Assembly (NCBI GenBank): GCA_963977015.1
Contig: CAXBMO010000018.1
Coordinates: forward strand, 32,001-96,000
DNA length: 64,000 nt
Direction of reading: 5' to 3'
Source: an uncultured bacterium
GTDB taxonomy: Bacteria > Verrucomicrobiota > Verrucomicrobiia > Verrucomicrobiales > DEV007
Shown here: in pieces, positions 1 through 64,000 of the stretch
Numbering within the stretch: position 1 is the first letter of the stretch
How the letters are laid out: each line of letters begins with the position of its first letter
Notes under the pieces: generated by a model
Told to the model about the DNA's origin: nothing
Database searches by the model: none
The model's input: only the letters and a program-made list of their open reading frames with translations
Program-made: the position numbers and the translations under genes

Positions 1-2
1 CC

Positions 3-2534
3 AAATCCAAGCTTCCCGACGAAGAAATCGCGATTCTGGAGCAATGGATCGCGATGGGCGCACCCGATCCACGGAATGAAGCTCTGGCCGGGGCTGTTCG
101 CAAAACAGAGATCGACTACGAAGCCGCGCGCCGTTCCTGGGCGTTCCGTCCCCACGTCAGCCCGGAGATCCCGACGGTCAACGACGCGGAATGGGCCCGC
201 AACGCAATCGATCCGTTCATCCTCGCGCCGCTCGAAGCTCATGGGTTGGAACCGGCCGCCGATGCAGCTCCCCGCGCCCTGATCCGGCGGCTCTACTTTG
301 ACCTGACCGGCCTGCCTCCGACTCCCGAGGAAGTCGAAGCCTTTGCCCGGAATCCCTCGCAGGAAGCTTCCGAAGCGTTGATCGATGATTTGCTCGCTCG
401 CCCGGCGTTTGGAGAAAAATGGGGACGTCACTGGCTCGATATCGCGCGCTATTCCGACTCGAACGGCGCCGATCGCAACTTCACGTTTCCGCAGGCCTGG
501 CGCTACCGGAACTACGTGATCGACTCCTTCAATCGCGATCGGCCGTTCTACGAATTCGTCCAACAACAGCTCGCCGGAGATCTGCTTCCCGCCGGGAATG
601 ACGAACAACGCCGCGAACAACTCGTCGCCGCGACCTTCCTCGCGCTCGGCCCCAAAATGTTGACCGAACGCGACAAGGAGAAACTGCGACTCGATACCGC
701 AGACGAGCAGCTCGACACCGTGGGACGCGCCTTTCTCGGCCTCACGATGGGTTGCGCCCGCTGCCACGATCACAAATTCGATCCCATCTCACAAAGGGAT
801 TACTACGCCATGGCTGGGATCTTTCGCTCCACCCAGGTGGTGATGGGCACTCGCAACGGCTGCGTCAACGTCGCCAGTTGGGTCGAACGTCCGCTGCCGA
901 TTCCGGAACCGGAACGGAGCCAGTTGGCCGCCAAGGTCGAGCGCCTCGAACTCGCGATGCGCCTAACCGTTGAAAAGAGCTTCATGAAGAAAGCGGGTGG
1001 CAAAATGACGCTCGATAACCTGCCCCTGGCTGGCGTGATTTACGACGAAGCGGATGCTGAATTGGTGGGCAACTGGAAAGCCTCCACGATTTCGATGAAC
1101 CGGTTCGGGAAAGGCTACATTCACGACGACCAGGAAGCCAAAGGGGAAAAGAAGGCGATCTTCACGGCGGCTCTTCCTGAGAACGGAGAATACGAAGTTC
1201 GCCTCGCCTACAGTTCGGCATCCAACCGCGCGAGCAACGTTCCGATCAAGGTCGAAGCCTGGAAAAACATCCATCACGTCGCCCTCGATGAAACGAAGCG
1301 GCCCTCGATTGGCGGACTGTTTGAGCCGATCGGACGATTCCGGTTCGAGAAAGGTGGTCGCGCCAAGGTCACCATCGAAACCGGTGAAACCAACGGCTAT
1401 GTCATCGTCGATGCGGTCCAATTCATCGCCGTTGACGATATCGAGCGCGAAGCCATGGCCTTGGCCGCGGTCGAAGGTGAACAGGGCGAAGACGAGCTCT
1501 TCCGGATGACCGAAGGCGAATTGAAGAAGGTGTTGGGCAAGTTGATCGGCGAATTGCGGGGAGCTGAACTGGCAATGGCGCCACGCGACGCGAAGGACGC
1601 GGGCGACATCAATTTGCGCGTTCGCGGCGAAGTCGGCCAACTGGGCCCGGTCGTTCCCCGCAACTTTCCTCTCGCCCTTCATGCCGGTGACCAACCCAAG
1701 ATCTCAGACGGCGAAAGTGGGCGCCGCCAACTCGCCACCTGGATCACCGGACCGGAAAACGCCCTTCTCGATCGCGTCATCGCAAACCGGCTCTGGCACA
1801 ACTTGATGGGAAGGGGAATCGTCGCCTCGGTCGATAACTTTGGCGCCTTGGGAACCAAACCAACGCACCCGGAATTGCTGGACCATCTCGCGACTCAATT
1901 TCGAAACAGCGGTGGCTCGATGAAGACGCTCATTCGTGAGATTGCCTCGAGCCGGACCTACCAACTGAGCACCACAGTTCCGGCTTCCCAGCAAGCTGCC
2001 GACCCGAAAAATGATCTCTTCGGTCGCCAGAATCATCGGCGGCTTACCGCAGAGGAAATCCGCGACAGCGCACTGTTCCTCGCCGGAGAACTCGAATCCT
2101 CTCCCGGCCAGGCCACGGCAAGCAAATTTGGCGTTGATCTCGACAAGCCGATATCGTTCGCCAAGGAGAAGTTGCGGACCGTGTATCTTCCCATCGCCCG
2201 GAACAATCTGGTCGCGGACCTGGAGGTTTTCGACGCCGCGAATCCCGATCTCGTCAGTGGCAACCGCGCCGAAACGACCGTCCCAACCCAGGCGCTCTAC
2301 CTCATCAACAGCGACTTCTTTCTGAGCAAGGCGAAAATCCTGGGAACAAAGGCAAGCTCAAAACCCGACCGCATTTCCTGGCTTTATGAGACGATTCTCA
2401 ATCGCCCTCCGGAAACCGAAGAGGCATCCCGCGCCCAGGCGTTCGTTTCCGAAATCAGTCCCAATCCCGAAGAAGCGCACGCCCACCTCGCGCACCTGCT
2501 CCTCGTCTCCACCGAATTTCTCTACCTCGACTAA
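3..2534 (+). CDS. DUF1549/DUF1553 (PSD1) planctomycete cytochrome c-type protein with an inserted carbohydrate-binding-like (golvesin/xanthan-lyase C-terminal-like) domain; 5'-truncated by the window
   Basis: The frame is open from base 3 (KSKLPDEEIAILEQWIAMGAPDPR). Motifs: [67 protein letters not shown]. Confidence 0.9.
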   Translation, partial: KSKLPDEEIAILEQWIAMGAPDPRNEALAGAVRKTEIDYEAARRSWAFRPHVSPEIPTVNDAEWARNAIDPFILAPLEAHGLEPAADAAPRALIRRLYFDLTGLPPTPEEVEAFARNPSQEASEALIDDLLARPAFGEKWGRHWLDIARYSDSNGADRNFTFPQAWRYRNYVIDSFNRDRPFYEFVQQQLAGDLLPAGNDEQRREQLVAATFLALGPKMLTERDKEKLRLDTADEQLDTVGRAFLGLTMGCARCHDHKFDPISQRDYYAMAGIFRSTQVVMGTRNGCVNVASWVERPLPIPEPERSQLAAKVERLELAMRLTVEKSFMKKAGGKMTLDNLPLAGVIYDEADAELVGNWKASTISMNRFGKGYIHDDQEAKGEKKAIFTAALPENGEYEVRLAYSSASNRASNVPIKVEAWKNIHHVALDETKRPSIGGLFEPIGRFRFEKGGRAKVTIETGETNGYVIVDAVQFIAVDDIEREAMALAAVEGEQGEDELFRMTEGELKKVLGKLIGELRGAELAMAPRDAKDAGDINLRVRGEVGQLGPVVPRNFPLALHAGDQPKISDGESGRRQLATWITGPENALLDRVIANRLWHNLMGRGIVASVDNFGALGTKPTHPELLDHLATQFRNSGGSMKTLIREIASSRTYQLSTTVPASQQAADPKNDLFGRQNHRRLTAEEIRDSALFLAGELESSPGQATASKFGVDLDKPISFAKEKLRTVYLPIARNNLVADLEVFDAANPDLVSGNRAETTVPTQALYLINSDFFLSKAKILGTKASSKPDRISWLYETILNRPPETEEASRAQAFVSEISPNPEEAHAHLAHLLLVSTEFLYLD

Positions 2535-2543
2535 GCCCCTATC

Positions 2544-3944
2544 ATGAGCCCTCAATCGACAGCCTGTCATCACTACGACCCGCCGGCGCTTTCGCGACGC
2601 CAAATGCTGCAACGCTCCGTCTGCGGGTTTGGATCGCTCGCCATGACCGGCCTCGCCGCAGCGTCCGGGCAACAAATGCATCACGCGCCCCGGGCCAAAC
2701 GCGTCATCTTTCTCTTCATGCACGGTGGGCCCTCCCAGGTCGATACCTTCGATTATAAGCCGAAGTTGCAGGAGCGCGACGGCCAGCGTCTGCCCTATGC
2801 TCCCGCCAAAAATCTGGATCCTTCCGCAACCGCTCAGGCCAAACTTCTCGGCTCACCCTGGAAGTTTTCCCGGCACGGCGAATCCGGCCTTTGGGTCAGC
2901 GATCTCTTCCCGAATGTTGCCAAACTGACCGATGATCTCTGCGTCATTCGCTCGATGCAAAGCAAGGGCCAGTCGCACGGTCAGGCCGTCTGCATGCTGC
3001 ACACGGGAACGGACAATTTCGTCCGCCCGTCCGTCGGGGCCTGGGTCAGTTACGGGCTCGGCACGGAAAACGAGAACCTCCCCTCGTTTGTCAGCATCAG
3101 TCCTTCGGCGACCCACGGCGGTCCCCGCAACTACGGACCTGCCTTTCTCCCCGCCGAGCACCAGGCCACCACCATCGGTCGCAATGGAAAGCTGGACCAA
3201 TCCGCTTCGTTCCGTTTTCTGAGTTCCAAATCCGGCGCTGACATCCAAACCAAGAAACTCGCGTTTCTTCAGGCGATGAATCGCCAGCACTTTGAGCGGA
3301 CCCAACACGGACCGGTCGAGGGAATGATCCAATCGATGGAGCTCGCATTTCGCATGCAGAGTTCGGCCCCGTCCGTCATCGACACCAAGGACGAGCCCGA
3401 ACACATTCGCGACCTCTACGGCATCGGCACCAAGGAGACGGACAACTACGGCCGCCAGTGCCTCCTCGCCCGGCGCTTCGCCGAGGCAGGGGTTCGCTAC
3501 ATCCAGGTGAGCACTCCTAACGTGTGGGATCAGCATGGAAACCTGAAAGGCGGTCACGCCAAGAACAGCCTGGCCGTCGATAAACCCATCGCCGGATTGC
3601 TGACGGATCTGAAACAGCGCGGCATGCTCGAAGACACCCTCGTGGTTTGGGGGGGAGAATTTGGCCGCACCCCAATTGTGCAAGGTTCCAACGGCCGCGA
3701 TCACAACCCTCAGGGGTTCACCATGTGGATGGCCGGAGGTGGCGTCAAGGGAGGGCTCGCCTGGGGCGAAACCGACGAATTCGGCTACTACGCAGTGAAG
3801 GACAAAGTCCACATGCATGATCTTCACGCGACCATTCTGCACCTCTTGGGAATCGATCACCTCCAGCTCACCTATCGCTACGCAGGACGGGATTTCCGGC
3901 TCACCGATGTCTATGGTGACGTGGTGAACGGGATTCTTGCCTGA
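2544..3944 (+). CDS. DUF1501 domain protein (Tat-like N-terminus)
   Basis: [46 protein letters not shown] and RLTDVYG motifs; lies directly after a DUF1553 gene, the typical PVC pairing. Confidence 0.92.
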
Positions 3945-3956
3945 TGGATTGGGCCA

Positions 3957-4775
3957 TCAACTTCCCGGCACCACAAACTGGACGTCGCGAACTTCGTGGT
4001 TCTCCAGTTGGAACGTGAGATAGCCGGCCTGCTTTTCTTCTGCGGTCGAATGCATCCCGGCAGACCCGGCATTGAGACAAAGCGTCGCCGGTGCCGAATC
4101 CGCTCGCAGTTGCCAGCGAACGTGCTTGTGCCCGTGAAGGTAAGCCACGGGACGATGTTTGGCGACGAGAGCGGCGAGGCGTTCTTCGCCCAAGAGCTGA
4201 TGATGGGGCGCTTCAGGATGCTCCGGAGGATTCGCGAAGGGATAGTGGCCGATCACCAGCGTCGTCTTCCCGGCATGCTGGGCCAATTCCGCATCAAGCT
4301 GTTTCTCGAGTGCGTTCGTGAGGAGTCCATTCGACCGAATCGCGAACGGACGCGAAGCATCATATCCCACAACCACAGTTGAAGCATCAATCTCCCACGA
4401 TCGAACCCCTTCAATCCGACCGGACGGAAACCACCGGTCGTATCTCGCCCGCGATCCCGGAGTGTAACGATCGTGGTTGCCGGGAATCTCGATGAACCGC
4501 TCCCCCCACTTTTCCCGAATCGGCGCCATCAGCTCGGCAGCCGCCTCGAACTCCGAATCCAGCGACATGGTGGAATAGTCGCCGGTAAAGATCACCAGGT
4601 CCGCATCCTGAGACGCGATATGGGCGGCGACCTCAATGGCGAGATGAGGCGGAAATTTGCCGCGACGATGAAACGCCAGATTCAGGAACCCCAGCCAACG
4701 CTTGGGATAGAACGGATCCGTCCAATCGAATTTGCAACGCCAAACATGGAGATCACTGAAATGAAGGACTTTCAT
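3957..4775 (-). CDS. Calcineurin-like metallophosphoesterase
   Basis: SDLH, TGD, PGNHD and HGHKH motifs. Confidence 0.9.
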   Translation of the reverse strand: MKVLHFSDLHVWRCKFDWTDPFYPKRWLGFLNLAFHRRGKFPPHLAIEVAAHIASQDADLVIFTGDYSTMSLDSEFEAAAELMAPIREKWGERFIEIPGNHDRYTPGSRARYDRWFPSGRIEGVRSWEIDASTVVVGYDASRPFAIRSNGLLTNALEKQLDAELAQHAGKTTLVIGHYPFANPPEHPEAPHHQLLGEERLAALVAKHRPVAYLHGHKHVRWQLRADSAPATLCLNAGSAGMHSTAEEKQAGYLTFQLENHEVRDVQFVVPGS

Positions 4776-4811
4776 GGGAAGGGGCCAACACCAAAAAAAC
4801 TACCATCGAGG

Positions 4812-6281
4812 TCAGGCAAGGATGGAATCGAGATCCTTTTTCGTTCGTGGATGTTCCAGGTAGGGATCTCCATGTTGATCCGCGTAATTCGAGAGGTCCC
4901 TGGCCAATTCTTTGGCGACTTCCGGCTGCGCGTCGATGAAGTTGATCAATTCGTCAGGATCGGTCTCAAGATCAAGGAGCCAGGGTTTGTCGTGGGAAGA
5001 CAGAATCAGCTTGTGGCGCGGCGTCACCGCACTGATCCACCCTTCGGATGAGCCGGGACGCCCCGTCCCCCGCATGAAGGTCACGTTTTTCCAGTCATTG
5101 CCTTCGCGCTCGGATTTCAGAAGCGGGCTGGCATCCCTCCCCTCTTCCTTTCCCGCAGTTTCGACTCCCATCAAGGCGAGCATGGTGGGCAGAAAATCGA
5201 CCGTATTCACGACCTCATCGACCTGCGTTCCCGCCTTGATTTGGCTGGGAAACCTGGCCACGAAGGGAACCTTGGCGGAAGCCTCCAGCGGAATGCCCTT
5301 ATTTTGCCGATGATGCTCGCCCCGCATATCTCCGTGATCCGCCGTGAACACAACAATCGTGTTCTCCAGCAACTCGCGCTCCCGCAACGCCTCCAACAAG
5401 CGCCCCACACAATCATCAATGCACTTGATCATGCCGCGATAGCTGGCCATCGGATAATTGCACTTCTGGGGAGCGGCCCAGCTGGGAACGCCCTTTCGCT
5501 CCTTGTCGTAAGTTCGCGGTTTCTCGACCACGTCGTCATCATACATGGTGTCGTAGGGAGCACGAACCGTATCCGGCCCATGGGGATCCGGGATACTCAG
5601 CATATGGCAAAACGGCTCAGCCTGATGCCGATCAATAAACTCGATCGTGCGATCCGTGAGAAAGTCCGTCGCGAACGACGTTTCGTCAGCGCCTCTGACG
5701 CTATAGGTCGGGTTGCCCTTCGCGTCGCGAGCCTTCACCCGCGGTCCATCCTCGGTTTCCTCAAACTGCTTCCAGTGTCCGCGATTGAACATGTAACGGT
5801 TGTCTTCAAACCCGAACTTGCGCTCAGGTCCCCACTGGGGTTTCCCAACCCCGTCCAAGTGCCACTTCCCGGCATAACCGGTCGCATAACCCGCATTTCC
5901 AAGCGTCTCGGCAAAACTGACGATGTCATCACGCAACGGGATGTTGTTGGTCGTTACCGGCGTGTTTTGCGGATAGCAGCCGGAGATAAAGGATGAGCGC
6001 GAAGGCGAACAGACCGGGGTTGCCGCATAGAACTTGGTACACAAGACGCCTTCTTTGGCGATGGAATCGATATGGGGAGATTCCACAACCGATTTCGTGC
6101 CCCACATGAACGCCTGCTCCGGCGGAAGCGTTTCCCGATAACAGCCCAGGGTTCGAAAATTGAGTTCATCGCAATGAATCACCAACAAATTGGGCTTCGC
6201 CTCTCCTTGAGCGAAAGCCGGAGCGGCTGCGGATGCAGTGGCGGCGGCAGTGGAGGTTTGAAGAAAATCGCGGCGTTGCAT
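4812..6281 (-). CDS. Formylglycine-type sulfatase with Tat signal
   Basis: CSPSR signature, GKWHL, PHGP, FTADHG; start placed at MQRRDFLQ (twin-arginine). Confidence 0.92.
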   Translation of the reverse strand: MQRRDFLQTSTAAATASAAAPAFAQGEAKPNLLVIHCDELNFRTLGCYRETLPPEQAFMWGTKSVVESPHIDSIAKEGVLCTKFYAATPVCSPSRSSFISGCYPQNTPVTTNNIPLRDDIVSFAETLGNAGYATGYAGKWHLDGVGKPQWGPERKFGFEDNRYMFNRGHWKQFEETEDGPRVKARDAKGNPTYSVRGADETSFATDFLTDRTIEFIDRHQAEPFCHMLSIPDPHGPDTVRAPYDTMYDDDVVEKPRTYDKERKGVPSWAAPQKCNYPMASYRGMIKCIDDCVGRLLEALRERELLENTIVVFTADHGDMRGEHHRQNKGIPLEASAKVPFVARFPSQIKAGTQVDEVVNTVDFLPTMLALMGVETAGKEEGRDASPLLKSEREGNDWKNVTFMRGTGRPGSSEGWISAVTPRHKLILSSHDKPWLLDLETDPDELINFIDAQPEVAKELARDLSNYADQHGDPYLEHPRTKKDLDSILA

Positions 6282-6459
6282 TCCCCACGCGAAGCTCTCC
6301 CTCACCGATTTTCAAATGCGAAGTCACAGATTTGCGCTCACTCCAGATTCGCGCGGCCCATCCCGGGATACTTCGAAATCCCTACCGTCAGGCCCGCCAA
6401 ATCTCGCGAACTGAAGCCGTTTCCACAAAACCACTAGTCAATCCCAGATTCCATGAGAT

Positions 6460-7272
6460 ATGATGCGGCAAATGGCCCTGCATCACTCAATTTTGGCTTT
6501 GGCCGCAACGCTGCTGTTTACCTGTCCCGCCACCGCGCAGGACATCCCCAAGGAATTGCTGGAGGACGAACACTTTCTGGAGGAATTCGGCGTCAACAAA
6601 CTGACCACCCCTTCAATTCGGAAGATTTTTGACCAGTTGAGTCGTCTCGAAGACCTTCCCTATGAGAAATTTCAGCGCGACGTCCCAAAGACTTCCAGCG
6701 ATCGCACCAAACTGGCGCTGAACCTCGGAGGTCTCATCGCCGACGGCTTTTTCGTGGTTTACACGGAGAACCTTCAGGATCTGGAGGACGTCGGCCGTGC
6801 GATTTTGAAACACGCCGCCGGCCTGGGAGCAGGTGCCCGCTTTACCAGCCACGCCAAATCGCTTGTCGAGCACAGCAATGACGGCAATTCCGAAAAGTTG
6901 CGCGATGAGCTCGCCAGAACCCAGGCCGATGTCGAGATGGAAATGATCACGCTCCGTGACGAGGACGCCGTTCACCTGATTGGGTTTGGGGGCTGGTTGC
7001 GAGCGTTTGAAGTGGCCTGCGCGGCGAGTCTCGATCCCTTCGATGCGGGCCAGGCCGAGATCTTGCGCCGGGTCGACATTGCCGATTACTACGTCCAGGA
7101 ATTCGAGACCCTGCATCCGGACATTTTGGAAAAGGATTACATGACCCAACTGTTCAAGCTCTTGATCGAGTTTCGGGACGTCGTGGACATTTCTCCCGAG
7201 CAACCGCTCACCGAGAAGCAAGTTCTGGCGATGAAACAGAAGGTGGAGCAGATGGTGAAACTCGCCTTTTGA
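6460..7272 (+). CDS. Secreted helical hypothetical protein
   Basis: 270-aa ORF with a signal peptide (ILALAATLLFTCPATA) and coding-like composition; no family recognised. Confidence 0.75.
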   Translation: MMRQMALHHSILALAATLLFTCPATAQDIPKELLEDEHFLEEFGVNKLTTPSIRKIFDQLSRLEDLPYEKFQRDVPKTSSDRTKLALNLGGLIADGFFVVYTENLQDLEDVGRAILKHAAGLGAGARFTSHAKSLVEHSNDGNSEKLRDELARTQADVEMEMITLRDEDAVHLIGFGGWLRAFEVACAASLDPFDAGQAEILRRVDIADYYVQEFETLHPDILEKDYMTQLFKLLIEFRDVVDISPEQPLTEKQVLAMKQKVEQMVKLAF

Positions 7273-7358
7273 TGGCACGCCGGAATCGCTTCGGCAAATC
7301 GGCCAAAACTGACGGTTCAGAATGAACAAACGGCCGGAGGGGTGGTCCCAACCGCTGC

Positions 7359-8714
7359 ATGAACTCGTCCCAGACTCGAAGAAATTTTCTCCGTGGAACC
7401 GGAGCCTGCATCGGCATTCCCGTTTTTGAATCCATGCTTTCCACCGCAACCGCGGCGGGTTTGCCTCAACCCGGCACCACGGCGACTGGCGCCCCACTCC
7501 GCATGGCGGTTGTTTACAAGCCGAATGGCGTCAACTACGACCGATGGAAGCTTGAAAAGACGGGCCAGGACTACGATTTGAGCCCCACGCTGCAGCCGCT
7601 GGCCAGTTTCAAAAAGGATTTCCAGGTTTTCACGGGATTTGAGCATCAATTTGGTTGGGGACGTCTCGATGGCGCCGGCGATCACGCGAGAGCAAACGCG
7701 ACGTTTCTGACCGGTGTTCGCCCTCACAAGACGGCGGGTTCCGATATTCGCCTCGGCATCTCATTTGACCAGGTGATGGCGAACGCGATTGGCGATCAAA
7801 CCCGTCTCGCCTCTCTCGAACTCAGCTGCGACGGCGTTCGCAAATCCGGTGCCTGCGATTCCGGCTACTCCTGCGCCTACCAGTACAACGTTTCCTGGCG
7901 GAGTGAAACCCAGCCCATGACGCCGGAATCGAACCCACGCCTGGTCTTCGAACGTCTTTTTGGGGCCGGAACCGGGGCCGAACGCACCGAGAATCTCAAG
8001 CGCCGTCAAGTTCAGCAGCGCAGCATCCTCGATTTCGTGATGAGCGACGCGAAAAAGCTGCACACCGCATTGGGCCGCAACGATCAGCAAAAGCTGGACG
8101 AGTATTTGACCGGAATTCGGGAAGTTGAGCAGGCGATCGAAAAGTCCGAGCGCTTTGGACTTCCCCCCGAACCCGGGATCCCCGCTCCATCTGGAATCCC
8201 AGGGAACTTCAGCGACCACCTCAAGCTCATGTTCGACATGATGGTTCTGGCCTTCGAGACCGACTCCACCCGGGTCGCAACGTTCATGCAGAGCTACGAC
8301 GGAAGTAACCGGACGTTCCCCGATGTCGGCGTCAAAGAAGGCCACCACGGTCTCTCACACCACCGCGGCAAATCGGAATCGCTCGAGAAACTGGCCAAAA
8401 TCGACCTGTTTTACTCGGAACATTTCGCGTATTTCCTCCAGAAACTCCGCGAGAAGAAGGATGCGGACGGAAACACCCTACTCCACAACTCCATGGTTCT
8501 CTGGGGCAGTGGACTGAGTGATCCGGATCGCCATCGCCATGACAACCTGCCGATCGTCCTGGCCGGAAACGGGGGCGGTCAACTCACACCAAACCGCCAC
8601 ATTCAGTTTGGGGAAAACAAGCCCATGACCAACCTGTTCCTCAGCATGTCAGAGAAAATGGGAGTGCCGATCGATCAGTTTGGCGATTCGACCGGGAAAA
8701 TCGCTTCCATCTAG
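7359..8714 (+). CDS. DUF1552 domain protein
   Basis: TRRNFLRGTGACIGIP, PNGV, SLEL..., [37 protein letters not shown]. Confidence 0.9.
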   Translation: MNSSQTRRNFLRGTGACIGIPVFESMLSTATAAGLPQPGTTATGAPLRMAVVYKPNGVNYDRWKLEKTGQDYDLSPTLQPLASFKKDFQVFTGFEHQFGWGRLDGAGDHARANATFLTGVRPHKTAGSDIRLGISFDQVMANAIGDQTRLASLELSCDGVRKSGACDSGYSCAYQYNVSWRSETQPMTPESNPRLVFERLFGAGTGAERTENLKRRQVQQRSILDFVMSDAKKLHTALGRNDQQKLDEYLTGIREVEQAIEKSERFGLPPEPGIPAPSGIPGNFSDHLKLMFDMMVLAFETDSTRVATFMQSYDGSNRTFPDVGVKEGHHGLSHHRGKSESLEKLAKIDLFYSEHFAYFLQKLREKKDADGNTLLHNSMVLWGSGLSDPDRHRHDNLPIVLAGNGGGQLTPNRHIQFGENKPMTNLFLSMSEKMGVPIDQFGDSTGKIASI

Positions 8715-8716
8715 CC

Positions 8717-9972
8717 CCGCGCGCCCCGGGCTGGCTTGTTCCGGCTGTTCAGGCCAACGCAACCGAATCACCCGACGATCCTGGCGGGCAAATCCCAACG
8801 GGATTTCGCATGAACAGCCCAGTGTTGCCGAAGGCTACGCTGGGATTACCGAGCCAGCACGAATCCAATCCTGAAGGGATTGCGGAAGGCTTCGGGCGTC
8901 CCTTCCGGGACGCATCCTGGCACCGTCTCTGATCCGGTGGTTGCGCTGCGCTTCACCGACCGGCTAGGTTCGGGATGAGCCTCCGGCTCTCTGCTTGACC
9001 CATCCGGCGAAGACGATGGATGGGAAAAGGACATGGTTGTCTCACGCTTTCAGCGCTCGCGAATGCGGGCATCTTGCCCCGGGGCTTTGCTCGCGTGGGC
9101 TCGCGCACCCCAGGCTGGCAGGTTCTGGCTTTCGGCCAGCTCTAGCCAGAGAACGAAACACCCAGCAGGAAGCCGGAAAAGAAATCGAAAACGTTGGCGA
9201 GGCCTGAAAGGCCGAAACACGCCAGCCCGGGGCACCGCCCCGGGTCAAAGATCCGCAAGAATCGAGCGCTGAAAGTGCAATACAATCGCTCTATGTCTCA
9301 CGCTTTCAGGGCTCGCTCGCGACTGCGGGCATCTTGACCCGGGGCTTTGCTCGCGTGGGCTCGCGCACCCCAGGCAGGCAGGTTCTGGCTTTCGGCCAGC
9401 TCTAGCCAGAGGGCGAAACACCCAGCAGGAAGCCGGAAAAGAAATCGAAAACGTTGGCGAGGCCTGAAAGGCCGAAACATGCCAGCCCGGGGCACCGCCG
9501 GGTCAAAGATCCGCAAGATTCGAGCGCTGAAAGTGCGAGACAATCGCTCTATGTCTCACGCTTTCAGCGCTCGCAACCACGGCCATCACCACCCGGGCTT
9601 TGCTCGCGTGGGCTCGCGCACCCCGGGCTGGCCTGTGATGACCTACAGGCCAACTCTCTGACTCGTGCTGTGAAGCGGACAGGATTGTCCGCACTCCTTG
9701 GCTGGCTCACTCCATCGCACCCCATCAGGCCACTGCGACCAAATCACCCGACGATCCTGGCGGGCAAAATCCCAACGGGATTTCGTACGAACAGCCCAGT
9801 GTTGCCGAAGGCTACGCTGGGTTTACCCGGGCAGCACGAATCCAATCCTGAAAGGATTGCGGAAAGCTTCGGGCATCCCTGCCGGGACGCATCCTGTCAC
9901 CGCGACTTTTCCGGTGGTTGCGCTGCGCTTCACCGACCGGCTAGGTTCGGGATGAGCCTCCGGCTCTCTGCT
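8717..9972. repeat. Cluster of REP/REPIN-like palindromic repeats: unit A twice (8749-8995, 9725-9972) around tandem ~257-bp unit B (starts 9038, 9294, partial 9552)
   Basis: Near-identical copies are visible by eye. Unit B ends are inverted (TGTCTCACGCTTTCAGCGCTCG / CGAGCGCTGAAAGTGCGAGACA). Many short hairpins occur (GGCCTGAAAGGCC, AATCCCAACGGGATT, GCGGACAGGATTGTCCGC). The cluster lies between convergent genes. Confidence 0.85.
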
Positions 9973-10024
9973 CGTTCCTTCCGTCTGCGGGGAAGCAGCC
10001 CAACCCTCGATCGGGGTTGCCAAT

Positions 10025-10717
10025 TTACGGCAACTCCGGAAGATCGCCTTTCACAGCGTCAATTTGAGCGCGGGGAGCCATTGCCTGCCCCTGGTATTTT
10101 TCGCGAGCCCAGGCAATTTGGGCTGGAGTAACTGCTCCCGACGAATTCCCGAAATTCATGCGGATGTAGGTAATAACGGCAGCAATCTGCTCATCGCTCA
10201 TGCTGGCGCCCCAGCCAACCATCGCGCCCGTGTGACGGGTCATATCGGGCACAACCCCATTCAAGACCAGGTAAGCAATGCGCTCCGTCGGCCCGTTGAC
10301 AAATTCAGAGCCGGCCAGAACCGGCGCCATGGGAGGAGTCATCACCATTGGCGGTCCTTTTCCTTCCGGGCCGTGACAAGCGACACAGTTCGCGAAAGTC
10401 GCGCGTCCAAGCGCTGCAAACTCTGCAGAAACTCCGCCTCCCGTGCTTGCGGCTTCAGAAGGTGCTGGCTTGGGCGCCGCTGGCTCGTCGGTCCCACTTG
10501 AAGCAGGCTTGGGTGCTGGCGTTGCCGCGGCAGTCACCGTTGCGGGAGCCGCTGCAGCTGCCGGTTCCTCAACCAGTTGCGCGTTGACGAACATGGCGTT
10601 GAGCAACCTTACGCCAAAAATGCCAAGCATGACGAAAAGGGCCAGCGCAGTGATTCCGCTTCCTGCGAGACCAAGCTTTCCAGCAAACGAGTTGGATGAA
10701 TGGGAGTCCTGAGACAT
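10025..10717 (-). CDS. Membrane-anchored monoheme cytochrome c
   Basis: N-terminal TM helix, Ala/Pro linker, CVACH heme motif, distal Met (GAMVGW), IAAVITYIRMNFGN; start placed at MSQDSH. Confidence 0.88.
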   Translation of the reverse strand: MSQDSHSSNSFAGKLGLAGSGITALALFVMLGIFGVRLLNAMFVNAQLVEEPAAAAAPATVTAAATPAPKPASSGTDEPAAPKPAPSEAASTGGGVSAEFAALGRATFANCVACHGPEGKGPPMVMTPPMAPVLAGSEFVNGPTERIAYLVLNGVVPDMTRHTGAMVGWGASMSDEQIAAVITYIRMNFGNSSGAVTPAQIAWAREKYQGQAMAPRAQIDAVKGDLPELP

Positions 10718-10951
10718 GATTTCAAACAAGTTACGCTCCCTGAAGGAGCACGGGCGCAATACTGTCATCACCCACCTGTTTTTCAATCGAAATTCTGTCC
10801 GGGTGCCTTCGCTGCCGATTCAGCTCGCCCCTTCCGGGCCCAAACGGTGCATCTCCGCTGCTCAATTGGGAGCGAATGAAATCCGGCAAAATCCCGATCC
10901 AACAAACTGTCAGCTTGTCAATTCCCTCCAGTCCCTCCAAACTATCGTGTC

Positions 10952-11431
10952 ATGGAATCGCACGAGGTTATTAAAGAAGCTCTCAGCAAAACGAGCCCCA
11001 AAGCGGTGGCTTCCGATTTGGGAGTCTCACTTTCCTTGGTTTACAAATGGGCGCAGCCGAATACGGAACTCGGTTCAGGAAGCCGAAATCCCCTCGACCG
11101 AATCCATGAGCTGATGAAGCTGACGGGGGAGGAGAAAATCATCCACTGGCTCTGCAAACAGGCCGGAGGTCACTATGTCCGCAATCCGGACGACCAGATC
11201 AACGACTACGAATATGCGCCGGCAACGAACGAAATTGTTCACCAATTTGCCGAACTGCTTCAGGTCATCACCCGCGCAGCGGCAGACAACACCATCACCC
11301 CGGACGAGTCGGATCGCATTCGTCAGGTTTGGGATGAACTGAAAATGATCACTGAAGGCTTTGTCAAAGCCTGCGAGGAACGACGGTTCGAAAGAATCCC
11401 GACCCCCGGCGGTCACCATCACCACGGATAG
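10952..11431 (+). CDS. Phage regulatory CII-family / HTH DNA-binding protein
   Basis: KAVASDLGVSLSLVYKWAQ HTH, NPLDRI, ADNTITPDE motif; ends in GGHHHHG. Confidence 0.75.
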   Translation: MESHEVIKEALSKTSPKAVASDLGVSLSLVYKWAQPNTELGSGSRNPLDRIHELMKLTGEEKIIHWLCKQAGGHYVRNPDDQINDYEYAPATNEIVHQFAELLQVITRAAADNTITPDESDRIRQVWDELKMITEGFVKACEERRFERIPTPGGHHHHG

Positions 11432-11488
11432 TGGTTCGGATGGGCCAGGCGGGAATGTCGTGCCTTCGACGTCTGCGGGGGAACTTCA

Positions 11489-11632
11489 GAGGGCACAGAC
11501 GGCATGTTTGCGATCGCCCAGGTCAATCCCCAAGGTCGCTTTCCGATAGATGGTAGGTCGTGTCGTTTTCATCAGCAGAGAGTCTATCAACCTCGTCCAG
11601 CGACGTGGCGCTCTGCCTTCTCATCTAATCTT
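11489..11632 (-). mobile_element. Truncated IS1111-type (IS110 family) left end with the first transposase codons
   Basis: 144 bp identical, apart from one mismatch seen, to 16983-17126; includes the subterminal IR GCCTTCTCAT; inserted after GGCTAAC-AAG. Confidence 0.92.
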
Positions 11633-11639
11633 GTTAGCC
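11633..11639 (-). other. attC R'' box (GGCTAAC) of the distal cassette; rest of the site lost at the IS remnant
   Basis: Overlaps the TAA stop of 11634..12101 and complements the (GTT)AGCC core in front of that gene. Confidence 0.75.
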
Positions 11640-12101
11640 TTTTAGTCTTCCGCGCCACCGGTTGTCGAGCTCTTGCCGGAATGCGGGAGGATCTCGATGG
11701 CTCAGCCACCATACTACGGTTTCATAGCGCTTCTTCAATTCATCGGGTAGATCTTCACAAAGTCTGTTCTTCGCTGCGTTTTGGGTCGCTTCAATTCCTT
11801 CGACTTCCGCCAGATACCATGGAAGCTCCTCCACGCTCACATCCCACTTCGGGATCAGGCGCCCAAGGTCACTGCCGATGTCGCCATCATAAGGTGGCTT
11901 GAGGAGCCAGAGAATCCCTCCCGCTACTTCCTGAGCAGCGAATCGATTCGTGTGATCGTCTTCGAAGACGCTCAGCATCGCATCCCGCAAGGCATCACTA
12001 TCGCAATTGCGCAGTCGGCGAACGAGATGCTGAATCGCTTGCCATCCATTCGGCCGATCTAGGGACGCGTATAACTCAGCTTTGATTTCGTCCGCGTCCA
12101 T
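11634..12101 (-). CDS. Integron cassette gene, hypothetical protein (155 aa)
   Basis: Promoterless ORF starting 7 nt after the core remnant AGCC and ending in the R'' box; no family recognised. Confidence 0.8.
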   Translation of the reverse strand: MDADEIKAELYASLDRPNGWQAIQHLVRRLRNCDSDALRDAMLSVFEDDHTNRFAAQEVAGGILWLLKPPYDGDIGSDLGRLIPKWDVSVEELPWYLAEVEGIEATQNAAKNRLCEDLPDELKKRYETVVWWLSHRDPPAFRQELDNRWRGRLKG

Positions 12102-12112
12102 TTTCTGAGGCT

Positions 12113-12420
12113 ATCAAGGTAGGGACACCGGTTGCCCGGCGCCCCCCTCACAGATCCCGGTGTGCGGATTTCCCGCACCGGGCTCCTCGGAGAATCGCGC
12201 ACGTTCACGCTTGGTTCTGAAGTCCTGTTGGCTCCCCATCGGATGATAAGATGGCAGGATTGCGCTCATAAGGCAAGGCGGGGTTGATAGGCGGGGTCGA
12301 TTTCTTCCACCACCCTCGCGGGCGGCAGTCGCCACACCGTGGTCCACCGGGCTAGCAGCTTTTCCCAGGTAAAGCTCTTGCGCTGGCTGCACCGATTGAG
12401 CCATTTGAAGATCAATCCCT
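12113..12420 (-). mobile_element. 3' remnant of a group II intron (not class C): maturase C-terminus, domain V and domain VI
   Basis: LIFKWLNRCSQRKSFTWEK...LPPARV maturase tail (stop 12266); DV GAGCCCGGTGCGGGAAATCCGCACACCGGGATC (AGC triad, ~12153-12185); DVI ending CCCTACCTTGAT. Confidence 0.88.
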
Positions 12421-12421
12421 T

Positions 12422-12877
12422 GACCTCCAGCACGTCGGCCGGGGGAAGAGCGCGATCCGTTACCTCGCCGCCTACGCCACCCGCAGCGCGTTTTCCGCCC
12501 AACGCCTGCTGGGCTACGACCAGAGCGGCAACCGCCTGCTCCTACGCTGGATCTCCAGCGAAACGGGCAAAGTCGGCACCCTGCACCTGGCTCCGCACGA
12601 ACTCATCCGGCGCTGGCTCCTGCACGTTCTCCCCAAAGGGTTCACCCGGATCCGGCACTACGGCTTCCTCAGCAGCGCCGCGCGCAAGAAGCGGCTCAAG
12701 ATTCGGCTCCTGCTCGGAGAACTGCGGCCCGAACCGGAACCCGTCCTTCCCGAGCACGAGGTGCCGAACTGTCCACACTGCGGCGGCACGCTGATCCACT
12801 GGTTCGACTTGCCTCGGATTTATCCGGTGCGAGGACCACCGCCATCAACATCACCATCCTTCGCCGCATCATCATGA
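12422..12877 (+). pseudogene. IS91-family (Y2 rolling-circle) transposase, C-terminal fragment
   Basis: Frame not in the ORF track: DLQHVGRGKSAIRYLAAYATR...RRWLLHVLPKGFTRIRHYGFLS...CPHCGG...RGPP, stop TGA at 12875-12877; no start codon. Confidence 0.88.
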
Positions 12878-13174
12878 CAATCGGCGCCTACCCACAAAGC
12901 CAAGTCATCCTAACACCTGCCAAATCGGGATGTCTTGGGAACGTGCGGACTCGTCCCGCGAAAAACCCGCAACTCGTCATCGCTCCTGCCTCCGCTGGGG
13001 GCTCGGACGCCACCAAGGCGCTGCCTTTCGCGTTGCTGGTGACGAATCGGCGGAGCGATTCGTCACGCAGGCCTGTGCGCGTCACTTTGCAGGATCGCCC
13101 CAGTGTCGCGTGGTCCGTAAGTCGCTCACCCTCAGCCTGAAATCGAAACCGCAAAGGAGGCATGAGGGCCCGTT

Positions 13175-15072
13175 ATCGGGTAGGAGGAGGGGTTGCCCCC
13201 TCCGTCCTCCCACACCACCGGGCATACGGTTCCGTACCACGGCGGTTCACGAAGTGGACGCATAGAAGCGAACCGAATCCAACAATCTAACAAGTCCACG
13301 TAAATCAAAGAACTTTCGGGGCATCGCCTTATTCAGATGCGAGGCTCCGGCATTCCACCACGGGCCCCGACCATTGTAGGCAGAGGCTGAAGCGCGCGCT
13401 TCATCAACCCCCAAGCCCATCAGCTTGCGCCGACGGGTTTTGGGCTTCTTCCACTGTCGCCAGAGTACACCTCGCAGCCTGCGCCGCAGCCATCGGTCCA
13501 GTTCCTCCAATACGCCCTTCACCTCGGCGTGCCGAAAGTAGGAGGCCCAGCCACGCAGCAGCGGGTTGAGATCCTCCACAATGAACCGCTCCAAATTCCG
13601 GCCGCGTCCGTGCCGAAGCAGGGCTTTGACCTTCTGGCGCAAGCGCCGCAGCGATTCGTTCGACACCTTGAGTCGTGCTTGATAGTGCATCGTTAGGCTG
13701 TAGCCAAGGAACGAACGGTTCCAAGGCCGGTCTACCGCGCTCTTTTCGGCGTTGACCTTCAACTTCAGATGTTTTCCCAGCCAGATGGTCAGGTTTTCGA
13801 GCACGCGTTCGCCTGCTGTCCGGGATGAAACGTAAATGTTCACATCATCGGCGTAGCGGCAGAAGCGATGCCCGCGTTTCTCCAGATCTTTGTCCAACTC
13901 GTCGAGTAGGATATTGCTGAGCAGCGGCGAGAGCGGGCCGCCTTGTGGCGTTCCCTGACGGCGCGGCCGCACGAGGCCGCCGTCCATCATACCCGCTTGC
14001 AGGTAGCGGCGGATCAGTCGCAAGACCCGTTTGTCCTTCACTTTACGCATCACACGGGCCATGAGCACGTCGTGGTTGACGTTGTCGAAGAACTTTTCCA
14101 GGTCCATATCGACGACCCAGCGCCGCCCGCCTCGCACGTGCTCGCGCATGGCTTTCACCGCCTGATGGGCGCTGCGCCCGGGCCGAAAGCCATAGCTGGA
14201 GTCACTGAACGTGGGATCGAAGATCGGGCCCAACACTTGCGCAGTCGCCTGTTGAATCAGACGGTCGAGCACCGTGGGTATGCCCAGAGTTCGTTCCCCC
14301 TTTCCTCCCGGTTTGGGGATTTGCACCTTACGTACTGCGTTTGGCCGGTATGTTCCGGCCAGCAGTTGTTCTTTGATTTCGGGCCAATGGATTTTGAGGA
14401 AGGGGCGCATTTGCTCCCAGCTCATGCCATCGGCCCCGGCGGCCCCTTTGTTGCGTTCTACCGCGTGGAGGGCACGCCACATGTTCTCACGATCGACGAT
14501 TGCCGCCATCAGGTCGGCTTCTTTGGATGGGTTTCCATCTGGGTTGGCCGGAACGCTCGTTGACGCCCCACATTCCAACAGCCCTGGCGGATTCTGTCCG
14601 TTACCTCTGCCGGGTGGGTCAGGCATCTCAGCCTTCTGTTCTGCATCTGCTTCGTTCATCGACAACTTGGTTGGTTAACCATCACACTTCATGTTCGGGC
14701 CTTCAGCCGGGTCGATCTCCGGCCTACTATGCCCTCTGCTGACTTCTGGCGCGTCATCCCAGCACCTCTCAATGCTGGTAGCACATGGCAACACGCCAGA
14801 TCTCCCCGGGTAATGCGCATTCACCTCCGCACTTATCCCCGCCACATATACATCAACACCTTCTGTGCAAGTATGGGACTTCGAATGTGTTGGCCTTCTC
14901 ATCCGGTATTGATGCCTCATATGTGATTTCTGTTCGTCGGGGTAGTGTTTTGCCTACGGCTTCCTTCAGACTCCACCTCACGGTGGACGCCCTTGCCGCT
15001 CAGCTAGCGGTTCCCCTTGCCGGGTCCGCGGAGGACTTGAACCTCCAAGTGAATGCGCCCTGCCGGGCGCAC
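13175..15072 (-). mobile_element. Complete class C group II intron (~1.9 kb)
   Basis: 5' end GTGCGCCCGGCA at 15072; class C-type DV GAACCGCCGTGGTACGGAACCGTATGCCCGGTGG (CGC triad); 3' end CTCCTACCCGAT at 13175; inserted immediately after a stem-loop. Confidence 0.93.
13247..14665 (-). CDS. ltrA: Group II intron reverse transcriptase/maturase (no endonuclease domain)
   Basis: NKGAAGADG, RTLGIPTVLDR, YGFRPGRSAH, DLEKFFD, GTPQGGPLSPLLSNI, RYADD, LRGWASYF. Confidence 0.96.
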   Translation of the reverse strand: MSMNEADAEQKAEMPDPPGRGNGQNPPGLLECGASTSVPANPDGNPSKEADLMAAIVDRENMWRALHAVERNKGAAGADGMSWEQMRPFLKIHWPEIKEQLLAGTYRPNAVRKVQIPKPGGKGERTLGIPTVLDRLIQQATAQVLGPIFDPTFSDSSYGFRPGRSAHQAVKAMREHVRGGRRWVVDMDLEKFFDNVNHDVLMARVMRKVKDKRVLRLIRRYLQAGMMDGGLVRPRRQGTPQGGPLSPLLSNILLDELDKDLEKRGHRFCRYADDVNIYVSSRTAGERVLENLTIWLGKHLKLKVNAEKSAVDRPWNRSFLGYSLTMHYQARLKVSNESLRRLRQKVKALLRHGRGRNLERFIVEDLNPLLRGWASYFRHAEVKGVLEELDRWLRRRLRGVLWRQWKKPKTRRRKLMGLGVDEARASASAYNGRGPWWNAGASHLNKAMPRKFFDLRGLVRLLDSVRFYASTS

Positions 15073-15127
15073 CAACAACCGATAGCTCTTGGGCTAAGCC
15101 CGGAAGCTATCTTTGGGGTTGTTCGGC
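15073..15127 (-). other. attC-like hairpin site; its R' core GTTG|AAC is split by the intron (AAC at 13172-13174)
   Basis: R'' GCCGAAC (15127-15121) complements the cassette core GTTCGGC; stems AACAACC/GGTTGTT, GATAGCT/AGCTATC, GGGC/GCCC; spacing is non-canonical. Confidence 0.7.
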
Positions 15128-15134
15128 TTGGTCT

Positions 15135-15527
15135 TCATTTGGGTGCGCGGTCCGGTTCGGGGTATCGCTGGGGAACCTGTGGATCATAGAAGCCACAGCC
15201 CAAGCTGTGTGCAACGTCTATAATCCTGTTCAGAACCTCGGAATGGTCGAGCAGCTTGTATCCGCAGGTAATAACAATCAAATGCACACTGTGCTTGTCG
15301 GCATGACAGAAGTTGACCTCGAATCCAGAATCAAATCCCCGCCAAATCAACTGGCCGTGATCTAATTCGATCTCTGGGAACGCCTTCTCGAAGCGGTCAA
15401 TCACATCCTCGCGGGGGAACGCATCAACTTCGGGATTCGGACGCTCCTGTGAGAGGGTATCCACTCTCATACCTGCATCGCCAACAAAAGGCTTCTTCTC
15501 GCGCCAAAAATAGAGGTCGTAGCTCAT
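15135..15527 (-). CDS. Integron cassette gene, hypothetical protein (130 aa)
   Basis: [11 protein letters not shown]...GFYDPQ bounded by GTTCGGC (15545-15539) and GCCGAAC (15127-15121). Confidence 0.82.
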
Positions 15528-15538
15528 CTGATTTTTCT

Positions 15539-15655
15539 GCCGAACGTCCGAGGTGTGGCAGCGGCTACTGAGAGCGCCACCTCGAAACAGGGTTGAGTGT
15601 TGAAGTAAAGAGGGTCATGCCGACTCGGGGCGTGTAGCCGCTTGTCCACCACCGC
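15539..15655 (-). other. attC site, distal part (R'' half GCAGAAC-AAG lies at 17133-17124, beyond the IS)
   Basis: Rejoined site is ~127 bp: GCAGAAC-AAGGC-GGTGGTGG...CCACACC-TCGGAC-GTTCGGC, with canonical 5/6-nt spacers, one extra base in L'' and an inner stem AGCGGCTAC/GTAGCCGCT. Confidence 0.85.
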
Positions 15656-15670
15656 CTTCCATGAGAAGGC

Positions 15671-15998
15671 CATCAAGTAGTAACATCAAAATTTCAATTT
15701 TGCTAGGGTTTGTTGTTGGGCTGGGTGGTGGTGGTTTCAGGGATGAAGGTTGAATCGCGCTTCCATTCGCACTCGTTTGGTAGAGCCACTGTTCGCTGGG
15801 CTTCGGTGCATGTTTGGATCCGGTTCATCTCTGTTCTATCACAAAGAAAAGGACGCTGCTATCTTGTTCCCGCATTCCTAACTCATAAGGTTTGATGCTG
15901 ACGCATGGACCGCAGTCGCCCCAAAGGTTGGTTGCTGGCGTTAGCTTCGCAGTCGTCCAGGAAAGGCGTTCTTGGCTTTTGAAAATTCATGTCGGTTT
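15671..15998 (-). ncRNA. Probable bridge/seek RNA region of the IS1111 element
   Basis: Non-coding end contains GAACAAG (15869-15863), matching the target flank, and ATGGAAG (15766-15760), matching the donor junction. Exact RNA ends cannot be determined. Confidence 0.7.
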
Positions 15999-17066
15999 TC
16001 AGGCGCTGGCTAACTTCATCGGCTCATACGCGGTATCGTTCTTCCAAATTGTCATCATCACCACCGCCAACTTCCGGGCGGTCGCGACCACGGCTTTCTT
16101 CTTCGCGCCACGACCGCCTCGTTGCGCTAGACGCAGGCCGCGGATTTGCAGATCGCACTCTTCGCCAAACGGTCCCAACAGATATTGGGCGCTACCGACG
16201 AGGAGGCGACGCAGATAAGCGTTCCCACATTTGCTAATCCGCAGGGACTTGTCGACCCCGCCGGATTGATCGCGCCGCGGCACCAAGCCGAGATAAGCTC
16301 CCCCATCGCGAGGGTGACGGAAACGTTGGGGATCGCCAATTGTGAGGATAAAGCAAAGCGCCGTGATCGGCCCAATCCCACGGATCTCGCGCAAGCGTTG
16401 GCTCTCCGGATAGCGTTCCTGACACAACCGCTCAATCTCGCGGTCCAGTTCCCGGATCTTTGCCGTCATCGTGTCGATCACTTGCAACGAGGGCTCGATC
16501 ATGGCTAACACCTCAGCCTCGTCCCCCTGCAGTAACATTTGAGCCCGACGGGCGAAGCAGGTCGTTTTGGGCGATGGCAGGCGAATTCCCAAACCTTTGA
16601 GTGTGAAGCGCACCGCTGAGATCACGTCCACGCGTTGGCGCACCAGATTGTCGCGCAGCTTGATCTGAAGAAGGTCGCGCTGGGCCTGCTCGCTACCGTG
16701 CACAATGGGATGCAACAGACTCGCATCCACCCGAGCCAGCTTCGCCAACATCCGCGCATCCAACTCATCGCTCTTGCGTTCGTTTTGGTAGATCGCACGC
16801 AGTTTACGTGAGTTCGCCACAATGACTTCGCATCCCAACTTGTCGAGTAGCCGACTGATCCACAGGCTATGACTTCCCACCTCCATAGCGATCCGTGCTT
16901 TGGGAAAGCGCTTCACCAACATCGCCAACCGTTCTCTGGTATTGGGGATCGTCATTTCCGCGACAATCTCGCCCTTCGCGTTGAGGGCACAGACGGCATG
17001 TTTGCGATCGCCCAGGTCAATCCCCAAGGTCGCTTTCCGATAGATGGTAGGTCGTGTCGTTTTCAT
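15999..17066 (-). CDS. IS110-family DEDD transposase/recombinase
   Basis: GIDLGD, MEVG, KSDELDA, RGIGPITA, YLGLVPRRDQSGG (catalytic Ser), ISKCGNAYLRRLL, ARKLAV. Confidence 0.96.
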   Translation of the reverse strand: MKTTRPTIYRKATLGIDLGDRKHAVCALNAKGEIVAEMTIPNTRERLAMLVKRFPKARIAMEVGSHSLWISRLLDKLGCEVIVANSRKLRAIYQNERKSDELDARMLAKLARVDASLLHPIVHGSEQAQRDLLQIKLRDNLVRQRVDVISAVRFTLKGLGIRLPSPKTTCFARRAQMLLQGDEAEVLAMIEPSLQVIDTMTAKIRELDREIERLCQERYPESQRLREIRGIGPITALCFILTIGDPQRFRHPRDGGAYLGLVPRRDQSGGVDKSLRISKCGNAYLRRLLVGSAQYLLGPFGEECDLQIRGLRLAQRGGRGAKKKAVVATARKLAVVMMTIWKNDTAYEPMKLASA

Positions 17067-17118
17067 CAGCAGAGAGTCTATCAACCTCGTCCAGCGACGA
17101 GGCGCTCTGCCTTCTCAT

Positions 17119-17724
17119 CTAATCTTGTTCTGCTTCTTTGGCTGTTATCGAATTACGTATGGCTGCCTTGAAGTGATCCAGCTTGCTGCCATTCCAGCTA
17201 AAGTCCCAATCTTCTGGGTCAAACTTCTGATTTAGCATTTTACCTAGTTCTTCATTATCTAGGCTTGCTGCCCAACGATTCTGCTCCTTCACGCACAGAG
17301 CCTCGATGCGAAGACGCTTATCTTCATCGTAGCGAATTCCTCGGCATTCAAGATACGCATGTGTCGCCTCATGGACTAGTAAGGCAGCATGAAAAGCGAT
17401 AGAAAACTCGACATCCCGTTCAGGCCAAGACTCTTCAAAGTTAATCGCGCAAGCATGCGCCCAGTGCCAATATTCAGCACCCGGCGTAGAAAGGCTCGTG
17501 TTCACGATCCAATCCAAATTCTTAGTTACGCGAGAAAACCTACGCGAATCTGTGTCCTTGAGAAGATTCAGTGAGGCTAGAATCGTGGTGTGAAAATCCA
17601 CACTTCTTCTCCTAACGTCCACAATCCGAATCGAATAGACCTCCTCGACTGTCATTGATGACCACAATCGGAGGGTGAGCTTGCGAGATACTATGCCGAT
17701 ACAGCGCCGTATGCTTCCGATCAT
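17119..17724 (-). CDS. First integron cassette gene; hypothetical protein with an HExxH motif
   Basis: AT-richer ORF bounded by GTTCTGC (17740-17734) and GCAGAAC (17133-17127); LLVHEATH; current stop is supplied by the IS end. Confidence 0.8.
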   Translation of the reverse strand: MIGSIRRCIGIVSRKLTLRLWSSMTVEEVYSIRIVDVRRRSVDFHTTILASLNLLKDTDSRRFSRVTKNLDWIVNTSLSTPGAEYWHWAHACAINFEESWPERDVEFSIAFHAALLVHEATHAYLECRGIRYDEDKRLRIEALCVKEQNRWAASLDNEELGKMLNQKFDPEDWDFSWNGSKLDHFKAAIRNSITAKEAEQD

Positions 17725-17733
17725 AATTTCTTA

Positions 17734-17760
17734 GCAGAACAGTATATTATTTCCCTTGAA
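17734..17760 (-). other. Putative attI site
   Basis: Core GTTCTGC preceded by AT-rich sequence (GAAATAATATACT) with no attC palindrome; lies between the first cassette and the integrase remnant. Confidence 0.6.
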
Positions 17761-17997
17761 GGGCTGATATCCAAATCACGCAATTGGACCTAAATTCTTA
17801 AGGGATGTTGATCGTTTAATTTGGGAATTCATGATTTCTCTAAAAAGGTATGAGGATTATCAGTTCCTAGACTGCCAACCCAAGATTGCAGATGGACTAG
17901 CAATACGGGATATCGTCGTTTTCCTCAAGGAAGTTCCGACGTGGTGAGGACTTTTCTTGGAAGGGGCCGTTCTCATTTTTGATTTCCACTTCTCGAC

Positions 17998-18062
17998 CAG
18001 GAATTATTGGGACATGGGGATGCGAAGACGGGCAGTTGCATTTGCATGCCATGAATCGTGGG
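17998..18062 (+). pseudogene. intI: Integron-integrase (tyrosine recombinase) C-terminal remnant
   Basis: QELLGHGDAKT, then a 1-nt frameshift, then QLHLHAMNRG; this matches box II (QELLGHxDxxTTxIYxHxxNRG) with His at the catalytic Tyr position; divergent from the array. Confidence 0.7.
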
Positions 18063-18598
18063 ATGGATGGACAGGAAGATGGAAGTTGGGGGCTTGGAAG
18101 TGACGGCGACAGGATGTCGCCGCTACCGCGTAGGCTGAATCCGGCGGTGAGAGTGGCTGCACCGGATTCCTCCGTGCGTTCGACGGAAAATGCCACCGAT
18201 CTCGAAACCCGGCGTTTTTGCAATCTTGCGACGTTGTATTGAAGGAAATCCGCGAAGTTGCGCCATCCTAACACGCTCATCTTCCTGCAAAATCTCTGAG
18301 CAGTTCATCCAAATCGAAAACCCGTTTAGCTTAAACGAGAACCCGCTTGGCTGAGACGAAAACCTGGTTAGCTGAAGGCGTTTTATCTATAACCAGGACC
18401 CGGGGACGTTTATCCGGTTCTCCTGTTTTCAGGGTTTGGTCGGGGGCGGGTTGCGTTTGGTTTGGTTCTTTTGGGCTGCCAGGGCGGCGATTTTTCGGGT
18501 GAGAGTTTGGGTGTGATGGGGATGCTCGGATTCGACTGCCAGTCGAATCTACGGGGCTGGTTCGGAATTTTGGCAAATTCCGCTACCTCCTCACTTCC

Positions 18599-19993
18599 CT
18601 AGGCAAGAATGTCGTGCAGCACGTTGCCGTGAACATCGGTCAACCGGACGTCCCGCCCCGCGTATCGATAGGTAAGGTCTTCGTGGTCGATCCCGACCTG
18701 GTGGAGGACGGTGGCCCAGAGATCGAAGATGGTCGCTTTCCCATCCACGACATGGTAGCCGTAATCGTCCGTGGCGCCGTAGGCGGTGCCACCTTTGATT
18801 CCGCCGCCAGCCATCCAAACACTGAATCCAAAGGGATTGTGATCGCGGCCATTTGAACCTTGGGAAAATGGGGTTCGGCCAAATTCTCCCGTGAAAATAA
18901 TGAGCGTTTCATCAAGCATGCCGCGTTGCTTGAGGTCCTTGATCAATGCGGCAATGGGCTGATCGACCTGTTGCCCCATGGCGCGATGTCCCTCTTCGAG
19001 CGCGCCATGTTGATCCCAGGGATTGGGGGCTCCGCCAGCTCCAAGCTTTTTGGTTAGGCACGAGAGTTCGACAAAGCGGACGCCGCGCTCCACCAATCGC
19101 CGTGCGAGGATGGCTTGCCGGGCGTAGGCCGCTTTTTCGGGATCGGGATCGTCGAGCCCGTAGAGCTTTTTCGTAATCTCGCTTTCGCCACGCAGGTCAC
19201 AGACTTCCGGCACGGCGGATTGCATGCGGAAGGCGGTCTCGTAGTTCATGATGGCGGCTTCCACATCTGCGTCGCCACCGGTGGATTTGGCGAAGCCCTG
19301 ATCGAGACGGTTCACAAAGTCCAATCTGGATCGCTGAATGGACGCAACCTGGGACGGCGCAACGTTGGGGATGGCCGGTGTGTTGTCTGCCTTGATGATG
19401 GAAGCCTGGTGCTGGGCGGGAAGAAATCCGCTGCTGAACAACCCAACGCCCCCATGAGGCGCGACGGCGTGCCCACTCTGCAGGACCACATAGCTGGGCA
19501 GGTTTTCGTTGGCAGAACCAAGCCCATAGCTCATCCAGGCACCGGCGCTGGGGTGGCCCAAAAACGGAAAGCCGGAATGGATCATGAAGTTCCCTTGCGC
19601 ATGCTCGTTCACGGGAGTGGTCATGGAGCGGATGACCGCGATGTCGTCGGCACAGTCTCCGATTTGTTCGAAGATCTCGCTGACGGGCAACCCGCTTTCC
19701 CCGCGATTGCGAAACGCGAACGGGCTGGGCATGATCTTGCCGTTGTTGTTGAACTGGGTCCGCTCAACCTTCATCGGCATCTCCTGGCCCGCTTCCTTCT
19801 TGAGCCTTGGCTTGGGATCAAAGGAATCGACGTGGGAGACGCCACCCGACATGTAGCAGAGAATGACGTTCTTGGCCTTGGCCTTTGGCAGGGCGGCGTT
19901 CGTATTGGGAGCCAGCAAACCTGACAAGGCGACCAAGCCGAACCCACTCGAGGCGCGGGCGAGGATCTGGCGGCGGGAGATTTCAGCGAACAT
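18599..19993 (-). CDS. DUF1501 domain protein
   Basis: [47 protein letters not shown]; start placed at MFAEIS. Confidence 0.92.
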
Positions 19994-22900
19994 AGATGAA
20001 TTCCTTGAGGTTAAAGATGGAGTGGGCAAGATCGATCCAGGGTTGGTTTTCACCGACCGGTTGACCGTAGTCCCTGAGCTGGGATTCGAGGTCACGAATC
20101 CCGGATTCCAATTCCTGGAGCCGCGATGTTTGTGATGGGGTGAGGGCGGCGAGCACCTGGTTTTCGCTGACAAAACGGCGACCATGAGCCGAGGCGGCCA
20201 CTTCCTCCGGAGAGAGCGCCCGGTTAAAGAGTTTCGCCTCGTGGATGCGCCCCTTCAACATTCGATTCCCGCCGACTCCGGTTCCATGACGCAGACCGAA
20301 GACAAGCTGGGTCTGGCCGGATTTGAAGGGATTCAGGTTCGTCTGGCGATAGGGAGACCCATAGGGCTGACCATTGCGGTAAGCGCGGATGGTGCCGTCC
20401 GCATCATAGGCGATGGTGATGCAAACCGGCAGGGAGGAGGCGTCCGTTTCCGGCCCGCCTTCAAAGCTTCTCGTGCGCTGGTGATGATTGCTCCCAGCCA
20501 ACCAATGCCCTTTCTTCATCTCGGCGAAGACGATGGAATCAAAGACGGCCCCGTTGCTATCCTGAACGGTCATGACACCCCCACCACGCTGATCGAGATT
20601 CTCGAGCTGGACGACGACTTCGAGGGTTTTTTCCTGGAGATCCAGATTGAGCGGAGGCGTGCTGACGTAACCTCCGCCATCCAGAACCAAGGCGTCATCT
20701 TCGAGCCTTGCCGTTCCGTTGGCCTTGCCGTTCAGGTTCGCAAGTTCATCCCGAAGATTCCCGTCAAATTTCCAGTAGGCAAAGGGTTCGGGTCCAGCGA
20801 GAGCCGCTTCACCCTCGGAATTCAACGCGGCCTCCAACCGTGTCCGGACCGGTTGCTTGATGGATGCGACCTCGTGTTTCAGGCGCTGAATTTCCTCGAC
20901 CAACTGAGTCCGCTCGCGTTCCACGCCTTCGTAGCGTTGCTCCATGTCCTTCAGAAATTCGTTGGCTGCGCGGAGTTCGTCGGACGTCGGTTTTCTGCCC
21001 AGCGCCGTCGACCACATGTCCCCGATGCTTGGCGATTGACTGGCGAAGTTGGAAGCGGCGTTCGCAACAAACCGGTCATTCATCAGCATCAACGATTGAG
21101 CGGGCACGTTGGTAACATCGCGGCTTCCCTTGGTGGAGAACGGAACGGGTGCATCAAACGTCGTGAGAAAGGGATCCATGCGATTGCGGATCACGGAAAC
21201 GTAGACCGAGCGCCGATTCGAGGTTCCCGAGGCGGGAGGGCCGAAGAGCGACAAGTCCAGATTTCCCGACACGGCGAGGAACTGGTCGCGAATCGCCTCG
21301 GCTTCCAAGCGGCGGACATTGGCATGCGACAGGAGCCGGTTGGAAGGGTCCGTGGTTGCGGCGATCCTGCTGGGATGACTTGCCTGCTGCCAGGTTTCGC
21401 TCGTCACCAAAAAGCGGATCAACGATTTGAGCGACCAATCATCCTTCTCCTCAAATCGCGTTGCCAGGTAGTCCAGCAGCTCCGGGTGCGTCGGCTCCAC
21501 GCCCAGCCGCCCAAAGTTGTCCGTCGTCGAAACCAGACCGTTTCCAAACAGGTGATGCCAGATGCGGTTCACGATGACGCGACTGGTAAAGGGATTGTCG
21601 CGGCGGAACAGATCGTCGGCCAGTTCGAGACGCCCGCTGATGTTCGACTGATAAGGCGTGTCATCAATGGCATCGAGAAAGCGGCGTGAAACGGGCTGCA
21701 GTGGCTTTTTGTGATCGCCGCGATTATAGAGCGGTTGATCCACACCCTTCCATTCGGCCAGGGTCGGAATTCGGGTTGCCACGGGAATGGCCGCCTCCAA
21801 CTCGCGATAGCTCTCGATCAATGGTTTCGCCGTCGGCAACTTGCCGAGCTCGTTCGGTAGCATCCCGCGCTCCAACGCCTTGCTGAGGATCAGGCTCTCG
21901 GCGTTGGTGATGGTCTGGTCACGCCAGGCTTCGACGGCGTTCTTCAAGGCGGTCCGGTCGACCGATTGGCGAACGGGTTTCGGGCCGGGTTCCCCCTTCT
22001 TCACCAACCAGGCTTCGCGGATTCCAAACCAGGAACGATCCTTGTTCTTCACCAGGAGCGGCGCGTCGCGAGCGGTGGCGAGTTCGATGTGGATGTCGTC
22101 GCCATCCCAATAGGCCAGGTCGAACTTCAGCCAACGCCATCCGCGTTGCTTGTCGTCATCCTTCAGCCCTATGACCTTGTAGACCGTTCCGCTGCGAGGG
22201 TAGTTTTGAACGACGTAACGAGCCATGGCCTCCCCTCCCCCGCGAACGTGGAGATAAAGCTCATACGCGCCATCGAGATGAAGATCCGGCGACGTCAGGA
22301 CGGCTCCCGCTTTGTCGGTGATCAGGTTCGAGTAGGCTCCGGCCGGAAAGAGGTCGACAAGCGCATTCGCTCCCTGCGGCGCGATGGCGAATTCTCCCGG
22401 TTCCGACGGTTTCTGCGGCAACCCGTCGCCATACTGAAACCACGCTTCATAGGTTTCGGGATCCGACAAATCCCAATGCCGGCTTCCGCCCGAAATTTGA
22501 TGATCCACGACTTCCAGAGCGTCTCCGGACTCGGGAAGTTGCGCCAACCAATCGGACGCGATCGCGGCGCGAATCTCAGGCTTCAAGCCGGTCAAGGCCT
22601 CGCGATTCACCAGGCGTTTCTCAGGAAGATCAATCGCCGCGCTGGCGGGCCGGGTTGATCCCAGGATTCCAAAGAGCGCGTAGTAATCGGCCTGGCTGAT
22701 CGCATCAAACTTGTGGTTGTGGCAGCGGGCGCAACTTACCGTCAGCCCCAGAAATGCCTTGGTGAAAACGTTGATCTGATCATCGGTAAAGCGCACTTTT
22801 TCGTCCAAGGCATCGGTCGGAGCGAACCCGTGAAAAACCATGCGCCAATGAGCGGTCCCGATCAGTGATTCATTGATCGCCAGTTCGGGATTGATTCGTG

Positions 22901-23774
22901 GATTGGGCAGCAAGTCTCCCGCAACGTGTTCCCGAACCAACTGATCATACGGAATGTCGGCGTTGAGCGCGCGGATGAGATAATCCCGGTAAAGGTGAGC
23001 ATTGGGAATCCGGGGATCGCCTTCCGATCCGTGGGTCTCGGCATAACGAATCCAGTCCATCCAATGCCGCGCCCATTTCTCGCCAAAGTGAGGACTGGCG
23101 AGCAATTCATCGATCACGCGCTGAGCGCCTTTTTCCTCGAATGCTGCGATTTGCTCCGGCGTTGGTGGCAGGCCAATCAAGGCAAAGTAGAGACGCCTTG
23201 CCAGGATGTGGGTTTCCGCTGGGAAGGAAGGCTCCAGTCCCGCGGTTGCCAGTTTTTGGCGAATAAATCCATCCACGGGATGCCCGTCTCCCGGCGGCGT
23301 CAGGTCGCGTCGGATCGGCTGAAAACTCCACCATGCCTTGCGGCGTTCCAGGACCGCCTCCCAACTTGCGTCTTCCGCCAATTCCTCGGCACTGGGCGGA
23401 GCGTCGCGAGGATCCGGCGCGCCCATGTTCACCCATTGCACGAAGTCCGCAATGATGGCGTCATCCAGCATCACGCCCGCTTTGGGCATTTCCAGATCCT
23501 CAAACTCGTGGCGAATCGCCTGAATCAGCAAACTCTCGTCCGCATTGCCCGGGATGATGACCGGCCCGGAGGTTCCCCCCTTCATCATCGGCTCGCGATG
23601 ATCCAGAATAAGCCTGCCTTTGGCTTTCCCATTTGAGTTGTGACATTCGTAGCAGTCCTGAGCCAGCACCGGGCGAATTCTCGATTCAAAGAATTCGATT
23701 CCTTCCGAGGAAAACGCCGGGGTCGAAGCCAAAACGACGACCGAGAGACTGAGGGTGCGAAGGAACGGGGTCAT
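19983..23774 (-). CDS. Planctomycete cytochrome c / DUF1549 / DUF1553 protein with a LamG-like domain
   Basis: Signal peptide, [29 protein letters not shown]-terminal [20 protein letters not shown]. Confidence 0.92.
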
Positions 23775-23782
23775 GAGAGGGG

Positions 23783-24565
23783 TTAACTAAGGAGTCGTTG
23801 GCGAATCAGGTTCGCTGCGGCGAGGGTCTTTTCACCAAAGTCCTGGAAGCCGGATTCCGGCAGGCGAAAAATCGGAGCGATCACCGTGATGGCCGCGACG
23901 GGATAGGCGTGGCTGTTGAGAATTGGCGCGGCGATGCAGTGGATGCCCTCCAACCCTTCCTCGCGATCCACCGCGTATCCGCGTTTCGAGGTTTCCTCCA
24001 AATCCGCCGTCAACTTGGTGTGGGTGTCGAGGGTTTTCGGGGTGAAGGATTTCAGGTTCACCTCTTTCAGCCAGCTTTCGAATTCGTTGTCGGGCAAATG
24101 AGCCAGGATCGCCTTTCCCGGCGCACAGGAATAGAGCGGGATTCGCATCCCAACCGCCCCCATCACCTGAATCGGATGAAGCCCGGCCGCCTGCTCCAGC
24201 ACGACGCCATGCCTGCCGGAACGAACCATGAGCTGGGCCGTTTCGCCGGTTTGATCGCGGAGGGTCTGCAATCCTTCGTAGGAGCAAACCACTAGGCTCT
24301 TCTCGTTCACCTTGGGTCGCCCCAGGTCGAAAAAGCGATTGCTGAGCGTGAACCGTTTGTCGGACTCCCGCCGGTGAACGTAGCCCCGGGCAAACAGCGC
24401 ATTGGCGATGCGATACACCGAGTTCTGGGGAAGTTCCGTAGCGCGAACCAATTCCGAGAGCGTCAATCCAGCGGGTTCCTGACTCAAGGCTTCGAGAATA
24501 TCGAGGGCGCGGTCGGTGCTGGGCGACTGAGAGACCGGCTTGGAAGGTTCGACGTATTGAGACAT
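23783..24565 (-). CDS. IclR-family transcriptional regulator
   Basis: [41 protein letters not shown]. Confidence 0.93.
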
Positions 24566-24570
24566 GTTTT

Positions 24571-24600
24571 TCTAAATTTAGATCTATTTCCAAATCTAGA
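24571..24600. promoter_or_regulatory. Two related 12-bp palindromes, candidate IclR operator
   Basis: TCTAAATTTAGA (24571-24582, perfect) and TCCAAATCTAGA (24589-24600), directly upstream of the IclR start. Confidence 0.55.
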
Positions 24601-24799
24601 CAATTCACCACCTCCCAGAGACGATCCTTTCACGAAGTTCAACAACCGTGCGTTCAAGGCCTCCAGTTTGGCTGCTCGGACTCGGTCTGGCGCCAGGCTC
24701 AAATGCCACGTCAGCCGGTTTTTCGAACCAGTGCCAATCCCGGGCAGATTTGAGCCGGATTCGTTGACAAACGCGGCGTCTCAGGTTGGTGTGATCAGT

Positions 24800-27700
24800 A
24801 TGCCCCTTAAATCCCTCGCCTTCGTTCTTTTCCTAACTCTGTTCGCCCCGTTTTCCGGCTTTGCGCAGGACAAAAAAATCATCTGCTTTGTCGGCCACCG
24901 CACGTCTCACGGCTTTGGTAAACACGAGTATCACGCCGGCAATCATCTGATCGGCGAATGGCTCGAAAAAGCCTATCCCGGCCAGATTGAAGCTCGCTAC
25001 TCCGTCAATTGGCCCGAGAACGAAACCGAGTTTTTCGCCAATGCCGATTCGGTGGTGTTTTTCTGTTCGGGCGGCGGCGGGCACCTCGTCAACAACCACG
25101 TTCCCTTCTTTGATCAAGTGATGAAGACCGGGGCGGGGTTGGCCTGCCTGCATTACGCGGTGGAGGTGCCAATCGGGCCGAGCGCAAAAGGGATGCTCAA
25201 CTGGATGGGCGGCTATTTTGAGGCGAACTGGTCGGTGAATCCGCATTGGGTGGCCGACTTCCAACTCTTTCCGAACCACCCGGCGGCGAATGGGGTCAAG
25301 CCGTTCAAGAGCGATGACGAGTGGTATTTCCACATGCGTTTTCGCGGCGATATGGAAGGGATCGTGCCGATTTTAAGCGCAGTGGCGCCGGCTGAAACCA
25401 TGAAGCGCGGCGATGGCCCACACTCGGGAAATCCGACGGTGCGGAAAGCGGTCGCGGCGAGGGAGCCTCAGCACGTGGCGTGGACCTACCAACGCGGCGA
25501 TGATTACCAGCAGGGACGCGGTTTTGGCTTCACCGGCCTGCACTACCATTGGAACTGGCTCGACGACAGCTTCCGGAAGACCGTGCTGAACGGCGTGGCC
25601 TGGTCGGCTAAGCTGCCGATTCCCGAAAACGGCGTCGAGTCCGCCCGCCCCACGAAAGAGGAGCTGGAGGCGAACGTCCTGGAATACGGCGGTGCCCAAA
25701 ACCGGAAACCTCAACCGAAGAAAGCCGCGAAGGCGGAGTCTGGGCCCTCGCCCGTCAATCCCAACGCCAAGCCGATCTGGGAATCGCCGGTCGTCAACGA
25801 GTCCACGCCGGGAATGGCGGTGGCGGTTGACATCGCGATCCCGACAGGCACGAAGGAACTTTATCTCGCGGTTTCCGATGTCGATGGGATGTCCTTTGAT
25901 TGGGCCAACTGGATCGAGCCCAAATTGATCCTTGCCGATGGAGCCGAGAAAAAGCTGACGGATCTGCATTGGAAGAGCGCCAGCGTCGGTTGGGGGAATG
26001 CTCACAAGAACCGAAACGCCGGCGGGAAGGAAATGATGACGGCGGGAAAAAAGATTCCGTTTGGAGTTGGAGTGCACGCCCCTTCGATGTTGGTTTACGA
26101 GATTCCAGATGGTGTGAAACGATTTCAGGGCAGGGTCGGGATCGACAATGGCGGCAGTGACCAGAACGGCCAATCCACGATTCGCTTTCACATTTTTAAC
26201 GAGAATCCTGGCGCGTTCGCGAAGAAATCCAGCGGCGGGGGCGGTGGGAATGCTGCAGGCCATGATCCCGGTGAGGCGCTCGATTCCCTCAACGTTCATC
26301 CCGAGCTGAAGGCGCAACTCTTCGCGAGTGAGCCGATGATCCTCAGCCCCAGCGCGATTGATGTGGATGCGCAGGGACGCGCCTGGGTTTGCGAAGTCAT
26401 CAACTATCGCCGTCACCAGGGAAAACGCCCCGAAGGCGATCGCATCGTGATTCTGGAAGACACGGATGGTGACGCGAAGGCTGACAAGTCGACCGTTTTC
26501 TATCAGGGCACGGATATTGACTCGGCGCATGGAATTTGCGTGCTGGGTGATCGGGTCATCATCTCCGCCGGCGATGACGTCTTCAGCCTGTACGATCGCA
26601 ATGGCGACGGGAAAGCGGATCCGGGCAGCAAGGAGCTGATGTTCACGAAGATCGGCGGGAAGCAGCACGATCACGGCATCCACGCCTTTCATTTTGGGCC
26701 GGATGGCCGCCTCTATTTCAACTTTGGAAACGCCGGCAAGCAGCTTTGTGATGCGGAAGGCAAGATCGTCATCGACATCGCCGGAAACGAGGTCCGTGGC
26801 GGAAATCTGCCCTATCAGGAAGGGATGGTGTTCCGCTGCGAATTGGATGGGTCGAATGTCGAGACGCTCGGCTGGAACTTCCGCAACAACTGGGAAGCGG
26901 TGCCGGATTCGTTCGGCACGGTTTGGCAGAGTGACAATGACGACGACGGTAACCTCGGTGTTCGGATCAACTACGTCATGGAATATGGGAACTACGGTTA
27001 CAAGGACGAAAAGACACGAGCAGGTTGGCGCGATCCCCGTCCCAATCTCGAAGCGGAAATCCCCCTTCGTCATTGGCATCTGAATGATCCTGGCGTCGTC
27101 CCAAACCTGATCCAGACCGGAGCTGGTTCGCCCACCGGAATCTGCGTTTATGAAGGCGACCTGCTTCCCGAGATTTTTCGCGGTCAACCGATTCACAGTG
27201 ATGCGGGACCAAACGTGGTTCGAGCTTACGTTACGGAGAATGACGGCGCGGGTTACTCGGCGGAGATGGTGAACATTCTGGATTCCTCCAAAGATCGCTG
27301 GTTTCGGCCGAGCGACGTGTGTGTCGCGCCTGATGGATCGTTGATCGTCGCGGATTGGTATGATCCCGGCGTCGGTGGGCACGGGATGGGAGACCTTGAG
27401 CGCGGCCGAATTTTTCGGGTGACGGTTCCCGGGAAAGAACGCTATCAATCGCCCAAAGAGGCTTCGCTCGGCAGTCCGAACAAGGACGCGTTTTACCAGG
27501 CCTGGCAGAAAGTTGCCGACAAGGAGAACTCCCGTGGAGAGCTTGAGAAGCATTTCGCAGGCGCCACACCTGCCGATCAAGTAACCAGGGCGCGCTCCCT
27601 CTGGCTTTTGGCTCGGCTCGATCCCCGCGCCGCGACCGTGGCTCTCGGCGATTCCGAACCCAAGATCCGCATGGTCGCCCTTCGCGCGATTCGCCAGCTC

Positions 27701-29140
27701 TATCCCGACCTGCTTCTTGATGCCTGCACCAAACTGGCCAACGACGCCGATCCCCAGGTTCGCCGGGAAGTCGCGATTGCGATCCGGTTCGACGGCAGCG
27801 CCAAAGCCAACGAAATCTGGGCAACGCTTGCAGGAAACCTTGAACCCGGCGATCGCTGGGGACTCGAAGCCCTGGGAATTGGCGCCGACCTGCATTGGGA
27901 CGCGAGGTGGGCTGCGTTTGAGAATCTCGACGACCAACCGGCAGCATCGTATCATCATGTTTCCTGGCGGGCTCGCGACTCCCAAGCCGCGTGGCGCACC
28001 GCAAATTACTTGGAGGGCAACACGCCAAAGCCGGACGCCGCCAAACATCTTCGCAAGCTCCATTTCGTCGATCAGGAACAACGCGATGAAGCCTATCGCC
28101 GGATCTTTCTGACGGCATCGCCGGATGCGGCGCTGTTCGCCGCCGGTCAACTTGGCCCCGACAAGATCAAGACGATCGATGGCGGTCCAGCCCGGCTCGA
28201 TTCGCTGCTCGGGCCGATTCGCGGCAAAGCTGAGTTTGTCCAACTCGCGGCAACGCTCAATCTTCGCGGTTTCGGGGACGAATTGATCGGCTTCATCGTG
28301 ACCAATCCCGGCAGCTCCGAATCCGTCACCGCTGCAAGGCTGTTGTTGAATGATCGCGGTGCGATTTTCCCAATTCTACGCGGCAAAGACACCGCCAAGG
28401 CGGAGGCGGTCGCGACGGCGTTCGGCAAAACCGGCGATCGCAATGCGACCAGACTTCTCGCCGACGAATTGAAACGAGCAGAGGTAAGTCCCGCCACCAA
28501 AGTTTCCATCGTCCGTGCGTTGGCGATCTCCAATCAAGGCGGGCGCGAACTCCTTGGCCTTGCCCAGAAAAATCAGCTCAGCGACGCGCTGAAACCGGTC
28601 GCCGCCCTCAGCCTCTCGCAAAGCGCGGACGGGGGAATTCGGAACGCCGCCGCACAAAGCCTCCCGATCCCGAAGGCGCAAGGTGTCGAGAATTTACCAC
28701 CCGTGGTCAAATTGTTACAAATGAAGGCCGATCCGAAAAACGGCGTCGCCGCGTTTTCGAAAGCCGCCTGCATGACCTGTCACAAGGTGAAGGGCCAATT
28801 CATCGACTTCGGACCGGATCTCAGCGAAATCGGGAACAAGCTTTCCAAGGAGGCGATGTTTGAGGCGATTCTGTATCCGAGTGTCGCCATCAGCCACGGG
28901 TTTCACGGGGTCGCCCTCAAAACGAACAGTGGAGAAACCTTCAGTGGCTACATTACGGGGGAAACCGACGACGAAGTCACCTTGCGATTGCCCGGCGGAG
29001 TCAGCCGGGCCTTTCCCACGAAGGATCTCTCTGCTCGCGAAAATCTGGAGCAGAGCCTGATGCCTCCGGGATTGGCGGCGGCCCTGACGACTCAGGAGCT
29101 GGTGGATTTGGTCGCCTACCTCCAGAGTCTCAAGGGCTAG
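24800..29140 (+). CDS. PVC-type membrane-bound dehydrogenase-like protein: ThuA-like + NPCBM/NEW2 + beta-propeller + HEAT + CxxCH heme domain
   Basis: Start MPLKSL with signal peptide; DEWYF (ThuA-like), GVGVHAPS (NPCBM), LFASEPM, FRNNWE, FRPSDV, CMTCHKV...GPDLS, SLMPPGL. Confidence 0.9.
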   Translation: MPLKSLAFVLFLTLFAPFSGFAQDKKIICFVGHRTSHGFGKHEYHAGNHLIGEWLEKAYPGQIEARYSVNWPENETEFFANADSVVFFCSGGGGHLVNNHVPFFDQVMKTGAGLACLHYAVEVPIGPSAKGMLNWMGGYFEANWSVNPHWVADFQLFPNHPAANGVKPFKSDDEWYFHMRFRGDMEGIVPILSAVAPAETMKRGDGPHSGNPTVRKAVAAREPQHVAWTYQRGDDYQQGRGFGFTGLHYHWNWLDDSFRKTVLNGVAWSAKLPIPENGVESARPTKEELEANVLEYGGAQNRKPQPKKAAKAESGPSPVNPNAKPIWESPVVNESTPGMAVAVDIAIPTGTKELYLAVSDVDGMSFDWANWIEPKLILADGAEKKLTDLHWKSASVGWGNAHKNRNAGGKEMMTAGKKIPFGVGVHAPSMLVYEIPDGVKRFQGRVGIDNGGSDQNGQSTIRFHIFNENPGAFAKKSSGGGGGNAAGHDPGEALDSLNVHPELKAQLFASEPMILSPSAIDVDAQGRAWVCEVINYRRHQGKRPEGDRIVILEDTDGDAKADKSTVFYQGTDIDSAHGICVLGDRVIISAGDDVFSLYDRNGDGKADPGSKELMFTKIGGKQHDHGIHAFHFGPDGRLYFNFGNAGKQLCDAEGKIVIDIAGNEVRGGNLPYQEGMVFRCELDGSNVETLGWNFRNNWEAVPDSFGTVWQSDNDDDGNLGVRINYVMEYGNYGYKDEKTRAGWRDPRPNLEAEIPLRHWHLNDPGVVPNLIQTGAGSPTGICVYEGDLLPEIFRGQPIHSDAGPNVVRAYVTENDGAGYSAEMVNILDSSKDRWFRPSDVCVAPDGSLIVADWYDPGVGGHGMGDLERGRIFRVTVPGKERYQSPKEASLGSPNKDAFYQAWQKVADKENSRGELEKHFAGATPADQVTRARSLWLLARLDPRAATVALGDSEPKIRMVALRAIRQLYPDLLLDACTKLANDADPQVRREVAIAIRFDGSAKANEIWATLAGNLEPGDRWGLEALGIGADLHWDARWAAFENLDDQPAASYHHVSWRARDSQAAWRTANYLEGNTPKPDAAKHLRKLHFVDQEQRDEAYRRIFLTASPDAALFAAGQLGPDKIKTIDGGPARLDSLLGPIRGKAEFVQLAATLNLRGFGDELIGFIVTNPGSSESVTAARLLLNDRGAIFPILRGKDTAKAEAVATAFGKTGDRNATRLLADELKRAEVSPATKVSIVRALAISNQGGRELLGLAQKNQLSDALKPVAALSLSQSADGGIRNAAAQSLPIPKAQGVENLPPVVKLLQMKADPKNGVAAFSKAACMTCHKVKGQFIDFGPDLSEIGNKLSKEAMFEAILYPSVAISHGFHGVALKTNSGETFSGYITGETDDEVTLRLPGGVSRAFPTKDLSARENLEQSLMPPGLAAALTTQELVDLVAYLQSLKG

Positions 29141-29327
29141 GAGCGTTTGGAATTGATGACAGACTCGCAAGGTATTGCGAGGGTTGGGTGAAGCGTGGCT
29201 TCGCCCGCGATTGAAACGCGGTTCGGAGCATTGTGACGATGCTCATCGCCGCCCCGAGCCATCATTCCTGGTCGAAAAAGTCACTCGCAGCGCGTCTCGC
29301 CCTCATTTTCAAACGCCGCCCTATGGT

Positions 29328-29356
29328 TTGACAGCCATGAGGCTTATGGCATAAAT
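29328..29356 (+). promoter_or_regulatory. Candidate sigma70 promoter
   Basis: TTGACA, a 17-nt quasi-palindromic spacer GCCATGAGGCTTATGGC, then ATAAAT; 50 nt upstream of 29406. Confidence 0.4.
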
Positions 29357-29405
29357 CCTGCGTTCGCGGGGAGAGACGCAACCACGTTTCCCCCTCTGAA
29401 AACCT

Positions 29406-30893
29406 ATGAAGTCTAAATTCGCCCTACCTGTCCCCCCTCGATCGCTCAACGAGAAAGTCGCTCAGCCGAAATCTCGCTACGCCCATGAACTTTCCGGTCA
29501 GGGAAAGACTTCTTCCGCTCCGGTGGCCAAACCATCCGGGCTCTTGATGAACACACCCCGGAGCGCGCAGGGTGCCCGGAAGAGCGCATTTCTTTCCGCC
29601 CGCGACAGCGAGGCAACTCCGCAGCCAGTAGTCGCAGCGGCTCCAGCAAAACCAGCGGTTCCAACACCAGCACCCGCGAAGCCGACGGCGACTCCAGCCG
29701 TTCCAACGCCCGGACCCGCGATACCGGCGGCGACTCCATCTGTTCCAACGCCCGGACCCGCGAAACCAGCGGCGTCTCCAGCCGTTCCAACGCCTGCGCC
29801 CGCGAAACCGGCGGCGACTCCATCTGTTCCAACGCCCGGCCCAGCAAAACCGGCGGCGTCTCCTACGGTTCCAACGCCGGAACCCGCGAAACCAGCAGCA
29901 TCTCCAGCCGCTCCAACTCCGGAACCCGCGAAACCAGCAGCGTCTCCAACCGTTCCAACGCCGGCCCCCGCGAAACCAGCAGCGTCTCCAGCCGTTCCAA
30001 CGCCGGAGCCCGCGAAACCAGCGGCGACTCCAACCGTTCCAACGCCCGAGCCCGCAAAACCAGCTGCGTCTCCAGCCGTTCCAACGCCGGAGCCCACAAA
30101 ACCAGCGGCGACTCCAACGGTTCCAACACCCGGCCCCGCAAAACCAGCTGCGTCTCCAGCCGTTCCAACGCCCGAGCCCGCAAAACCAGCTGCGTCCCCA
30201 GCCGTTCCAACGCCCGAGCCCGCAAAACCAGCAGCGTCTCCAACGGTCCCAACGCCGGAACCGGCAAAACCAGCGGCGTCTCCAGCCGTTCCAACTCCGG
30301 AACCCGCGAAACCAGTTGCGTCTCCAGCCGTCCCAACGCCGGAACCCGCGAAACCAGCGGCGACTCCAGCCGTTCCAACGCCGGAACCCGCGAAACCAGC
30401 TGCGTCTCCAGCCGTTCCAACTCCGGAACCCGCGAAACCAGCAGCGACTCCAGCCGTTCCAACGCCGGAACCCGCGAAACCAGCAGCTTCTCCAACCGTT
30501 CCAACGCCGGAACCCGCGAAACCAGCAGCGACTCCAACGGTTCCAACTCCGGAACCCGCGAAACCAGCGGCGTCTCCAGCCGTTCCAACGCCGGAACCGG
30601 CAAAATCCGCTCCCCAACCTGCGCCCGCCTCTCCTCCGCCAAGCGAGAAGGTCGCTGCGGTTGCCGCCAAGCGGAGCATTCCAGCCGAAGCTCAAGGCGC
30701 CGCCGCCGCCGCGAAAAAGGCGGCAAGCAATGAGCCGAGCGATACTCGACCACGCTGGATCCTCATGATTCTCTTTCTGGTCGCTTTTATTGCCTTTGCC
30801 GTGCTGGTGGTGCTTCCCCGGATTAACTCCTCGTCAGCCGAAGACAGCGGCGCTCAGGGAGAGACAGAGACTCCCGCCGCCACGACCGAATAG
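29406..30893 (+). CDS. Pro/Ala-rich repeat protein with a C-terminal TM helix
   Basis: 22 tandem PAKPAA(S/T)P(A/T)VPTP(E/G/A) units, then WILMILFLVAFIAFAVLVVL; repeat variation is largely at third codon positions in this frame. Confidence 0.82.
   Translation: MKSKFALPVPPRSLNEKVAQPKSRYAHELSGQGKTSSAPVAKPSGLLMNTPRSAQGARKSAFLSARDSEATPQPVVAAAPAKPAVPTPAPAKPTATPAVPTPGPAIPAATPSVPTPGPAKPAASPAVPTPAPAKPAATPSVPTPGPAKPAASPTVPTPEPAKPAASPAAPTPEPAKPAASPTVPTPAPAKPAASPAVPTPEPAKPAATPTVPTPEPAKPAASPAVPTPEPTKPAATPTVPTPGPAKPAASPAVPTPEPAKPAASPAVPTPEPAKPAASPTVPTPEPAKPAASPAVPTPEPAKPVASPAVPTPEPAKPAATPAVPTPEPAKPAASPAVPTPEPAKPAATPAVPTPEPAKPAASPTVPTPEPAKPAATPTVPTPEPAKPAASPAVPTPEPAKSAPQPAPASPPPSEKVAAVAAKRSIPAEAQGAAAAAKKAASNEPSDTRPRWILMILFLVAFIAFAVLVVLPRINSSSAEDSGAQGETETPAATTE
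29673..30596 (+). repeat. Coding tandem repeat, 22 x 42 bp
   Basis: Unit approximately CCCGCGAAACCAGCGGCGTCTCCAGCCGTTCCAACGCCGGAA. Confidence 0.95.
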
Positions 30894-30919
30894 GGCAGCT
30901 CATCTCTATTGAAAATGCT

Positions 30920-31789
30920 CTAACTCGACAAAGCGAGGCTTCCTCGATCCTGATCGAGCAACTTCAAGAGTTGTCGATAGTCCGCGACCTGCTCCTCCAA
31001 CACTTGAGCGGCCACGCGGCGAGCCGATCCCGAAACCTTGCTCTGATTGAGGGCCTCCAACTGAGTTCGCGAGTTCTCGGCGCAGTATCGATCTCGAGTT
31101 TCCACCCCTAAAAATTGATGGATCTCACCCAATAACTGGGCCGGTGCACGACACAAGGCTTCGAACTGCCCGAGAAAGACGTTGCCGGAGCCAAGTTGCC
31201 CCTGCCATCGTTCAATCAGCTCGGAATACAGCATGGATTGGCCTTCGTAATCAGACCGCAGAAAGACGCCGAGCTCGCTGTCGGGAATTTGATTGAGGGA
31301 AACGCCGAATTTTCGGGCAAACACTTTCTCCGCCGATGCCACCGCCCGATCAACCGGATCGCGCAGGATCAAAATGGCCTTGAGACCGGAATTCAGCATC
31401 GCGATTTCTTCGACCACTTCGCGGGACAAGCTCGCGTAGGACTCCGACATATCGCCGATGATTTGAGGCCGATAAACCGTCCCGAAACGTCGCAGTGCTT
31501 CGAAGGTTTTTTTGGCAAAACGCCCGGGCGTATCCTGCAGGTGTTCCAGGTATTGCCGAAAAGAGGGCTGCACGAAAGGAGACCGCCTCTTTGTTCCCAA
31601 ATCTGCAATGAACTTGTTTTCAGTCGATTGCGGCAAAAAGACCTGCGGATGAGCGCTCAGGTTCGCATGAAGCCATTCCGTCCCCGTCTCCGGAGGGCTG
31701 ATCACCAGGAAGTCGGGAAACCGGGAAAGGTCGGACTCAGAAACATCATGGAGGGAAATTCGGCGAACTCGGGGCTGAGAATCGTTCAT
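30920..31789 (-). CDS. Sulfotransferase-family protein (divergent PAPS-binding loop)
   Basis: PDFLVISPPETGTEWL...HPQVF, KAILILRDPVDRAVS, YSELIERW. Confidence 0.8.
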   Translation of the reverse strand: MNDSQPRVRRISLHDVSESDLSRFPDFLVISPPETGTEWLHANLSAHPQVFLPQSTENKFIADLGTKRRSPFVQPSFRQYLEHLQDTPGRFAKKTFEALRRFGTVYRPQIIGDMSESYASLSREVVEEIAMLNSGLKAILILRDPVDRAVASAEKVFARKFGVSLNQIPDSELGVFLRSDYEGQSMLYSELIERWQGQLGSGNVFLGQFEALCRAPAQLLGEIHQFLGVETRDRYCAENSRTQLEALNQSKVSGSARRVAAQVLEEQVADYRQLLKLLDQDRGSLALSS

Positions 31790-31811
31790 GTTTCGGAAAC
31801 GCGGTGGGGTA

Positions 31812-31835
31812 GATAATTAGGTTATCCTAATTATC
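31812..31835. promoter_or_regulatory. Perfect inverted repeat, candidate operator
   Basis: GATAATTAGG-TTAT-CCTAATTATC, 23 nt upstream of the sulfotransferase start. Confidence 0.55.
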
Positions 31836-31961
31836 CTGCAACCAAAACTTTCTCCCCCGCTCTGGCAAGAAACAAAAACGCCCGGTTTCCTCAGGGGGAT
31901 CGTTTTTAGCTCTGCTGCTGATGCTACTCTTGTCGACGATGGTGTTGATCGTCCAAACCAT

Positions 31962-33719
31962 CTACTTTTTGCTTGGAACCAGCATAGCCTTGATTTCTAT
32001 CACGGCCGTGTCACCAGGCGCGACCGTCTCCCACTGAGCCGCGTCGTTCTTTCTCCCATCGAACGCGAAGGCCGGCATCACTTCGTAGGTCGTACCATTC
32101 AGGATCACCTCCGGCCAGGAATATCCTTGACCAAGTTTCAGAAACTGGATGGTGTCGGGCGACGTCACCGGGTCGTTGCCTCGATCCAATTTGACCAGGA
32201 TTTTGAAACCGCTCTCCACAACTTCCGGGACCTCAAAATTGACATCGAAGTCCAGGTCGAACTGGTTAACTTCGGAGCGATCGATGGTAATACCGTTGTG
32301 ATAGCTGAAGGTTCCGATCACAAACGGTTCGCTGATATCACCGGAGAATGGCGCACCGGTTGACAATCCACCTTCGGCGATGACCGTGGGGGCCGCTTTT
32401 TCACCGCTCTCCAGGAAGGTGCTGTTCTTGGGCATCTTGGCGATGATTTCGTCATCCGGCAAATCAGCGCCCTCCAGCAATTTCTTGATCGTCGCGGGGT
32501 TGCTGCCGTCCACGCCGTCATAGTTGTTGCCGTGGCCGTTGTTGCTCTTCATTTTATACTTCCACTTGTTTCCATTCCCCGTGGGCTTTTTCATCTTGGT
32601 ATCGGTGTAGCCGGCAAGGGTCGGCGGCGCCGACGAGGAAGCGGGGCCGGAAATGTCCACTGAAGCCACGCTGCTCGCCAGGTATTTGCCCACGGAAGCC
32701 GAATTTGGAACGGCGCGCGCCATCACCGTTGCGCCGGAGGGATGGGCGGAAGCCAGGAGGGAAATCGCCCCCAAGTAGCTCTGCCACGCCCCCCCGTTGA
32801 TGGCGTATTCCACATCGCACACACCGGAGCTGTTCGGGTTGGCGACGATCACGTCCACGCTGACGGAAAGGCTCCCCAATGCCAGAGAGGAGGCGGTGAG
32901 CGTCGGCTCGACCAGCTGGATGAGCGGCAGACTCACCGTTTCCGAAGCCACGGAGCTGACGTCGAAGATCGCGGCGTAGGTCGGAAGCGGCGTGGCCCGG
33001 GCCAGGACTTCCACCGTGGAAGAATGGTCGAGAATGGATAGAGATAGCGCGCCGGTGTATTCCTGCCAGGTCGTGGCCGCATCGAGCGAGAGCTCAAGCA
33101 GGCATACGCCGGGATCATTGGGATTCGTCAAGTCGACGAGAGCGACCGGCGAGCTGTTCGGTAAATTGGAGATGCTTTGGCTGATCGAAGGGGTGTCCAG
33201 CGGAATCGAATCCGGTTCCACAATAACCAGCGGAGGCGATGGTGGTGGCGAAGGCACCGACGAGCCGCCACCGGATCCCGAACTGCCTCCCGATCCTCCG
33301 CCGTCGGATGAACTCCCTCCGTCCGATCCAACCTCTGAACCACCAAGCGAGACAACGGTGGGCACCGGAGGGGGAAGTGGGCTACTTTCCGGCATCGTGG
33401 AGGCCGCTTCATCAATCTGATGACCCCAGACCAATCGAACCGGTCGGGACAGGGAAGGCCCACCAGGCAGCGAATCCACGGCAGACATCTCCATCCCAAA
33501 TACGTAGGCCTGCTCCTCGGCGGAAAGGTAACTCAGCCCCTCGGCCAGTAGCCAGGCATCGTCAATGCAATCGCGGACCGGTGCACCACGGTCAATCGCA
33601 ATCAATTGCGCCAAAAAGGACGCCGATTCCGGGGAGTAGGTAATCTGGGCGGCGGATTGCGACACGAGGCCACAACTCACCATCAGTAGCGCAAACAGGG
33701 GTTTATGGAGGGGTTTCAT
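31962..33719 (-). CDS. Secreted surface/adhesin-like protein
   Basis: Signal peptide, Gly/Ser/Pro linker, two similar beta-rich repeats (NPN..GVC..E.....WQ.Y.GA), SNNGHGNNYDGVDGSNP motif, C-terminal FVIGTFSYHNG domain. Confidence 0.75.
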   Translation of the reverse strand: MKPLHKPLFALLMVSCGLVSQSAAQITYSPESASFLAQLIAIDRGAPVRDCIDDAWLLAEGLSYLSAEEQAYVFGMEMSAVDSLPGGPSLSRPVRLVWGHQIDEAASTMPESSPLPPPVPTVVSLGGSEVGSDGGSSSDGGGSGGSSGSGGGSSVPSPPPSPPLVIVEPDSIPLDTPSISQSISNLPNSSPVALVDLTNPNDPGVCLLELSLDAATTWQEYTGALSLSILDHSSTVEVLARATPLPTYAAIFDVSSVASETVSLPLIQLVEPTLTASSLALGSLSVSVDVIVANPNSSGVCDVEYAINGGAWQSYLGAISLLASAHPSGATVMARAVPNSASVGKYLASSVASVDISGPASSSAPPTLAGYTDTKMKKPTGNGNKWKYKMKSNNGHGNNYDGVDGSNPATIKKLLEGADLPDDEIIAKMPKNSTFLESGEKAAPTVIAEGGLSTGAPFSGDISEPFVIGTFSYHNGITIDRSEVNQFDLDFDVNFEVPEVVESGFKILVKLDRGNDPVTSPDTIQFLKLGQGYSWPEVILNGTTYEVMPAFAFDGRKNDAAQWETVAPGDTAVIEIKAMLVPSKK

Positions 33720-33722
33720 GGA

Positions 33723-34223
33723 TCAGTAGTTTACAAACTCAAGGTTGGTTACCCCGGTTCTTGGCTCAGCCGATAAATTCCCAAAGCCAGTGAGCGCATC
33801 GTGCGTTGCTAGATTGTTCAAATCCCGGTATTCCAAGCGAACCACCTTCGAATCCAATACCCGTTCCAGTCTTTCGGTAACTGGAAAGATGTTGCTTTCC
33901 GGGATTTGGTTAATCGTGTAAACCATGCGCCGCTCCTCCCGCTGCACCTCAATTCCGCAATTCATCCAACGCACGGTGGCTTCTACGCCACCCAGTGAGT
34001 CGGGAATCACATGGTAGATGCCCATGCCCGCCAAAACGCCCGAGGTGCTATCAACTTCCAGCGCATTATGGGTTACCACGGTCTCATCCACATTCTGGGG
34101 GACACTCCTCAAGCCCAAAATGGCCACCCCGGTAAGGATGCCGACAATGGAAACAACGCCAAGCATCTCAACCAGAGATAAGGCGCCATTGCGACTACGA
34201 GCAACAAAGTGCGGAGTGGTCAT
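33723..34223 (-). CDS. Prepilin-type N-terminal cleavage/methylation protein
   Basis: RSRNGA-LSLVEMLGVVSIVGILTGVAI class III signal with E5; start placed at MTTPHF. Confidence 0.75.
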   Translation of the reverse strand: MTTPHFVARSRNGALSLVEMLGVVSIVGILTGVAILGLRSVPQNVDETVVTHNALEVDSTSGVLAGMGIYHVIPDSLGGVEATVRWMNCGIEVQREERRMVYTINQIPESNIFPVTERLERVLDSKVVRLEYRDLNNLATHDALTGFGNLSAEPRTGVTNLEFVNY

Positions 34224-34690
34224 AATTACCATAAATACAACATTTTTGATACTTGCGTCAAGACGGAGATGAATCCAGCTTTTGGGAATCGAATTTGCGC
34301 AACACACACCGTATTCAGCACGAGCGGGTTCTGCCGATTCCCACACGATCCATTTTTTTTCAATTCCACCCGTGAATCGACCAATCCCGCGGTATTTTCA
34401 CCTCTGAGAGCGACCGATACTCCGAGAAAATGCCGCAGTCTGTCCCGGAAGCACGGCGTGGAGAGCGAGATGAACGAATTCGGAGCGAGCTCCGAAAGCA
34501 CAAGGTTCTTGCGACCGACCAGTCGGTGATCGTCAGGAAAGACGACCGCCGCTTCGGGTTTTAACGGATTTCACTCCCCACAAAACCGCGCAGCGCGCCC
34601 AAGCTTCAACTTCGAATGATCGCCGCTTGGAGCAGTTTCCGTGAACCTGCATCGGCGACACCTCCACTGAAACGCTCTGGGCGCCTGTAA

Positions 34691-36361
34691 TCACGGGAGA
34701 GGATGAGAGCGATTCAGCTCCATCACTTTGAGCCGGATTTCTTCCAGCTTCGCGGCATCTTCGCGATTGGTCAGCGCCTCGTGGATGAATCCGGCGATCA
34801 ATTCCATTTCAGGCTCTTTCATCCCACGAGTCGTAACTGCAGGCGTTCCAATTCGAACACCTCCGCCTTTGAAGGGACTCTCTGTATCGAACGGAATGGA
34901 ATTCTTGTTCACGGTGATGCCGGCGTGATCCAACGCTTCCTGGGCGACTTTCCCATTCATACCGCTGGGGCGAAGATCCACCATGAAGAGGTGGTTCTGC
35001 GTTCCGCCGGAAATGATGCGATAGCCATGTCCCGCCAGTTTTTCAGCCAGGAACGAAGCGTTTTTGATGACCTGAGCCTGGTAATCCTTGAACCCGGGCT
35101 GCAACGCCTCGTGAAAACAGACTGCTTTGGCGGCAATCACGTGCATCAACGGTCCTCCTTGAACTCCGGGAAAGACCATCGCGTTGACCTTCTTGGCAAG
35201 ATCTTCATCATTCGTCAAAATCAGACCACCTCGCGGTCCGCGAAGGCTCTTGTGCGTCGTCGTCGTGACGAAATGCGCGTGCTCGATCGGGCTGGGGTGT
35301 ACGCCCGCCGCAACGAGACCGGCGATGTGCGCCATATCAACAAAGAGATACGCGCCGACGGAGTCCGCGATTTCGCGCATTCGGGGAAAATCGATGATCT
35401 TGGAATACGCACTCGCCCCCGCCGTGATCATCTTGGGCTGGTATTCCTTCGCAGCTACCGACAGTTGATCGTAATCAATTTCCTCGGTTTCCTTGGAAAC
35501 GCCATAGTGTTGAACCTCATAAAGTTTCCCGGAGAAGTTCGCAAAATGCCCGTGCGTCAGGTGACCGCCGTGGCTCAAATCCATCGTCAGAATCTTGTCG
35601 CCGGGCTCCAGAACGCTGAAGTAGACCGCTGCGTTTGCCTGCGAACCGCTGTGAGGCTGAACATTGGCGAATTTCGCGCTGAACAGCTGCTTGGCGCGTT
35701 CAATCGCCAAATCCTCAACCACGTCCACGTTCTCACAGCCTCCGTACCAGCGGCGTCCGGGGTATCCTTCGGCATACTTATTGGTCAAGACCGAACCTTG
35801 AGCCTGGCGAACGGCCGAACTGGCGAAGTTCTCACTGGCGATCAGCTCGATGTTGTCGGTCTGCCGGCGTCGTTCTGCCTTGATCGCGGCAAAAATTTCC
35901 GGATCAACCTGAGACAGGGACCTTCCGCTGATCTTGTCGACCCGGCGTTCGTGACGGCCGCCTTCAAAGGTGGTGGAAAGGTACTTTTCCAGAATCTCTT
36001 TGGCTTGTTCGAACGTCGTCTTCGCCCCGCTCAGGCAGATGACGTTGGAATCATTGTGCGAGCGCGAAAGCACCGCCATATCGACGTCGTAAACCTGGGC
36101 CGCACGCACATCCGCATACTTGTTCGCCGTAATGCAGACGCCGACTGCAGACGTGCAAACCAAGACCCCGAAGTCCGCATCCCCACTGTCGACCGCGTCC
36201 GCCACCGCATGGGCAAAATCCGGATAATCAACGGAATCGTTGCCATGGGTGCCGACATCACGCAAGTCGTGACCTCGCTCGGCTAACCAAGCGGCAAGTT
36301 GCTCTTTCAATTCGACTCCGCCGTGATCGGCGCCAATGACAATGCTAGGGCGATCGCTCAT
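34691..36361 (-). CDS. glyA: Fused ribose-5-phosphate isomerase B / serine hydroxymethyltransferase
   Basis: N-terminal [20 protein letters not shown] (RpiB); then [30 protein letters not shown] (SHMT), all in one frame. Confidence 0.95.
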
Positions 36362-36412
36362 ATGTAGGTGCTGTGGGAAAAAACGTTGGCATACCCGCTA
36401 GGGCCTTGCCTG

Positions 36413-36913
36413 TCAATCGGGACTTGTGTCAGCAGAGCCCGTCTCGCGGACAAATTCCAATACGGCCGGCAACGATTCCCGGATCAAATCCCGCGTCGCT
36501 TCATAGGCATCGCGCCCCATTCCGATTGGATCCGGAACATCCAGCAAACCGTGTTTCGCGTCATCGGGTTCCGCACCGTGCGCCAACTCCCTGAGCAAAA
36601 ACGTCTTTTCCTTGGCGAAGGGGAAAATCATCTCAATCGCCTCCTTGTGGCCCTGAGTCATGGCAAAAATGTGGGTTGCCTGCTTGGCCAATTGCTCGGT
36701 GAGCTGGCTACTTCTCTGGCGGGTAATATCAACGCCAACCTCCTGCAACACGCTCACAGAATGTTCACTGGGTGGCCTCCCCTCCATCACACTGAGACCG
36801 GCTGACGTAACCAAAATATCGTCTTTCCCGTCCAAGGCAGCACGAAACAGGCCCTCAGCCATCGGGCTGCGACAGACATTTCCGGTGCAAACAAAGAGAA
36901 TTCTAGCCATCAA
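36413..36913 (-). CDS. Low-molecular-weight protein tyrosine/arginine phosphatase
   Basis: VCTGNVCRSPMAE P-loop and DVPDPIG. Confidence 0.93.
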   Translation of the reverse strand: MMARILFVCTGNVCRSPMAEGLFRAALDGKDDILVTSAGLSVMEGRPPSEHSVSVLQEVGVDITRQRSSQLTEQLAKQATHIFAMTQGHKEAIEMIFPFAKEKTFLLRELAHGAEPDDAKHGLLDVPDPIGMGRDAYEATRDLIRESLPAVLEFVRETGSADTSPD

Positions 36914-37023
36914 ATTACCCTCGTGTGGCAGGGAACAATGTCAAACCGGGGAGTTTTCCGATTGCTCGACCGAACTTCAAATTGCCGTGGAAAAACTCAG
37001 AAATCGGTCGAAGGGTTTCCCCA

Positions 37024-37794
37024 ATGAAACTCCTGACTTGTTGCCTGATATTCACGGTCTCCCTCGCCTCTGCTCAATCGAATTTGGGCGAATATGCAGC
37101 CAAAACCTGGGAGAGCCCGAATGGCGGCACGTTCAACTACCGCACGCGCATTCCCTCCAAGCTCGATCAAGCCGAACAATACCCGGTTCTCGTCTTTCTG
37201 CATGGCGCTGGCGGTCGCGGCGACAACAACATCGGGCAACTGGCCGACGCGGGAGCAATCACCGCGTTTGAGAAGCGGTCCCTGGGATCCGAACTCCCCG
37301 CTTTCGTCTTCGCCGGCCAAGTGCCCAAAGGCGAGCTCTGGGTCGATGTCAAATGGACCACTCTTGAACACCGGATGCCCGCGATCTCCAATTCCATGCG
37401 AATGATGTTCGAAAGCCTCGACGCCTTCCTTGAGGAACACAGCGCGAACATCGATCGCAACCGCATCTACGTGATGGGGCTCAGTATGGGTGGCTACGGG
37501 ACTTGGGATGCCATGCAACGCCGCCCCGATTTCTGGGCCGCGGCCGTTCCCATTTGCGGTGGCGGAGACGTTGAGCTCGCCAAATCCATCGCCCACATTC
37601 CGTGCTGGACCTGGCATGGCGACAAGGACGGAGCCATCAACGTCAGCCGCTCGCGCGACATGGTCGCCGCCCTCAACGCCGCTGGCGGATCCCCGAAATA
37701 CACCGAGATGCCCGGAGTTGGTCACAACGTCTGGAACAACTGTTGGGCTTCGGATGAACTTTGGGAATGGCTGTTCGCACAGGTCAAGAAGTAG
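37024..37794 (+). CDS. Secreted alpha/beta hydrolase (esterase/peptidase)
   Basis: FLHGAG, GLSMGG nucleophile elbow, HGDKD, GVGH; start MKLLT. Confidence 0.88.
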   Translation: MKLLTCCLIFTVSLASAQSNLGEYAAKTWESPNGGTFNYRTRIPSKLDQAEQYPVLVFLHGAGGRGDNNIGQLADAGAITAFEKRSLGSELPAFVFAGQVPKGELWVDVKWTTLEHRMPAISNSMRMMFESLDAFLEEHSANIDRNRIYVMGLSMGGYGTWDAMQRRPDFWAAAVPICGGGDVELAKSIAHIPCWTWHGDKDGAINVSRSRDMVAALNAAGGSPKYTEMPGVGHNVWNNCWASDELWEWLFAQVKK

Positions 37795-37893
37795 CGGGAT
37801 CGCTTCAGGGCCTTTCTAGGCTGCCAGCTCAATCGGGAATTCTCCGAGGGCTCACGATTGGAATCGGGGCCTCCCCACGCCCTCCCCTTTTTC

Positions 37894-38649
37894 TCATCGC
37901 GTCCCGGCGAGCCTGACGATTTTGGCCGGGTCGATCTTCAAAATGGGCTGAGTGCCGGCATAGCTGAGAATGCCGGAGAGTTCGACAGGTTCGGCAACGA
38001 AGTCGAGAATGACGTCGTTGAGCGGTTCGCCGTTGGGTCCCATGAGGAGGAAGAATTCGTGGTTGCCTGCGGTGTCGCGAGCGAGGAACCCGACGGGAAT
38101 GCCACCGCTGATGCATTGGATGGCGCAGGCGCGATGGGGTTTGAAGGTGCCGGGGTTCATGGCGCCGAGCCAGCATTTGGAGTCGACGATTTCGCCGCGG
38201 ACAATGCAAACGCCATCGACAACGGATGGATTGAGGGGAGACTCGGTTGGGGCCGGTTTCTCCAGAACTTCGATCTCGCTGACGACTTCGAGCATGGAAT
38301 CCTGGTCCGCCGACAACAGGGACGCGGTGAGGGCGACGTGTTTGAGATGAAACGGCGCAGCTTCCTCAGCAGAGAAACCGTATTTGAAGGGTTTGACGAG
38401 AAAGTGGAGCTTTTGGCCTTCCTCGACTTCTTCGATGAGCATGGGAACCGGTTCGGCGAGGAAAACGCCCTCAATGCGGTTCTCGGCAAAGTCCCAGGTT
38501 CCCGGCCCGATGCTCTGTTGCAAGGCAGCGGTGATTCCGGCAATGGCAAGGCCGCCAACGAGCGCAATGATGGTAACGGTGCGGACAAACCCGGCGAGGG
38601 GTTTGGGAGTTTCGGATTCCCAGCCGATGAAGAATGCGTCGTTGGCCAT
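37894..38649 (-). CDS. Membrane-anchored hypothetical protein with a Cys/His cluster
   Basis: One TM helix; GEIVDSKCWLGAMNPG...HRACAIQCISGGIP. Confidence 0.8.
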   Translation of the reverse strand: MANDAFFIGWESETPKPLAGFVRTVTIIALVGGLAIAGITAALQQSIGPGTWDFAENRIEGVFLAEPVPMLIEEVEEGQKLHFLVKPFKYGFSAEEAAPFHLKHVALTASLLSADQDSMLEVVSEIEVLEKPAPTESPLNPSVVDGVCIVRGEIVDSKCWLGAMNPGTFKPHRACAIQCISGGIPVGFLARDTAGNHEFFLLMGPNGEPLNDVILDFVAEPVELSGILSYAGTQPILKIDPAKIVRLAGTR

Positions 38650-38652
38650 GAC

Positions 38653-39687
38653 TTAAACGGTGACGGGTTCGACAGCCGTGCCCGCCGGGTTGGGATTGGG
38701 ATCGATGAGGACGTTGTCGCCGTCGATGCGGAGACGAAAGGTGGGGATTTTTTCGGTGAAGGGCTCCGGCGAGGTGCCGTCTTCCGGCTTGTATTGGTAG
38801 CCGTGCCAGGGGCAGGTCAGGCAACCGTAGAGAAATTTTCCTTCGGCGAGGGGACCGTTCTGATGCTGGCAGACTCCGGAGACGGCGGAAACCTTGTTTC
38901 CCTCATACCTGAGAATCGCAACGCGCTCGCCGCCCACGGTCGCGCCAAAGGGGATGTTCTCCTCCAAGTCGCCAACTTTGCAGACCGCAACATAACCATC
39001 CTCGAGCACTTTGCGGTCGGGTTCGTGATCGAGGTCCTTCTGCTTCCACCCCGCATAAAGGTGCAGTCCAGAAACCAAGACGATGCCAATCCCGGTCAGG
39101 AACGCAAAAACGGGGTGCGTCTCGCTCTGGAGCACGCCGAAGGAAACGTGAATGATGAGCAGGGCATAGGCGACATAGACGCCCATGTGCAGGGCCTTCC
39201 AAATCGGCGCGGTGAGATTGGCCAACCAGAAATCGTGACTCGTCGCCGCCATGACGAAGAGGATGAGCAGGGCGAGGAAGCCGAAGGCTTGGAAGGGAAA
39301 ACTGGTGATGCTGGTCCCGGCATCGGTCACGAAAATGGAGACGATAGGGTTGATGTCCGAGTTGCCGTGGTAGAGCAAGGTGGCAAAGACAGAGTGGATC
39401 AGCGCAAGGAGGAACATGGTGACGCCGAGATGGCGCCGGTTGTAGAGAAGCGGGAGCCAGCGCTTGTCCAACCTCGCCATCGGCCCGATGATGAGGATGA
39501 AGTGGAGCAGGGTGATCGCAGCAACAGCAGTCGCGCGAATGAGGACGATGGGCGGAGATTCCCGGGGGTTCAGGGCGAGAGCAATGCCAATGAACGTGAC
39601 GAGAAACAGGACCACCGCGATGACGAGAATGACGTCATGCCGCTTTTTGAACGCATTCCAACCGATCGCCTGATAGGTGGCGCTCAT
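38653..39687 (-). CDS. Ferric-reductase-like (MsrQ-type heme b) TM domain fused to a Rieske [2Fe-2S] domain
   Basis: RRHLGV, LIHS, AATS, WKALH..VYVAY..IIH; CQHQNGPL and CPWHGY Rieske motifs. Confidence 0.88.
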   Translation of the reverse strand: MSATYQAIGWNAFKKRHDVILVIAVVLFLVTFIGIALALNPRESPPIVLIRATAVAAITLLHFILIIGPMARLDKRWLPLLYNRRHLGVTMFLLALIHSVFATLLYHGNSDINPIVSIFVTDAGTSITSFPFQAFGFLALLILFVMAATSHDFWLANLTAPIWKALHMGVYVAYALLIIHVSFGVLQSETHPVFAFLTGIGIVLVSGLHLYAGWKQKDLDHEPDRKVLEDGYVAVCKVGDLEENIPFGATVGGERVAILRYEGNKVSAVSGVCQHQNGPLAEGKFLYGCLTCPWHGYQYKPEDGTSPEPFTEKIPTFRLRIDGDNVLIDPNPNPAGTAVEPVTV

Positions 39688-39833
39688 TGCTCCGCTTGCG
39701 AGGGAGGTTCGGGCAGCGAATTATTCGTTGCGGGTTCTGGACGGTGCATGGTGGCGTAAATCAGGGCCAAGGCGGCGATCGCTCCAACAATGAGCCAAAG
39801 CAATCGGTGAAAACGGCGATGGGAAGTCTGCAT
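39684..39833 (-). CDS. Small membrane protein (49 aa, below the ORF-track cutoff)
   Basis: MQTSHRRFHRLLWLIVGAIAALALIYATMHRPEP...; its stop overlaps the next start as ATGA. Confidence 0.7.
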   Translation of the reverse strand: MQTSHRRFHRLLWLIVGAIAALALIYATMHRPEPATNNSLPEPPSQAEQ

Positions 39834-39841
39834 GGTGGGGG

Positions 39842-40090
39842 TTACTCAGAGGATTGACGATGTCGGGAGCGTTCTTCGGGAGGCTGCGCTCCGGTGATCC
39901 AGCGAATAAAGAGAAACGGCCAAAAAATCATGCACCCGGGAATGATCATCAGCTTAAAGCCCAACTTCCCGCCTGCGGCCGCGTGATCGATCCGTTTCAC
40001 GCCGAGGAAGACAAACAGAATGGCGAAGATCAGTCCAAAGCCAAGGTAGACGGCGAGGATACTGAGAAACATTTCGATTGCTAGCGACAT
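39842..40090 (-). CDS. Small two-TM membrane protein
   Basis: YLGFGLIFAILF...RIDHAA...IIPGCMIFWPFL. Confidence 0.75.
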   Translation of the reverse strand: MSLAIEMFLSILAVYLGFGLIFAILFVFLGVKRIDHAAAGGKLGFKLMIIPGCMIFWPFLFIRWITGAQPPEERSRHRQSSE

Positions 40091-40218
40091 CCTTCACCAG
40101 ACTAACTTCGCATCCGCCCTCACTTCAACCAAAGATGATCCGGAATGATCGCGGGCTGCATCCTGGCCGTTGCCGATTCTTTCGTTCCCACGGACGCATT
40201 TCACCGCGGGCCAGACTT

Positions 40219-40548
40219 CTAGTCCCGCCGGGATTCGGAAGTTTCCACGATTTCGACTTCCACCATCTTGATGCCGTCGTCATCCGCCACCTCATCAAGC
40301 TGGCTGACTTCCGTAATCGTCGCAATATGCTCACCAGAACCATTGCCGCTTTCTTTCCCGCGGAGGAGACGACGAACTCCCAAAGCGATTCCACTTGCCG
40401 TCGCCAAAACCAGTCCCGCAACCATAAAGAAGACCGCGAACATCGAGGCGAGAATCAACAGGCCAACCGCCACCGAAACGGCGAGCACTCCACCCAGAAT
40501 CATGGGGATGGGACCAATATTTCGAGAATCGAATTGATACACTTTCAT
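40219..40548 (-). CDS. Hypothetical membrane protein
   Basis: Long hydrophobic stretch and an acidic tail; start placed at MKVYQ. Confidence 0.65.
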   Translation of the reverse strand: MKVYQFDSRNIGPIPMILGGVLAVSVAVGLLILASMFAVFFMVAGLVLATASGIALGVRRLLRGKESGNGSGEHIATITEVSQLDEVADDDGIKMVEVEIVETSESRRD

Positions 40549-40623
40549 GGTAATCTCTATCAAACGCAGAAGTGCGGGAACGGCGATTACAAGAATTCGC
40601 GCGTTTTCTATCGCGTGTCTACG

Positions 40624-40863
40624 TTAGATCTCGCTCACAGGATCCCGTTCATTTGGGCGCCCGCATTGGGGACAGACGGGAAGCGGGACATCACTTCGGT
40701 CCTCGTAATGGCAACTGCAGACTTGGCAAACCACCTGAAACTTTCGCCGTTGGCGAGCCCGGCGCACTCTCACCATCTCCCCAATAATCCATATCAGAAA
40801 TACCCCACCTAGAATGAGGAACAGGTAGATCACAATGAGTTCCGAAAGGGTAACGTGAAACAT
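40624..40863 (-). CDS. Small TM + zinc-ribbon protein
   Basis: N-terminal TM helix, then CQVC...CPQCG. Confidence 0.75.
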   Translation of the reverse strand: MFHVTLSELIVIYLFLILGGVFLIWIIGEMVRVRRARQRRKFQVVCQVCSCHYEDRSDVPLPVCPQCGRPNERDPVSEI

Positions 40864-40879
40864 GAAATACGAATCGAAC

Positions 40880-41599
40880 TTACCAGATAATTTCGATCCA
40901 GTCCTGTTGCAACGCTTCTCCAGCCTCAAAACGCAACACATTGCGCAGAATCTGGGTTTCCGCCTCAGACAGTCCGCCCTCCGGTTCTTCAGAAACGAGC
41001 AAATACAACAGCCGCCCGTCCGCCTTTACCCCAGCCTGAGCACGAAGTCTTCCATTGGGTTGGCGCAGCGCTTTCGACAATGCTGCGTTATCAACATCGA
41101 GGTTCCGACTTGCCAATTTGGGCCCGAGGCGCACCTGGAGTTCGCCGGACTGCGGTTTTTCCCCCTGGTATCCCGTCCACTTGGACTCCGGGCGTGGGGG
41201 CAGATCCATCTTCCCGGGAGCCAGCAAGGTTGAAACGCCCATCTTGGCCGCCCCATCCACCGGGCGGAGCGAGATTTCGTGATTCTGGAAGGATGGGCGA
41301 AAGGAAACTCCTGAATTGGCCAACGAATACTGAGAAAGTTCGGTCGGAGTTCCCGGTCCATACGAAAACGCCCGATCTTCCAACTCGCGAAGCAGTTGAG
41401 CGGTATCAGGCTGGGAAGGATCGAGAATGACCACCCGCATCGGTTGCACGGAAATGCGCTCGGTTTCGGGATAGACCACCTGAAAAAAGTAAAACGCCGT
41501 AATATGAGCCAGAACGGCGACAGCGATGAAAAAGCTGAGTCTCCAGTTCCATTCCCGGGAATTTCCTCCCTTAAACAACAAGCCGACAGGAAAACTCAT
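40880..41599 (-). CDS. Single-TM protein, possibly TonB/TolA-like
   Basis: FFIAVAVLAHITAF TM with His; overlaps the exbD-like stop (ATGA). Confidence 0.6.
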   Translation of the reverse strand: MSFPVGLLFKGGNSREWNWRLSFFIAVAVLAHITAFYFFQVVYPETERISVQPMRVVILDPSQPDTAQLLRELEDRAFSYGPGTPTELSQYSLANSGVSFRPSFQNHEISLRPVDGAAKMGVSTLLAPGKMDLPPRPESKWTGYQGEKPQSGELQVRLGPKLASRNLDVDNAALSKALRQPNGRLRAQAGVKADGRLLYLLVSEEPEGGLSEAETQILRNVLRFEAGEALQQDWIEIIW

Positions 41600-42006
41600 C
41601 GGAACTGGGGTGCCTGAGTCGTGGCGTAAGCGATCTCCAAACCGTGCCGGTGGATAATGTTCGAAACCTTCATCACCAACCCGTGCGGCGCCATCTGATC
41701 AGCCCGGATGATGACGTGACGAATATTTGGCCCAGCCTCGTCCAGATAATCGCCCAGTTCCCCAAGCGTAACCTTGTGCTCGTTGAAGTAGAGTTCAGGA
41801 CTTGCTCCGGGCAAAATCGTGACCACGTGAGAAGCGTTGATCGGAGGGAGGCTTGCTTCCGATGAAGGGACCGTTACCGAAACTCCGGATTTGAGGACGA
41901 AGCTTGATCCAAGCAGGAAAAAGACCAACAGGAGCAACACGACATCCATGAGCGGAGCCGTGTAGAGAAATCCAGCGTTGTCTCTGAGCGAACTTTCCAG
42001 CTTCAT
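41596..42006 (-). CDS. exbD: ExbD/TolR-family protein
   Basis: APLMDVVLLLLVFFL with the conserved Asp; VIIRADQMAPHGLV. Confidence 0.88.
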   Translation of the reverse strand: MKLESSLRDNAGFLYTAPLMDVVLLLLVFFLLGSSFVLKSGVSVTVPSSEASLPPINASHVVTILPGASPELYFNEHKVTLGELGDYLDEAGPNIRHVIIRADQMAPHGLVMKVSNIIHRHGLEIAYATTQAPQFR

Positions 42007-42052
42007 TGCCGGATTCTAGGTTAAAGCTTGGGCTGGAGCAACTTTCCGTGCT

Positions 42053-42790
42053 TCAGCGTGTTTCGACCTTGCCATTGGGTTTGTCAGAACTGCCGGAGCC
42101 GTCACCGGCAGACGCCTCGGCTTCCAACTGTGCCTGCCGAAACTCGATGATATCGCTGCGATTATTGCGGCTGTCGTGAATGATGTTCACGATCTCGATA
42201 CCAGCGCGTTCCATGTCATGCATCAGGGTCCGGGCAAACGAGGAGAGATAGGCGTAAAACGTAAATGCAGGAATCGCCACCACCATGCCGACCGCCGAGG
42301 TGATCAAACTTTCATACAACCCACTCGAAATCTGCGCCGGTGTCGCATATCCGCTGTTTTCGCTGATTTGGATGAAAACGCGTAGCAGTCCGACAACCGT
42401 GCCCAGCAAACCAATCAGCGGCGCGACATAGGCAATGTTGCGAAGCACTGCGAGATTCTTCTCCAATTTGGGGACTTCCAATTGTCCGGCTTCCTCAACA
42501 ATCTGCCGGAGTTCTGCCCGGGGAAGCTCATTTCGCAAAATCGCAGCGTGCACCACTCGCGCCACCGGCCCCGGAGTCCCCGCACTCTCATGGATGGCCT
42601 CCGCGTAATTCCGATGCCTGATCAAATTCGCCAATCCATAGAGCAAGTCACTGACACTCACCCGCGACCGGTGAAACATCAGGTAGCGTTCCAGAAATAT
42701 TCCGATCGAAAAAATACTGCATCCTATCAAGAGCCAAACTAATGGCCCGCCTTCCCAGATGAGAGGTCCTTTGGTAACTGCAAATATCAT
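42053..42790 (-). CDS. exbB: MotA/TolQ/ExbB proton channel
   Basis: GGPLVW, APLIGLLGTVVG, ESLITSAVGMVVAIPA. Confidence 0.9.
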   Translation of the reverse strand: MIFAVTKGPLIWEGGPLVWLLIGCSIFSIGIFLERYLMFHRSRVSVSDLLYGLANLIRHRNYAEAIHESAGTPGPVARVVHAAILRNELPRAELRQIVEEAGQLEVPKLEKNLAVLRNIAYVAPLIGLLGTVVGLLRVFIQISENSGYATPAQISSGLYESLITSAVGMVVAIPAFTFYAYLSSFARTLMHDMERAGIEIVNIIHDSRNNRSDIIEFRQAQLEAEASAGDGSGSSDKPNGKVETR

Positions 42791-42913
42791 GTTTTAAGGT
42801 TGAGCGGCCTTGGTCTGGGAATACCAGTTGGCTGTTCCCTTGTAAAGAAGTCAGTCGCAAAAAGTTTAGACGAATCATTCCTGGGCTTCATCCAACTCAT
42901 TTCGCGCTCCCCC

Positions 42914-43435
42914 TTAATTGTATTGAAGAAACGGTCCTTCCGTGGACTCTGCTACCGCCTCATTTGGAGGCGAATACGTCGATCGGCTCCGCATAATTTG
43001 CCCAAGATGGCCCAGCATGCCCTCGGCGACCTGCTTCGCATGAAGGCGGACCACGCCAACCGCTACCCCGTCCCGAAATGCGGCCAACAACGCAAATTCA
43101 TCGCTGACGGGATGAACCAACAAATGACACTCCTCACCATGACACAGAACCTCGGGAGAAGAGGGCTCCCCCAACTGGCCGGCAATCATTTGCGTGGTCG
43201 CGAACAGTCCCGCAACCAACACGCCGAGCGAATCCGGATCGGGAGCAGCTTTCGCCGCATTCGGCTTCAATTCATTGACGATCACCGCCCCGCTGCGCTC
43301 AATCAGAGCAACCACTTCGCACTCGGTTCCTGCCAGAAAATTGCGCATCATCCCCCGAAACTCGCGTGCGGTTTCCGTGGTGATATTGAGATGATAGTCC
43401 CCGGATGAAGCCTGGACGTTACTAGCGCTTTCCAT
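42914..43435 (-). CDS. mglB: Roadblock/LC7 protein, MglB-like
   Basis: VALIERSGAVI, SLGVLVAGLFATTQMIA, VGVVRL; adjacent to mglA. Confidence 0.85.
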   Translation of the reverse strand: MESASNVQASSGDYHLNITTETAREFRGMMRNFLAGTECEVVALIERSGAVIVNELKPNAAKAAPDPDSLGVLVAGLFATTQMIAGQLGEPSSPEVLCHGEECHLLVHPVSDEFALLAAFRDGVAVGVVRLHAKQVAEGMLGHLGQIMRSRSTYSPPNEAVAESTEGPFLQYN

Positions 43436-43482
43436 TCTGTGTGCGTGAAATTTAATAGCGTCGCGCTGGAGACGCGACTCGG

Positions 43483-44145
43483 TCAGTGAGCGATGGCCGT
43501 CGCCGAATCGTCGGCGCTGGTCGATCCAGGCCGGATTGCGGGTTCTTCGTCACTTAATTCGTGAAATCGCCGGATCGTCTCCTGAGCAACCTCGTTCAAC
43601 GTAGCAAAGACATTGTAACCCTGAGATGCGACCGCCTCAAAAACAGGCACTGGCTTCTCGCGCTGATTCAGCACCAAATTCAGGTGATCAACCGCAACCG
43701 CGTCAGGAAGATCGCGCTTGTTGTATTGCAAAACAAAAGGGAGCTCATCCAGGGAAGAACCACCAGATTCCACGATGTTCTCCTCCATCGTCTTGAGAGC
43801 CTGAACGTTTTCCTCCAGCTTGTCCGCCGAAGAATCCGCCACAAAAACGAGACCATCAACACCTCGGAGCACCAACTGGCGGGTCGCATTGTAAGCCACC
43901 TGACCGGGCACCGTGTAGAGCTGAAATCTCGTGTGGTATCCCTGAATCAACACGGCATCGATCGGCAGATAATCGAAAAACACTGTCCGATCGGTGGAGG
44001 TCGCCATCGAAAGCAACTCACCCCGCTGATCATCTTCAATGCGGGAGTGAATGTATTGAAGGTTCGTCGTTTTCCCGCTGAACGCAGGTCCGCAGAAAAC
44101 GATTTTGAACTGAACTTCGCGAGTGTCGTGATTTACGAGAGCCAT
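43483..44145 (-). CDS. mglA: MglA-family small Ras-like GTPase
   Basis: GPAFSGKTTNL, DRTVFFD, LYTVPGQVAYNATR, VFVADS, QYNKRDL. Confidence 0.95.
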   Translation of the reverse strand: MALVNHDTREVQFKIVFCGPAFSGKTTNLQYIHSRIEDDQRGELLSMATSTDRTVFFDYLPIDAVLIQGYHTRFQLYTVPGQVAYNATRQLVLRGVDGLVFVADSSADKLEENVQALKTMEENIVESGGSSLDELPFVLQYNKRDLPDAVAVDHLNLVLNQREKPVPVFEAVASQGYNVFATLNEVAQETIRRFHELSDEEPAIRPGSTSADDSATAIAH

Positions 44146-44225
44146 TTTTCCAGTGCCCCTGATTATTAAGAGACGTATCTATTTAGGCGGATTTACCGAA
44201 GTTGCAAACACGAGTTGTAAAAATG

Positions 44226-46562
44226 TTAGGATCCCGATTCACAATCAATCAAGCGCTTGGCGCCTCGAATGATCAGCACCAGTTTCTCGCTCATTCCGGC
44301 CGGAAGACCGGCATCCTCATGAAGCACGCTAAGGCACAAATTGCCTTCGCTGTAGAAACTAATCACTCCGTGACTCGTATGAATCGTAAAGGCCTCACTC
44401 GTCTCAAAGCCCAGGTCGACAGCCAAGCCGGTAACCCGATCAAAAACGCGACACATGGTCTCGGGCAATTTCTCCTTGGCACGCTCAAGAGGCACTTTTT
44501 CACCAAAGATTCGGCATTCGCTATCGAACAGAACACAGCCCTCGATTCCCGGTAAATTGGCAGCCAATTCCGCGATTCGCTGCGGGGTGAACTGATCTTC
44601 AGTCCCAAACACCGCCCGCAATTCCAGATCCCGAGCCGGCGCTTGAAAGTCCAAGCCACCGAACCCCATGGCTCCATTCGCAGATCTTGCTCCGGCAGAA
44701 ACCTGCGGACGGGAGGCCACATTGCTGGTCTCTTCTGGCGCGACCACCGCAGCTTCACGCTCAACCTCGACGCTCTGTTCGGCGACAGGCTCGTCAAGTC
44801 CGTCAACATCAGGAACGAGATCTCCGCCCAAAACTTCAGCTTCGACCGGAGAAGGGCCTGAACTCTCCGTCACCATTTCTCCATACCCATCATCTGGCGA
44901 TCCATCTTCCTCTTCTGCTGTCGGAATCTCAATTTCCATCGGCGCTCCCAGGGCATCAAATTCACCCAATCCCTCATCCTGCCCTGACGCGGCAACCGAC
45001 TCCTCATCGAGCACAACTTCAGGAAAAGCTCCAATTTCTGATTCAACAGTATCCGCCTCCGCATCAACTTCGTCGGTGAAAACTTCGTCCTCAGGAGCAG
45101 GAACAACCTCCGGCACCTTTTTGGTTTGCAAAAAGGCCTTCATCATTTCAGCCGACTCATCGGCATCTTCCTCAGCCCTCACCGGCTCCGACGGAGTCGC
45201 GATCACCTCAGCGACGGTGGTGACGGCATCCTGACGAGCCCCCTCGGAGAACGGCGTCTCCATCGGTGGCGCATCAACCGGAGGCTTTGCCTGAGGCGGG
45301 CTCAAGGCATCCGCTGGAAGCTGTCGAAAAATGTCCTTCAACGGCAGCGCAACCTGAAGATTGGGATTGGCCGCAGCCAAGAATGGCTTGGAAGGCTGAT
45401 CCGCATATTGCATCAACTGCGCAACGGACAGACTGACTCTGCCTGATGAAAGCTGAGATTTCACCACCATGAGAGGAACCTTGATCCGTGCTGTCGGAGC
45501 AATAGACGCCGGCTCGATGCCCAAGGTGGAAGCATCCATCGGCATGAGAAGTTGAACCAACCCAAACAATAGAGCCGGTTCTCCAGTTGCCGTAACCGCC
45601 TTCTCAAGCTCCGGCTGAGGCTCGACCTCCAATTGCGGAGCAACCGCCTGATCACCAACCGGTTTTTGAGGAGAAAGATCAAATCGTTCCGTAATTCCGC
45701 CACCAGGCGCACCCGGCCCTGGACCAAACGAGGAAGGAGGAATCGTCGATTTCACAGCCGCGACCGGCACTGAGACCACCCCATCAACAGGAGCCTCACC
45801 AACGGCAGCCGCACCCGGCTTGGGATTCGCCACTTGAAACGGAGAAGCCTTCACCTGGTTTGGAGGCATTGCATTAAAAGGGGATCCATTCGCGCCTTGA
45901 GAAGGAACGGGCGGCGGGGTCATTTTGGGGCCCACGGTGGTCGCGGGTGTGTTCACGACCATAAACGGGCTTTCCGAAGCTGCGTCCGGTTTCCCAACGG
46001 CGACAGCATTCGCTGATGGGACTGGAACTTCGGCTTTTTGAGATGCCGCAATGGGAGCAAGTCGTTGCGGCAATTCAGGCTGCGCAACAGGAGCTTCCGC
46101 TGACGCTTCAACAGGCGTTTCCGGCATCGCCAATCGAATCGCAATATCGTTCGCTTCAGTAATCGGTTGCGAAAACAGATGTGGACAGGCGCTGTAGACC
46201 TTCCCCAGAGTTGTCGAGACAACCTGATTGATCGAGTCTTCTCCCGACGAAGGAATCTGCAAAGTGATCCGATGCTGCGGGGGAGCGACCGCTGAAAGAA
46301 GATGCGCAGGAATCGCCGCAACAAGCTCCTGGGCATCGAACGTAAGGGCTCGAACAGGCCCAGCCTCACTCACTTGAAACGGGGAAGGCATAACCGGAGA
46401 AACCCGACTTCCAACCGAACTCGGAGGCGCCGGGCTGAAAGGCAGCCCCCCGTGAGAATCAACCCCATTCCCTGAGAGGCTGCTTTGCGTTGCCGTTGGG
46501 ACATCAGGATGAGGCAAGCCATCTTCAGTTTTGCCAAAAAGATTTCGGAATGGGAAGGCCAT
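44226..46562 (-). CDS. Large Pro-rich/acidic protein with a C-terminal roadblock-like domain
   Basis: Start MAFPFRNLFGK; disordered Pro- and Asp/Glu-rich tracts; C-terminal LPGIEGCVLFDSECRIF...ISFY...LSVLH. Confidence 0.75.
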   Translation of the reverse strand: MAFPFRNLFGKTEDGLPHPDVPTATQSSLSGNGVDSHGGLPFSPAPPSSVGSRVSPVMPSPFQVSEAGPVRALTFDAQELVAAIPAHLLSAVAPPQHRITLQIPSSGEDSINQVVSTTLGKVYSACPHLFSQPITEANDIAIRLAMPETPVEASAEAPVAQPELPQRLAPIAASQKAEVPVPSANAVAVGKPDAASESPFMVVNTPATTVGPKMTPPPVPSQGANGSPFNAMPPNQVKASPFQVANPKPGAAAVGEAPVDGVVSVPVAAVKSTIPPSSFGPGPGAPGGGITERFDLSPQKPVGDQAVAPQLEVEPQPELEKAVTATGEPALLFGLVQLLMPMDASTLGIEPASIAPTARIKVPLMVVKSQLSSGRVSLSVAQLMQYADQPSKPFLAAANPNLQVALPLKDIFRQLPADALSPPQAKPPVDAPPMETPFSEGARQDAVTTVAEVIATPSEPVRAEEDADESAEMMKAFLQTKKVPEVVPAPEDEVFTDEVDAEADTVESEIGAFPEVVLDEESVAASGQDEGLGEFDALGAPMEIEIPTAEEEDGSPDDGYGEMVTESSGPSPVEAEVLGGDLVPDVDGLDEPVAEQSVEVEREAAVVAPEETSNVASRPQVSAGARSANGAMGFGGLDFQAPARDLELRAVFGTEDQFTPQRIAELAANLPGIEGCVLFDSECRIFGEKVPLERAKEKLPETMCRVFDRVTGLAVDLGFETSEAFTIHTSHGVISFYSEGNLCLSVLHEDAGLPAGMSEKLVLIIRGAKRLIDCESGS

Positions 46563-46627
46563 TGGGTTTGGGAATATTAATTTTGGGTCTCGCAAAAACG
46601 CAAAAAGGCGTTTGCTGACATTAGTAT

Positions 46628-46641
46628 TAAGGAAATCCTAA
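46628..46641. promoter_or_regulatory. Imperfect 14-bp palindrome upstream of the roadblock-mglA-mglB genes
   Basis: TAAGGAAATCCTAA, similar to TTAGGTTATCCTAA at 31817-31830. Confidence 0.4.
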
Positions 46642-46783
46642 TTTTTACAAGTGCTTAATTGCAATGGCAGCTTTGTTAGGAAACTGGGCAAGCAGAAGCC
46701 CCCGATTATCAGCCTTTTACTACCCGAACTTTTTTTTGCGCCCGCCAGCCCCACGGTGTTCCCGCACCCTGAAGTCAAACCAC

Positions 46784-48379
46784 TTATCGCCGAACCCAGG
46801 ACCGCGAAACCAATTGGTCGATGGTCAAATACGGACGTCCATTCTCAAATTCGTCCCATCGAAGCTGAACTTCACCAGCCAATGGATCTTCCTGCCAGGA
46901 GAGTTGCTCCACCATCCGTCGCCCGGCATCCGAATCTTTTGCCACGAATGCATAACGCGTGAACCCAGGATAAGGCGGATCGATCTTGTAGCAGACCAAG
47001 TTCTCAACGTCCGGAATCTGATCACGGTCGGACTCCCAATACGTCACGCGCTGAATGACGACGCGGAATGCTTGCGAGGTCTGATCACGCTCCTCAATAA
47101 ACTCCTGAAAGTGGCGATCCTTGAATTCGACAAAGAGATCCCAATCCAATCCCAGGGTTTGGTTTTCTTCCACCACGATCACCGGAAAACCATCTTGCTG
47201 ATTGGAAAACGTGAGAAAGAAAACATAAACCTTTCGCCCGCCGGGCCGGGGCTCGGTGTGAAAGTAGTCCAAGCGATAGTCCAAAAACGGAAGATCCACG
47301 TGGTTGGCATAATACTCAGCAACCTCTGCTCTCTGCTCATTGCCCTTGTGAATATAGGGAAGACGCGCCTCCCAGTTCTCACCTTCCAAAAATCCACGAA
47401 TCGCCCGTCGCGCCGGTTCCAGAATGGCATTCTGGTTGGCTTTCAACAGCGAGACTTTTTCATCAGCGGGCGCGGCAACCACTGCGGCATCACTCCCGGA
47501 GACAGGCCGCAACGGCTCATCGACTGGCGGCTCTTCCTCGACCGAGGCAGGCTTGGCTTCCGCGAGTTCCGTGGGCCGTTTGTCAGGAACGGGCTCAGAA
47601 ACAGGTTCAGGTTCAGCCGGAACTGTTTCGGAAACGCCCTCTTCGTGAGCAGGCTCAACCGCAATGTCAGGCGCGGTGGCAGGAGACATCACTTCTTCAG
47701 GAGCCGTTTGATAATCCAAGTCAGCTCCGCTTGAAGGCTCATTTGCCTGAATCTCAGGCGGATTGAGTCCGAGCAAATCTCGACTCCAAACCACATAACT
47801 CATCAATCCAATAATGGCGGCAGCCAGAGCGATCCATCCCAACGGCGAAGAACTCCCAGCCTTGGTCTTTGCCTTGCTGTAGGAAGGCAGGGGATCCACC
47901 ACTCCGGGAGACGGCAGTTGTTCGGCCGTCTGCGGCACGCCCAAATCACCACGCTGAGCAGGCGGGTTCGCAAGCGGAGGAAGCCCCGATGGCAGCGGAG
48001 GCATTCCCGGATTTGCAGAAGGAGCCGCAACTGGCGGAGTGGGATTTTCCGGTTGTGGGCCAGGATTCCCCACCAATCCTCCAACCCGGTTCGGAGTTGA
48101 AACCGGGCTTACCGGTGCAGGCTGGGGATCAGGAATCGGGACGGGGACGCGATCGGATTCAGGAGACGGCTGCACGGGTGATGGAGCCGGGCTTGGGGGA
48201 GCAACGGCGGCGGGAAACGGACTGACCGAATGATAAACCTGCGGCGCCTGAGGAGCAGTGATCGTCTCCCCACACGACGGACATGGCCCCGTTTCGCCGG
48301 CCAGCTCCCGGCTAACCTGCAGCGTAATTCCGCATGATGAACAGGAAAAGTTCAATATGTCCTGATTTGCAGGGTGCAT
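46784..48379 (-). CDS. Zinc-ribbon / Pro-rich linker / single-TM protein with an extracytoplasmic C-terminal domain
   Basis: CSSCG...CPSCG at the N-terminus; TM WIALAAAIIGLMSYVVW. Confidence 0.8.
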   Translation of the reverse strand: MHPANQDILNFSCSSCGITLQVSRELAGETGPCPSCGETITAPQAPQVYHSVSPFPAAVAPPSPAPSPVQPSPESDRVPVPIPDPQPAPVSPVSTPNRVGGLVGNPGPQPENPTPPVAAPSANPGMPPLPSGLPPLANPPAQRGDLGVPQTAEQLPSPGVVDPLPSYSKAKTKAGSSSPLGWIALAAAIIGLMSYVVWSRDLLGLNPPEIQANEPSSGADLDYQTAPEEVMSPATAPDIAVEPAHEEGVSETVPAEPEPVSEPVPDKRPTELAEAKPASVEEEPPVDEPLRPVSGSDAAVVAAPADEKVSLLKANQNAILEPARRAIRGFLEGENWEARLPYIHKGNEQRAEVAEYYANHVDLPFLDYRLDYFHTEPRPGGRKVYVFFLTFSNQQDGFPVIVVEENQTLGLDWDLFVEFKDRHFQEFIEERDQTSQAFRVVIQRVTYWESDRDQIPDVENLVCYKIDPPYPGFTRYAFVAKDSDAGRRMVEQLSWQEDPLAGEVQLRWDEFENGRPYLTIDQLVSRSWVRR

Positions 48380-48629
48380 CGATTTGGCGTGGGGTGGTGG
48401 GATTAATCGTTCAGGGCGAGATTGCGGTCTCTCAGTGCTTCGAGGGCATCAATAATCAGTTAACTCTAACTAAATATTCGCGTCAAGTAGTACCTTGTTA
48501 GGGCCTGACTGGTCCAAAAACATCGCGTTTTTGACCCCTTTTTGCTCGGAAACCTTCAGCAACATGGTTAACATCTTTCTGATCATTGTTGTTTTTTCCC
48601 TCCCCTCAACACCTACAAACACTACTTCC

Positions 48630-48887
48630 ATGAAATTGAAACGCTCAACCCTCCAACTCTTGGCGGTCGTTTTGGCTGCAATTACGCTGTCTTCATGTCA
48701 GTCCTACAGCTACGCTCATCGCGGAGCCGTCAACGGCGCACTTCTCGGTGCGGGACTCGGTGCTCTCATCGGTTCCGGCGGCGGAAACGCAGGCAAAGGT
48801 GCCTTGATCGGCGGACTCGCGGGCTCCCTCGGTGGCGCCGTGATTGGCAACCGCAAAGATGGTTACTACTACCGCGGCTACCGCTAA
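48630..48887 (+). CDS. Glycine-zipper lipoprotein
   Basis: Lipobox LSSC; GALLGAGLGALIG...GALIGGLAGSLGGAVIG. Confidence 0.85.
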   Translation: MKLKRSTLQLLAVVLAAITLSSCQSYSYAHRGAVNGALLGAGLGALIGSGGGNAGKGALIGGLAGSLGGAVIGNRKDGYYYRGYR

Positions 48888-49456
48888 GCTTCCGGCTCGC
48901 GAAATTTGGTTGAAATAGTCACGGTGCGACTCATTAGATCGTGCCATCCTCGATTTCTCGGATCGATCAGGATCCAGAGGAAGCCGATTCCCAATGGCAA
49001 TCCAATGAACCAGGCCATGATGCCTTCCGGCATGGTCCCGATCAGAAGTTGGCTCTCCATTCCCGGCCAAATCAGCTTGAACGGGATAATGGGCAACATC
49101 GCGACCACGTATCCCAAATAGCGGACAATCAGTCTCCCCCAACTCGGCCGTCCTCCTGTTTTCGAGTCCACGATTTTCAACTCGAAAATCCGCTTTCCCG
49201 GCGTCGTTTGCCAGTGGTGCCACATCGCGACGACGAGCGCAATCAAAGCCAGGTCGATCGGGATTTCAATCCACCACGGGATGCTCAAATCCCCTGTCCC
49301 ACCTTGATTCAGGACCCGCATTGAAAGCGGAACCAACGCGGCACACGCCACCATCATCACAATCGCCAGGTCGATCGAGTGGGCGATCAGGCGAATCCAG
49401 AAATTTGCCCCTTTGACCAGCGGCGGTTCTTCGGATTTTGATTCAGCGGCATCCAT
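48884..49456 (-). CDS. RDD-family membrane protein
   Basis: FWIRLIAHSID, TPGKRIFELKIVD, RGWHD. Confidence 0.9.
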   Translation of the reverse strand: MDAAESKSEEPPLVKGANFWIRLIAHSIDLAIVMMVACAALVPLSMRVLNQGGTGDLSIPWWIEIPIDLALIALVVAMWHHWQTTPGKRIFELKIVDSKTGGRPSWGRLIVRYLGYVVAMLPIIPFKLIWPGMESQLLIGTMPEGIMAWFIGLPLGIGFLWILIDPRNRGWHDLMSRTVTISTKFREPEA

Positions 49457-49520
49457 CCTCTCTCACCTACACAGGCCCATTCCGCGTTGCAAACTCGGTT
49501 TGTCGCGAAACAGTGAAGTC

Positions 49521-50324
49521 ATGACGGATGACCCCTTTGGCGTTGCGGACAAAACCTATGTGATCATTGGCGGGACAACGGGTCTGGGGCTGAGCGCCGC
49601 CAAAGCTCTCGCGAAGAACCGCGCCAACCTGGTCATCGTCGGTCGCTCCGAAGCGAATCTGGAATCCGCGCTCAACGATTTGGGCAAATCAGCCCGCGGA
49701 GAATCCGGCGATGCGACCCATCCGGAAACCGCGGCTCGTGCCATCGCCAAAGCCGTCGCCGAATTTGGCAAACTCGATGGCCTTTACCACGTTGCCGGCG
49801 GCTCGGGTCGCTCGAAAGGCGATGGCCCGCTTCACGAATTGACCGACGAAGGCTGGCAATTCACCTGCGATCTCAACCTCAGCTCGCTCATCTACGCGAA
49901 CCGCGCCGCGATTCGCCAATTCCGCGCCCAAAACTCCGGCGGCGTCGTTCTCAACATGGGAAGCGTGCTGGGCAACTCCCCTTCCCCATCCTATTTTGCC
50001 TCCCACGGTTACGCCGCGACCAAATCGGCGATTCTCGGCTTCTCCAAATCGATCGCCGCCTACTACGCGCCCCAGAATATTCGCGTCAACGTCATCACCC
50101 CCGCGCTCGTCGCCACACCGATGTCGGAACGCGCCCAAGGCAATCGCGAAATTCTCGACTTCGTCAAAACCAAGCAACCTCTCGATGGTGGGCGCATCGG
50201 CATTCCCGAAGATCTCGACGAAGCCGTGCTCTTTCTGCTCGGCGAACACTCCAACTTTGTCACCGGCCAGGTCCTCGCCGTTGATGGCGGCTGGACAGTC
50301 TCCGAAGGCCAGATCCCGACCTGA
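49521..50324 (+). CDS. Short-chain dehydrogenase/reductase
   Basis: GGTTGLG, YAATK, IRVNVITP, TGQVLAVDGG. Confidence 0.93.
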   Translation: MTDDPFGVADKTYVIIGGTTGLGLSAAKALAKNRANLVIVGRSEANLESALNDLGKSARGESGDATHPETAARAIAKAVAEFGKLDGLYHVAGGSGRSKGDGPLHELTDEGWQFTCDLNLSSLIYANRAAIRQFRAQNSGGVVLNMGSVLGNSPSPSYFASHGYAATKSAILGFSKSIAAYYAPQNIRVNVITPALVATPMSERAQGNREILDFVKTKQPLDGGRIGIPEDLDEAVLFLLGEHSNFVTGQVLAVDGGWTVSEGQIPT

Positions 50325-50327
50325 ACC

Positions 50328-51461
50328 TCAGTCCCGCGCCGGCCAGAGCCGTTCCTCCTGCGGAATACTGATGAGCGGCCAACGCTCCGGCAAAATCCGC
50401 ACAATCCGGCCCGGGCGAAAGCCTTCCAGCAGCAATTCGGGTTGAAAGTCGATCTGCACGCCGCTGCTTCCCGGCACGTTCGGCACCTCCCGCATCTCCA
50501 ACAGCGGCCCCCGTTTCCGGTCATTCACCTGATCGTAGCTGCGCAGGCTGGGCTCGGCGACCAGGGCGGTTACCGACGCCCCCTTGTTGAAGTCTTCGAA
50601 CAACTTGGGATCCACCTGATCGAAAAACGTCACCGTGACCACGCGATTCGGATTATCAACCGCATCGACCCATCCCGCGAAACCACGCTCCTTCAAGTGT
50701 TGCTCGTAGGTCGCGGCCATCCGCGCCTTCGCTCCGGCCTGACTTTCCGCATCCAACCAAATGTCAATACAGCGGCCCGGACCATACAACGTTGCCCACG
50801 TCAAATTCACCTGGATGCGCTGCCCCGCCGCCAAATCCGCCAGCGTCCCGAATCCGTTCCCCTTCCAAATCCGCGCCGAGGGCAACAGATCGAATTCCGT
50901 CGCTTTCTCATCGGCCACATCCCCCTTCATCCCCGTCACGGTCAGCTTGCCTTCCTCCAGGTTCACCACATCGACTCGCCAATCCCGGCCCTGCCGGATC
51001 TGATAACTGAAGTCGTCTTCCAACCGAAAGCACCTTGTGAAGTTCGCCTCGATACTGGCGCGATTGTGAAACACGGTTCGCACTTCCTCATCGGGCCCCT
51101 TCTCGTAAAACCAGCCGTGCAGGTGCGTCCCAATCGGCACCTGGCGCAGTTCCGCCGGTGATCCGTGGAGCCAAATCGCGCCATAGGGCAACATCTTGAA
51201 ATCGACCGGCAGATCCCAGTGACTGCGTCGTTGTTGGTCGGTCCGATCCACCCGCAACGTCCCTTTGCGATTCACCGGATCGATCCCGATCAGCTCCCCC
51301 GAAAAGTAATGGGCGGAACCTTCCGGCGGAAATTCGCCGTCGACGATCTGGAACCAAGGCAGCGAGTCATCCGTGCTCGCATCGGTCCGAAAGGCAGGCG
51401 CGTCTTGCGCGAAAGCCGCGCCAACCAACCCCAACAGGGTGATTCCAATCCTCTCGATCAT
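50328..51461 (-). CDS. Secreted hypothetical protein coupled to DUF1552
   Basis: Start MIERIG overlaps the DUF1552 stop (ATGA); signal peptide ending AFA-QD. Confidence 0.78.
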
Positions 51462-52837
51462 GCGACTACCTGCGAAATCGTCTTCAGACTGTCCTGGAAC
51501 GTGTCCGTCTCGACATCCATCCGCTGCAACATCGTCAACAGCAGATTGCTGAGATGCGCATCGCCATCGACCGGCCGCGAACAAACGCCGTAATGCCCCT
51601 TCGCGTTACTCAGATCATATTTCTCAATCTTCGGCAGGTTGTAATCGACGTGCTCGCCATGCTTCAAACCAAGCGATTTGCCACCCGCCAACACGATCGG
51701 CAAATTCGCGTTTCCGTGACTGTGGCCATACGCCATCCCGCTCCCAAAGAGAAGCTGGGTTCGATCGAGCAGATTCTCGCCATCCTCGCTCACCGCCTTC
51801 AACTGATCGAGCAGATAGGCAAATTGCTCCGTCAGAAACGCATCGCACTGACTTAGGCGCCGCAATTGCTCGGGATCGCCGTTGTGGTGGGAAAGCTCAT
51901 GGCGCGATTGCGCGACGCCGATTTCCGGGATCGGCAGCCCGTTGCTCTCGCTTCCACTCATGCAGGTAATCACCCGCGTCATGTCGGTTCGCAACGCCAA
52001 CACCATCAAATCATACATCGTGCGGTAATAATCGCCCGCTTCCGAAGTCGGGATGTTCCGCGTCAACTTCGCCTTCGTCGCCGGATCGACCTTCGGCTTC
52101 GGAATGTCGAGCCACGCATCGGCCCGCTCCGTGCGAACCTCCACCTCGCGCACGGAATGCAGATACTCATCCAGCTTCACGCGATCCTCCGTCCCCATCT
52201 GCTTGCGCAATCCGCGCGCATCATCCAACACCACATCCAAGACGCTCGCCCGCCGATTCAACTTCCGTCGCGCCACCTCCACGCCACCTTTCTCCTCGCC
52301 AAACAACCGATTGAAAATACTGCTGGGGCGCCGCTCGGCCGGAAGCTGGATTCCATCGCGCGACCAGGCCAGACTTCCGCCCGTCACCGCCATTTCCAGT
52401 GACGAAAACCGCGTGTGCTCACAGGTTCGCTCCGCCATCAACTGATCGACCGAAACCGTGTTGCGAAACGCCCCGCCCGTCTGGCTCGCCGACGCTCCCG
52501 TCAGCCAAATCTTATCGCACTCATGCGCCTGACCAATCCCGCCCGGATGATACAACCCGCTGATTGGAGAAACCGCATCGCGATGCCGCTCCAACGCCTG
52601 CATCGGCTCGCTGAACTGATACCCCTTCCCGGCTTGCTGGATCTGCCACGTCAGCACGTTCACTCCGTTCGGCACGTAGATGAACACGCTACGCTTCGGG
52701 ATCGAGGGAGCGGCAGTCGCTGCCCGTGCGCGAGCCGGTTTCATGCACTCCAAAAGGGGCAGCGCGATCGTCGCCCCAATCCCGCGCAAAACATGGCGGC
52801 GATTCAGGAGCCATTTGTTGGTCTGGATGTTACTCAT
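51458..52837 (-). CDS. DUF1552 domain protein
   Basis: [53 protein letters not shown]. Confidence 0.9.
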
Positions 52838-52971
52838 CAGGTCTCCGAAAACACGAGACACTTCGGGTCCATGTTTCAGGGAGTTCGGCAATTATTGCCA
52901 ACGACCGAGCAAGTTGGACAACATTGCCCCCACCTCGGCCCACATTGGTCCCGGCTTTCGTCAATCGGCGG

Positions 52972-54663
52972 CTATCGGTTCGTCCCCAAAAGGGCTCGCA
53001 ATGCAGCGGCGAGGCGACGCCCCACCTGGAGCTCCTCATTGACGACGACCGTGGCTCCAGCCTGCTCCAAATCCGATGAGAAGGCGTGATAACGCGACCG
53101 GGCGACAATGTGGACGTCCGGAGCAAGGTGCCGAACCGCCTGCACGATCCGTACAATGGATTTGTGATCGGGGATCGAGATGACGACGGACTTGGCATTG
53201 GCGACACCGTGGTGAATCAACACTTCGGGGTTCGTGGCATCACCGATCGCAGCCTCGAGGCCCATGGATCGCGCCAGCTCGATATTCGGCGGGCGGAGAT
53301 CGATGACCAGAGCGTTGATCGAACTCCGCAAGAGCTCTTCCCCCGCCTGAACCCCCGCCGGACCAAATCCGACGACGATAACGTGATTGGTAAGATTGCT
53401 CGCTTTGGCCTCCTCGGTTCTGGATTTCTCCGTATTTGAAGCCGAATTGGGGTGGAGCAGGCCAGCCAATTTCTCGCCGACCGGAAGCGCGATGCGCACC
53501 AGGAACGGCGTTAGGAACAGCGAAATAAGGGTCGCAGAAACGAGCAGTTTGAGCAGGGATTCCTCAATCAACCCGCCGGATTGGCCGATCCCGGCAATCA
53601 CCACGCCGAACTCCCCGATTTGGCTAAGCGTAATGCCCGTGGCAATCGCATGCGCCAGTGGAATGCGGAAGCAACGCGCGACCAACGTGACAAGGAGACC
53701 TTTGCCCAGCAAAACGAGCAACACGATGCCTCCAACCATTGGGATGTTTTCCGCGATCCAACCCGGATCGCCAAGCATTCCAACCGAGGCGAAAAAGAGC
53801 GTCACGAACAATGCGCGCAACGCGGAAACATCGGCTCGAACCTGGGTCGCGTAGGGCGATTCCGCCAGCATGATTCCCGCGATGAAGGCACCAAGCGCTG
53901 GCGACAATTTCAGGGAGTGGGCCGCGCAAGCCGATCCCAGCGCCAACACGACGGCGAGGAGGATCAACAGCTCACGGTCGCGCGTGAGGTTCACTGCTTT
54001 CAACAGCCGTGGCAGAAACTGGTTTGAGATCCACCAAAACGCCGCCACCAGAACGAGGATGAGTCCAATCGCTTTCCCGAGCCCAACGACCATGCTGAGC
54101 GGACCTCCGGCCCCGGCGAGCATGGTGACGAGGAGGACCAGCGGAACGACGGCAACGTCCTGAAGCAGTAAAATCCCGAGCGACGCACGGCCATGGATCG
54201 AATCCAGCTCCGACCGATCATTCAAAATCCGCAACACGCAGGCCGTCGACGATAGCGCTACGACGGCACCGACGGCCACGGCGGTGCTCATGTGTAATCC
54301 GGCGAGGAGAGCCACCAGCGCCCCCATCAGCAAGGTGAGGCCAACTTGCGCCGAACCGCCTCCACCTGCGATCGACCCGAGCCGAAGCAGACGCTTCAAG
54401 GAGAACTCCAGTCCGATCGTGAAGAGGAGCAACGAAACCCCCAATTCCGCAACAATCGGCACCCCGCTCTCGGCATGAACGACATTCAGCGCATTTGGCC
54501 CCAACAGCGTTCCCGCAAGCAGATAGCCGAGAATCGCGGATTGCTTGAGCCGTTCGAAGAGCACACCGAAAAGAAGCGCAGCGCCGAGCAGGATGACAAC
54601 CTGAAGCAGGACCGACCAAACCTGAAAGGTCCCCTCCCCCTGCATGGAAATTCCCAGCATCAT
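52972..54663 (-). CDS. CPA2 cation:proton antiporter with a TrkA-N (KTN) domain
   Basis: LGYLLAG.LLGP, LSSTA, LLLQD, LFFASVG; C-terminal VIVVGFGPAG, GDATNPEVL. Confidence 0.92.
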   Translation of the reverse strand: MMLGISMQGEGTFQVWSVLLQVVILLGAALLFGVLFERLKQSAILGYLLAGTLLGPNALNVVHAESGVPIVAELGVSLLLFTIGLEFSLKRLLRLGSIAGGGGSAQVGLTLLMGALVALLAGLHMSTAVAVGAVVALSSTACVLRILNDRSELDSIHGRASLGILLLQDVAVVPLVLLVTMLAGAGGPLSMVVGLGKAIGLILVLVAAFWWISNQFLPRLLKAVNLTRDRELLILLAVVLALGSACAAHSLKLSPALGAFIAGIMLAESPYATQVRADVSALRALFVTLFFASVGMLGDPGWIAENIPMVGGIVLLVLLGKGLLVTLVARCFRIPLAHAIATGITLSQIGEFGVVIAGIGQSGGLIEESLLKLLVSATLISLFLTPFLVRIALPVGEKLAGLLHPNSASNTEKSRTEEAKASNLTNHVIVVGFGPAGVQAGEELLRSSINALVIDLRPPNIELARSMGLEAAIGDATNPEVLIHHGVANAKSVVISIPDHKSIVRIVQAVRHLAPDVHIVARSRYHAFSSDLEQAGATVVVNEELQVGRRLAAALRALLGTNR

Positions 54664-54669
54664 TGCAAC

Positions 54670-55518
54670 CTAGCTGGAACCCTCCATCGATGGTTCCGAG
54701 TCATCGCCTTTCGCGAAAATCGTGATTCCGTATTTCGCGCACAGTTCGATCACCTTTTCTCGTTCAAGCAGCAGCGTTTTTCCCGCTTCGACCACGATCG
54801 CAGAAACCTGGGATTCTCTGGCCGTCTCAATCGTTGCCGGCCCTACGCAGGGCACATCAAACCGCAGATCCTGGTTCGGCTTGCTCACTTTCACGACCAT
54901 GGCCTTGCCTTTGCCGAGTTTTCCACCGCGCTCGATCGCGCGATTGGTGCCCTCAAACGCCTCCACCGCCAACACCGTGCCGTTTTTCACGACAATGGTT
55001 TGGCCGATATCCATCCGGCTGACTTCCTTCGCGATTCCGAAGCCCCAATCCGCATCCTGGATTTGGTCGCCCTTCAACTTGGGGCCGCAGACGTGCCCGG
55101 CATCGGGAATCAGGTCGTCCAGATAAGTCGTGGCGAGGAGAAGCTCAATCCCGTCCTTGCCAAGCTCATCCGCGATCGCGCCAAAAATCGATTCCGCGTT
55201 CTTCGTCTTCAACTTGAGAAGCAGCATCGCGGTCCGGGTATCGGGAATGATGTCAAAGAGGTTGGATGGAGCGATTTGGCCCACCATGACCGCTTGGCGG
55301 ACATTTTGCTTTTTGAAGTAATTTATGACCTTTCCCAGCTGTCCAACCCGAAACCACGATAGCTCATCAACCTCAGCCTCCAAACCGGACTCCGTCTCAT
55401 TGTGAAAGGCCGCAGCGACCAAGCGCTCAACGCCCGCCTTCCGGGCCGCCCGAGCAAATGTCACCGGGTAAACTCCGTTTCCGGAAATCATTCCGATGGA
55501 TGAATAAATCTCTGTCAT
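54670..55518 (-). CDS. lpxI: UDP-2,3-diacylglucosamine diphosphatase LpxI (DUF1009)
   Basis: [37 protein letters not shown]; start placed at MTEIYS. Confidence 0.9.
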
Positions 55519-55605
55519 AGCATGAAAGGCGCCTCGTTCTTTATCGCACGGACTGCCTATGGGGAGCACGATGAAAGTGAAACAAATTCGAGTCAAAGAA
55601 TAGCC

Positions 55606-56115
55606 ATGAAACCCACCCCCATTTTTGCCCTCCTCATCGCATTTGCCCTCAGCAGTTGTGGCGACGAATCCACCCAACGAACCGATACCGAGGAGCTGAA
55701 AAGCAAGCTGACCGACATCCAGTATCGCGTGGCCGTGAAAAACGGAACCGAACCACCGTTCCAAAACGAATACTGGGACAACAAGGAACCGGGAGTTTAC
55801 GTCGATATCATTTCCGGTAAGCCGCTCTTTTCCTCGGCCGACAAGTTCGTTTCCGGCACGGGTTGGCCAAGTTTCACCAAACCGATCGACGAAACCGAGG
55901 TTCTTGAGGTCGCCGATCGCTCGTTCGGGATCGTCCGCACCGAAGTTCGCTCCAAAACCGGCGATACCCATCTCGGTCACGTTTTTGACGACGGACCGGC
56001 ACCGACCGGCCTGCGCTACTGCATCAATTCCGCCTCGCTACGCTTCGTTCCGAAAGATGATTTGGCGAAGGAAGGCCTTGAGCGCTACATCCCAGCTCTC
56101 GAGAAGGCTGAGTGA
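55606..56115 (+). CDS. msrB: Peptide-methionine (R)-S-oxide reductase, lipoprotein
   Basis: Lipobox [34 protein letters not shown]. Confidence 0.95.
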
Positions 56116-56269
56116 TCTTATATTTTTTATATTTTCAGCACCCACCATCTCAACCTCGCTCGTTTTTGCGAATTATGGTTCTGTTAAGTGTGGCCGAATC
56201 TAATAAAATTTGTTAATTACGAAAAATAAGATGACACGTAGGTAGCATTCGTTCTAATGCGACGTGACC

Positions 56270-57349
56270 ATGAAGATTCTCGGAACTCTCTTCATCTTGG
56301 CGCTGGTCTTCTTTTCTGCGATGCACGTTCTGCATTATCAGAGGGTGGAGAAGCCCAAGTTGTTGGATGAGGCGCAAAACCTGTTGGCGTCCGCCAATTT
56401 GGATTTATCCCCTCCCTACAGCCCGGGAGGTATGGATGTGGTGTTGCGTGGTTCGGTCGAAACGTTGGAACGCCGGGAAGAGGCCGAACGGATTGTCGAT
56501 GACATTTTCGGGCTCAGAGCCCTTTCCATTCATAATCAGATTTCGGCACCGGGGATGTTCCAGACCGCCTACGATCAGCGAACGATGCAGGTTCTGATGC
56601 GGGGGAGCCTTGGCAGCAAGGAAACCGTCGATGAACTGAAAGCGGCGATCCAAAAGGGCGGAAAGATTCCGGTTCGCGACCGCGTCAAAATCCACCGCCA
56701 AATCAAGGAGCCCGGTTATTTGAAGAGCGAGCGCTTTCTCGACCTCGTTCGCAGCACGCATAAAACGCCACAACCCGTTTCCATTGCGGCGGGAGAATAT
56801 TCGCTGCGATTGGCAGGCCCGGCGACCCAGGAAATGCAGGATCAATGGATGGGCATTATTCGAGACATCGAAAAGCAATCCGGAAAGAAGCTGGAGGTCG
56901 AAACCGATTTTCAACTCTTTCCTTCGTTGTATCACATGCCCGGCTACTTCCGGACGCGCCGATCTTACGAATTGAATCGTGACGAGTTCAACCGGTTTGC
57001 GGCAAAGTTGAAGCTCCATCAAATTTATTTCGATAGCGGCGAATCCAACGTCGACTACAACGACCCGGTTACCAAGAACGCGCTCGACCAACTGGCGACC
57101 TTCATCAATCAGTACCGGAACGTTTACTTTGTGATTGGCGGACACGCAGACGCACGAGGAAGTTATCAGGCCAATCAACGACTCTCCAAACAACGGGCAG
57201 AGGCGGTGAAGGAGTGGTTGGTCTCCATGCGCAATATTGATGCTGAACGACTCGCAGTTGTGAGTTTCGGCTCAACCATGGCTGGCGGTAATCAGGATAG
57301 CCCAGAGGCGAGAGCGAAGGCGCGACGTGTTGAGTTATTGATTCAATAA
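56270..57349 (+). CDS. Membrane-anchored BON-like / OmpA-C domain protein
   Basis: N-terminal TM, VVLRGSV...HNQI (BON-like), IYFDSG, GHADARG..ANQRLSKQRAEAV, RRVEL. Confidence 0.88.
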   Translation: MKILGTLFILALVFFSAMHVLHYQRVEKPKLLDEAQNLLASANLDLSPPYSPGGMDVVLRGSVETLERREEAERIVDDIFGLRALSIHNQISAPGMFQTAYDQRTMQVLMRGSLGSKETVDELKAAIQKGGKIPVRDRVKIHRQIKEPGYLKSERFLDLVRSTHKTPQPVSIAAGEYSLRLAGPATQEMQDQWMGIIRDIEKQSGKKLEVETDFQLFPSLYHMPGYFRTRRSYELNRDEFNRFAAKLKLHQIYFDSGESNVDYNDPVTKNALDQLATFINQYRNVYFVIGGHADARGSYQANQRLSKQRAEAVKEWLVSMRNIDAERLAVVSFGSTMAGGNQDSPEARAKARRVELLIQ

Positions 57350-57429
57350 TCGTCCTTCATTCTTGAGCTATTTGTATTATATTAATTCTCAAACTTCTGA
57401 ATACGTCATCCAAGTAACCATTTATTGGC

Positions 57430-59451
57430 ATGGAAGGAATCGCCTATCTTTTATCATCCGCTTTTGGCCTTACGCTCATCACGGCCATCGTCTTTGCCAT
57501 TCTCGGCGCCCTTTGGGGCTGGGCCAATTGGGGGCGCGACCGAGACGCCTACGAGCAGCGAGCATCGCAGGCACGCTACGAACTCAAGAAGGTTCAGGAG
57601 ACGCTGGCCAAGGAACGGGAGGAATACACTTCGCGCCAACGCATCTGGGAAAGCGAGAATCACGATCTTGTGAAAAAGCGGAACCTCCTGCTTCAGGAGC
57701 GTGACGAACTCCTTCGCAACAAGGGTGATATCGACCGATTCCGCATCGAAGCCAACAACCTCCGCGAGCAAGTTCAGCGCGAACAGGGCGAGCGCGGAAA
57801 CCTGCAAAGGGAATTGACCGGCCTTCGCGAACAACTGGTAACCGCAAAGGCAAACCGCGAGCAACTGGACGCGGAACGACAGACTCTGGAAGAGGCCCGG
57901 CAGCAACTGGAACAGGAACGCAACGATCTGCAGGCCCACGTTCAGCAACTGACTCACGATCGCGACCACGTTAACGCCGGAGCTCAGCAGCTGGAGAACG
58001 AGCGGATGCTGGTCGAAAAATTGAAGCGCGATTTGGAAGAGCAACGTCTCGAACTCGAGATCAAGCGCCAGGAGCTCGAGAAAGCGCCTCAGGAATCCGC
58101 CGAATTGGTCGCCAAGGTTCAAGAGCTGCGGGGCGAACTTGAGGATTCGGAACTGGAGCGCATGGAGCTCCACGAAGAAATCAACCGGCTCAATCTGGAA
58201 CTCGCCAAAGGAAGCGAGACACCGCAGGAGTGGAGCGAAGAGCGTTCGCAGCTGATCAATCAATTGACGGAACTCGGAAGCGAGCGCGACGAACTGACGA
58301 CGAAGTTGGCAACGTTCCAGAAGGAAGCCAAAGAAGCCGAGCTGCAGTTGGAGAGCCAGTTGGAGCAACTGGTGAAAGAGCGGGAGAAGTTGCCGGATAT
58401 CGAGGGACTGGACGATGAGCTGACCGCGCTTAACGAACGTATTTCCGAGCTCGAAGTAGAACGCAAATCCTGGTCCGAGCGCGAGGAGGAGTTAACGAGC
58501 GAACGGGACAACCTCAGCAAACGCGTCGCTGAATTGGAGTCGCAGGAAGAAGATCCGGATTGGAAACTGGAACGCGTTCGGCTTGAAAACCGGATTCATG
58601 AACTTTCGAATCGGATCGACGACATCGACGAATTGGAGCGCCAAATCGTCGACTTGAGTGGCGAACGTTCCTTCCTCTCTAAAGAGCTGACCAAAACCCG
58701 CGAGGAGGTTGACCATCTGGAACGCCGGATCGTTGATTTGAGCGGCGAACGCGCCCACCTCGCCAAGGAATTGAACGAGCGCTCGACGGACAGCCACCAG
58801 GTTGAAGAACTCAATTTGGAAATCGATCGCCTCAATCGCCGAATTTTGGATTTGAACAACGAGCGCTCTCATCTGGCGCGCGAACTCAGCGAACGCCCCA
58901 CCGATTCCCACAAATTCACCGAACTCCTGGAAGAGCGCGACCGGCTCGACCGCCAGCTCACCAGCAAGGAGATCGACATCGATCGTCTCGAGAAACGAAT
59001 CGTCGACTTGAGTGGCGAACGCGCCCAACTCGCCAGAGAATTGAGCGAGCGTCCTTCCGGAAACACCGAACGCCTCGAAGCGCGGATTCGCGATCTGATG
59101 GACGAGCGGGATCGCATGGCCATGGAGCTGAAAAATCGCCACGGAGGCAGCGCCCATCTCCACGCCGAAATTCTCGACCTCAAGGAGGAACGCGACCGGC
59201 TTGCCGCCGAGTTGAGAGACCGTTCCAAGGAACGAAGCCGACTCGATCAGGAACTGGACGATTGGTCGGGCAATCGCGCTCGCCTCGAAAATCGGATCGC
59301 CGACCTGACGGACGAGCGCAACATGCTCGCGTCCAGGCTCAGCAAGGTCGAACGCGACAACGCCGAATGGGCGGAGCAGCTCGAAAAAATCGTGCGTCGC
59401 CGCGACAACGATAACGGCGGTGCCGGAGGCGGTTCGTCCTACTACGGCTAG
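57430..59451 (+). CDS. Membrane-anchored long coiled-coil protein
   Basis: N-terminal TM followed by ~600 aa of E/L/R/Q heptads with repeated LExRIxDLxxERxxLAxEL; no ATPase motifs. Confidence 0.85.
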   Translation: MEGIAYLLSSAFGLTLITAIVFAILGALWGWANWGRDRDAYEQRASQARYELKKVQETLAKEREEYTSRQRIWESENHDLVKKRNLLLQERDELLRNKGDIDRFRIEANNLREQVQREQGERGNLQRELTGLREQLVTAKANREQLDAERQTLEEARQQLEQERNDLQAHVQQLTHDRDHVNAGAQQLENERMLVEKLKRDLEEQRLELEIKRQELEKAPQESAELVAKVQELRGELEDSELERMELHEEINRLNLELAKGSETPQEWSEERSQLINQLTELGSERDELTTKLATFQKEAKEAELQLESQLEQLVKEREKLPDIEGLDDELTALNERISELEVERKSWSEREEELTSERDNLSKRVAELESQEEDPDWKLERVRLENRIHELSNRIDDIDELERQIVDLSGERSFLSKELTKTREEVDHLERRIVDLSGERAHLAKELNERSTDSHQVEELNLEIDRLNRRILDLNNERSHLARELSERPTDSHKFTELLEERDRLDRQLTSKEIDIDRLEKRIVDLSGERAQLARELSERPSGNTERLEARIRDLMDERDRMAMELKNRHGGSAHLHAEILDLKEERDRLAAELRDRSKERSRLDQELDDWSGNRARLENRIADLTDERNMLASRLSKVERDNAEWAEQLEKIVRRRDNDNGGAGGGSSYYG

Positions 59452-59455
59452 AAGC

Positions 59456-61540
<2,085 letters not shown>

Positions 61541-61574
61541 GGGCGATTCACTCCTAACCCAGACCTCCGGCATT

Positions 61575-62240
61575 TCAACCGGCGTCGTCAGATTGCGAGG
61601 GCTTGGATTCGACCGATTTGAGAAGGCCCAACTGCGTTTCCAGATGACTTTGCAGCTTCTTCGAGAAGTCCTCAACGGTGATGGGCTGCCTGGTTTCCAG
61701 CTCCACGGAGGTCATCCTCACATCGGCAATCCCGCAGGGAACGATCGCGTCAAATCCCCGCAGGTCCTTTGCCACATTGATCGCGAATCCATGCATGCTG
61801 ACCCATTTGCGAACGCCGACGCCAATCGAGGCGATTTTCCGGGTCTCAATCCAAACGCCAGTGAGCCCTTCACGTCGGCCCGCCTCAATCCCGACGTCAC
61901 CGCAACCATCAATCAGTGCTTGCTCAATCGCGCGCAGAAAAACGTGGAGGTCTTTGCCCATTTGGGTCAAATCCAGGATCAGGTAACCGACCAGCTGCCC
62001 CGGGCCGTGATAGGTCGCCTGGCCGCCTCGATTGATCTCAACCACGTTCAGCCCCTGCTCTTGAGCGTCGCGTAAACTGGAACGATCGCGCGTGCGTCCG
62101 ATCGTGTAAACGGGATCGTGCTCGAGGAACAACACCGTATCCGGAATCTCCCCCGCTTGCCGTTTCGCAACGAGATTCTCCTGAAGAGTCAGTCCTTCTT
62201 CGTACGAAACACGGCCAAGCCATTGAAAATCGAGCGCCAT
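61575..62240 (-). CDS. lipB: Lipoyl(octanoyl) transferase
   Basis: [36 protein letters not shown]. Confidence 0.96.
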
Positions 62241-62276
62241 AAACGGACAGATCGATAAGACCGATCCTCTGCCGGG

Positions 62277-62810
62277 TCAAATCGCAGCGCGGGCGGTTCC
62301 GAGCATGTTGCCCATCGCTTCCGTGTAAAAATGGGCGAGTCCAATCGCGAGCGCGTCAGCGGCGTCACTCGGCGGAGTCTCCGTCAATCCGAGCAAGGCT
62401 CGCATCATGAACGCGATCTGGTCTTTCGTGGCCGAACCGCGACCGACGACGGCTTGTTTGACTCGTTTGGGAGCGTATTCGTGAATTTTGAGACCGTTTT
62501 CCGCCGCCGCGATCAACGCCGCACCTCGCGCGGCGCCCATCGTGATCGCCGTCTTGAAACTCTGAACGTAGATGATCGATTCGATCGCGCAGACATCTGG
62601 CTGATGCTCGCGAATCACCTCGGCAATCTGGCTTCTCGTCGCCACCAGGCACTCCGACTGACTCAGTTTCGGCGGGTTGTGGACCACTCCGTAGGTCAAC
62701 GTCTTGTAGAGATCTTTCTGGGGGATTCTTCGCCCGTCGGGAGAAGCAACTTTTTCGAGAACGGCGTAACCCGTGTTCCGCAATGCAGGATCGATTGAAA
62801 TGACGCGCAT
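62277..62810 (-). CDS. ruvC: Crossover junction endodeoxyribonuclease
   Basis: IDPA, AIE, VKQAVVGRGSATKDQ, DAADALAI. Confidence 0.96.
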   Translation of the reverse strand: MRVISIDPALRNTGYAVLEKVASPDGRRIPQKDLYKTLTYGVVHNPPKLSQSECLVATRSQIAEVIREHQPDVCAIESIIYVQSFKTAITMGAARGAALIAAAENGLKIHEYAPKRVKQAVVGRGSATKDQIAFMMRALLGLTETPPSDAADALAIGLAHFYTEAMGNMLGTARAAI

Positions 62811-62910
62811 GTATGATTTCCAGGCTTTGGCTTGGAAAAAACTTAAGCTCTCTTTAACATTCCGACAGCCTAAAAACCCATTTTTTGCAGTTGTCAGGCA
62901 GAAGCAGGTT

Positions 62911-63693
62911 TCAAGGCTGCGAGCCGACCGCCGTTTGAACCTGCTCGAGCACCATCTCCGGCGTAACGCGAACCCGCCAATTCTCCGTCAACTCCGACCA
63001 GAGAATTTCCCCCTCTTTCCCGATCAGGAATACCGCCGGTCGGGCGATATCGCCGTTGCTGAACGGATCCGCACCCACGTGGCGAAGTCCAAACGCGTCA
63101 ATCGCCTGAAAATCTGGATCCGCCAGGACCGGGTAATCCAGATTCAGTTTCGCCATCTTCTCACCAATCACTTCCGAGCGTTCAGAACTGATGGCGAGCA
63201 CTTCAGCCCCGGCCTCACGAATTTCCGAAATTTTCGACTGCAAACCTTGCAGTTCAGAAATGCAGAACGGTCACCAATGCCCCCGGTAAAACGTGAGAAC
63301 GACCAGTTTCCCTCGATAGTCATCCAAACGAACGGTTTGCCCATTCGCATCCGTGAGCTCAAAACCGGGAGCCTGTTTCAAGGCCAGGGTTTGCGGAGTT
63401 GGTTCCGGCACCTGGTAGGAAATCACGAAAACGTAGGCCAGAAACAGAGCGAGAAAGAAAAAGGAAACCACCACCCCGGTCGATTGAAAAAGCCGGCTCC
63501 AACGGCCCGCTGAAGCCCAATTCTTTCGCAGACCTAACACCGTCAGAACAAATCCCAGGATGATCAGGGGCAGACTGATCCAGGGAACATCCCGCGTTGC
63601 GGGGAATCGAGCAAATACCAGGAAGTAACTGACAAACGCAACAAACGTCAGCAACGGACCAAGCCAGCCCATAGATCGAAGCATTCTATTCAA
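62911..63693 (-). CDS. Membrane-anchored AhpC/TSA peroxiredoxin-like selenoprotein (UxxC)
   Basis: Track ORFs 63271..63693 and 62911..63243 are in the same frame and join as FYRGHW-TGA-PFCISELQGLQ; three N-terminal TM helices; ARPAVFLI. Confidence 0.88.
63238..63252 (-). promoter_or_regulatory. Bacterial SECIS-like hairpin
   Basis: CTGCAA-GGT-TTGCAG starting 18 nt after the in-frame UGA. Confidence 0.75.
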
Positions 63694-63813
63694 AATTCTT
63701 GCTGGTGGAGTTCACTTGGAATCCCCACCACATAGTAAAGTTTATTGTTATAGTACAACTCGAATCGATACCAACATTTGAAATGATTCAATGTTCTCAT
63801 CGCATAAGAAGAC

Positions 63814-63858
63814 AAAAAAGCGCCACGGATGTGCCGTAGCTAAACGTCCGGGCGCTTT
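63814..63858 (-). terminator. Intrinsic terminator
   Basis: Minus strand reads AAAGCGCCCGGACG...CATCCGTGGCGC-TTTTTT. Confidence 0.65.
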
Positions 63859-63861
63859 AAA

Positions 63862-64000
63862 GTTTCCCACGTGTGCCGTCCATGGTTTCAAGGACCACGT
63901 TCCCATGGCCTCTCTAGGTGGGTGGCCGCTAAAACGAGCTTGAATCTGCCTTCCAGTAAAGGCCTGACATCAGCCAGCCGGCGAGCCTCCCTTGTAGGTT
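63862..64000 (-). ncRNA. ssrS: Probable 6S RNA, 3' part (5' end outside the window)
   Basis: Non-coding; GGGAG...CACCCACCT...GGT...GACGGCACACGTGGG resembles 6S RNA 3' segments; followed by a terminator. Recognised from memory of the family only. Confidence 0.55.

What the first reader, a model, noticed from the sequence alone, without database searches (positions are those of the whole stretch)
11489..18062. Decayed integron in which every inter-cassette site carries a mobile element
Seen, on the minus strand: an attI-like GTTCTGC, cassette A, an attC split by IS1111, cassette B, an attC-like hairpin split by a class C intron, an inverted IS91 fragment, a second intron remnant ending inside a core site, cassette C, and an R'' box followed by another IS1111 end. 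Each cassette is bounded by complementary cores (GTTCTGC/GCAGAAC, GTTCGGC/GCCGAAC, (GTT)AGCC/GGCTAAC). Established: IS1111-attC elements and class C-attC introns target attC sites. Inference: the integrase is dead and the array has been frozen by site-specific parasites. Standard attC finders would likely miss it because no site is intact.
Basis: partly seen in the sequence, partly recalled or inferred. Interest (0 to 1): 0.85.

Follow-up and report, generated by a model that had tools for sequence, protein, structure and literature searches.

The report
Integrase-less cassette array riddled with parasites
This is a small integron-type gene-cassette array with no integrase beside it, inserted into a planctomycete chromosome, in which every recombination site after the first has been hit by a site-specific insertion sequence, an intron or a transposon fragment.

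Summary
On the minus strand lie an attI-like leader, three orphan ORFs with complementary GTTnnnn/nnnnAAC borders, a complete IS1111-type IS, a complete class C group II intron, an IS91-family fragment, a second intron's 3' remnant and a 141-nt IS left end.

The IS splits a genuine attC. That site belongs to a ~125-nt family with strong covariation, and it scores 82.6 bits even while split. The family occurs in 34 of 41 related genomes.

All 4 IS left ends in this genome sit at nnnnAAC-AAG|. Relatives of the IS in other genera sit at the same spot. Their non-coding region conserves copies of both junction sequences, as a guide RNA would.

The "attI-like GTTCTGC" is the end of a ~255-nt leader with 6 strong copies in the genome. 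In every copy, homology stops exactly at G|TT.

The interpretation needs correcting. The whole ~7.1-kb block is absent from 3 of 3 congeners, there is no intI remnant, and an apparently intact IntI sits on another contig. This is therefore an inserted, integrase-less array (CALIN-like), not an integron that decayed in place. The IS and both introns lie in cassette sense, opposite to the published IS1111-attC and IIC-attC elements.

The parts
18601..18617 (+). Right copy of a 17-nt imperfect direct repeat (AGGCAAGAATGTCGTGC). It forms the last codons of the DUF1501 gene and marks the right border of the inserted block.
   Evidence: Repeat D13. Border set by comparison with 3 congeners.
17992..18598 (.). 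Spacer found only at this locus, between the DUF1501 gene and the leader. It holds short REP-like palindromes at about 18508-18587.
   Evidence: Own-genome BLAST finds only 23-49-nt multi-copy matches at query positions 784-863. No Pfam match to ORF 17897-18280.
17735..17991 (-). attI-like leader. Its conserved sequence ends at ...ATACTG|TT, with the G at 17740.
   Evidence: Six strong copies in the genome, with homology ending at G|TT in all 6. nhmmer scores 227-270 bits, plus a seventh weak copy. No covarying hairpin.
17776..17832 (-). Small ORF of 18 codons inside the leader (MNSQIKRSTSLKNLGPIA*).
   Evidence: The frame and length are kept in 5 of 6 leader copies.
17119..17724 (-). Cassette A ORF (201 aa, no family match, HExxH motif). 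The cassette starts at TTCTGC (17739). Its last codon and stop codon are supplied by the IS.
   Evidence: Homologues in 2 of 150 other genomes of the order.
17124..17133 (-). R'' GCAGAAC plus the AAG spacer. This is the 5' piece of cassette A's attC, cut off by the IS.
   Evidence: Exact complement of GTTCTGC. In register with the family consensus nnnnAAC-AAG.
15659..17123 (-). Complete IS1111-type insertion sequence. Transposase 17084-15999, downstream non-coding region 15998-15659, subterminal inverted repeats GATGAGAAGGC / GCCTTCTCATG.
   Evidence: The ends are conserved in relatives. Blocks conserved in the non-coding region: GAACAAGAT at about 15869 and ATGGAAGCGCG at about 15766.
15539..15658 (-). 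3' piece of cassette A's attC (AAG, L'' stem, variable region, L', GAC, R' GTTCGGC).
   Evidence: cmsearch with R1: 82.6 bits, E 1.3e-17. The family structure has 14 of 17 stem pairs (of 20 pairs in all) with compensatory changes.
15135..15527 (-). Cassette B ORF (130 aa, no family match).
   Evidence: One homologue in 150 other genomes of the order.
15073..15127 (-). R'' GCCGAAC plus a short hairpin ending in GGTTGTTG. Probably a short-type attC whose R' was GTTG|AAC.
   Evidence: Exact complement of GTTCGGC. Fold z = -5.3. Homologous hairpins at C4, C11 and G075, with compensatory stem changes in G075. Not matched by R1.
13175..15072 (-). Complete class C group II intron (1898 nt). The ORF for the encoded protein is 14665-13247.
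   Evidence: Rfam. TIGR04416 at 419 bits. Best solved relative is GsI-IIC RT at 468 bits, against LtrA at 156. Empty sites at C4 and in run X2.
12875..13174 (+). Non-coding end of an IS91-family element, just downstream of the transposase stop. It abuts GAAC.
   Evidence: 76% identical to C4:216687-216947, with a partial match on C28.
12437..12874 (+). C-terminal fragment of an IS91-family (Y2) transposase.
   Evidence: PF04986, E 3.3e-20, profile positions 102-180 of 183. No other copy in the genome.
12113..12440 (-). 3' remnant of a second group II intron (end of the protein gene, domains V and VI).
   Evidence: RF00029, 40.2 bits, ending at 12113. Further partial copies at C36, C11, C28 and C6.
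11634..12101 (-). Cassette C ORF (155 aa, no family match). The cassette begins at AGCC (12112-12109).
   Evidence: Homologues in 2 of 150 other genomes. The one in G114 is flanked by attC matches.
11630..11639 (-). R'' GGCTAAC plus AAG. This is all that is left of cassette C's attC.
11489..11629 (-). Truncated left end of a second copy of the same IS.
   Evidence: 99% identical to the full copy. Junction shown. A contig of run X3 bridges the junction between cassette C and the IS.
11447..11463 (+). Left copy of the 17-nt direct repeat (AGGCGGGAATGTCGTGC). It is a relic of the old DUF1501 3' end and marks the left border of the block.

Best explanation
Window ~11464-18598 is a ~7.1-kb strain-specific insertion. 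It carries an integrase-less integron module made of an attI-like leader followed by three promoterless cassettes (A, B, C). The cassettes were assembled by an integron integrase through G|TT crossovers.

Later events, in an order only partly known:
1. An RNA-guided IS1111-type IS inserted between R''-AAG and L'' of A's attC, and also into C's attC. The second copy was then truncated.
2. An IS91-family element landed at the GAAC next to B's short attC.
3. A class C group II intron retrohomed to the 3' foot of that hairpin (GGTTGTTG^AAC). This step is recent, because a close strain lacks the intron.
4. A second intron had entered the R' core in front of C (GTT^AGCC). A deletion then fused its 3' remnant to the IS91 fragment.

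Shown: the anatomy, the attC family and its covariation, the fixed IS target, the empty sites, and the leader's break at G|TT.

Inferred: that the IntI on C1 or a lost IntI made the array; that the two conserved blocks in the IS non-coding region act as guides; and that the leader serves as attI and perhaps as a promoter or translation leader.
For: attC family:
- Twelve intact sites form a family. RNAalifold finds 14 of 17 stem pairs with compensatory changes.
- With the three R-box pairs added (20 pairs), 87.5% of cells pair, against 67.1% in shuffles (0 of 500 shuffles reach it) and 27-40% when partners are slid.
- The window site scores 82.6 bits with the family model. Rejoined, it scores 72.0 bits against the family HMM.
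- The family is found in 34 of 41 related genomes. IntI above the cut-off is found in 22 of 41, and some arrays lie beside intI, as in G029.

Cassette borders:
- A and B show exact complementary 7-mers, and C shows 4 of 4 visible bases.
- The same rule holds on C36, C19 and C6.

IS target:
- 4 of 4 IS left ends in this genome sit at nnnnAAC-AAG|.
- In relatives, 6 of 10 left ends lie at nAAC-AAG (or ACAAC-AAG / CGCAC-AAG), and 10 of 10 right ends are followed by AAG.
- attC matches abut the IS right end in 4 loci from 4 other genera.
- The blocks AACAAGAT and ATGGAAGC are conserved across the aligned IS relatives. In L076 both the guide block and the target are changed together.

Insertion:
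- The site is empty in 3 of 3 congeners.

Leader:
- Homology ends at G|TT in 6 of 6 copies.
- The R'' of the first cassette is complementary to its start in 4 of 6 copies.

Intron:
- The encoded protein is closest to solved group IIC RTs.
- The site is empty in C4 and in run X2.
Against: - No generic attC model (IntegronFinder) could be run. The family model finds only one site in the window.
- The fold energy of site 1 is no better than shuffles (z = 0.22; z = -0.08 when rejoined).
- No attC or significant fold lies upstream of A (z = 0.24).
- The C1 IntI has only housekeeping genes on both sides and no leader near it, so its link to these arrays is unproven.
- The leader was found in 0 of 40 relatives and is known only from this organism and run X2.
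- The promoter scan of the leader region was at chance level: 1 site found, 1.0 expected.
- Of 5 homologues of the cassette ORFs elsewhere, only 2 have an attC match nearby.
- The short matches in the non-coding region are not significant taken alone.
- The genome is a 51-contig assembly. Independent contigs bridge only some of the junctions.
Confidence: 0.8

Rival explanations
1. One reading: a complete integron once sat at this locus, its intI then decayed in place, and the array was frozen afterwards.
For: - The array starts with an attI-like site.
- It has no working neighbouring integrase.
- The ~600 nt between the leader and the DUF1501 gene is unexplained.
Against: - No IntI-like reading frame survives anywhere in 11300-18700 (best E 0.84).
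- The whole block is missing in 3 of 3 congeners, whose flanking genes are 10-47 nt apart.
- None of the 6 strong leader copies has an integrase within 3 kb upstream (for the C36 copy only 445 nt lie upstream before the contig ends).
Confidence: 0.08
2. The hairpin after cassette B is not an attC. It is the terminal hairpin of the IS91-family element, which inserted at the GAAC of B's R''. On this view the intron simply chose a transposon hairpin.
For: - The hairpin plus the ~300-nt IS91 end recur together at C4.
- The hairpin recurs at C11.
- Each time it comes straight after xxxGAAC.
- IS91-family elements are recalled to target GAAC/CAAG. This is recalled, not checked here.
- R1 does not match the hairpin.
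Against: - In G075 the hairpin occurs with compensatory stem changes but without the IS91 end. There it is followed by GTTGGAC, which fits GTTRRRY.
- At C11 the sequence after GGTTGTTG also differs.
- The window and C4 are 90% alike in the hairpin but 76% alike in the IS91 end.
- The geometry (R'', 3 nt, stem with a bulge on the 5' arm, 2 nt, GTTGAAC) fits a short attC.
Confidence: 0.3
3. There is no integron biology here. The repeats are REP- or MITE-like elements, and the complementary cores are chance.
For: - The ~125-nt repeats are dispersed, and many are single.
- Their fold energies are unremarkable.
Against: - Exact complementarity between a cassette's start and its own R'' is seen in at least 8 cassettes.
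- The unpaired bases lie on the 5' arm.
- The AAC/GTT triplets lie at the foot of a covarying stem.
- The repeats co-occur with IntI across the clade, and some arrays lie beside intI.
Confidence: 0.03

Closest known systems
CALIN / SALIN (clusters or single attC sites lacking an integron integrase) and genomic cassette insertion at attG
   Same: An array of attC-bounded cassettes lies far from any intI, while an isolated IntI sits elsewhere in the genome. Small arrays may arise by insertion rather than by decay. I read passages of bioRxiv 10.1101/2022.09.11.507474 and saw only the search listing for PMC4889954.
   Different: - The array here begins with a conserved ~255-nt attI-like leader that is present 6-7 times in the genome.
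- The block carries about 600 nt of extra sequence and is flanked by a 17-nt direct repeat. The attG route does not predict that repeat.
IS1111-attC group (ISPa21, ISPst6, ISKpn4)
   Same: - A DEDD transposase of the IS110/IS1111 type.
- Subterminal inverted repeats, a non-coding region downstream of the transposase gene, and the GL-P----SG motif.
- A fixed insertion point near the 5' end of attC sites.
- A seekRNA made from that non-coding region that matches the target.

Sources: passages and sections 6 and 9 of PMC11187229 and passages of PMC3001079.
   Different: - The published elements lie antisense to the cassettes. This IS and its 4 attC-borne relatives lie in cassette sense.
- Its transposase is at most 37% identical to any of the 25 best-ranked plasmid matches, and under 60% to all 5000 records kept.
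- The host is a planctomycete.
- Membership of the monophyletic subgroup was not tested. The defining paper, PMC2447020, is not held.
Group IIC-attC introns (S.ma.I2 and relatives)
   Same: A class C-type encoded protein without an endonuclease domain. [quoted passage not shown]
   Different: - The published lineage inserts into the bottom strand at R'' (TTGT/T) and lies antisense to the cassettes (passages of PMC3001079 and PMC7923331).
- Both introns here lie in cassette sense, on the R' side (GTTG^AAC and GTT^AGCC).
- Precedents for sense orientation exist: one unusual IIC intron in Enterobacter cloacae and IIB introns in halophiles (passage of PMC7923331).
attI1 of class 1 integrons with its short ORF-11
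   Same: A double-stranded site whose conserved sequence ends at G|TT in front of a variable first cassette, with a short ORF just upstream. ORF-11 is known to me from recall and from the search listing for PMC8876359.
   Different: - No sequence similarity was tested or claimed.
- No adjacent intI.
- Multi-copy.
- Neither binding nor recombination has been shown.
IS91 / ISCR rolling-circle elements
   Same: A Y2_Tnp domain, and an end that abuts GAAC.
   Different: Only the last ~146 codons and one end remain. The target preference is recalled, not tested.

Membership tests
Integron cassette array (CALIN) | attC sites with R''-L''...L'-R' architecture and a paired stem | tested here: met
   Family A1 shows 14 of 17 stem pairs with compensatory changes, and 87.5% of cells pair against 67.1% in shuffles. 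The window site scores 82.6 bits and, once rejoined, 72.0 bits.
Integron cassette array (CALIN) | Each cassette starts with TTnnnn that is complementary to its own R'' | tested here: met
   A: GTTCTGC/GCAGAAC. B: GTTCGGC/GCCGAAC. C: AGCC/GGCT. The same rule holds for cassettes on C36, C19 and C6.
Integron cassette array (CALIN) | Two or more attC sites recognised by the generic IntegronFinder model, less than 4 kb apart, with no intI nearby | not testable with these tools
   IntegronFinder and its model are not available. Rfam holds no attC family that matched. No intI lies in the window.
Complete integron | An intI gene adjacent to attI and the array | tested here: not met
   TIGR02249 matches lie only on C1, C2, C15 and C31. 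tblastn of the own IntI against 11300-18700 gives a best E of 0.84.
attI site | Conserved sequence ending at the G|TT crossover in front of variable first cassettes, with no attC-like hairpin | tested here: met
   Homology ends at G|TT in 6 of 6 copies. The covariation term is +0.48, and only 2 of 27 predicted pairs show compensatory changes.
attI site | Bound and recombined by a cognate IntI | not testable with these tools
   This needs a recombination assay.
IS1111 family | DEDD transposase with the GL-P----S/TG motif, subterminal inverted repeats, and the long non-coding region downstream of tnp | tested here: met
   PF01548 and PF02371. NF033542 at 230 bits. GLVPRRDQSG in the translation. 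A 340-nt downstream non-coding region and the repeats GATGAGAAGGC/GCCTTCTCATG. The criteria come from PMC11187229 section 6.
IS1111-attC subgroup | Insertion at one fixed position in attC sites | tested here: met
   4 of 4 left ends in this genome. Relatives in 4 other genera have an attC match abutting the right end.
IS1111-attC subgroup | Antisense orientation relative to the cassettes | tested here: not met
   The transposase is on the same strand as the cassette ORFs and the attC top strand, both here and in L066, L067, L068 and L078. The criterion comes from a passage of PMC3001079.
IS1111-attC subgroup | Transposase inside the monophyletic ISPa21/ISPst6 clade | not tested
   No reference sequences were to hand. 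Identity is at most 37% to any of the 25 best-ranked plasmid matches, and under 60% to all 5000 records kept, which suggests it lies outside that clade.
Group IIC intron | Class C encoded protein (RT plus maturase, no endonuclease domain), with insertion just 3' of a stem-loop | tested here: met
   Best solved relatives are GsI-IIC RT (468 bits) and other IIC RTs, against LtrA at 156 bits. Only RVT_1 and GIIM match. The hairpin lies directly upstream. The class labels of the PDB entries are partly recalled.
Group IIC-attC lineage | Bottom-strand insertion at R'' (TTGT/T), antisense to the cassettes | tested here: not met
   The intron lies in cassette sense, at GGTTGTTG^AAC on the R' side.
IS91 family | Y2 (HUH) transposase | tested here: met
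   PF04986, E 3.3e-20, C-terminal part only.

The most novel reading that the evidence does not exclude
This planctomycete carries several dispersed integron platforms that have no integrase. Each consists of a ~255-nt orphan attI-like leader, with a conserved 18-codon leader ORF, followed by its own cassettes, and all would be served in trans by a distant IntI.

A separate lineage of RNA-guided IS1111-type elements has been programmed for the clade's conserved R''-AAG-L'' attC junction. These elements lie in cassette sense, opposite to the published IS1111-attC elements. On this reading, attC targeting arose independently through guide-RNA reprogramming.
Probability: 0.45. Interest if true: 0.7.

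Novelty: new variant of a known kind. Interest (0 to 1): 0.58.

Why it matters
The locus bears on how integrase-less arrays arise. Here an array with its own attI-like leader is a clear insertion relative to three congeners. It is not the wreck of a resident integron.

It extends attC-specific parasitism to Planctomycetota. The IS lineage involved has a conserved non-coding region that carries copies of both insertion junctions. Its targeting rule is therefore directly testable and could in principle be reprogrammed.

It also shows that several mobile-element classes gather on one kind of structured DNA site. These are an RNA-guided DEDD transposase, class C and other group II introns, and a rolling-circle element. 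Together they erode the mobility of the cassettes.

The components themselves are all known kinds, so the advance is one of variant and context.

Tried and rejected
- A naive genome scan for exact 7-mer AAC...GTT inverted cores found a different palindromic repeat family and no arrays.
- The flanks of the C1 IntI were read for cassettes and hold housekeeping genes only.
- Rfam gave only the intron matches, with no attC family.
- Folding 17734-17900 found no attC upstream of cassette A (z = 0.24 and -0.25).
- Folding the leader alignment found no covarying structure.
- The sigma-70 scan of the leader region was at chance level.
- Fold energy does not separate site 1 from shuffles.
- tblastn of the IS91 fragment found no other copy in the genome.
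- A DNA search for the IS91 end with its hairpin in 150 genomes of the order found one 60-nt match.
- A PDB search with the second intron's protein fragment found nothing, so that intron's class is left open.
- The leader pattern scan found 5 metagenome contigs, all 100% identical to this genome's own contigs and so not independent. The genome-contig scan found none.
- The C28 copy of the intron remnant is followed by AGGC, but no GCCTAAC lies downstream. The C11 copy has a different junction. The rule "intron inside the core" therefore holds in 2 of 4 copies that show the 3' junction.
PMC2447020 is not held.
- Parts of the locus without contig cover in the laid runs are not evidence of anything.
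- Searches for the phrases "orphan attI" and "multiple attI" returned 0 occurrences. That is one search of the held library only.

Full report
**What is there**

The window is G000:C18:32001-96000. Read on the minus strand from 18000 down to 11489, the region holds these parts (sequence, ORFs):

- A conserved leader ending in ...ATACTG|TTCTGC, with the G at 17740.
- ORF A (17724-17119).
- R'' GCAGAAC plus AAG (17133-17124).
- A 1465-nt insertion sequence (17123-15659).
- The remaining 120 nt of an attC, ending in GAC-GTTCGGC (15658-15539).
- ORF B (15527-15135).
- R'' GCCGAAC (15127-15121) and a 48-nt hairpin ending in GGTTGTTG (15120-15073).
- A complete 1898-nt group II intron (15072-13175).
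- About 300 nt of non-coding DNA (13174-12875), followed on the opposite strand by the last 146 codons of an IS91-family transposase (12437-12874).
- The 3' 330 nt of a second group II intron, ending at 12113.
- AGCC and then ORF C (12101-11634).
- R'' GGCTAAC plus AAG (11639-11630).
- A 141-nt left-end fragment of the same IS (11629-11489).

Protein and RNA family matches confirm the mobile parts:

- The IS transposase matches PF01548 and PF02371 and NF033542, "IS110 family RNA-guided transposase", at 230 bits against a cut-off of 140.
- The first intron's protein matches RVT_1 and GIIM and TIGR04416 at 419 bits.
- Rfam matches its domains I-IV at 141 and 71 bits, and matches domains V-VI of the second remnant at 40.2 bits.
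- The IS91-type fragment matches PF04986 at E 3.3e-20.
- ORFs A, B and C match no Pfam or NCBIfam family.

**The attC family**

The flank of the IS right end resembled a stretch on contig C36. Iterated nhmmer then recovered about a dozen ~125-nt sites in the genome.

Twelve intact sites align as nnnnAAC-AAG-ACGCGG...stem...variable region...stem-(T)TGAC-GTTnnnn.

- RNAalifold predicts a 17-pair stem with unpaired bases on the 5' arm. Fourteen of the 17 pairs show compensatory changes.
- With the three R-box pairs added, 87.5% of cells pair. Column shuffles give 67.1% (0 of 500 reach the observed value), and slid partners give 27-40%.

A covariance model (R1) built from these 12 sites scores the window site at 82.6 bits, E 1.3e-17, even though its R'' has been replaced by the IS end. 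It is the only match in the window.

I then removed the IS and one AAG copy in a script.

- The site aligned to a family HMM over positions 4-123 at 72.0 bits. As it stands it scores 64.9 bits, and the 12 members score 71-110.
- In its minimum-energy fold, R'' pairs with R'.
- The energy itself is no better than shuffles. The case therefore rests on covariation and register, not on stability.

On C36, successive cassettes obey the integron rule exactly. Each begins with the TTnnnn that is complementary to its own R'' (GTTCGAT/ATCGAAC twice, GTTCGCT/AGCGAAC, GTTCGGT/ACCGAAC). A and B in the window do the same.

R1 finds the family in 34 of 41 genomes of the relatives set, including 24 of 24 others in the same family. 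IntI above the TIGR02249 cut-off is found in 22 of 41. In the complete genome G029, arrays lie beside intI.

**The IS is specific for attC**

The genome holds one complete IS and three left-end fragments. All four left ends abut nnnnAAC-AAG| (GCAGAAC, GGCTAAC, AGCGAAC, ACCGAAC).

Relatives of the IS at 64-72% nucleotide identity occur in 9 of 60 other genomes of the family. They keep the same ends, ATTAGATGAGAAGGC...GCCTTCTCATGG|AAG. Most sit at nAAC-AAG.

In four of them, from four other genera, an R1 match abuts the IS right end on the same strand.

The element has the IS1111 hallmarks listed in PMC11187229 section 6:

- A 340-nt non-coding region downstream of tnp.
- Subterminal inverted repeats.
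- The GLVPRRDQSG motif.

An alignment of this non-coding region from 11 copies shows two conserved blocks.

- ...AACAAGAT(A/G)GC... equals the left junction, that is, target AACAAG followed by the first IS bases.
- ...ATGGAAGCnnGA... equals the IS right end plus AAG, followed by a CG-rich stretch like the attC L'' start.
- In L076 the left flank is TTCAAAG rather than AACAAG, and block 1 reads TCTAAGAT. This is a guide-target co-change.

The pattern fits the seekRNA mechanism described for IS1111 elements, including the attC-targeting ISKpn4 and ISPst6 (section 9 of the same paper). The short matches are not significant taken alone, and no RNA has been shown.

Published IS1111-attC elements lie antisense to the cassettes (passage of PMC3001079). 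This lineage lies in cassette sense. It is at most 37% identical in protein to any of the 25 best-ranked plasmid matches, and under 60% to all 5000 records kept.

**The introns**

The borders of the first intron are fixed by two empty sites.

- A paralogous empty site on C4 reads ...AGCTATCGGTTGTTG^AACGGGCCC.
- A contig of run X2, which is 98% identical over the neighbouring 752 nt, skips exactly the 1898 nt. The insertion is therefore recent and polymorphic.

Its protein is closest to the solved group IIC reverse transcriptases: GsI-IIC RT at 468 bits over its full length, then two further IIC-type entries. LtrA scores 156 bits and the IIB enzyme 137 bits.

The intron sits directly 3' of a strong hairpin (z = -5.3).

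The second remnant ends at the base where the Rfam model ends. It is followed by AGCC in the window and AGTC on C36, each complementary to the first four bases of that cassette's R''. This places the intron at GTT^RRRY. The C28 and C11 copies do not show the pattern.

Both introns lie in cassette sense. The published IIC-attC lineage is antisense and lies in the bottom strand at R''. Sense-oriented exceptions have been reported.

**Is site 2 an attC?**

For:
- R'' GCCGAAC is the exact complement of B's start.
- The hairpin has its bulge on the 5' arm.
- The rejoined 3' end reads GTTGAAC, which fits GTTRRRY.
- A homologous hairpin in G075 has compensatory stem changes and is followed by GTTGGAC, without the IS91 end.

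Against:
- R1 does not match it.
- The hairpin and the IS91 end recur together on C4.

I put 0.7 on a short attC and 0.3 on an IS91-type terminal hairpin.

**The attI-like leader**

The 240 nt upstream of cassette A recur on C41 (twice), C36, C19 and C6.

- In all six copies the similarity ends exactly at ...ATACTG|TT. After that the sequences differ: TTCTGC, TTATGC, TTCGGC, TTAGCT, TTCGCT, TTAGCC.
- In four of the six copies the following cassette ends in the matching R''. These are the window, C36 (AGCTAAC), C19 (AGCGAAC) and C6 (GGCTAAC).
- The leader has no covarying hairpin.
- It keeps an 18-codon ORF in 5 of 6 copies.
- It has no integrase within 3 kb upstream of any copy (for the C36 copy only 445 nt lie upstream before the contig ends).
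- It is not near the C1 IntI.
- It was not found in 40 relatives.

This is what an attI looks like in sequence. Its function is inferred.

**Origin of the block**

In G001, G002 and G003 the CII-like gene and the DUF1501 gene are convergent neighbours 10-47 nt apart. Window ~11464-18598 is therefore an insertion.

It is flanked by a 17-nt imperfect direct repeat formed by the last DUF1501 codons.

No IntI-like frame survives in it.

The genome's IntI (C1:216131-217426) scores 291 bits against a cut-off of 265 and shows the IntI-specific patch and the catalytic HxxR...Y residues. It has only housekeeping neighbours.

The array is an integrase-less module that arrived here by insertion.

**Cassette content**

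Homologues of A, B and C are rare. They occur in 2, 1 and 2 of 150 other genomes of the order.

- The homologue of C in G114 lies between two R1 matches.
- The homologue of A in G108 has one R1 match 1.2 kb away and a weak one abutting it.
- The other three homologues have none.

**Assembly support**

Logan contigs bridge three junctions:

- The IS right junction (X4, 406 nt).
- The junction between the leader and cassette A (X4, 300 nt).
- The junction between cassette C and the IS fragment (X3, 187 nt).

These runs may be the source of the assembly. In run X2 the loose ends begin exactly at 17738, 15656, 17133, 12113 and 11641. These are the recombination or insertion points, with other sequence beyond them. 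Paralogous copies in that strain cannot be excluded.

**Verdict**

The interpretation should be changed from "decayed integron" to [quoted passage not shown].

The kinds involved are known. The variants are new:

- Sense-oriented, guide-bearing IS1111-type elements in Planctomycetota.
- Sense-oriented introns at R'.
- Multi-copy orphan attI-like leaders.

Noticed in passing
window 8749-9983: The intergenic stretch between the first DUF1501 gene and the cytochrome c gene is built of nested direct repeats. They are 217 nt (2 copies, 91% identical), 186 nt (2 copies, 97%), 77 nt (2 copies, 95%) and 41 nt (3 copies).
   Followed up: partly
own genome: C1:601625, C6:249198, C11:50991, C13:136589, C27:26841, C41:22882 and 24129: A dispersed family of 75-90-nt near-perfect palindromes (GTAAAACGGGACACCGGCCCGTTCC...GGAACGGGCCGGTGTCCCGTTTTAC). 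It is unrelated to the attC family.
   Followed up: no
window 11447-11463 and 18601-18617: A 17-nt imperfect direct repeat, formed by the 3' end of DUF1501, flanks the inserted 7.1-kb block. It suggests site-specific integration or a duplication at insertion. The mechanism is unexplained.
   Followed up: partly
C19:71033-71230 and C4:216690-216500: Two other small arrays are followed by the same ~200-nt sequence, which includes tandem CTGACGGCTGTTAC units. This may be a common 3' segment of these modules.
   Followed up: no
window 17119-17724 (ORF A): ORF A carries an HExxH motif (LLVHEATHAY) but matches no family. It may be a small metalloprotease-like cassette protein.
   Followed up: no
window 18508-18587: Short REP-like palindromes (for example GGATTCGACTGCCAGTCGAATC) with many copies in this genome and in congeners.
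   Followed up: no
C41:1-1400 and C41:14619-14847: Contig C41 holds three leader copies. Two are only 880 nt apart with one small ORF between them. This could be a tandem arrangement, attI-cassette-attI.
   Followed up: partly
run X2 laid on window 12423 and 11497: In the related strain behind X2, the IS91-type element seems to continue beyond the point where it is truncated here. The junction between the IS fragment and the flank also differs by a few tens of bases.
   Followed up: no
relatives G001, G002: The C1 IntI type (about 291 bits, profile positions 11-313) recurs at about the same score in two congeners. Most relatives also carry a higher-scoring IntI (over 320 bits) that this genome lacks. 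It may be a conserved, perhaps domesticated, paralogue.
   Followed up: no

Follow-up and report, generated by a model that had tools for sequence, protein, structure and literature searches.

The window, by which we mean the whole 64,000-nucleotide stretch of DNA analysed here, very probably holds an intact IS1111 element that carries its own guide RNA and sits in an attC-like site; this was the best explanation overall of the evidence laid out below (Table 1). By its protein and both of its ends, the element is an intact IS1111-group member of the IS110 family. Comparison with about 100 relatives from Verrucomicrobiota genomes and metagenomes (one search detected 243, of which 80 were kept) established which family the protein belongs to, where the ends lie, which helices form and how guides covary with flanks, and it supported the prediction of a two-loop guide RNA encoded in the 3' non-coding region. 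That the RNA is produced and bound by the recombinase we infer by analogy.

Table 1. Coordinates in the window of the element, its target site and the predicted parts of its guide RNA
Feature	Position	Strand	Details
Whole IS1111-type element	15656..17123	(-)	1,468 bp, AG core counted once; ends common to relatives
Left half of target	17124..17133	(-)	R''-like box GCAGAAC 17133-17127, then AAG; GAACAAG 17130-17124 is the part matched by the left-target guide
Right part of interrupted attC-like site	15539..15655	(-)	Ends in R'-like box GTTCGGC 15545-15539
Left end	17109..17123	(-)	5-nt terminal extension ATTAG 17123-17119, then subterminal inverted repeat ATGAGAAGGC 17118-17109
Right end	15656..15676	(-)	-35-like TTGATG 15676-15671; subterminal inverted repeat GCCTTCTCAT 15670-15661; GG and AAG 15660-15656
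Transposase gene	15999..17066	(-)	355 aa from ATG 17066; open frame from TTG 17084 gives 361 aa
Guide RNA (covariance-model match)	15748..15926	(-)	Target loop with proximal module, linker, donor loop
Distal copy of target-loop 5' half	15937..15958	(-)	GGACGaCTGC 15958-15949 as helix strand, then G and candidate right-target guide 1 AAGCTAACGCC 15947-15937
Proximal copy of target-loop 5' half	15900..15921	(-)	GGGCGaCTGC 15921-15912 as helix strand, then G and candidate right-target guide 2 GTCCATGCGTC 15910-15900
Left-target guide	15861..15869	(-)	GAACAAG 15869-15863 and 2-nt extension AT 15862-15861
Outer-helix 3' strand of target loop	15851..15859	(-)	GCAGCGTCC; overlaps part of the first CCTT (15852-15849)
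Donor loop	15752..15821	(-)	GGATC 15821-15817; right-donor guide region about 15819-15812; left-donor guide ATGGAAG 15766-15760; GATTC 15756-15752
Donor-loop inner helix	15810-15805 with 15774-15768	(-)	TGCACC with GAGTGCG; 99.6% paired, 2 pairs changed on both sides

The encoded transposase has the N-terminal DEDD (RuvC-like) and C-terminal domains that go with the IS1111 group: it matched DEDD_Tnp_IS110 (PF01548; 80.3 bits, 1.7e-22) and Transposase_20 (PF02371; 77 bits, 1.5e-21) in Pfam, and the NCBIfam model NF033542, 'IS110 family RNA-guided transposase', at 230 bits against a cut-off of 140. D23, E68, D106 and D109 were unchanged in seven aligned relatives, as were G266, L267, P269, S274 and G275 of the GL.P....SG motif; L016, whose frame has two stops, was omitted from this alignment. 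A C-terminal GL-P----S(T)G motif is described as a trait of the IS1111 group (PMC11187229), as are subterminal inverted repeats of 7-17 bp, short terminal extensions and a longer non-coding region 3' of the gene. The window copy has 10-bp subterminal inverted repeats (ATGAGAAGGC against GCCTTCTCAT, a 10-nt reverse-complement match), terminal extensions outside them (ATTAG on the left, GG and the core on the right), and 343 nt of non-coding DNA from the stop codon (16001-15999) to the right end versus 57 nt 5' of the ATG. The left-end sequence is conserved among relatives. AAG is repeated at both junctions (17126-17124 and 15658-15656), which read GCAGAAC-AAG|ATTAG on the left (17133..17119, minus strand) and CTCATGG-AAG|GCGG on the right (15665..15652, minus strand). 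No sigma-70-like promoter turned up when the linear element was scanned; if the ends were joined as a circle, TTGATG would lie 17 bp from TAGATG in the left end (17121-17116), a weak match, and a promoter at the circle junction is suggested by analogy only.

The junctions place the insertion point after the R''-like box and before the next arm of the attC-like site, 3 nt past AAC. When the two site halves were rejoined in silico they formed one long imperfect bottom-strand hairpin (-52.3 kcal/mol), and RYYYAAC-like and GTTRRRY-like boxes were present at the putative attC target. The initial annotation is borne out in its account of an attC-like insertion by an element with intact IS1111-family protein and ends, and the junction, target and 7-mer letters that it gave were all found in place. 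The neighbouring small genes are cassette-like, and a group II intron sits in the next site, 700 bp off, in the same small cassette array. An integron integrase is encoded in the genome (291 bits versus a cut-off of 265), but on another contig. BLAST for related attC-like sites in the genome returned two only, on contigs C36 and C30; the C30 site is empty and bears GAACAAG. The genome contains one full element and three 5' fragments, so activity in this host is putative. The other three left junctions in the genome were GGCTAACAAG, ACCGAACAAG and AGCGAACAAG; with the window copy included, three of the four genomic left junctions carry GAACAAG and the fourth TAACAAG. An identical copy with the same flank was present on a marine metagenome contig (L022).

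In the mechanism that we propose, a DEDD/serine recombinase would work with a seekRNA or bridge RNA from the non-coding stretch that separates the stop codon from the right end, and this RNA would present two internal loops, a target loop and a donor loop. The 3' side of the target loop would bear the left-target guide GAACAAG, and its 5' side, 5' of the inner stem, the right-target guide. The donor loop would have, on its 5' side, a stretch partly complementary to the opening bases of the left end, and the left-donor guide ATGGAAG would read the right end plus the core. Published relatives suggest that recombination would proceed via a circular form joined at AG.

A family covariance model matched the predicted guide RNA at 112.8 bits (E about 1e-29), its sole match in the window and in the whole genome. 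Across 46 related RNAs, 93.3% of the helix cells were paired, compared with 27-40% when the partners were slid; changes on both sides occurred in 15 of 25 pairs, and the covariation score was reached by 0 of 500 shuffles. RNAalifold, run independently, predicted 20 of the helix pairs. Helix 1, the outer helix of the target loop, had 95.9% of cells paired and both-side changes in 9 of 10 pairs. The minimum-free-energy fold placed GAACAAG and the 3' side of the target loop between the outer and inner helices, but single-sequence folds were no more stable than shuffles (z -0.60 for this fold and -0.91 for a second); the single-sequence fold alone therefore proves nothing, and the guide structure rests on covariation. 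Rfam has no family for such an RNA: searches at the gathering threshold and with E values as high as 10 returned snoRNA-like noise only.

The order of the guides could be read from the flanks, with the 5' loop side complementing the right flank and the 3' loop side repeating the left flank in the same sense. The left-target guide equalled the left flank at positions -3 to -7 in 84, 85, 86, 87 and 66 of 91 events, respectively, and at -8 in 8 of 91. Where the guide base departed from the family majority, the left flank tracked it in 49/53, 12/16, 12/16, 15/17 and 31/38 events (-3 to -7). GAACAAG thus covaries with its target at all five non-core positions, which agrees with its earlier identification as the guide for the left flank and core. 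When the 328-nt non-coding stretch was shuffled 20,000 times by mononucleotides, both 7-mers came up together in 0.075% of cases. Among 90 de-duplicated events, the left flank shared at least 7 contiguous bases with the 3' loop side in 59 (against 14.3% of mismatched pairings), and the right flank complemented the 5' loop side over at least 7 contiguous bases in 40 (against 2.7% of mismatched pairings). The left guide spans 5 bases plus AG, and the right guide the G of the core plus about 8, with +1 mostly unpaired. In the window copy, the left-target guide is extended by AT, the first two bases of the element's own left end, and in 39 of 40 distinct combinations this extension equals left-end bases +1 and +2; a 2-nt extension that matches the element's first bases looks new. 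The right flank of the window copy fits its two candidate right guides poorly: the longest contiguous complement is 4 bases for one and 5 for the other, and the 5-base match is out of register. In one related genome four right flanks of a single element were mostly poor fits to its guides. The window's own genome contained no exact cognate site for either right guide (0 at 0 mismatches), and the 134 and 129 matches found at 3 mismatches were noise only.

The donor loop gave a more mixed picture. Its inner helix is well paired (Table 1) and its outer helix weak, with 81.3% of cells paired and both-side changes in 1 of 5 pairs. ATGGAAG, assigned in the initial annotation to the left side of the donor, matches the right end in all 91 events, which supports this part of the assignment; because neither partner varies, it is without the covariation seen for GAACAAG. 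What comes next after ATGGAAG, a C and then A, G or C, did not track the right flank, so a handshake-like extension was not found on the left-donor guide. The right-donor guide pairs with left-end bases +2 to +7 only in part: 6 of 8 positions pair in the window, and across the family 17-35 of 40 combinations paired per position, with some covariation at +2, +3 and +5. The 3' tail past the donor loop (..CCTTCATCC) was considered as a right-donor guide and dropped, the stretch being unconserved across clades. An 82-nt short seekRNA is enough for movement of ISEc11 (PMC11187229), suggesting that the donor loop may be dispensable in IS1111 elements.

Elements of the window's clade have two or three tandem copies of the target loop's 5' half, with a different right-target guide in each. 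Both copies in the window can pair with the single 3' strand, the distal module in 9 of 10 pairs (constrained fold -33.3 kcal/mol) and the proximal module in 10 of 10 (-29.6 kcal/mol); the covariance model picks the proximal one. A full-text literature search found no repeated or alternative target loops in IS1111 RNAs, and the tandem modules look new. That both copies are used is suggestive only.

Two other accounts of target choice have to be set against guidance by these loops. Most targets in the family are attC-like hairpins with a common AAC, as would be expected if the protein read the folded attC hairpin and the RNA matches were by-products. We regard this as very improbable, since L010, L017, L061, L068, L024-26, L046 and L064 have changed guides and unrelated, non-attC targets that fit those guides on both sides; in these naturally retargeted relatives the right guide matched over 11 contiguous bases in L046, 11 in L064, 9 in L025 and 8-9 at the non-attC target of L010/L068. 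Experiments described in PMC11187229 also report RNA-programmed targeting in IS1111 elements. The exact model of the initial annotation kept RNA guidance and arranged it differently, with each 7-mer as the 5' (left-guide) side of a loop, a CCTT 10 nt downstream as its 3' (right-guide) side, as in IS621, and AAG as the core. The window does have these letters at this spacing (CCTT at 15852-15849 and 15749-15746), and CCTT is complementary to AAGG at the target. The 328-nt non-coding stretch contains CCTT five times, however, and of 85 distinct related RNAs only 3 keep the spacing behind the left-target guide and only 1 behind the left-donor guide, which makes this part of the pattern a matter of chance. 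The role of CCTT as a right guide also fails on position: the first lies in the covarying 3' strand of the outer helix and the second beyond the donor loop, whereas the right guides are on the 5' loop sides. Nor did the 3-nt core survive comparison. Left flanks end in CAG (38), AAG (35), GAG (12) or TAG (6), while the right end is AAG in 86 of 91 events; because the base before AG varies in targets and not in the right end, the family core is AG. In that exact form the earlier model has next to no chance of being right.

A different kind of doubt concerns whether the guide still has work to do. The truncated 5' fragments beside a single full copy, the poor fit of the right flank to both right guides and the lack of an exact cognate site for either in the genome would all suit a silent relic, intact in sequence yet immobile, with a guide unmatched to available sites. 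We consider this unlikely, given that nothing in the frame, the catalytic residues, either end or any helix is damaged, that the same copy with the same flank occurs on the marine contig, and that an empty GAACAAG site is available on C30. The second 5'-half copy of the tandem may be a neutral duplication without a role, one copy alone pairing with the 3' strand, and we think this reading stands at about an even chance: of 8 parsed multi-module elements, only 2 occupy a site that one module matches over at least 8 contiguous bases (the others reach 3-6), the window copy does not discriminate between its modules (4 vs 5), and the two guides of L023 differ at 2 positions only, as if duplicated recently. 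Against it, modules occur in 11 distinct elements at a constant period of about 36 nt, the helix strand of parsed modules still pairs at 8-10 of 10 positions with the lone 3' strand, L023 and L105 carry the same changes in both copies and in the 3' strand, and the guide parts diverge while the flanking parts are kept. The site of L007 matches its distal module (8 contiguous vs 4) and that of L006 its proximal module (8 vs 2), whereas 1.3% of mismatched pairings reach 8 or more. It is possible, if somewhat short of probable, that these units of about 36 nt share one 3' strand and left guide and present different right guides in alternative folds. The result would be a natural multi-specific bridge RNA that reads several attC families through the variable arm and the conserved AAC box through one left guide, with, in addition, a handshake-like 2-nt extension of the left-target guide that is mirrored relative to IS621.

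Insertion of IS1111 elements into attC sites was reportedly described by Post & Hall in 2009 and by Tetu & Holmes in 2008. The basic finding, a 3' guide RNA in an IS1111 element, in some cases aimed at attC, has been ordinary for the field since 2024, and attC-targeting elements with a seekRNA are already published in ISKpn4, ISPst6 and ISPa25 (Siddiquee et al. 2024, PMC11187229). Like these, the window element combines a DEDD transposase, subterminal inverted repeats and a 3' non-coding region, its putative target is one end of an integron attC, and its predicted RNA follows the order given there for IS1111 seekRNAs, with the top-strand complement 5' of the bottom-strand complement and the two overlapping at the insertion point. 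The hosts of those elements are Proteobacteria, whereas the present lineage is from environmental Verrucomicrobiota, and its transposase appears distant: tblastn against a plasmid collection of 72,556 records never gave more than 37% identity. A DNA search of the plasmids yielded only three short 3-7% matches. The insertion point differs as well. In the published target strings tabulated in the review PMC13604230, such as CGGCTTGAA followed across the insertion point by CGAATTGTTAG, the element enters roughly 10 nt 5' of GTTAG, so that the ISKpn4 group enters between AA and CG 5' of GTTAG; here, insertion follows AAC-NAG at the other box, past the cassette gene. Set beside the published elements, this is a new, distant lineage that hits another position in attC.

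Natural redirection of an IS1111 seekRNA is described for one pair, ISEc11 and ISXne4 (PMC11187229), in which, as here, the helices are kept and the guide letters change together with the flanks; in contrast to that single pair, the present family holds dozens of guide/target classes. As described by Durrant et al. 2024 (PMC11208160) and Hiraizumi et al. 2024 (PMC11208158), the bridge RNA of IS621 likewise has two internal loops, each reading both strands, and a 2-nt core; once strands have been exchanged, its short 'handshake' stretches pair with the other DNA. The RNA predicted here shares the two loops that read two strands, the 2-nt core and the short extra bases, but lies 3' of the gene instead of 5', reverses the guide order in each loop and has AG in place of CT as its core. 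Its extension is on the left-target guide and matches the right side of the donor, whereas the handshake guides of IS621 come after the right guides. Group IIC-attC introns, to which the intron 700 bp off in the same array belongs, are also a class of mobile element that homes to attC, but are described as retroelements with a ribozyme and reverse transcriptase, an unrelated mechanism (PMC3001079).

Together, these comparisons add a large, previously uncharted Verrucomicrobiota lineage in which natural retargeting can be read letter by letter, and in which the guide lengths, the 2-nt AG core and a guide extension matching the recombinant junction are apparent. Alternate use of the tandem right-guide modules, if it occurs, would amount to natural multiplexing of a bridge RNA. 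Were this true, it could help in designing recombinase guides with several targets and might account for the spread of such elements through diverse integron cassette arrays.

All testable features of the element fit the IS1111 group (coordinates are collected in the table). It encodes a single protein, in an open frame on the minus strand (17084-15999) whose start codon is likely ATG 17066, for a product of 355 aa that carries the Pfam domains DEDD_Tnp_IS110 and Transposase_20 and scores 230 bits against the NCBIfam model 'IS110 family RNA-guided transposase' (cut-off 140). Alignment of the transposase with six relatives revealed invariant acidic residues (D23, E68, D106 and D109) and an invariant G266-L267-x-P269-...-S274-G275 motif; the same G-L-x-P-...-S-G motif is given for IS1111 transposases by Siddiquee et al. 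(PMC11187229). The matching transposase profile, the invariant catalytic residues, the inverted repeats and the long non-coding region (343 nt) 3' of the transposase gene bear out the initial annotation of an intact IS1111 element. A small conserved hairpin lies at 15680-15700 (minus strand), 10-20 nt ahead of the right-end repeat, and relatives have one at the corresponding position. AAAATT-GA-AATTTT is its sequence in the clade of the window and GAAAT-GA-ATTTC that in the main clade, with arms changing jointly; the hairpin could be the RNA 3' end or a protein site.

Integron attC sites consist of an RYYYAAC-like box, arms and then a GTTRRRY-like box. The left flank of the element is GCAGAAC-AAG and the right flank begins GCGGTGGTGG..., ending about 115 nt on in GTTCGGC. 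When rejoined in silico, the target halves formed one long imperfect hairpin with both boxes paired (bottom strand, -52.3 kcal/mol), and the site has good but not formal support as attC-like. Small genes of unknown family surround the element, and a complete group II intron fills the next attC-like site downstream; the intron has the orientation of the cassette genes, and its 5' GTGCG is preceded by ..CGGTTGTTG. An integron integrase is encoded on another contig of the genome (291 bits against a curated cut-off of 265, which was exceeded in 0 of 14 control genomes).

Features of the element and its surroundings (window coordinates unless a contig of the same genome, C19 or C36, is named)
Feature	Coordinates	Strand	Remarks
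IS1111-type element, ATTAG... to ...CTCATGGAAG	17123 -> 15656	minus	junction reading
10-bp subterminal inverted repeat, ATGAGAAGGC and GCCTTCTCAT	17118-17109; 15670-15661	minus	short extensions at both ends
Tandem right-guide units	15958-15937 (distal); 15921-15900 (proximal)	minus	
147-nt fragment	11489-11635		left junction kept
161-nt fragment	C19:70873-71033		left junction kept; short tandem repeats follow
360-nt fragment	C36:40089-40448		left junction kept; degenerate, 96% identity; abuts 3' part of a group II intron
Group II intron, complete	12100-14990	minus	in attC-like site of next cassette
Intron reverse transcriptase/maturase	13247-14665		TIGR04416, 419 bits
Intron Rfam group-II domains	14816-14987; 14698-14781; 12113-12187		

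Relatives were collected at 51-74% protein identity. Species-representative genomes contributed 16 loci, all labelled Verrucomicrobiota except for one distant match, and metagenomes the best 80 of 243 relatives detected; matches at E <=1e-60 were present in 22 of 401 same-order genomes searched, and a DNA search of same-family genomes gave a match in 8 of 134. At 107 loci the positions of the right end and of the ATGGAAG segment were both identifiable; these loci yielded 90 de-duplicated insertion events with both flanks. RNAalifold analysis of 46 distinct RNAs recovered the outer and inner helices of the first (target) loop and the inner helix of the second (donor) loop, with compensatory changes in 14 of 20 pairs. 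A 5-pair outer helix of the second loop was added by hand before pairs were counted; 93.3% of cells were then paired, and shifting the partners 1-3 columns out of register lowered this to 27-40%. Changes on both sides occur in 15 of 25 pairs (added helix included), and the covariation score was matched in 0 of 500 shuffles. Of the helices, the added one is weak, as 81.3% of its cells are paired and a single pair shows changes on both sides. From this structure a covariance model was made, which had one match in the window (15926-15748, minus strand, 112.8 bits) and one in the whole genome; the single-sequence fold that had been proposed as a check was uninformative (z -0.60 and -0.91).

The first loop of the window RNA has GAACAAG and then AT on its 3' side. 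In 91 events compared, the left-target guide and the flank have identical bases at positions -3 to -7 in 84, 85, 86, 87 and 66 cases, and agreement drops to 8 of 91 at -8, so the guide comprises exactly five bases plus AG, the very 7-mer predicted. It covaries with the flank: guide bases that differ from the majority base of the family are accompanied by the same base in the flank in 49/53, 12/16, 12/16, 15/17 and 31/38 events (-3 to -7). The second loop has the proposed left-donor guide, ATGGAAG, on its 3' side in 91/91 events, and the right end finishes ..GGAAG in 86/91, consistent with this role for a pair that is invariant and hence without covariation. The suggested 3-nt AAG core did not hold. 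Left flanks end in CAG (38), AAG (35), GAG (12) or TAG (6) and the guide follows, whereas the right end keeps AAG; the base before AG thus varies in the left flanks against a fixed AAG, which makes AG the sequence common to donor and target. That the window shows AAG is a coincidence of that copy's guide.

The CCTT segments put forward as right guides had to be abandoned, because their 10-nt spacing is kept in just 3/85 and 1/85 RNAs; the first CCTT also overlaps a covarying helix strand (15859-15851). Complementarity to the top strand, at the core G and in the right flank, resides instead in the 5' side of the first loop, with at least 7 contiguous complementary bases in 40/90 true pairs versus 2.7% of mismatched pairs, and at least 8 in 29/90 versus 1.3%. 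By position, this right-target guide pairs in 77/89 events at the core G, 32/89 at +1, 71, 65, 61, 55, 61, 49 and 49 of 89 at +2 to +8, and 15/89 at +9. Elements with unusual guides occupy non-attC sequence that matches on both sides, for example with 11 contiguous bases (related loci L046 and L064), 9 (L025/26) or 8-9 (L010/L068). In the second loop, the 5' side shows partial complementarity to the bases that open the left end: over 40 distinct combinations, Watson-Crick pairs number 39 at the core G and 18, 33, 30, 17, 33, 24 and 35 at +1 to +7, with two or three pair types at +2, +3 and +5, and the window copy pairs at 6 of 8 positions (manual count). In the first loop, the complement of the top strand lies 5' of that of the bottom strand; this guide order is the one that Siddiquee et al. 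describe in IS1111 seekRNAs (PMC11187229), and it is reversed in IS621 (PMC11187229; PMC11208160).

Past the core, the left-target guide continues with AT, AA or TA; in 39/40 distinct combinations this dinucleotide is identical to the one that opens the element's own left end, so that what the guide matches is the left junction formed by recombination and not the empty target. The exception, L111/L130, has guide extension AA and left end AT; its RNA resembles that of the AA-type clade and its left end belongs to the AT type, and this element may be a recombinant between clades. In IS621, 2-nt 'handshake guides' are described as pairing with the other DNA once the top strands have been exchanged, and as tuning insertion and excision (PMC11208158; PMC13626964). 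The extension in the present family lies instead on the guide that binds the bottom strand and, by analogy, might be a mirrored handshake.

Elements of the window's clade carry two or three tandem copies of the first loop's 5' half at a ~36-nt period, each unit consisting of a helix strand, G, a 10-11-nt guide and GCA. Such units occur in 11 distinct elements (the window, L006, L007, L023, L105, L107, L109, L108, L122, L139 and L143), with one module each in L108, L122 and L139 missed by the parsing script. Every parsed copy can pair at 8-10 of 10 positions with the single 3' strand, and where the helix differs between elements (L023, L105) the change is carried by both copies and the 3' strand; the guide parts differ from copy to copy. 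The L007 site matches the distal guide (8 contiguous bases versus 4) and the L006 site the proximal guide (8 versus 2), and constrained folds of the window RNA gave -33.3 kcal/mol for distal and -29.6 kcal/mol for proximal pairing. The pattern suggests that the tandem modules are alternative right guides on one RNA. That they reflect neutral duplication has, in our estimate, an even chance of being correct; matches in the remaining parsed multi-module elements span 3-6 contiguous bases, those at the window's own site 4 and 5, and of the four right flanks of one relative a single one fits a guide (6 contiguous, manual reading). A full-text literature search covering main articles found no description of repeated guide modules. 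Elsewhere in the genome, an attC-like site of the occupied type stands empty (contig C30:31014-31140, minus strand; ..ATCGAACAAG / ACGCGGCTGAGC...); it matches the left-target guide perfectly and the proximal right guide at 5 bases (core G plus ACGC).

The genome holds one full copy of the element, and an identical copy with the same right flank is present on a marine metagenome contig (L022). Three 5' fragments in the genome, broken off after the lengths tabulated, have the left junctions GGCTAACAAG, AGCGAACAAG and ACCGAACAAG (window, C19 and C36, respectively). In a related genome (L150, ~1420-1550), a remnant has its left flank ..GAGAACAAG fused directly to the element's last ~110 nt; the element part begins AGTGCGAATGGAAG where the full element there reads ..GAAG/AGTGCG... 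This arrangement resembles a deletion that joined the left junction to an internal AAG, for which the recombinase itself may have been responsible. The window also contains, at 29526-30749, a 42-nt unit repeated in tandem at least 23 times (copies 60-85% alike) within a long open frame (29406-30893), which would be a 14-residue protein repeat, and, with a DUF1552 gene on one side and a cytochrome c gene on the other, a repeat block (8749-9983) with three copies 95-98% alike at a period of ~258-260 nt and a 217-nt pair 977 nt apart.

ISKpn4, ISPst6 and ISPa25 are published attC-targeting, seekRNA-guided IS1111 elements, and ISEc11/ISXne4 a published instance of natural retargeting (PMC11187229); the window element is predicted to work alike. 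The target strings tabulated for the ISKpn4 group place insertion upstream of a GTTAG box (PMC13604230), whereas in the window element's family the insertion point lies 3 nt past the AAC in the box beside the cassette gene. Because of this different insertion point, and because none of the plasmid records searched exceeded 37% identity to its transposase, the element is probably not a close member of the ISKpn4/ISPst6/ISPa25 group. Together, these data point to a real, intact IS1111-type element, predicted to be RNA-guided, that is a new lineage among already known seekRNA-guided IS1111 elements, and whose junction-matching guide extension and tandem right-guide modules are the features worth an experiment.

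Follow-up and report, generated by a model that had tools for sequence, protein, structure and literature searches.

A four-gene Ton/Tol-like cassette with a zinc-ribbon subunit beside an MglA/MglB module in a Verrucomicrobiales genome: probably two separate conserved modules

The Agl-Glt gliding machine of Myxococcus xanthus has a TolQ/R-like motor, AglRQS, and the TonB-like proteins GltG and GltJ. The mglBA genes of M. xanthus are not known to adjoin the motor genes. In ExbB-ExbD-TonB systems, the transmembrane (TM) segment of TonB carries the SHLS motif. In M. xanthus, MglA-GTP and MglB target GltJ, an Agl-Glt membrane protein that bears a zinc ribbon (PMC11135422).

The window analyzed in this study is a 64,000-nucleotide stretch of a Verrucomicrobiales genome. 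Nine minus-strand open reading frames (g1-g9) were all found where the sequence-only reading had placed them. Their co-orientation was confirmed, and the gene calls were correct. The features are as follows.

g1, 46784..48379, minus strand: 531 aa; zinc ribbon at the N-terminus, then a Pro-rich linker, a single TM segment and a C-terminal domain of 211 aa (ORF translation)
g2, 44226..46595, minus strand: 789-aa putative scaffold, likely start 46562, with a C-terminal Roadblock/LC7 domain at about 650-789
g3 (MglA), 43483..44145, minus strand: small Ras-like GTPase with group-1 features
g4 (MglB), 42914..43435, minus strand: MglA partner, a Roadblock-type GAP; mglA lies 47 bp upstream
Promoter-like element, 42818..42846, minus strand: TTTACA-N17-TATTCC, the second hexamer preceded by TG; lies 27 nt before the ATG of exbB
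g5, 42053..42790, minus strand: ExbB/TolQ/MotA-family proton-channel subunit
g6, 41596..42006, minus strand: ExbD/TolR-family subunit with transmembrane Asp21
g7, 40880..41599, minus strand: divergent TonB/TolA-like transducer, its start overlapping the exbD stop by 4 nt
g8 (Zn105), 40624..40863, minus strand: 79 aa; TM helix at the N-terminus, followed by a basic stretch and, on the cytoplasmic side, a CxxC-x14-CPxCG-xxNER zinc ribbon
g9, 40219..40563, minus strand: 114-aa small membrane protein (ORF translation)

The gaps between consecutive genes from g1 to g9 are 188, 80, 47, 123, 46, -4, about 16 and 60 bp. These values correct the range of 120-220 bp given earlier, and the mglB-exbB gap of 123 bp is the largest within the conserved block. 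The single nine-gene system proposed from the sequence did not hold up, and the stretch was instead resolved into two conserved modules with genus-level flanks. Module A (g5-g8, 40624-42790), called the cassette below, consists of an ExbB/TolQ-type channel, an ExbD, a divergent transducer of the TonB/TolA kind and a 79-aa zinc-ribbon protein anchored in the membrane. Module B (g2-g4, 42914-46562) comprises a large scaffold that ends in a Roadblock domain, an MglA of group-1 type and MglB. We lean towards the reading that the modules are self-standing, that they came to adjoin in the ancestor shared by Verrucomicrobiales with a few sister lineages, and that g1 and g9 are unrelated flanks.

The analogy to the Agl-Glt machine drawn by the sequence-only reading is legitimate. 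Both combine a group-1-type MglA (intrinsic Arg, catalytic Gln) and an MglB Roadblock GAP with a motor of the TolQ/R family, a single-pass protein resembling TonB and a zinc ribbon on the cytoplasmic side of the membrane. However, Pfam scans of g1, g2, g7 and g8 gave no GYF domain or other family, and the zinc ribbon is located here on the separate 79-aa protein and not on the TonB-like protein. The locus also has one ExbD where M. xanthus has AglQ plus AglS, and the cassette occurs without MglA in most of the phylum.

Among solved structures, g3 matches Thermus thermophilus MglA best (3t12_A, 214 bits over residues 1-193), and the M. xanthus MglA chains scored 204 bits; the similarity to experimentally characterized MglA is full-length. 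The g3 gene is the single mglA copy in the genome. The arginine finger of group 1, R53-T54, is invariant in 15/15 aligned orthologues. Similarly, the P-loop GxxxxGKT (G19..G24-K25-T26), the G3 motif T78-V-P-G-Q82 and N142-K-R-D145 are invariant among the aligned orthologues. The exact group-1 wording of G3 in the 2014 MglA classification by Wuichet and Sogaard-Andersen is reportedly TxPGQ. The sections of that work used here state that in group 1 the intrinsic arginine finger adjoins the conserved G2 threonine, and give GTPGQ as the G3 motif for groups 2-5 (PMC4316618).

The profile of g4 matched M. xanthus MglB (6hjm_A) at E 3.2e-24 and T. thermophilus MglB at E 1.3e-21, and g4 scored below the curated cut-offs of Pfam (17.8 against 23 bits) and of the NCBIfam MglB model (44 against 200 bits). 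A Roadblock/LC7 domain like that of the solved MglB structures is found in g4, directly beside mglA. The locus differs from T. thermophilus MglA/MglB in the large Roadblock-ended g2 before mglA, which gives the order g2-mglA-mglB. Module B would be a class-wide polarity switch built on a GTPase, as in M. xanthus and T. thermophilus, with g2 as its own Roadblock-ended scaffold.

The g2 protein most likely starts at 46562 (Met12), since the conserved N-terminus MxFxFxxLFxK begins there. Its C-terminus has a Roadblock fold in the AF2 model (Foldseek E 2.5e-5; VIA Z 14.1), and the model matched M. xanthus MglB at VIA Z 12.6. Among the matches listed by whole-model fold searches with g2, all were to Roadblock domains. 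At the sequence level, Pfam detected Robl_LC7 in just 6/29 g2 orthologues. The protein also carries Pro-rich disordered linkers and two copies of a non-Pfam domain, D1 at about 80-160 and D2 at about 335-435. Robl_LC7 in those 6 orthologues aside, no Pfam family was found for D1/D2 in any of the 29. A search of the Atlas with D1/D2 led to unnamed Verrucomicrobiota clusters only. The D2 profile matched 803 cluster representatives, mostly with 2 matched stretches, and the D1-D2 comparison by BLASTP gave E 0.32, below significance. When 50 D2-family proteins were scanned with Pfam, one REC domain, one DUF4267 and one Robl were found. The mglA gene is directly preceded by g2 in 34/34 distinct Verrucomicrobial MglA loci and in 50/60 class-wide MglA loci. 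In 4 genomes with no MglA at the locus (L028, L029, L031 and L050), a g2-like Roadblock gene is located 12-93 bp upstream of exbB or mglB-exbB, which hints that g2 is tied to the cassette.

Within the cassette, g5 was assigned to the MotA/TolQ/ExbB family by PF01618 (99.8 bits against a gathering cut-off of 22.9). It scored 84.8 bits on the TolQ equivalog TIGR02796 (cut-off 221) and 52.9 bits on ExbB TIGR02797 (cut-off 206.2), below both. A custom cassette-ExbB HMM gave g5 380 bits, compared with at most 112 for the 13 paralogues in the genome. Similarly, g6 was assigned to ExbD/TolR by PF02472 (54.6 bits against 25.4), and its TM position is Asp in 26/30 orthologues and Asn in 4/30.

The g7 protein begins with a short cytoplasmic stretch in which Phe9 is invariant, crosses the membrane in a single TM segment that carries His32, and continues through a linker to a TonB-CTD-like domain at about 155-239. 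The TM His is conserved in 19/22 orthologues, and the gene is located after exbB and exbD. Searches of g7 against Pfam (including TonB_C and TonB_2) and NCBIfam gave no match, and the profile matches to TolA III and the TonB CTD reached only E about 0.4. The C-terminal domain was modeled by AF2 at pLDDT 80-93. The best 12 Foldseek matches are all TonB-family CTDs, with probability up to 0.96 but E 0.04-0.13. The best 20 VIA rows are CTDs of the TonB/TolA/HasB type (Z 6.1-3.6, rmsd 2.5-4.7 A), with unrelated rows at or below 3.6. The C-terminal domain of g7 has a TonB-CTD-like fold in this model.

The g8 protein most likely starts at 40863 (79 aa), since the orthologue alignments begin there. 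Its four Cys are invariant across 22 aligned orthologues. No published description of this zinc-ribbon subunit was found in a literature search by titles and listings, and the word 'zinc' is absent from the main text of PMC12204202. A complex prediction of MglA, two copies of MglB and the cytoplasmic part of g8 (residues 28-79) gave a score of 0.00, a verdict neither way.

The promoter-like element upstream of exbB was seen in an alignment of 7 mglB-exbB spacers. It is present in the window, L001 and L002, and recognizable in L003 and L073. The element was not called by the consensus scanner; in the scan of 39700-49600, the counts of promoter and terminator consensus were at or below the shuffled expectation. 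Judged from its sequence, it may serve as the promoter of the cassette. A search for sequencing runs listed DNA runs, labelled marine metagenome or with a coded organism name, and none of RNA.

In the proposed mechanism, the ExbB-type pentameric channel and the ExbD with its TM Asp would energize the divergent TonB/TolA-like arm (TM His, linker, TonB-CTD fold), which would extend to a partner in the envelope. As the fourth subunit of the putative complex, the 79-aa membrane protein with the zinc ribbon would be an accessory that faces the cytoplasm. The cassette as a whole would be a vertically inherited, Verrucomicrobiota-wide transducer of the proton motive force (PMF).

The distribution of the cassette was followed through g8, which was found in 206/251 phylum genomes and in 38/41 genomes of the order, including 10/12 order genomes without an MglA match. 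It is also present in 18/20 sampled genomes of genus g23, whose genomes are 2-3 Mb, and a full-length match was found in about 6/121 Planctomycetota genomes. ExbB and ExbD adjoin g8 in 16/20 phylum-wide loci. Roadblock proteins were considered as a reason for the wide distribution of g8 and rejected, as PF03259 was found in only 16/251 phylum genomes, at a threshold where the model misses the window's own MglB. In ExbB trees, which are quick IQ-TREE and FastTree builds only, 49 cassette ExbB sequences are on one side of a branch with an SH-aLRT of 88. The ExbB of another contig of the same genome, C46, groups with TolQ of bona fide tol-pal operons (support 95). Grouping with ordinary TonB uptake systems, named by the sequence-only reading as a sign against itself, was not observed: the cassette ExbB forms its own clade, apart from TolQ too.

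The cassette was then weighed against the classical systems. It might be the Tol system of the lineage, serving outer-membrane integrity and constriction, with g7 as TolA and with TolB and Pal encoded elsewhere. TolQ is indeed the nearest named match of g5, in both NCBIfam and PDB sequence searches (the latter at E 1.8e-9), the g7 C-domain aligns to TolA III as well, and the near-universal, housekeeping-like distribution includes a 0.9-Mb genome (G126) without a TonB-dependent receptor match. However, C46 holds a better TolQ candidate (133.6 bits), followed by genes for an ExbD and a protein with a TonB_2 domain, and a TolB-like propeller and an OmpA/Pal-like protein are encoded on C4. G126 also keeps a second PF01618 gene besides that of the cassette. 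The cassette has no adjoining TolB, Pal or CpoB gene, and TolB/Pal-like genes were not beside it in any examined locus. We consider the Tol assignment improbable. Even less credit is given to an ordinary ExbB-ExbD-TonB uptake energizer with the zinc-ribbon gene as an unrelated small neighbour, which appears very improbable. The gene order, the pair of PF01618 and PF02472, the ExbD TM Asp and the transducer TM His are those of ExbB-ExbD-TonB, and TonB CTDs are the best fold matches of g7. Against this, g7 is not recognized by the TonB_C and TonB_2 models and only the His of the SHLS motif is evident, the ExbB clade is separate, and the extra zinc-ribbon gene follows g7 across the phylum, the two ORFs often overlapping or near-abutting. 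The cassette is kept in G126, where the PF00593 search gave 0 matches, and two of the 4 PF00593 matches in the window genome are beside other TonB_C proteins; TonB_C proteins are located beside TonB-dependent receptors on C1 and C41. The output of the cassette would be neither that of the genome's Tol-Pal set nor classical TonB-dependent import.

Another possibility, that of the sequence-only reading, is an integrated machine, in which MglA-GTP and MglB would act via g2 to bring the ExbBD/TonB-like/zinc-ribbon motor to a pole or division site or to switch it there. By analogy, g7 and g8 might be a split version of M. xanthus GltJ, with its cytoplasmic zinc ribbon and envelope-spanning arm. In the part of PMC11135422 drawn on here, the GltJ zinc ribbon binds MglB and the GltJ linker binds MglA-GTP, which favors this view. 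So does the tight, co-oriented seven-gene block, found in 15 of the 27 MglA loci of the order, in 4/6 further named MAG loci and in L104/L105 outside the order. The linked loci stay tight and co-oriented across deep divergence, with mglB-exbB gaps of 31-180 bp; in L025/L026, with MglA identity at only 40-41% and no mglB between, mglA and exbB are 48-90 bp apart. The retention of g2 beside exbB after mglA loss in the 4 genomes described above points in the same direction. A second MglA/Tol neighbourhood was found in Acidobacteriota/Aminicenantes MAGs, where 5 Acidobacteriota/Aminicenantes-type loci and one partial locus show the order tolQRA-tolB-pal-cpoB-ssb-mglA. The counts across the group argue against integration. 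MglA was found in 14/251 phylum genomes, compared with 206/251 for the cassette, and in 160/401 class genomes. In a class-wide sample of 60 MglA loci, 2 are co-oriented with the cassette, 2 are convergent and 56 are unlinked; in the order, 12/27 are unlinked, and these genomes encode the cassette at another place. The sequence-only reading had named the unlinking of exbBD from mglAB in most relatives as evidence against itself, and this is largely what is seen outside one sub-clade. The linked, convergent (family f15: L048, L112 and L113) and g2-only states all fall within that one sub-clade of the cassette ExbB tree, a pattern of origin in one clade followed by many separations. An unrelated control gene, fabF, is equally syntenic: in 21/44 loci it lies downstream of the cassette at a distance of at most 1.5 kb, and g2, MglA or MglB is upstream in 21/46. 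Both these counts and the linkage counts come from loci partly picked for having MglA. The cassette, present without MglA in most of the phylum, also has a promoter-like element of its own. Since the two modules adjoin in a single branch of the group, a working link between them is possible only. The integrated machine is therefore regarded as a doubtful reading, and a functional coupling of switch and motor as plausible but tentative. Under the preferred reading of two self-standing modules, the modules may still be co-transcribed in this genome, with MglA modulating the motor.

The proposal that MglA/MglB is wired through g2 to a Ton/Tol-like motor in Verrucomicrobiales and sister lineages, with the transducer and the zinc ribbon as a split GltJ counterpart, is rather unlikely in our view. 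If true, no PMF envelope machine positioned by a GTPase would precede it outside Myxococcota/Bdellovibrionota, and polar surface motility or envelope work at a prostheca or division site could be its output. Coupling of the modules would mean that spatial control of TolQ/R-family motors by MglA-type switches is an old, portable design that extends beyond myxobacteria, and the locus would then offer a tractable polarity system for PVC bacteria. The cassette appears, coupled or not, to represent an unstudied class of four-gene Ton/Tol-like transducers besides the classical Ton and Tol systems. It is present in about four fifths of the sampled Verrucomicrobiota genomes, is kept without a TonB-dependent receptor match and has a zinc-ribbon subunit.

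The flanking genes g1 and g9 had been counted as members of the system. They are placed outside the conserved system here because their linkage to it does not reach beyond the genus plus one or two near relatives. For g9, tblastn gave a sole match in L002 (1/27 order loci), the family search (Pfam, NCBIfam) gave no match, and the gene is a neighbour at the genus level only. Similarly, g1 was found by tblastn beside the cluster in L001-L003 only (3/27 order loci) and is a lineage-specific neighbour, not a conserved member. The N-terminus of g1 is a CxxC..CxxC ribbon with weak matches to Zn_ribbon_8 and FmdB (E 0.03 and 0.015). Its C-terminal domain belongs to a multi-copy family with up to 14 matches per genome, and the best homologues of this domain in other genera are located on contigs other than the MglA contig.

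All nine minus-strand open reading frames of the cluster (g1 to g9, 40219..48379) were found at the locus by ORF calling and translation. The nine co-oriented genes claimed by the sequence-only reading are present on the minus strand, and family scans directly confirm four of them, g3, g4, g5, and g6. g3 is an MglA-like GTPase with Arf/Ras family matches in the Pfam scan, and it scored 214 bits against T. thermophilus MglA and 204 bits against M. xanthus MglA. g4 is MglB, with a profile E of 3.2e-24 against M. xanthus MglB. g5 belongs to the ExbB/TolQ/MotA family (PF01618, 99.8 bits) and g6 to the ExbD/TolR family (PF02472, 54.6 bits). The assembly comprises 6.9 Mb in 51 contigs, and the nearest public relatives of the genome are uncultured Verrucomicrobiales MAGs. 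The genes g2, mglA, mglB, g7, and g8 are each single-copy in this assembly.

The gene g2 encodes a protein of 789 aa without a Pfam match in the Pfam scan of the window protein. Its start is most likely at 46562, as judged from the conserved MxFxFxxLFxK motif there. The AlphaFold2 model, built from 29 orthologues, has three confident domains. The C-terminal domain has a Roadblock fold in the predicted model (Foldseek E 2.5e-5), with VIA Z values of 14.1 against an Asgard Roadblock and 12.6 against M. xanthus MglB. Two further stretches of g2 are copies of one domain:

Window 45300-45584, minus strand: g2 D2, repeated domain of about 95 aa, absent from Pfam
Window about 46116-46385, minus strand: g2 D1, the other copy of the about-95-aa domain, absent from Pfam

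The D2 profile matched 803 cluster representatives at E <= 0.001, most of them with two matched stretches. In one matched protein, P0001 (2283 aa), 7 copies of the D1/D2-type domain come after a receiver domain.

The position of g2 is well conserved. mglA was directly preceded by g2 in 34/34 distinct Verrucomicrobial MglA loci. In 60 class-wide MglA loci, g2 lay directly before mglA in 50 and mglB after it in 55. MglA itself was found in 160 of 401 class genomes. An arginine adjoining the G2 threonine is a group 1 MglA trait in the portions of a 2014 survey available here, which place Verrucomicrobia solely under group 5 (PMC4316618). In the window MglA this pair is R53-T54, invariant among the aligned orthologues, so the protein has the group 1 trait. 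Type IV pili are an alternative MglA target, because four PilT-family genes above the cut-off are present in the same genome.

The remaining conserved genes, g5 to g8, form a cassette. g7 has a single TM helix with His32 inside it, as read from the translation. Its C-terminal domain was predicted with a pLDDT of 80-93. The best 12 Foldseek matches of this domain were TonB-family C-terminal domains (probability up to 0.96, E 0.04-0.13), and the best 20 VIA matches were all TonB/TolA/HasB-type C-terminal domains (Z 6.1-3.6). By sequence profile, g7 reached E about 0.4 at best against TolA and TonB. g8 is a 79-aa protein starting at 40863, with a TM helix at the N-terminus, a basic stretch, and a zinc ribbon of the pattern CxxC..CPxCG..NER, whose four Cys are invariant in the orthologue alignment. 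The cassette has the residues that a functional motor would be expected to carry: the TM Asp of ExbD was found in 26/30 orthologues and the TM His of g7 in 19/22. Asn replaces the TM Asp in L036, L040, L041, and L043 (families f5 and f7), and the same four loci are without the g7 TM His, which points to proton coupling having been jointly lost or altered.

The relation of the cassette to the Tol and Ton systems was compared in a quick maximum-likelihood tree. All 49 cassette ExbB sequences fell on one side of a branch with an SH-aLRT of 88. An identity as the canonical Tol set was rejected, since the ExbB paralogue of contig C46 groups with TolQ of true tolQRA-tolB-pal operons (support 95). 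C46 carries genes for ExbB-ExbD and for a protein with a TonB_2 domain, and contig C4 has an OmpA/Pal-like gene next to one for a TolB-like propeller. Similarly, an identity as the classical uptake energiser was rejected: TonB_C proteins adjoin TonB-dependent receptors on contigs C1 and C41, and the cassette is kept in G126, a 0.9-Mb genome of the same class that has no PF00593 match and whose two PF01618 genes include the cassette's. The tree, the genes of these four contigs, and G126 therefore indicate that the cassette is neither canonical Tol nor a classical uptake energiser. Against 18 PF01618 (MotA/ExbB-family) matches, the window genome has only 4 barrels of TonB-dependent receptors and 3 TonB_C domains; most of its ExbB-type motors cannot serve classical TonB uptake. 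Three loci (L004:8556-10381, L005:13566-15393, L013:2684-4616) carry a second ExbB-ExbD-ExbD set, a few genes away from g2 on its upstream side, and the ExbB of this set is orthologous to the C1:592531-593313 copy of the window genome.

The cassette is far commoner than MglA. The g8 profile matched 38/41 order genomes and 206/251 phylum-sample genomes, and MglA matched 29/41 and 14/251, respectively. Among the 12 order genomes without an MglA match, 10 have g8, in loci that read ExbB-ExbD-g7-g8. ExbB and ExbD adjoin g8 in 16 of 20 g8-centred phylum-wide loci. The g7 model matched 10 of these 20; in the six loci where ExbB and ExbD adjoin g8 but g7 gave no match, 0.4-0.8 kb separates exbD from g8. 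In the Planctomycetota sample, a full-length g8 match was found in only about 6/121 genomes.

The linkage of the two modules was determined in the order and the class. The cassette lies directly downstream of the MglA module on the same strand in 15/27 order loci and is absent from the fetched flank in 12/27; a g8 match is present elsewhere in all 12 of those genomes. Four of six further named MAG loci are linked. In the class-wide sample of 60 MglA loci, picked for spread over families, the cassette was co-oriented in two (L104, L105) and convergent in two (L112, L113), and no cassette was found within 5.6-7.1 kb of MglA in the other 56 (one searched within only 1.8 kb). In a FastTree of cassette ExbB, the linked, convergent, and g2-only states all fell in one sub-clade, consisting of the order and a few sister lineages, with unlinked lineages interspersed. 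On this pattern, the adjacency would have arisen once and then been broken up many times. Within the block, the widest gap is the mglB-exbB spacer, which measures 31-180 bp across loci and contains a TTTACA-N17-TATTCC element common to close relatives.

One GTPase-positioned machine joining MglA/MglB and the cassette is possible. The linked block stays tight with MglA identity as low as 40-41%, and a g2-like gene is kept just upstream of exbB or mglB-exbB in four loci without MglA (L028, L029, L031, L050). In the available part of a myxobacterial study, GltJ uses its zinc ribbon to bind MglB and its linker to bind MglA-GTP, a precedent for such contacts; there, ZnR-GYF proteins outside Myxococcales have no correlation with mglAB operons (PMC11135422). 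A second MglA/Tol neighbourhood, a complete tolQ-tolR-tolA(TonB_2)-tolB-pal-cpoB(TPR_6) followed by ssb and mglA, was found in five Acidobacteriota/Aminicenantes-type loci (L084:2958-9071, L086, L089, L092, L096) and partially in L088. The MglA there is 356 aa long with a C-terminal extension, and the five loci represent one lineage because their TolQ sequences are closely related.

The fabF gene (beta-ketoacyl-ACP synthase II) served as a control. In a set of cassette loci enriched for MglA loci, 21/44 had fabF downstream of g8 at a distance of at most 1.5 kb, and g2/MglA/MglB lay upstream of the cassette in 21/46. fabF is as syntenic as the MglA module; therefore, synteny alone does not show co-function. 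The gene cluster proposed by the sequence-only reading is real, but the evidence for its single GTPase-positioned machine is lineage-limited synteny (2/60 co-oriented class-wide). Better supported is a two-module arrangement, in which an uncharacterised Ton/Tol-like cassette, spread across the phylum and including a putative zinc-ribbon subunit, stands beside a class-wide g2-MglA-MglB switch. fabF directly follows g8, for example, at L003:13404-14708, L037:6239-7549, and L045:10278-11567; in the window, by contrast, the gene after g8 is g9.

No publication on a cluster of MglA/MglB with ExbB/Tol, or of ExbB/ExbD with a zinc ribbon, was found at listing level in a full-text literature search. 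In a survey on periplasmic force transducers published in 2025, the word 'zinc' is absent from the main text, and vWA-type transducers are described for PVC bacteria (PMC12204202).

The two flanking genes, counted earlier as cluster members, fall outside the conserved system. g1, the zinc-ribbon/Pro-linker/TM gene, adjoins the cluster in only 3/27 order loci, and the small membrane protein g9 has one match in 27. The C-terminal domain of g1 belongs to a multi-copy family, and in other genera its best homologues are sited elsewhere. This domain (window 46784-47419) is 211 aa long; Verrucomicrobiales genomes have up to 14 copies of it each, in proteins ranging from 230 to about 1500 aa. Window 38653-39687 (minus strand) is a single 344-aa ORF with a ferric-reductase-like transmembrane domain and a Rieske [2Fe-2S] domain by Pfam. 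Window 34691-36361 (minus strand) is a 556-aa ORF which, from its translation, we take to be a serine hydroxymethyltransferase fused to an RpiB/LacA-type sugar-phosphate isomerase-like region in its first ~145 residues.

Follow-up and report, generated by a model that had tools for sequence, protein, structure and literature searches.

We identified in the window (the whole stretch of 64,000 nucleotides that was analysed) a gene on the minus strand whose in-frame TGA codon is almost certainly decoded as selenocysteine (Sec), yielding one selenoprotein of 260 residues. On the basis of sequence comparisons, we assign this reading a probability of about 0.88. The product is a membrane-anchored redox enzyme of a type already known, and the finding leaves unchanged both the mechanism of Sec decoding and the kinds of protein that use Sec. 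The family is predicted to be a redox enzyme that faces the outside of the cell membrane and relies almost wholly on Sec. Along with several hundred relatives or more, hosted by soil and aquatic Acidobacteriota and Verrucomicrobiota, the gene has been deposited as a 'hypothetical' membrane fragment of about 145 residues. With a model built for this family, the full-length selenoprotein would be recovered in the genomes of those relatives.

The gene and its annotation as two open reading frames

The features of the locus, in coordinates of the window, are the following:

62911..63693, minus strand: whole gene of the predicted selenoprotein, 260 codons plus the TGA stop (62913..62911)
63693..63691, minus strand: likely start codon TTG, aligned with the ATG start of the G001 orthologue
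63684 and 63672, minus strand: alternative ATG starts
63415..63693, minus strand: conserved three-helix membrane module, residues 1-93
63001..63378, minus strand: thioredoxin-fold AhpC/TSA (Redoxin) domain, residues 106-231
63262..63276, minus strand: active-site motif W140-U141-P142-F143-C144 (TGG-TGA-CCG-TTC-TGC)
63271..63273, minus strand: in-frame TGA, codon 141, predicted to be read as Sec
63237..63253, minus strand: SECIS-like hairpin, stem (A)CUGCAA, loop GGU, stem UUGCAG(U)
63252..63247, 63246..63244 and 63243..63238, minus strand: CTGCAA, GGT and TTGCAG of the hairpin
63271..63693, minus strand: N-terminal ORF of 140 amino acids, as given by table 11 gene callers
62911..63243, minus strand: C-terminal ORF of 110 amino acids, a possible gene-caller product with an internal TTG start

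A sequence-only reading of this DNA had pointed to the motif TGG-TGA-CCG-TTC-TGC, to a frame open for about 120 codons beyond the TGA, and to annotation pipelines that would split the gene. All three hold. The motif lies on the minus strand at the coordinates above, and 119 further codons are open after codon 141, up to the TGA stop. Read by table 11, the locus falls into two ORFs of 140 and 110 amino acids. Public data show the same split: 21 of 27 close database matches end at the Trp that precedes the TGA, and among the top 150 cluster representatives in public protein sets 131 do so. One database fragment (P0020) begins just past the motif, at the equivalent of SELQGLQ.

Selenocysteine machinery in the genome

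By searching the genome for the Sec machinery, we found selA (498 bits), selB (293 bits) and selD (376 bits, with one internal TGA), all three above their curated cut-offs. The Rfam model for tRNA-Sec matches with 61.8 bits against a cut-off of 47, at a locus with the anticodon UCA within the anticodon loop CUUCAAA, where ARAGORN called no tRNA. The organism hence encodes the selABCD set that had been supposed from the sequence of the window. Among relatives, selA is over the cut-off in all six that carry the TGA form and was not found in any of the three checked that are without it (completeness 96%, 96% and 99%).

Conservation of the TGA and selection on both sides of it

We collected 87 loci for comparison: the studied gene, six orthologues from a search of 40 related genomes, and 80 loci on genome contigs drawn from Acidobacteriota and Verrucomicrobiota. 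TGA occupies the aligned codon in all 87 loci, which are related by descent and hence not independent. Each of the six orthologues, at identities from 65% down to about 30%, has a single TGA, at this very codon. The frame after the TGA stays open for 110 to 156 codons in 85 of the 87 loci. In three pairwise comparisons, pN is 0.21-0.36 and pS is 0.61-0.73 on either side of the TGA. Judging by these substitution rates, the halves upstream and downstream of the TGA are both translated and under purifying selection. The five positions of W-U-P-F-C are invariant in alignment A1, and P-F-C can be made by read-through only, because the earliest start codon available after the TGA comes beyond it.

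Homologues in which another residue replaces Sec are rare. The expected interchange of Cys and UGA is found in P0002 and L028, which have WCPFC, and in P0138 and P0155, which have GCxAC; P0099 has Ser at the position of U141. The top 150 representatives comprise 131 Sec-type sequences, three full-length Cys forms and one Ser form, a ratio of Sec to Cys that may be biased since the search queries were derived from Sec forms. As far as its genes tell, the family uses Sec almost exclusively.

A hairpin downstream of the TGA

The hairpin CTGCAA-GGT-TTGCAG had been noticed 18 nt past the TGA, and this offset proved exact: the hairpin starts 18 nt and its loop 24 nt after the UGA. The stem has 6 bp, with a seventh pair (A63253-U63237) possible. 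The ribosome would read the UGA of codon 141 as Sec, and SelB with Sec-tRNA(Sec) would be recruited by this hairpin within the coding sequence. In the available part of PMC13188914, the bSECIS model is described as a loop of 3-9 nt on a stem of 4-16 bp, with a G in the first two loop positions, a distance of 16-37 nt from UGA to loop, and a minimum free energy (MFE) of -7.5 kcal/mol or lower (Fig. 2 legend). The hairpin falls within the structural constraints of that description, having a 3-nt loop that starts with GG, a stem of 6-7 bp and a distance of 24 nt. The MFE of the stretch that bears the hairpin, -9.7 to -13.8 kcal/mol, also lies below the limit given there; that of the helix alone is -7.1 kcal/mol. 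When we compared a 48-nt stretch with shuffled versions of itself, no thermodynamic signal was detectable (z = -0.64), as 53 of 200 shuffles fold equally well, and the minimum-energy fold of this stretch differs from the SECIS-like hairpin.

The weight of the hairpin evidence comes from the comparison across loci, not from thermodynamics. A hairpin of at least 5 bp that has a G near the beginning of its loop and starts 10-20 nt past the TGA is present in 87 of 87 loci, against 12.8% (2254 out of 17661) of in-frame codons elsewhere in these genes. This range of offsets was widened after the first result, from 12-25 nt to 8-22 and 10-20 nt; the 12-25 nt range caught only 20 of the 87 loci because the commonest hairpin type starts at offset 11. 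We distinguished three types of hairpin sequence, which occupy the same place and encode differing peptides. In type A (15 loci), 94.3% of cells pair. Three loci show a compensatory change of the closing pair from AU to GC, with CAA/TTG turning synonymously and in concert into CAG/CTG, and one locus shows a compensatory change of the basal pair. In type B, the stem codons for Ser (TCC), Glu (GAG) and Arg (CGG) are frozen in all 69 loci, whereas variation is free in the adjacent codons for Pro, Cys and Leu. Such patterns of substitution indicate that selection acts on the hairpin as RNA. The Cys form L028 also folds a hairpin of 6 bp about as far downstream, so the presence of a hairpin alone does not discriminate.

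Active site of the redoxin domain and proposed reaction

The domain at residues 106-231 matches PF00578 with an E-value of 5.3e-30 (104.3 bits, cut-off 26) and PF08534 with 1.1e-19, and its fold matches Bcp/PrxQ/AhpE and ResA. The protein had been called peroxiredoxin-like from the sequence alone. This name suits the Pfam family and the fold, but not the active site, which is of the CxxC oxidoreductase type. In a profile alignment to the PrxQ structure 2cx3, U141 corresponds to the Thr/Ser of peroxiredoxins (Prx), C144 to the peroxidatic Cys, R137 to the Prx Pro and P220 to the Prx Arg. Three of the four positions of the Prx signature (PxxxT/SxxC plus Arg) are replaced and only C144 is kept. 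Position 220, which we take to be the cis-Pro of ResA, is Pro in eight of nine aligned sequences and Ser in the other. Among NCBIfam models, ResA gives the top match (65.7 bits, cut-off 170), and PRK09437 (55.8, cut-off 140), the SelL-related redox protein NF040769 (45.3, cut-off 120) and PrxU (36.3, cut-off 270) also stay below their thresholds. No model of this library reaches its cut-off, which is consistent with the protein having been left unannotated as a selenoprotein.

For the reaction, as for the topology, substrate and reductant of the selenoprotein, we infer the following. By analogy, we put at about even the odds of a reductase-type mechanism in which W-U-P-F-C acts as a CxxC site. 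The motif would work like the CxxC of the membrane-anchored oxidoreductases ResA, TlpA and CcmG: the exposed selenolate of U141 would attack an oxidized substrate (a disulfide or a sulfenic acid, perhaps also a peroxide), C144 would resolve the resulting adduct by forming an Se-S bond within the protein, and a periplasmic reducing pathway would re-reduce this bond, with a DsbD-family protein as the candidate donor. The sole DsbD_TM match of the genome is a 766-aa frame on contig C12 with the motif W-U-L-T-C. A redoxin match on contig C2 was considered as a Sec-containing DsbD and rejected, being a secreted TxxU peroxiredoxin, itself Sec-containing, and the DsbD lying on C12. The use of Sec also by this DsbD and by the secreted peroxiredoxin points to a selenium-dependent envelope redox system. 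We detected no conserved gene neighborhood across the 87 loci, the commonest neighbor family occurring in only 12 of them, and no context of cytochrome-maturation or copper-chaperone genes.

Alternatively, the protein may be a peroxidase at the membrane surface, acting for example on lipid or periplasmic hydroperoxides, with U141 or C144 as the peroxidatic residue and with the three-helix module holding the site against the bilayer. The best matches by sequence and by fold include the peroxidases Bcp, PrxQ and AhpE, and C144 is aligned with the peroxidatic Cys of 2cx3, which keeps peroxidase chemistry within reach. The strong conservation of the membrane module would suit such an enzyme, and the rarity of Sec replacement (131 Sec-type sequences as opposed to three Cys forms and one Ser form) fits a demanding chemistry. 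However, Arg137, Sec141 and Pro220 stand in place of three of the four signature residues, the NCBIfam peroxiredoxin models all score far below their cut-offs, and the genome already has a classical T-x-x-U selenoprotein peroxiredoxin that is secreted. We therefore regard a peroxidase as rather unlikely.

The three-helix membrane module

The module at residues 1-93 comprises three predicted transmembrane (TM) helices at about 8-29 (TM1), 37-59 (TM2) and 64-91 (TM3). AlphaFold2 predicts helices at 2-29/31-35, 37-59 and 64-91, with a mean pLDDT of 88. The motif SYFLVFARFPxxRDxPW covers TM1 and the outer loop. The module has no match among the Pfam and NCBIfam models searched; for the relative P0006, a PF27206 assignment is precomputed. 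When we looked for other contexts of the module in the Atlas and by profile searches, only fragments of its own family were returned; in no case was the module joined to a different domain, or encoded by a gene of its own that ends at another point. The N-terminus had been described as an unusual fusion, a view that has to be abandoned, as the three-helix module is a conserved hallmark of a large family.

To orient the module, we relied on its charges. In 22 family members, Lys and Arg together average 2.9 at the N-terminus and 4.3 in loop 2, compared with 1.9 in loop 1 and 1.3 after TM3. These counts favor a topology with the N-terminus inside and the C-terminus outside, in which the three helices would hold the thioredoxin-fold domain on the periplasmic face of the cytoplasmic membrane.

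It is also conceivable, though we consider it improbable, that the membrane module and the Sec site together form a catalytic pocket at the membrane surface for a lipid-soluble substrate, possibly a phospholipid hydroperoxide or a quinone-type compound. The pocket would be lined by the invariant residues S22-Y23, R29, R34-D35 and P37-W38, on the outer face. If this were true, the protein would be a bacterial counterpart of GPx4 or of the deiodinases, and the near-absence of Cys forms, nested in Sec clades, would mean that selenium is truly required.

Other readings of the in-frame TGA

Termination and Sec insertion compete at UGA codons, and the UGA could in principle act as a selenium-dependent switch, in which the full enzyme is produced when selenium is available and termination otherwise yields a 140-residue module with a role of its own. 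The membrane module is indeed conserved beyond the needs of a simple anchor. Yet the fragments end exactly at the Trp before the TGA, the module is never found otherwise, and the data require no function for the truncated product, which makes a switch very unlikely.

A nonsense mutation would turn the locus into a pseudogene, or into two genes for a small membrane protein and a truncated redoxin. The two separate ORFs given by table 11 and the listing of such halves in public protein sets agree with this, but the same TGA codon in all 87 loci across several phyla, the purifying selection on both halves, the conserved hairpin and the invariant P-F-C that follows the TGA with no start codon ahead of it all speak against it. 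As marks of a nonsense mutation, the sequence-only reading had named a genome lacking Sec machinery and homologues with Cys only; the full machinery is present and all six orthologues in related genomes carry TGA. The comparative data have in effect already refuted this explanation. That TGA is a general sense codon (for example, for Trp or Gly) without any Sec is hardly credible, as nothing but the open frame itself speaks for it, whereas TGA is the commonest stop in the genome (terminating 1202 of the 2747 open frames of at least 400 codons) and ends the studied gene itself, the frames of selA and selB have no internal TGA, and homologues align Cys, rather than Trp or Gly, with the TGA.

Comparison with known systems

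We compared the predicted selenoprotein with known Sec-containing and thioredoxin-fold proteins. In deiodinases, Sec is found in a U-P-x-F context. These enzymes and the bacterial deiodinase-like selenoproteins (PF00837), in the accounts available of them, are membrane-anchored and have a thioredoxin/peroxiredoxin-like fold, which makes them an analogy only. A relationship was rejected since PF00837 (T4_deiodinase) gives no match even at E-values up to 10, and no deiodinase chain is among the fold matches listed (ranks up to 50, similar chains omitted).

The TxxU peroxiredoxin of the same genome (L120) is likewise an exported selenoprotein with an AhpC/TSA fold. Its Sec is at the peroxidatic position (F-T-V-G-U), whereas here Sec is three residues earlier, at the position of the CxxC nucleophile. 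The closest solved structures of the BCP/PrxQ/AhpE group are 2cx3, 3hjp and 1xxu, with TM-scores to the target of 0.82-0.88. The Cys at the peroxidatic position is shared with this group, but where the group has Pro, Thr/Ser and Arg, the protein has Arg137, Sec141 and Pro220. ResA chains are ranked beside Bcp/PrxQ among the best sequence and fold matches. With ResA, TlpA and CcmG the protein shares a site of the W-C-x-x-C type, the thioredoxin fold, the same inserts and a catalytic domain outside the membrane, the last being predicted here from charge counts. It differs from them in having Sec for the first Cys, and in its three conserved helices, where they have a single anchor helix.

The protein is a member of a group already described, the 'Prx-like thiol:disulfide oxidoreductase' selenoproteins (PF00578, UxxC). 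Table 1 in the available part of PMC13188914 lists this group, with UxxC/UxxU, as 'predicted with high confidence', and Table 2 in that of PMC2398784 has 225 sequences of 'Prx-like 1' (pfam00578, UxxC). The common traits are an AhpC/TSA domain over the cut-off, Sec as the first residue of UxxC, a SECIS hairpin within the coding region, and Cys homologues. The available parts of PMC13188914 and PMC1794560 make no mention of a membrane form of these selenoproteins ('transmembrane' occurs 0 times), and a literature search likewise turned up no relevant account. Unlike the Prx-like selenoproteins as described there, the one reported here has a conserved three-helix module that bears a motif of its own and that no library model represents.

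An interrupted frame of a probable selenoprotein and its homologues

The gene under study can be read as one minus-strand frame across an internal TGA. Its features are:

63693..62911, minus strand: frame beginning at TTG 63693, with an internal TGA at 63273..63271 (codon 141), 119 further codons and a TGA stop at 62913..62911
Around the internal TGA, minus strand: active-site codons TGG-TGA-CCG-TTC-TGC (W-U-P-F-C)
63252..63238, minus strand: hairpin CTGCAA-GGT-TTGCAG, exactly 18 nt 3' of the TGA, with a possible seventh pair A63253-U63237

Two ATG codons (63684 and 63672) follow the TTG in the same frame. Re-reading of the sequence confirmed in every detail the earlier description of the motif, the open downstream frame and the hairpin at 18 nt. 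The sequence-only reading had also expected annotation pipelines to split the gene, and they do. Translation table 11 yields two ORFs of 140 and 110 aa, and 21 of the 27 matches of a word-indexed protein search with the family are 143-182 residues long and end in ...F-Y-R-G-[HFY]-W, the last residue before the TGA. The other matches are four ordinary redoxins, one sequence that begins SELQGLQ right after the motif (P0020), and a full-length Cys form of 276 aa with WCPFC (P0002), named at source as a peroxiredoxin family protein of Acidobacteriota.

Searched in six frames, 40 related genomes yielded six orthologues, with identities of 65% (G002), 55% (G001), 45% (G008) and, over a full-length alignment of nine proteins, approximately 30% (G018, G022 and G006). 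All six matches contain a single TGA, and it always lies in W-U-P-F-C. A more distant homologue in G030 reads W-C-P-F-C and has a signal peptide in place of the three helices; the interchange of Cys and UGA proposed earlier as a check is therefore found, since both this homologue and P0002 carry WCPFC where the window gene has U. Invariant in the nine-sequence alignment are F135, Y136, R137, G138, W140, U/C141, P142, F143 and C144 and, further downstream, D192, D215, G228, R240, R242 and P245. The residues P-F-C can be obtained only by read-through, because the earliest start codon available after the TGA lies beyond them. In pairwise comparisons with G002, G001 and G008, pN and pS are 0.21-0.36 and 0.68-0.71 upstream of the TGA, and 0.22-0.32 and 0.61-0.73 downstream of it. 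Although synonymous sites are close to saturation and the pN/pS ratios are rough, these values clearly point to purifying selection on both halves in one frame.

The family in public sequences

A profile of TGA-truncated family fragments, searched against 1.84 billion cluster representatives, gave 3722 matches at E <= 0.001, the weakest of which probably include generic redoxin N-termini, 660 at <= 1e-10 and 100 at <= 1e-30. Among the best 150 of the 3722, 128 stop at the RGxW pattern and three at its aligned equivalent, with variant motifs; the four that run to full length read WCPFC, WSPYC, GCHAC and GCRAC, and 15 are other fragments. In a scan that took one genome for each prokaryote species, at least 434 relatives were identified, and the best 80 loci were analyzed. 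They come from Pyrinomonadaceae, Bryobacteraceae, Thermoanaerobaculia, other Acidobacteriota, several Verrucomicrobiota and a few others; among the matches listed, the closest named loci to the window gene are from Verrucomicrobiales. All of these best 80 have TGA at the site (UPFC in 34, UPSC in 27, UPLC in 13, and six singletons), a Sec:Cys ratio that is perhaps inflated because the queries came from Sec forms. Together with the window gene and its six orthologues they make 87 loci, and 85 of these have another 110-156 open codons beyond the TGA. The exceptions are L095, where the frame is cut by the contig end, and L119. In the latter, from a Verrucomicrobiae MAG, a further stop lies 15 codons after the Sec codon, which could reflect decay of this copy or an error in sequencing.

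A quick tree was inferred by maximum likelihood from 90 rows, with L095 and L119 omitted and the Sec/Cys column masked. In this tree, unrooted save for one long outgroup branch, four non-Sec forms (P0002, P0138 and P0155 with Cys, P0099 with Ser) are nested at three places within Sec clades, which suggests that Sec was lost secondarily. Verrucomicrobiota, Acidobacteriota and one Myxococcota MAG are intermixed. This pattern suggests that Sec was lost more than once and that the gene has moved between phyla.

A hairpin downstream of the TGA

A small hairpin occurs at the same place in all 87 loci against a background of 12.8%, in an offset window widened after a narrower one had caught 20 of the 87. 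It has three sequence types, which follow the protein tree. Type A (15 loci, including the window gene) is CUGCA(A/G)-GGN-(U/C)UGCAG and encodes L-Q-G-L-Q. Standard pairs fill 94.3% of its 105 pair cells, compared with 6-41% in slid controls, and its closing pair is A-U in nine loci, G-C in three (both changes being synonymous) and unpaired in three. Type B (69 loci), CUCCG-AGUU(A/G)-CGG(A/G)G, encodes S-E-L-R. Its stem codons TCC, GAG and CGG are the same in all 69 loci, while four codons occur at Pro +1 and six at Leu +14; synonymous variation is frozen in the stem, as expected for an RNA element. Type C (three loci) is GAGCU-loop-AGCUC.

The window hairpin fits the bSECIS constraints as given in the legend to Figure 2 of a 2026 review (PMC13188914). 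Its helix alone has -7.1 kcal/mol; the 48-nt stretch around it is no more stable than its shuffles (z = -0.64), and the minimum-energy fold of this stretch is another one. The sole Cys-form DNA at hand (L028) also has a 6-bp hairpin nearby. A possible lower stem flanks the window hairpin (about 63260-63215), pairing UUUCUG with CGGAAA. The same stem in G002 pairs UCUCUG with CGGAGA, a compensatory change from U-A to C-G, and G001 is without it.

Selenocysteine machinery in the source genome

The earlier reading supposed that the organism encodes the Sec machinery, and its genome (G000; 6.9 Mb, 51 contigs, 95% complete; the window is C18:32001-96000) bears this out, with selA (498 bits), selB (293 bits), selD (376 bits) and tRNA-Sec (61.8 bits against 47, Rfam RF01852) all above curated cut-offs. 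Since selD (C5:255715-256644) has one in-frame TGA, it is itself a predicted selenoprotein. The tRNA-Sec gene lies approximately 7 kb from it (C5:263260-263354); ARAGORN made no call at this locus, though RF01852 matched, and the anticodon loop CUUCAAA of the Rfam alignment gives the anticodon UCA. TGA is not reassigned in this genome: it is the commonest terminator of long frames, ending 1,202 of 2,747 stop-to-stop frames of at least 400 codons. Among the relatives, selA is above cut-off in all six with the TGA form and was not found in the three checked without it, namely G004 and G020 (both 96% complete) and G025 (99% complete). G030, with the Cys homologue, also has selA.

Fold, active site and membrane module

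Pfam assigns the protein to AhpC/TSA (5.3e-30, residues 106-231) and Redoxin (1.1e-19). AlphaFold2, run on the nine-sequence alignment, predicts a thioredoxin fold preceded by three long helices (mean pLDDT 88, pTM 0.78). ResA ranked next to the Bcp, PrxQ and AhpE peroxiredoxins, both in Foldseek and in a profile search against PDB sequences. HMMER, aligning the protein to the PrxQ 2cx3, sets F-F-P-A-A-F-S-P-V-C against F-Y-R-G-x-W-U-P-F-C, with R137 at the Prx Pro, Sec at the Prx Thr/Ser and C144 at the peroxidatic Cys, and aligns the Arg of K-R-A-V-F-I-V with P220 of A-R-P-A-V-F-L-I. We equate this last position with the catalytic Arg of peroxiredoxins and with the cis-Pro of ResA/TlpA-type oxidoreductases. 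Taken together, the alignment and this role predict a CxxC-type active site in which Sec is the probable exposed nucleophile.

The membrane module is remarkably well conserved in 22 family members, at W10, G12, S22-Y23, F27, R29, R34-D35, P37-W38, G47, F84 and F89, and none of its conserved residues is Cys or His. Average K+R counts in the same members are 2.9 for the N-terminus and 4.3 for loop 2, against 1.9 for loop 1 and 1.3 for the catalytic-domain side. Such a distribution predicts an inner location for the N-terminus and loop 2 and an outer one for loop 1 and the catalytic domain. No Pfam or NCBIfam library model covers the module, and feature and profile searches did not find it outside the selenoredoxin family.

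Neighbourhood and candidate partners

The genes and RNA concerned are:

62277..62810: ruvC, downstream of the selenoprotein gene
Downstream, with ruvC: lipB
63860-64000, on to about 64052 outside the window (L020 2447-2639), minus strand: 6S/SsrS RNA (RF00013; 48.9 bits against 46.4, E 5.6e-8)
Upstream, beyond the 6S RNA: hscB-like and iscA-like genes
L098 2530-2934, L106 2446-2907 and 13 further loci: DoxX_2/MauE-like genes
L121 862-3162 (contig C12), minus strand: sole DsbD_TM-family gene of G000, a 766-aa frame with one TGA
L120 (G000:C2:3500-9000), end of frame 2398..4551, match C2:6038-6382, minus strand: secreted peroxiredoxin

Between the 6S RNA and the selenoprotein gene downstream of it, both on the minus strand, lie approximately 170 nt. 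The 87 loci have no conserved neighbour in common; the most frequent families of adjoining genes are present in 12 loci each. A gene for a DoxX_2/MauE-like membrane protein lies directly upstream in 15 of the 87, mostly on the same strand and mostly in Pyrinomonadaceae, and may hint at a quinone or thiol redox link.

The C-terminal thioredoxin domain of the DsbD reads D-W-U-L-T-C. By analogy with how ResA, TlpA and CcmG work, this DsbD would pass electrons to the membrane selenoredoxin. The peroxiredoxin in L120, with a signal peptide and F-T-V-G-U-T-K-E-C, is by sequence a second exported selenoprotein of G000. It is of the classical TxxU Prx type, with Sec at the peroxidatic position.

Relation to known families

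Tests of SelL-related and deiodinase-like membership both failed. No NCBIfam model matched at its cut-off; the best was ResA, with 65.7 bits against 170, and the protein is probably not ResA proper. Nor is it a canonical peroxiredoxin, whose Pro, Thr/Ser and Arg are replaced in the 2cx3 alignment by R137, Sec and P220. By its defining features, the window gene belongs to the PF00578 UxxC proteins, an established family of predicted selenoproteins. Table 1 of PMC13188914 lists the family under 'Prx-like thiol:disulfide oxidoreductase', the GOS survey (PMC2398784) has 225 sequences of it as 'Prx-like 1', and PMC1794560 reports it from several Deltaproteobacteria. The main texts of the literature searched on these selenoproteins hold no mention of the three-helix module. 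The selenoprotein finding is well supported as real and is useful for annotation: its kind is already known, and its three-helix architecture is distinctive and uncurated.
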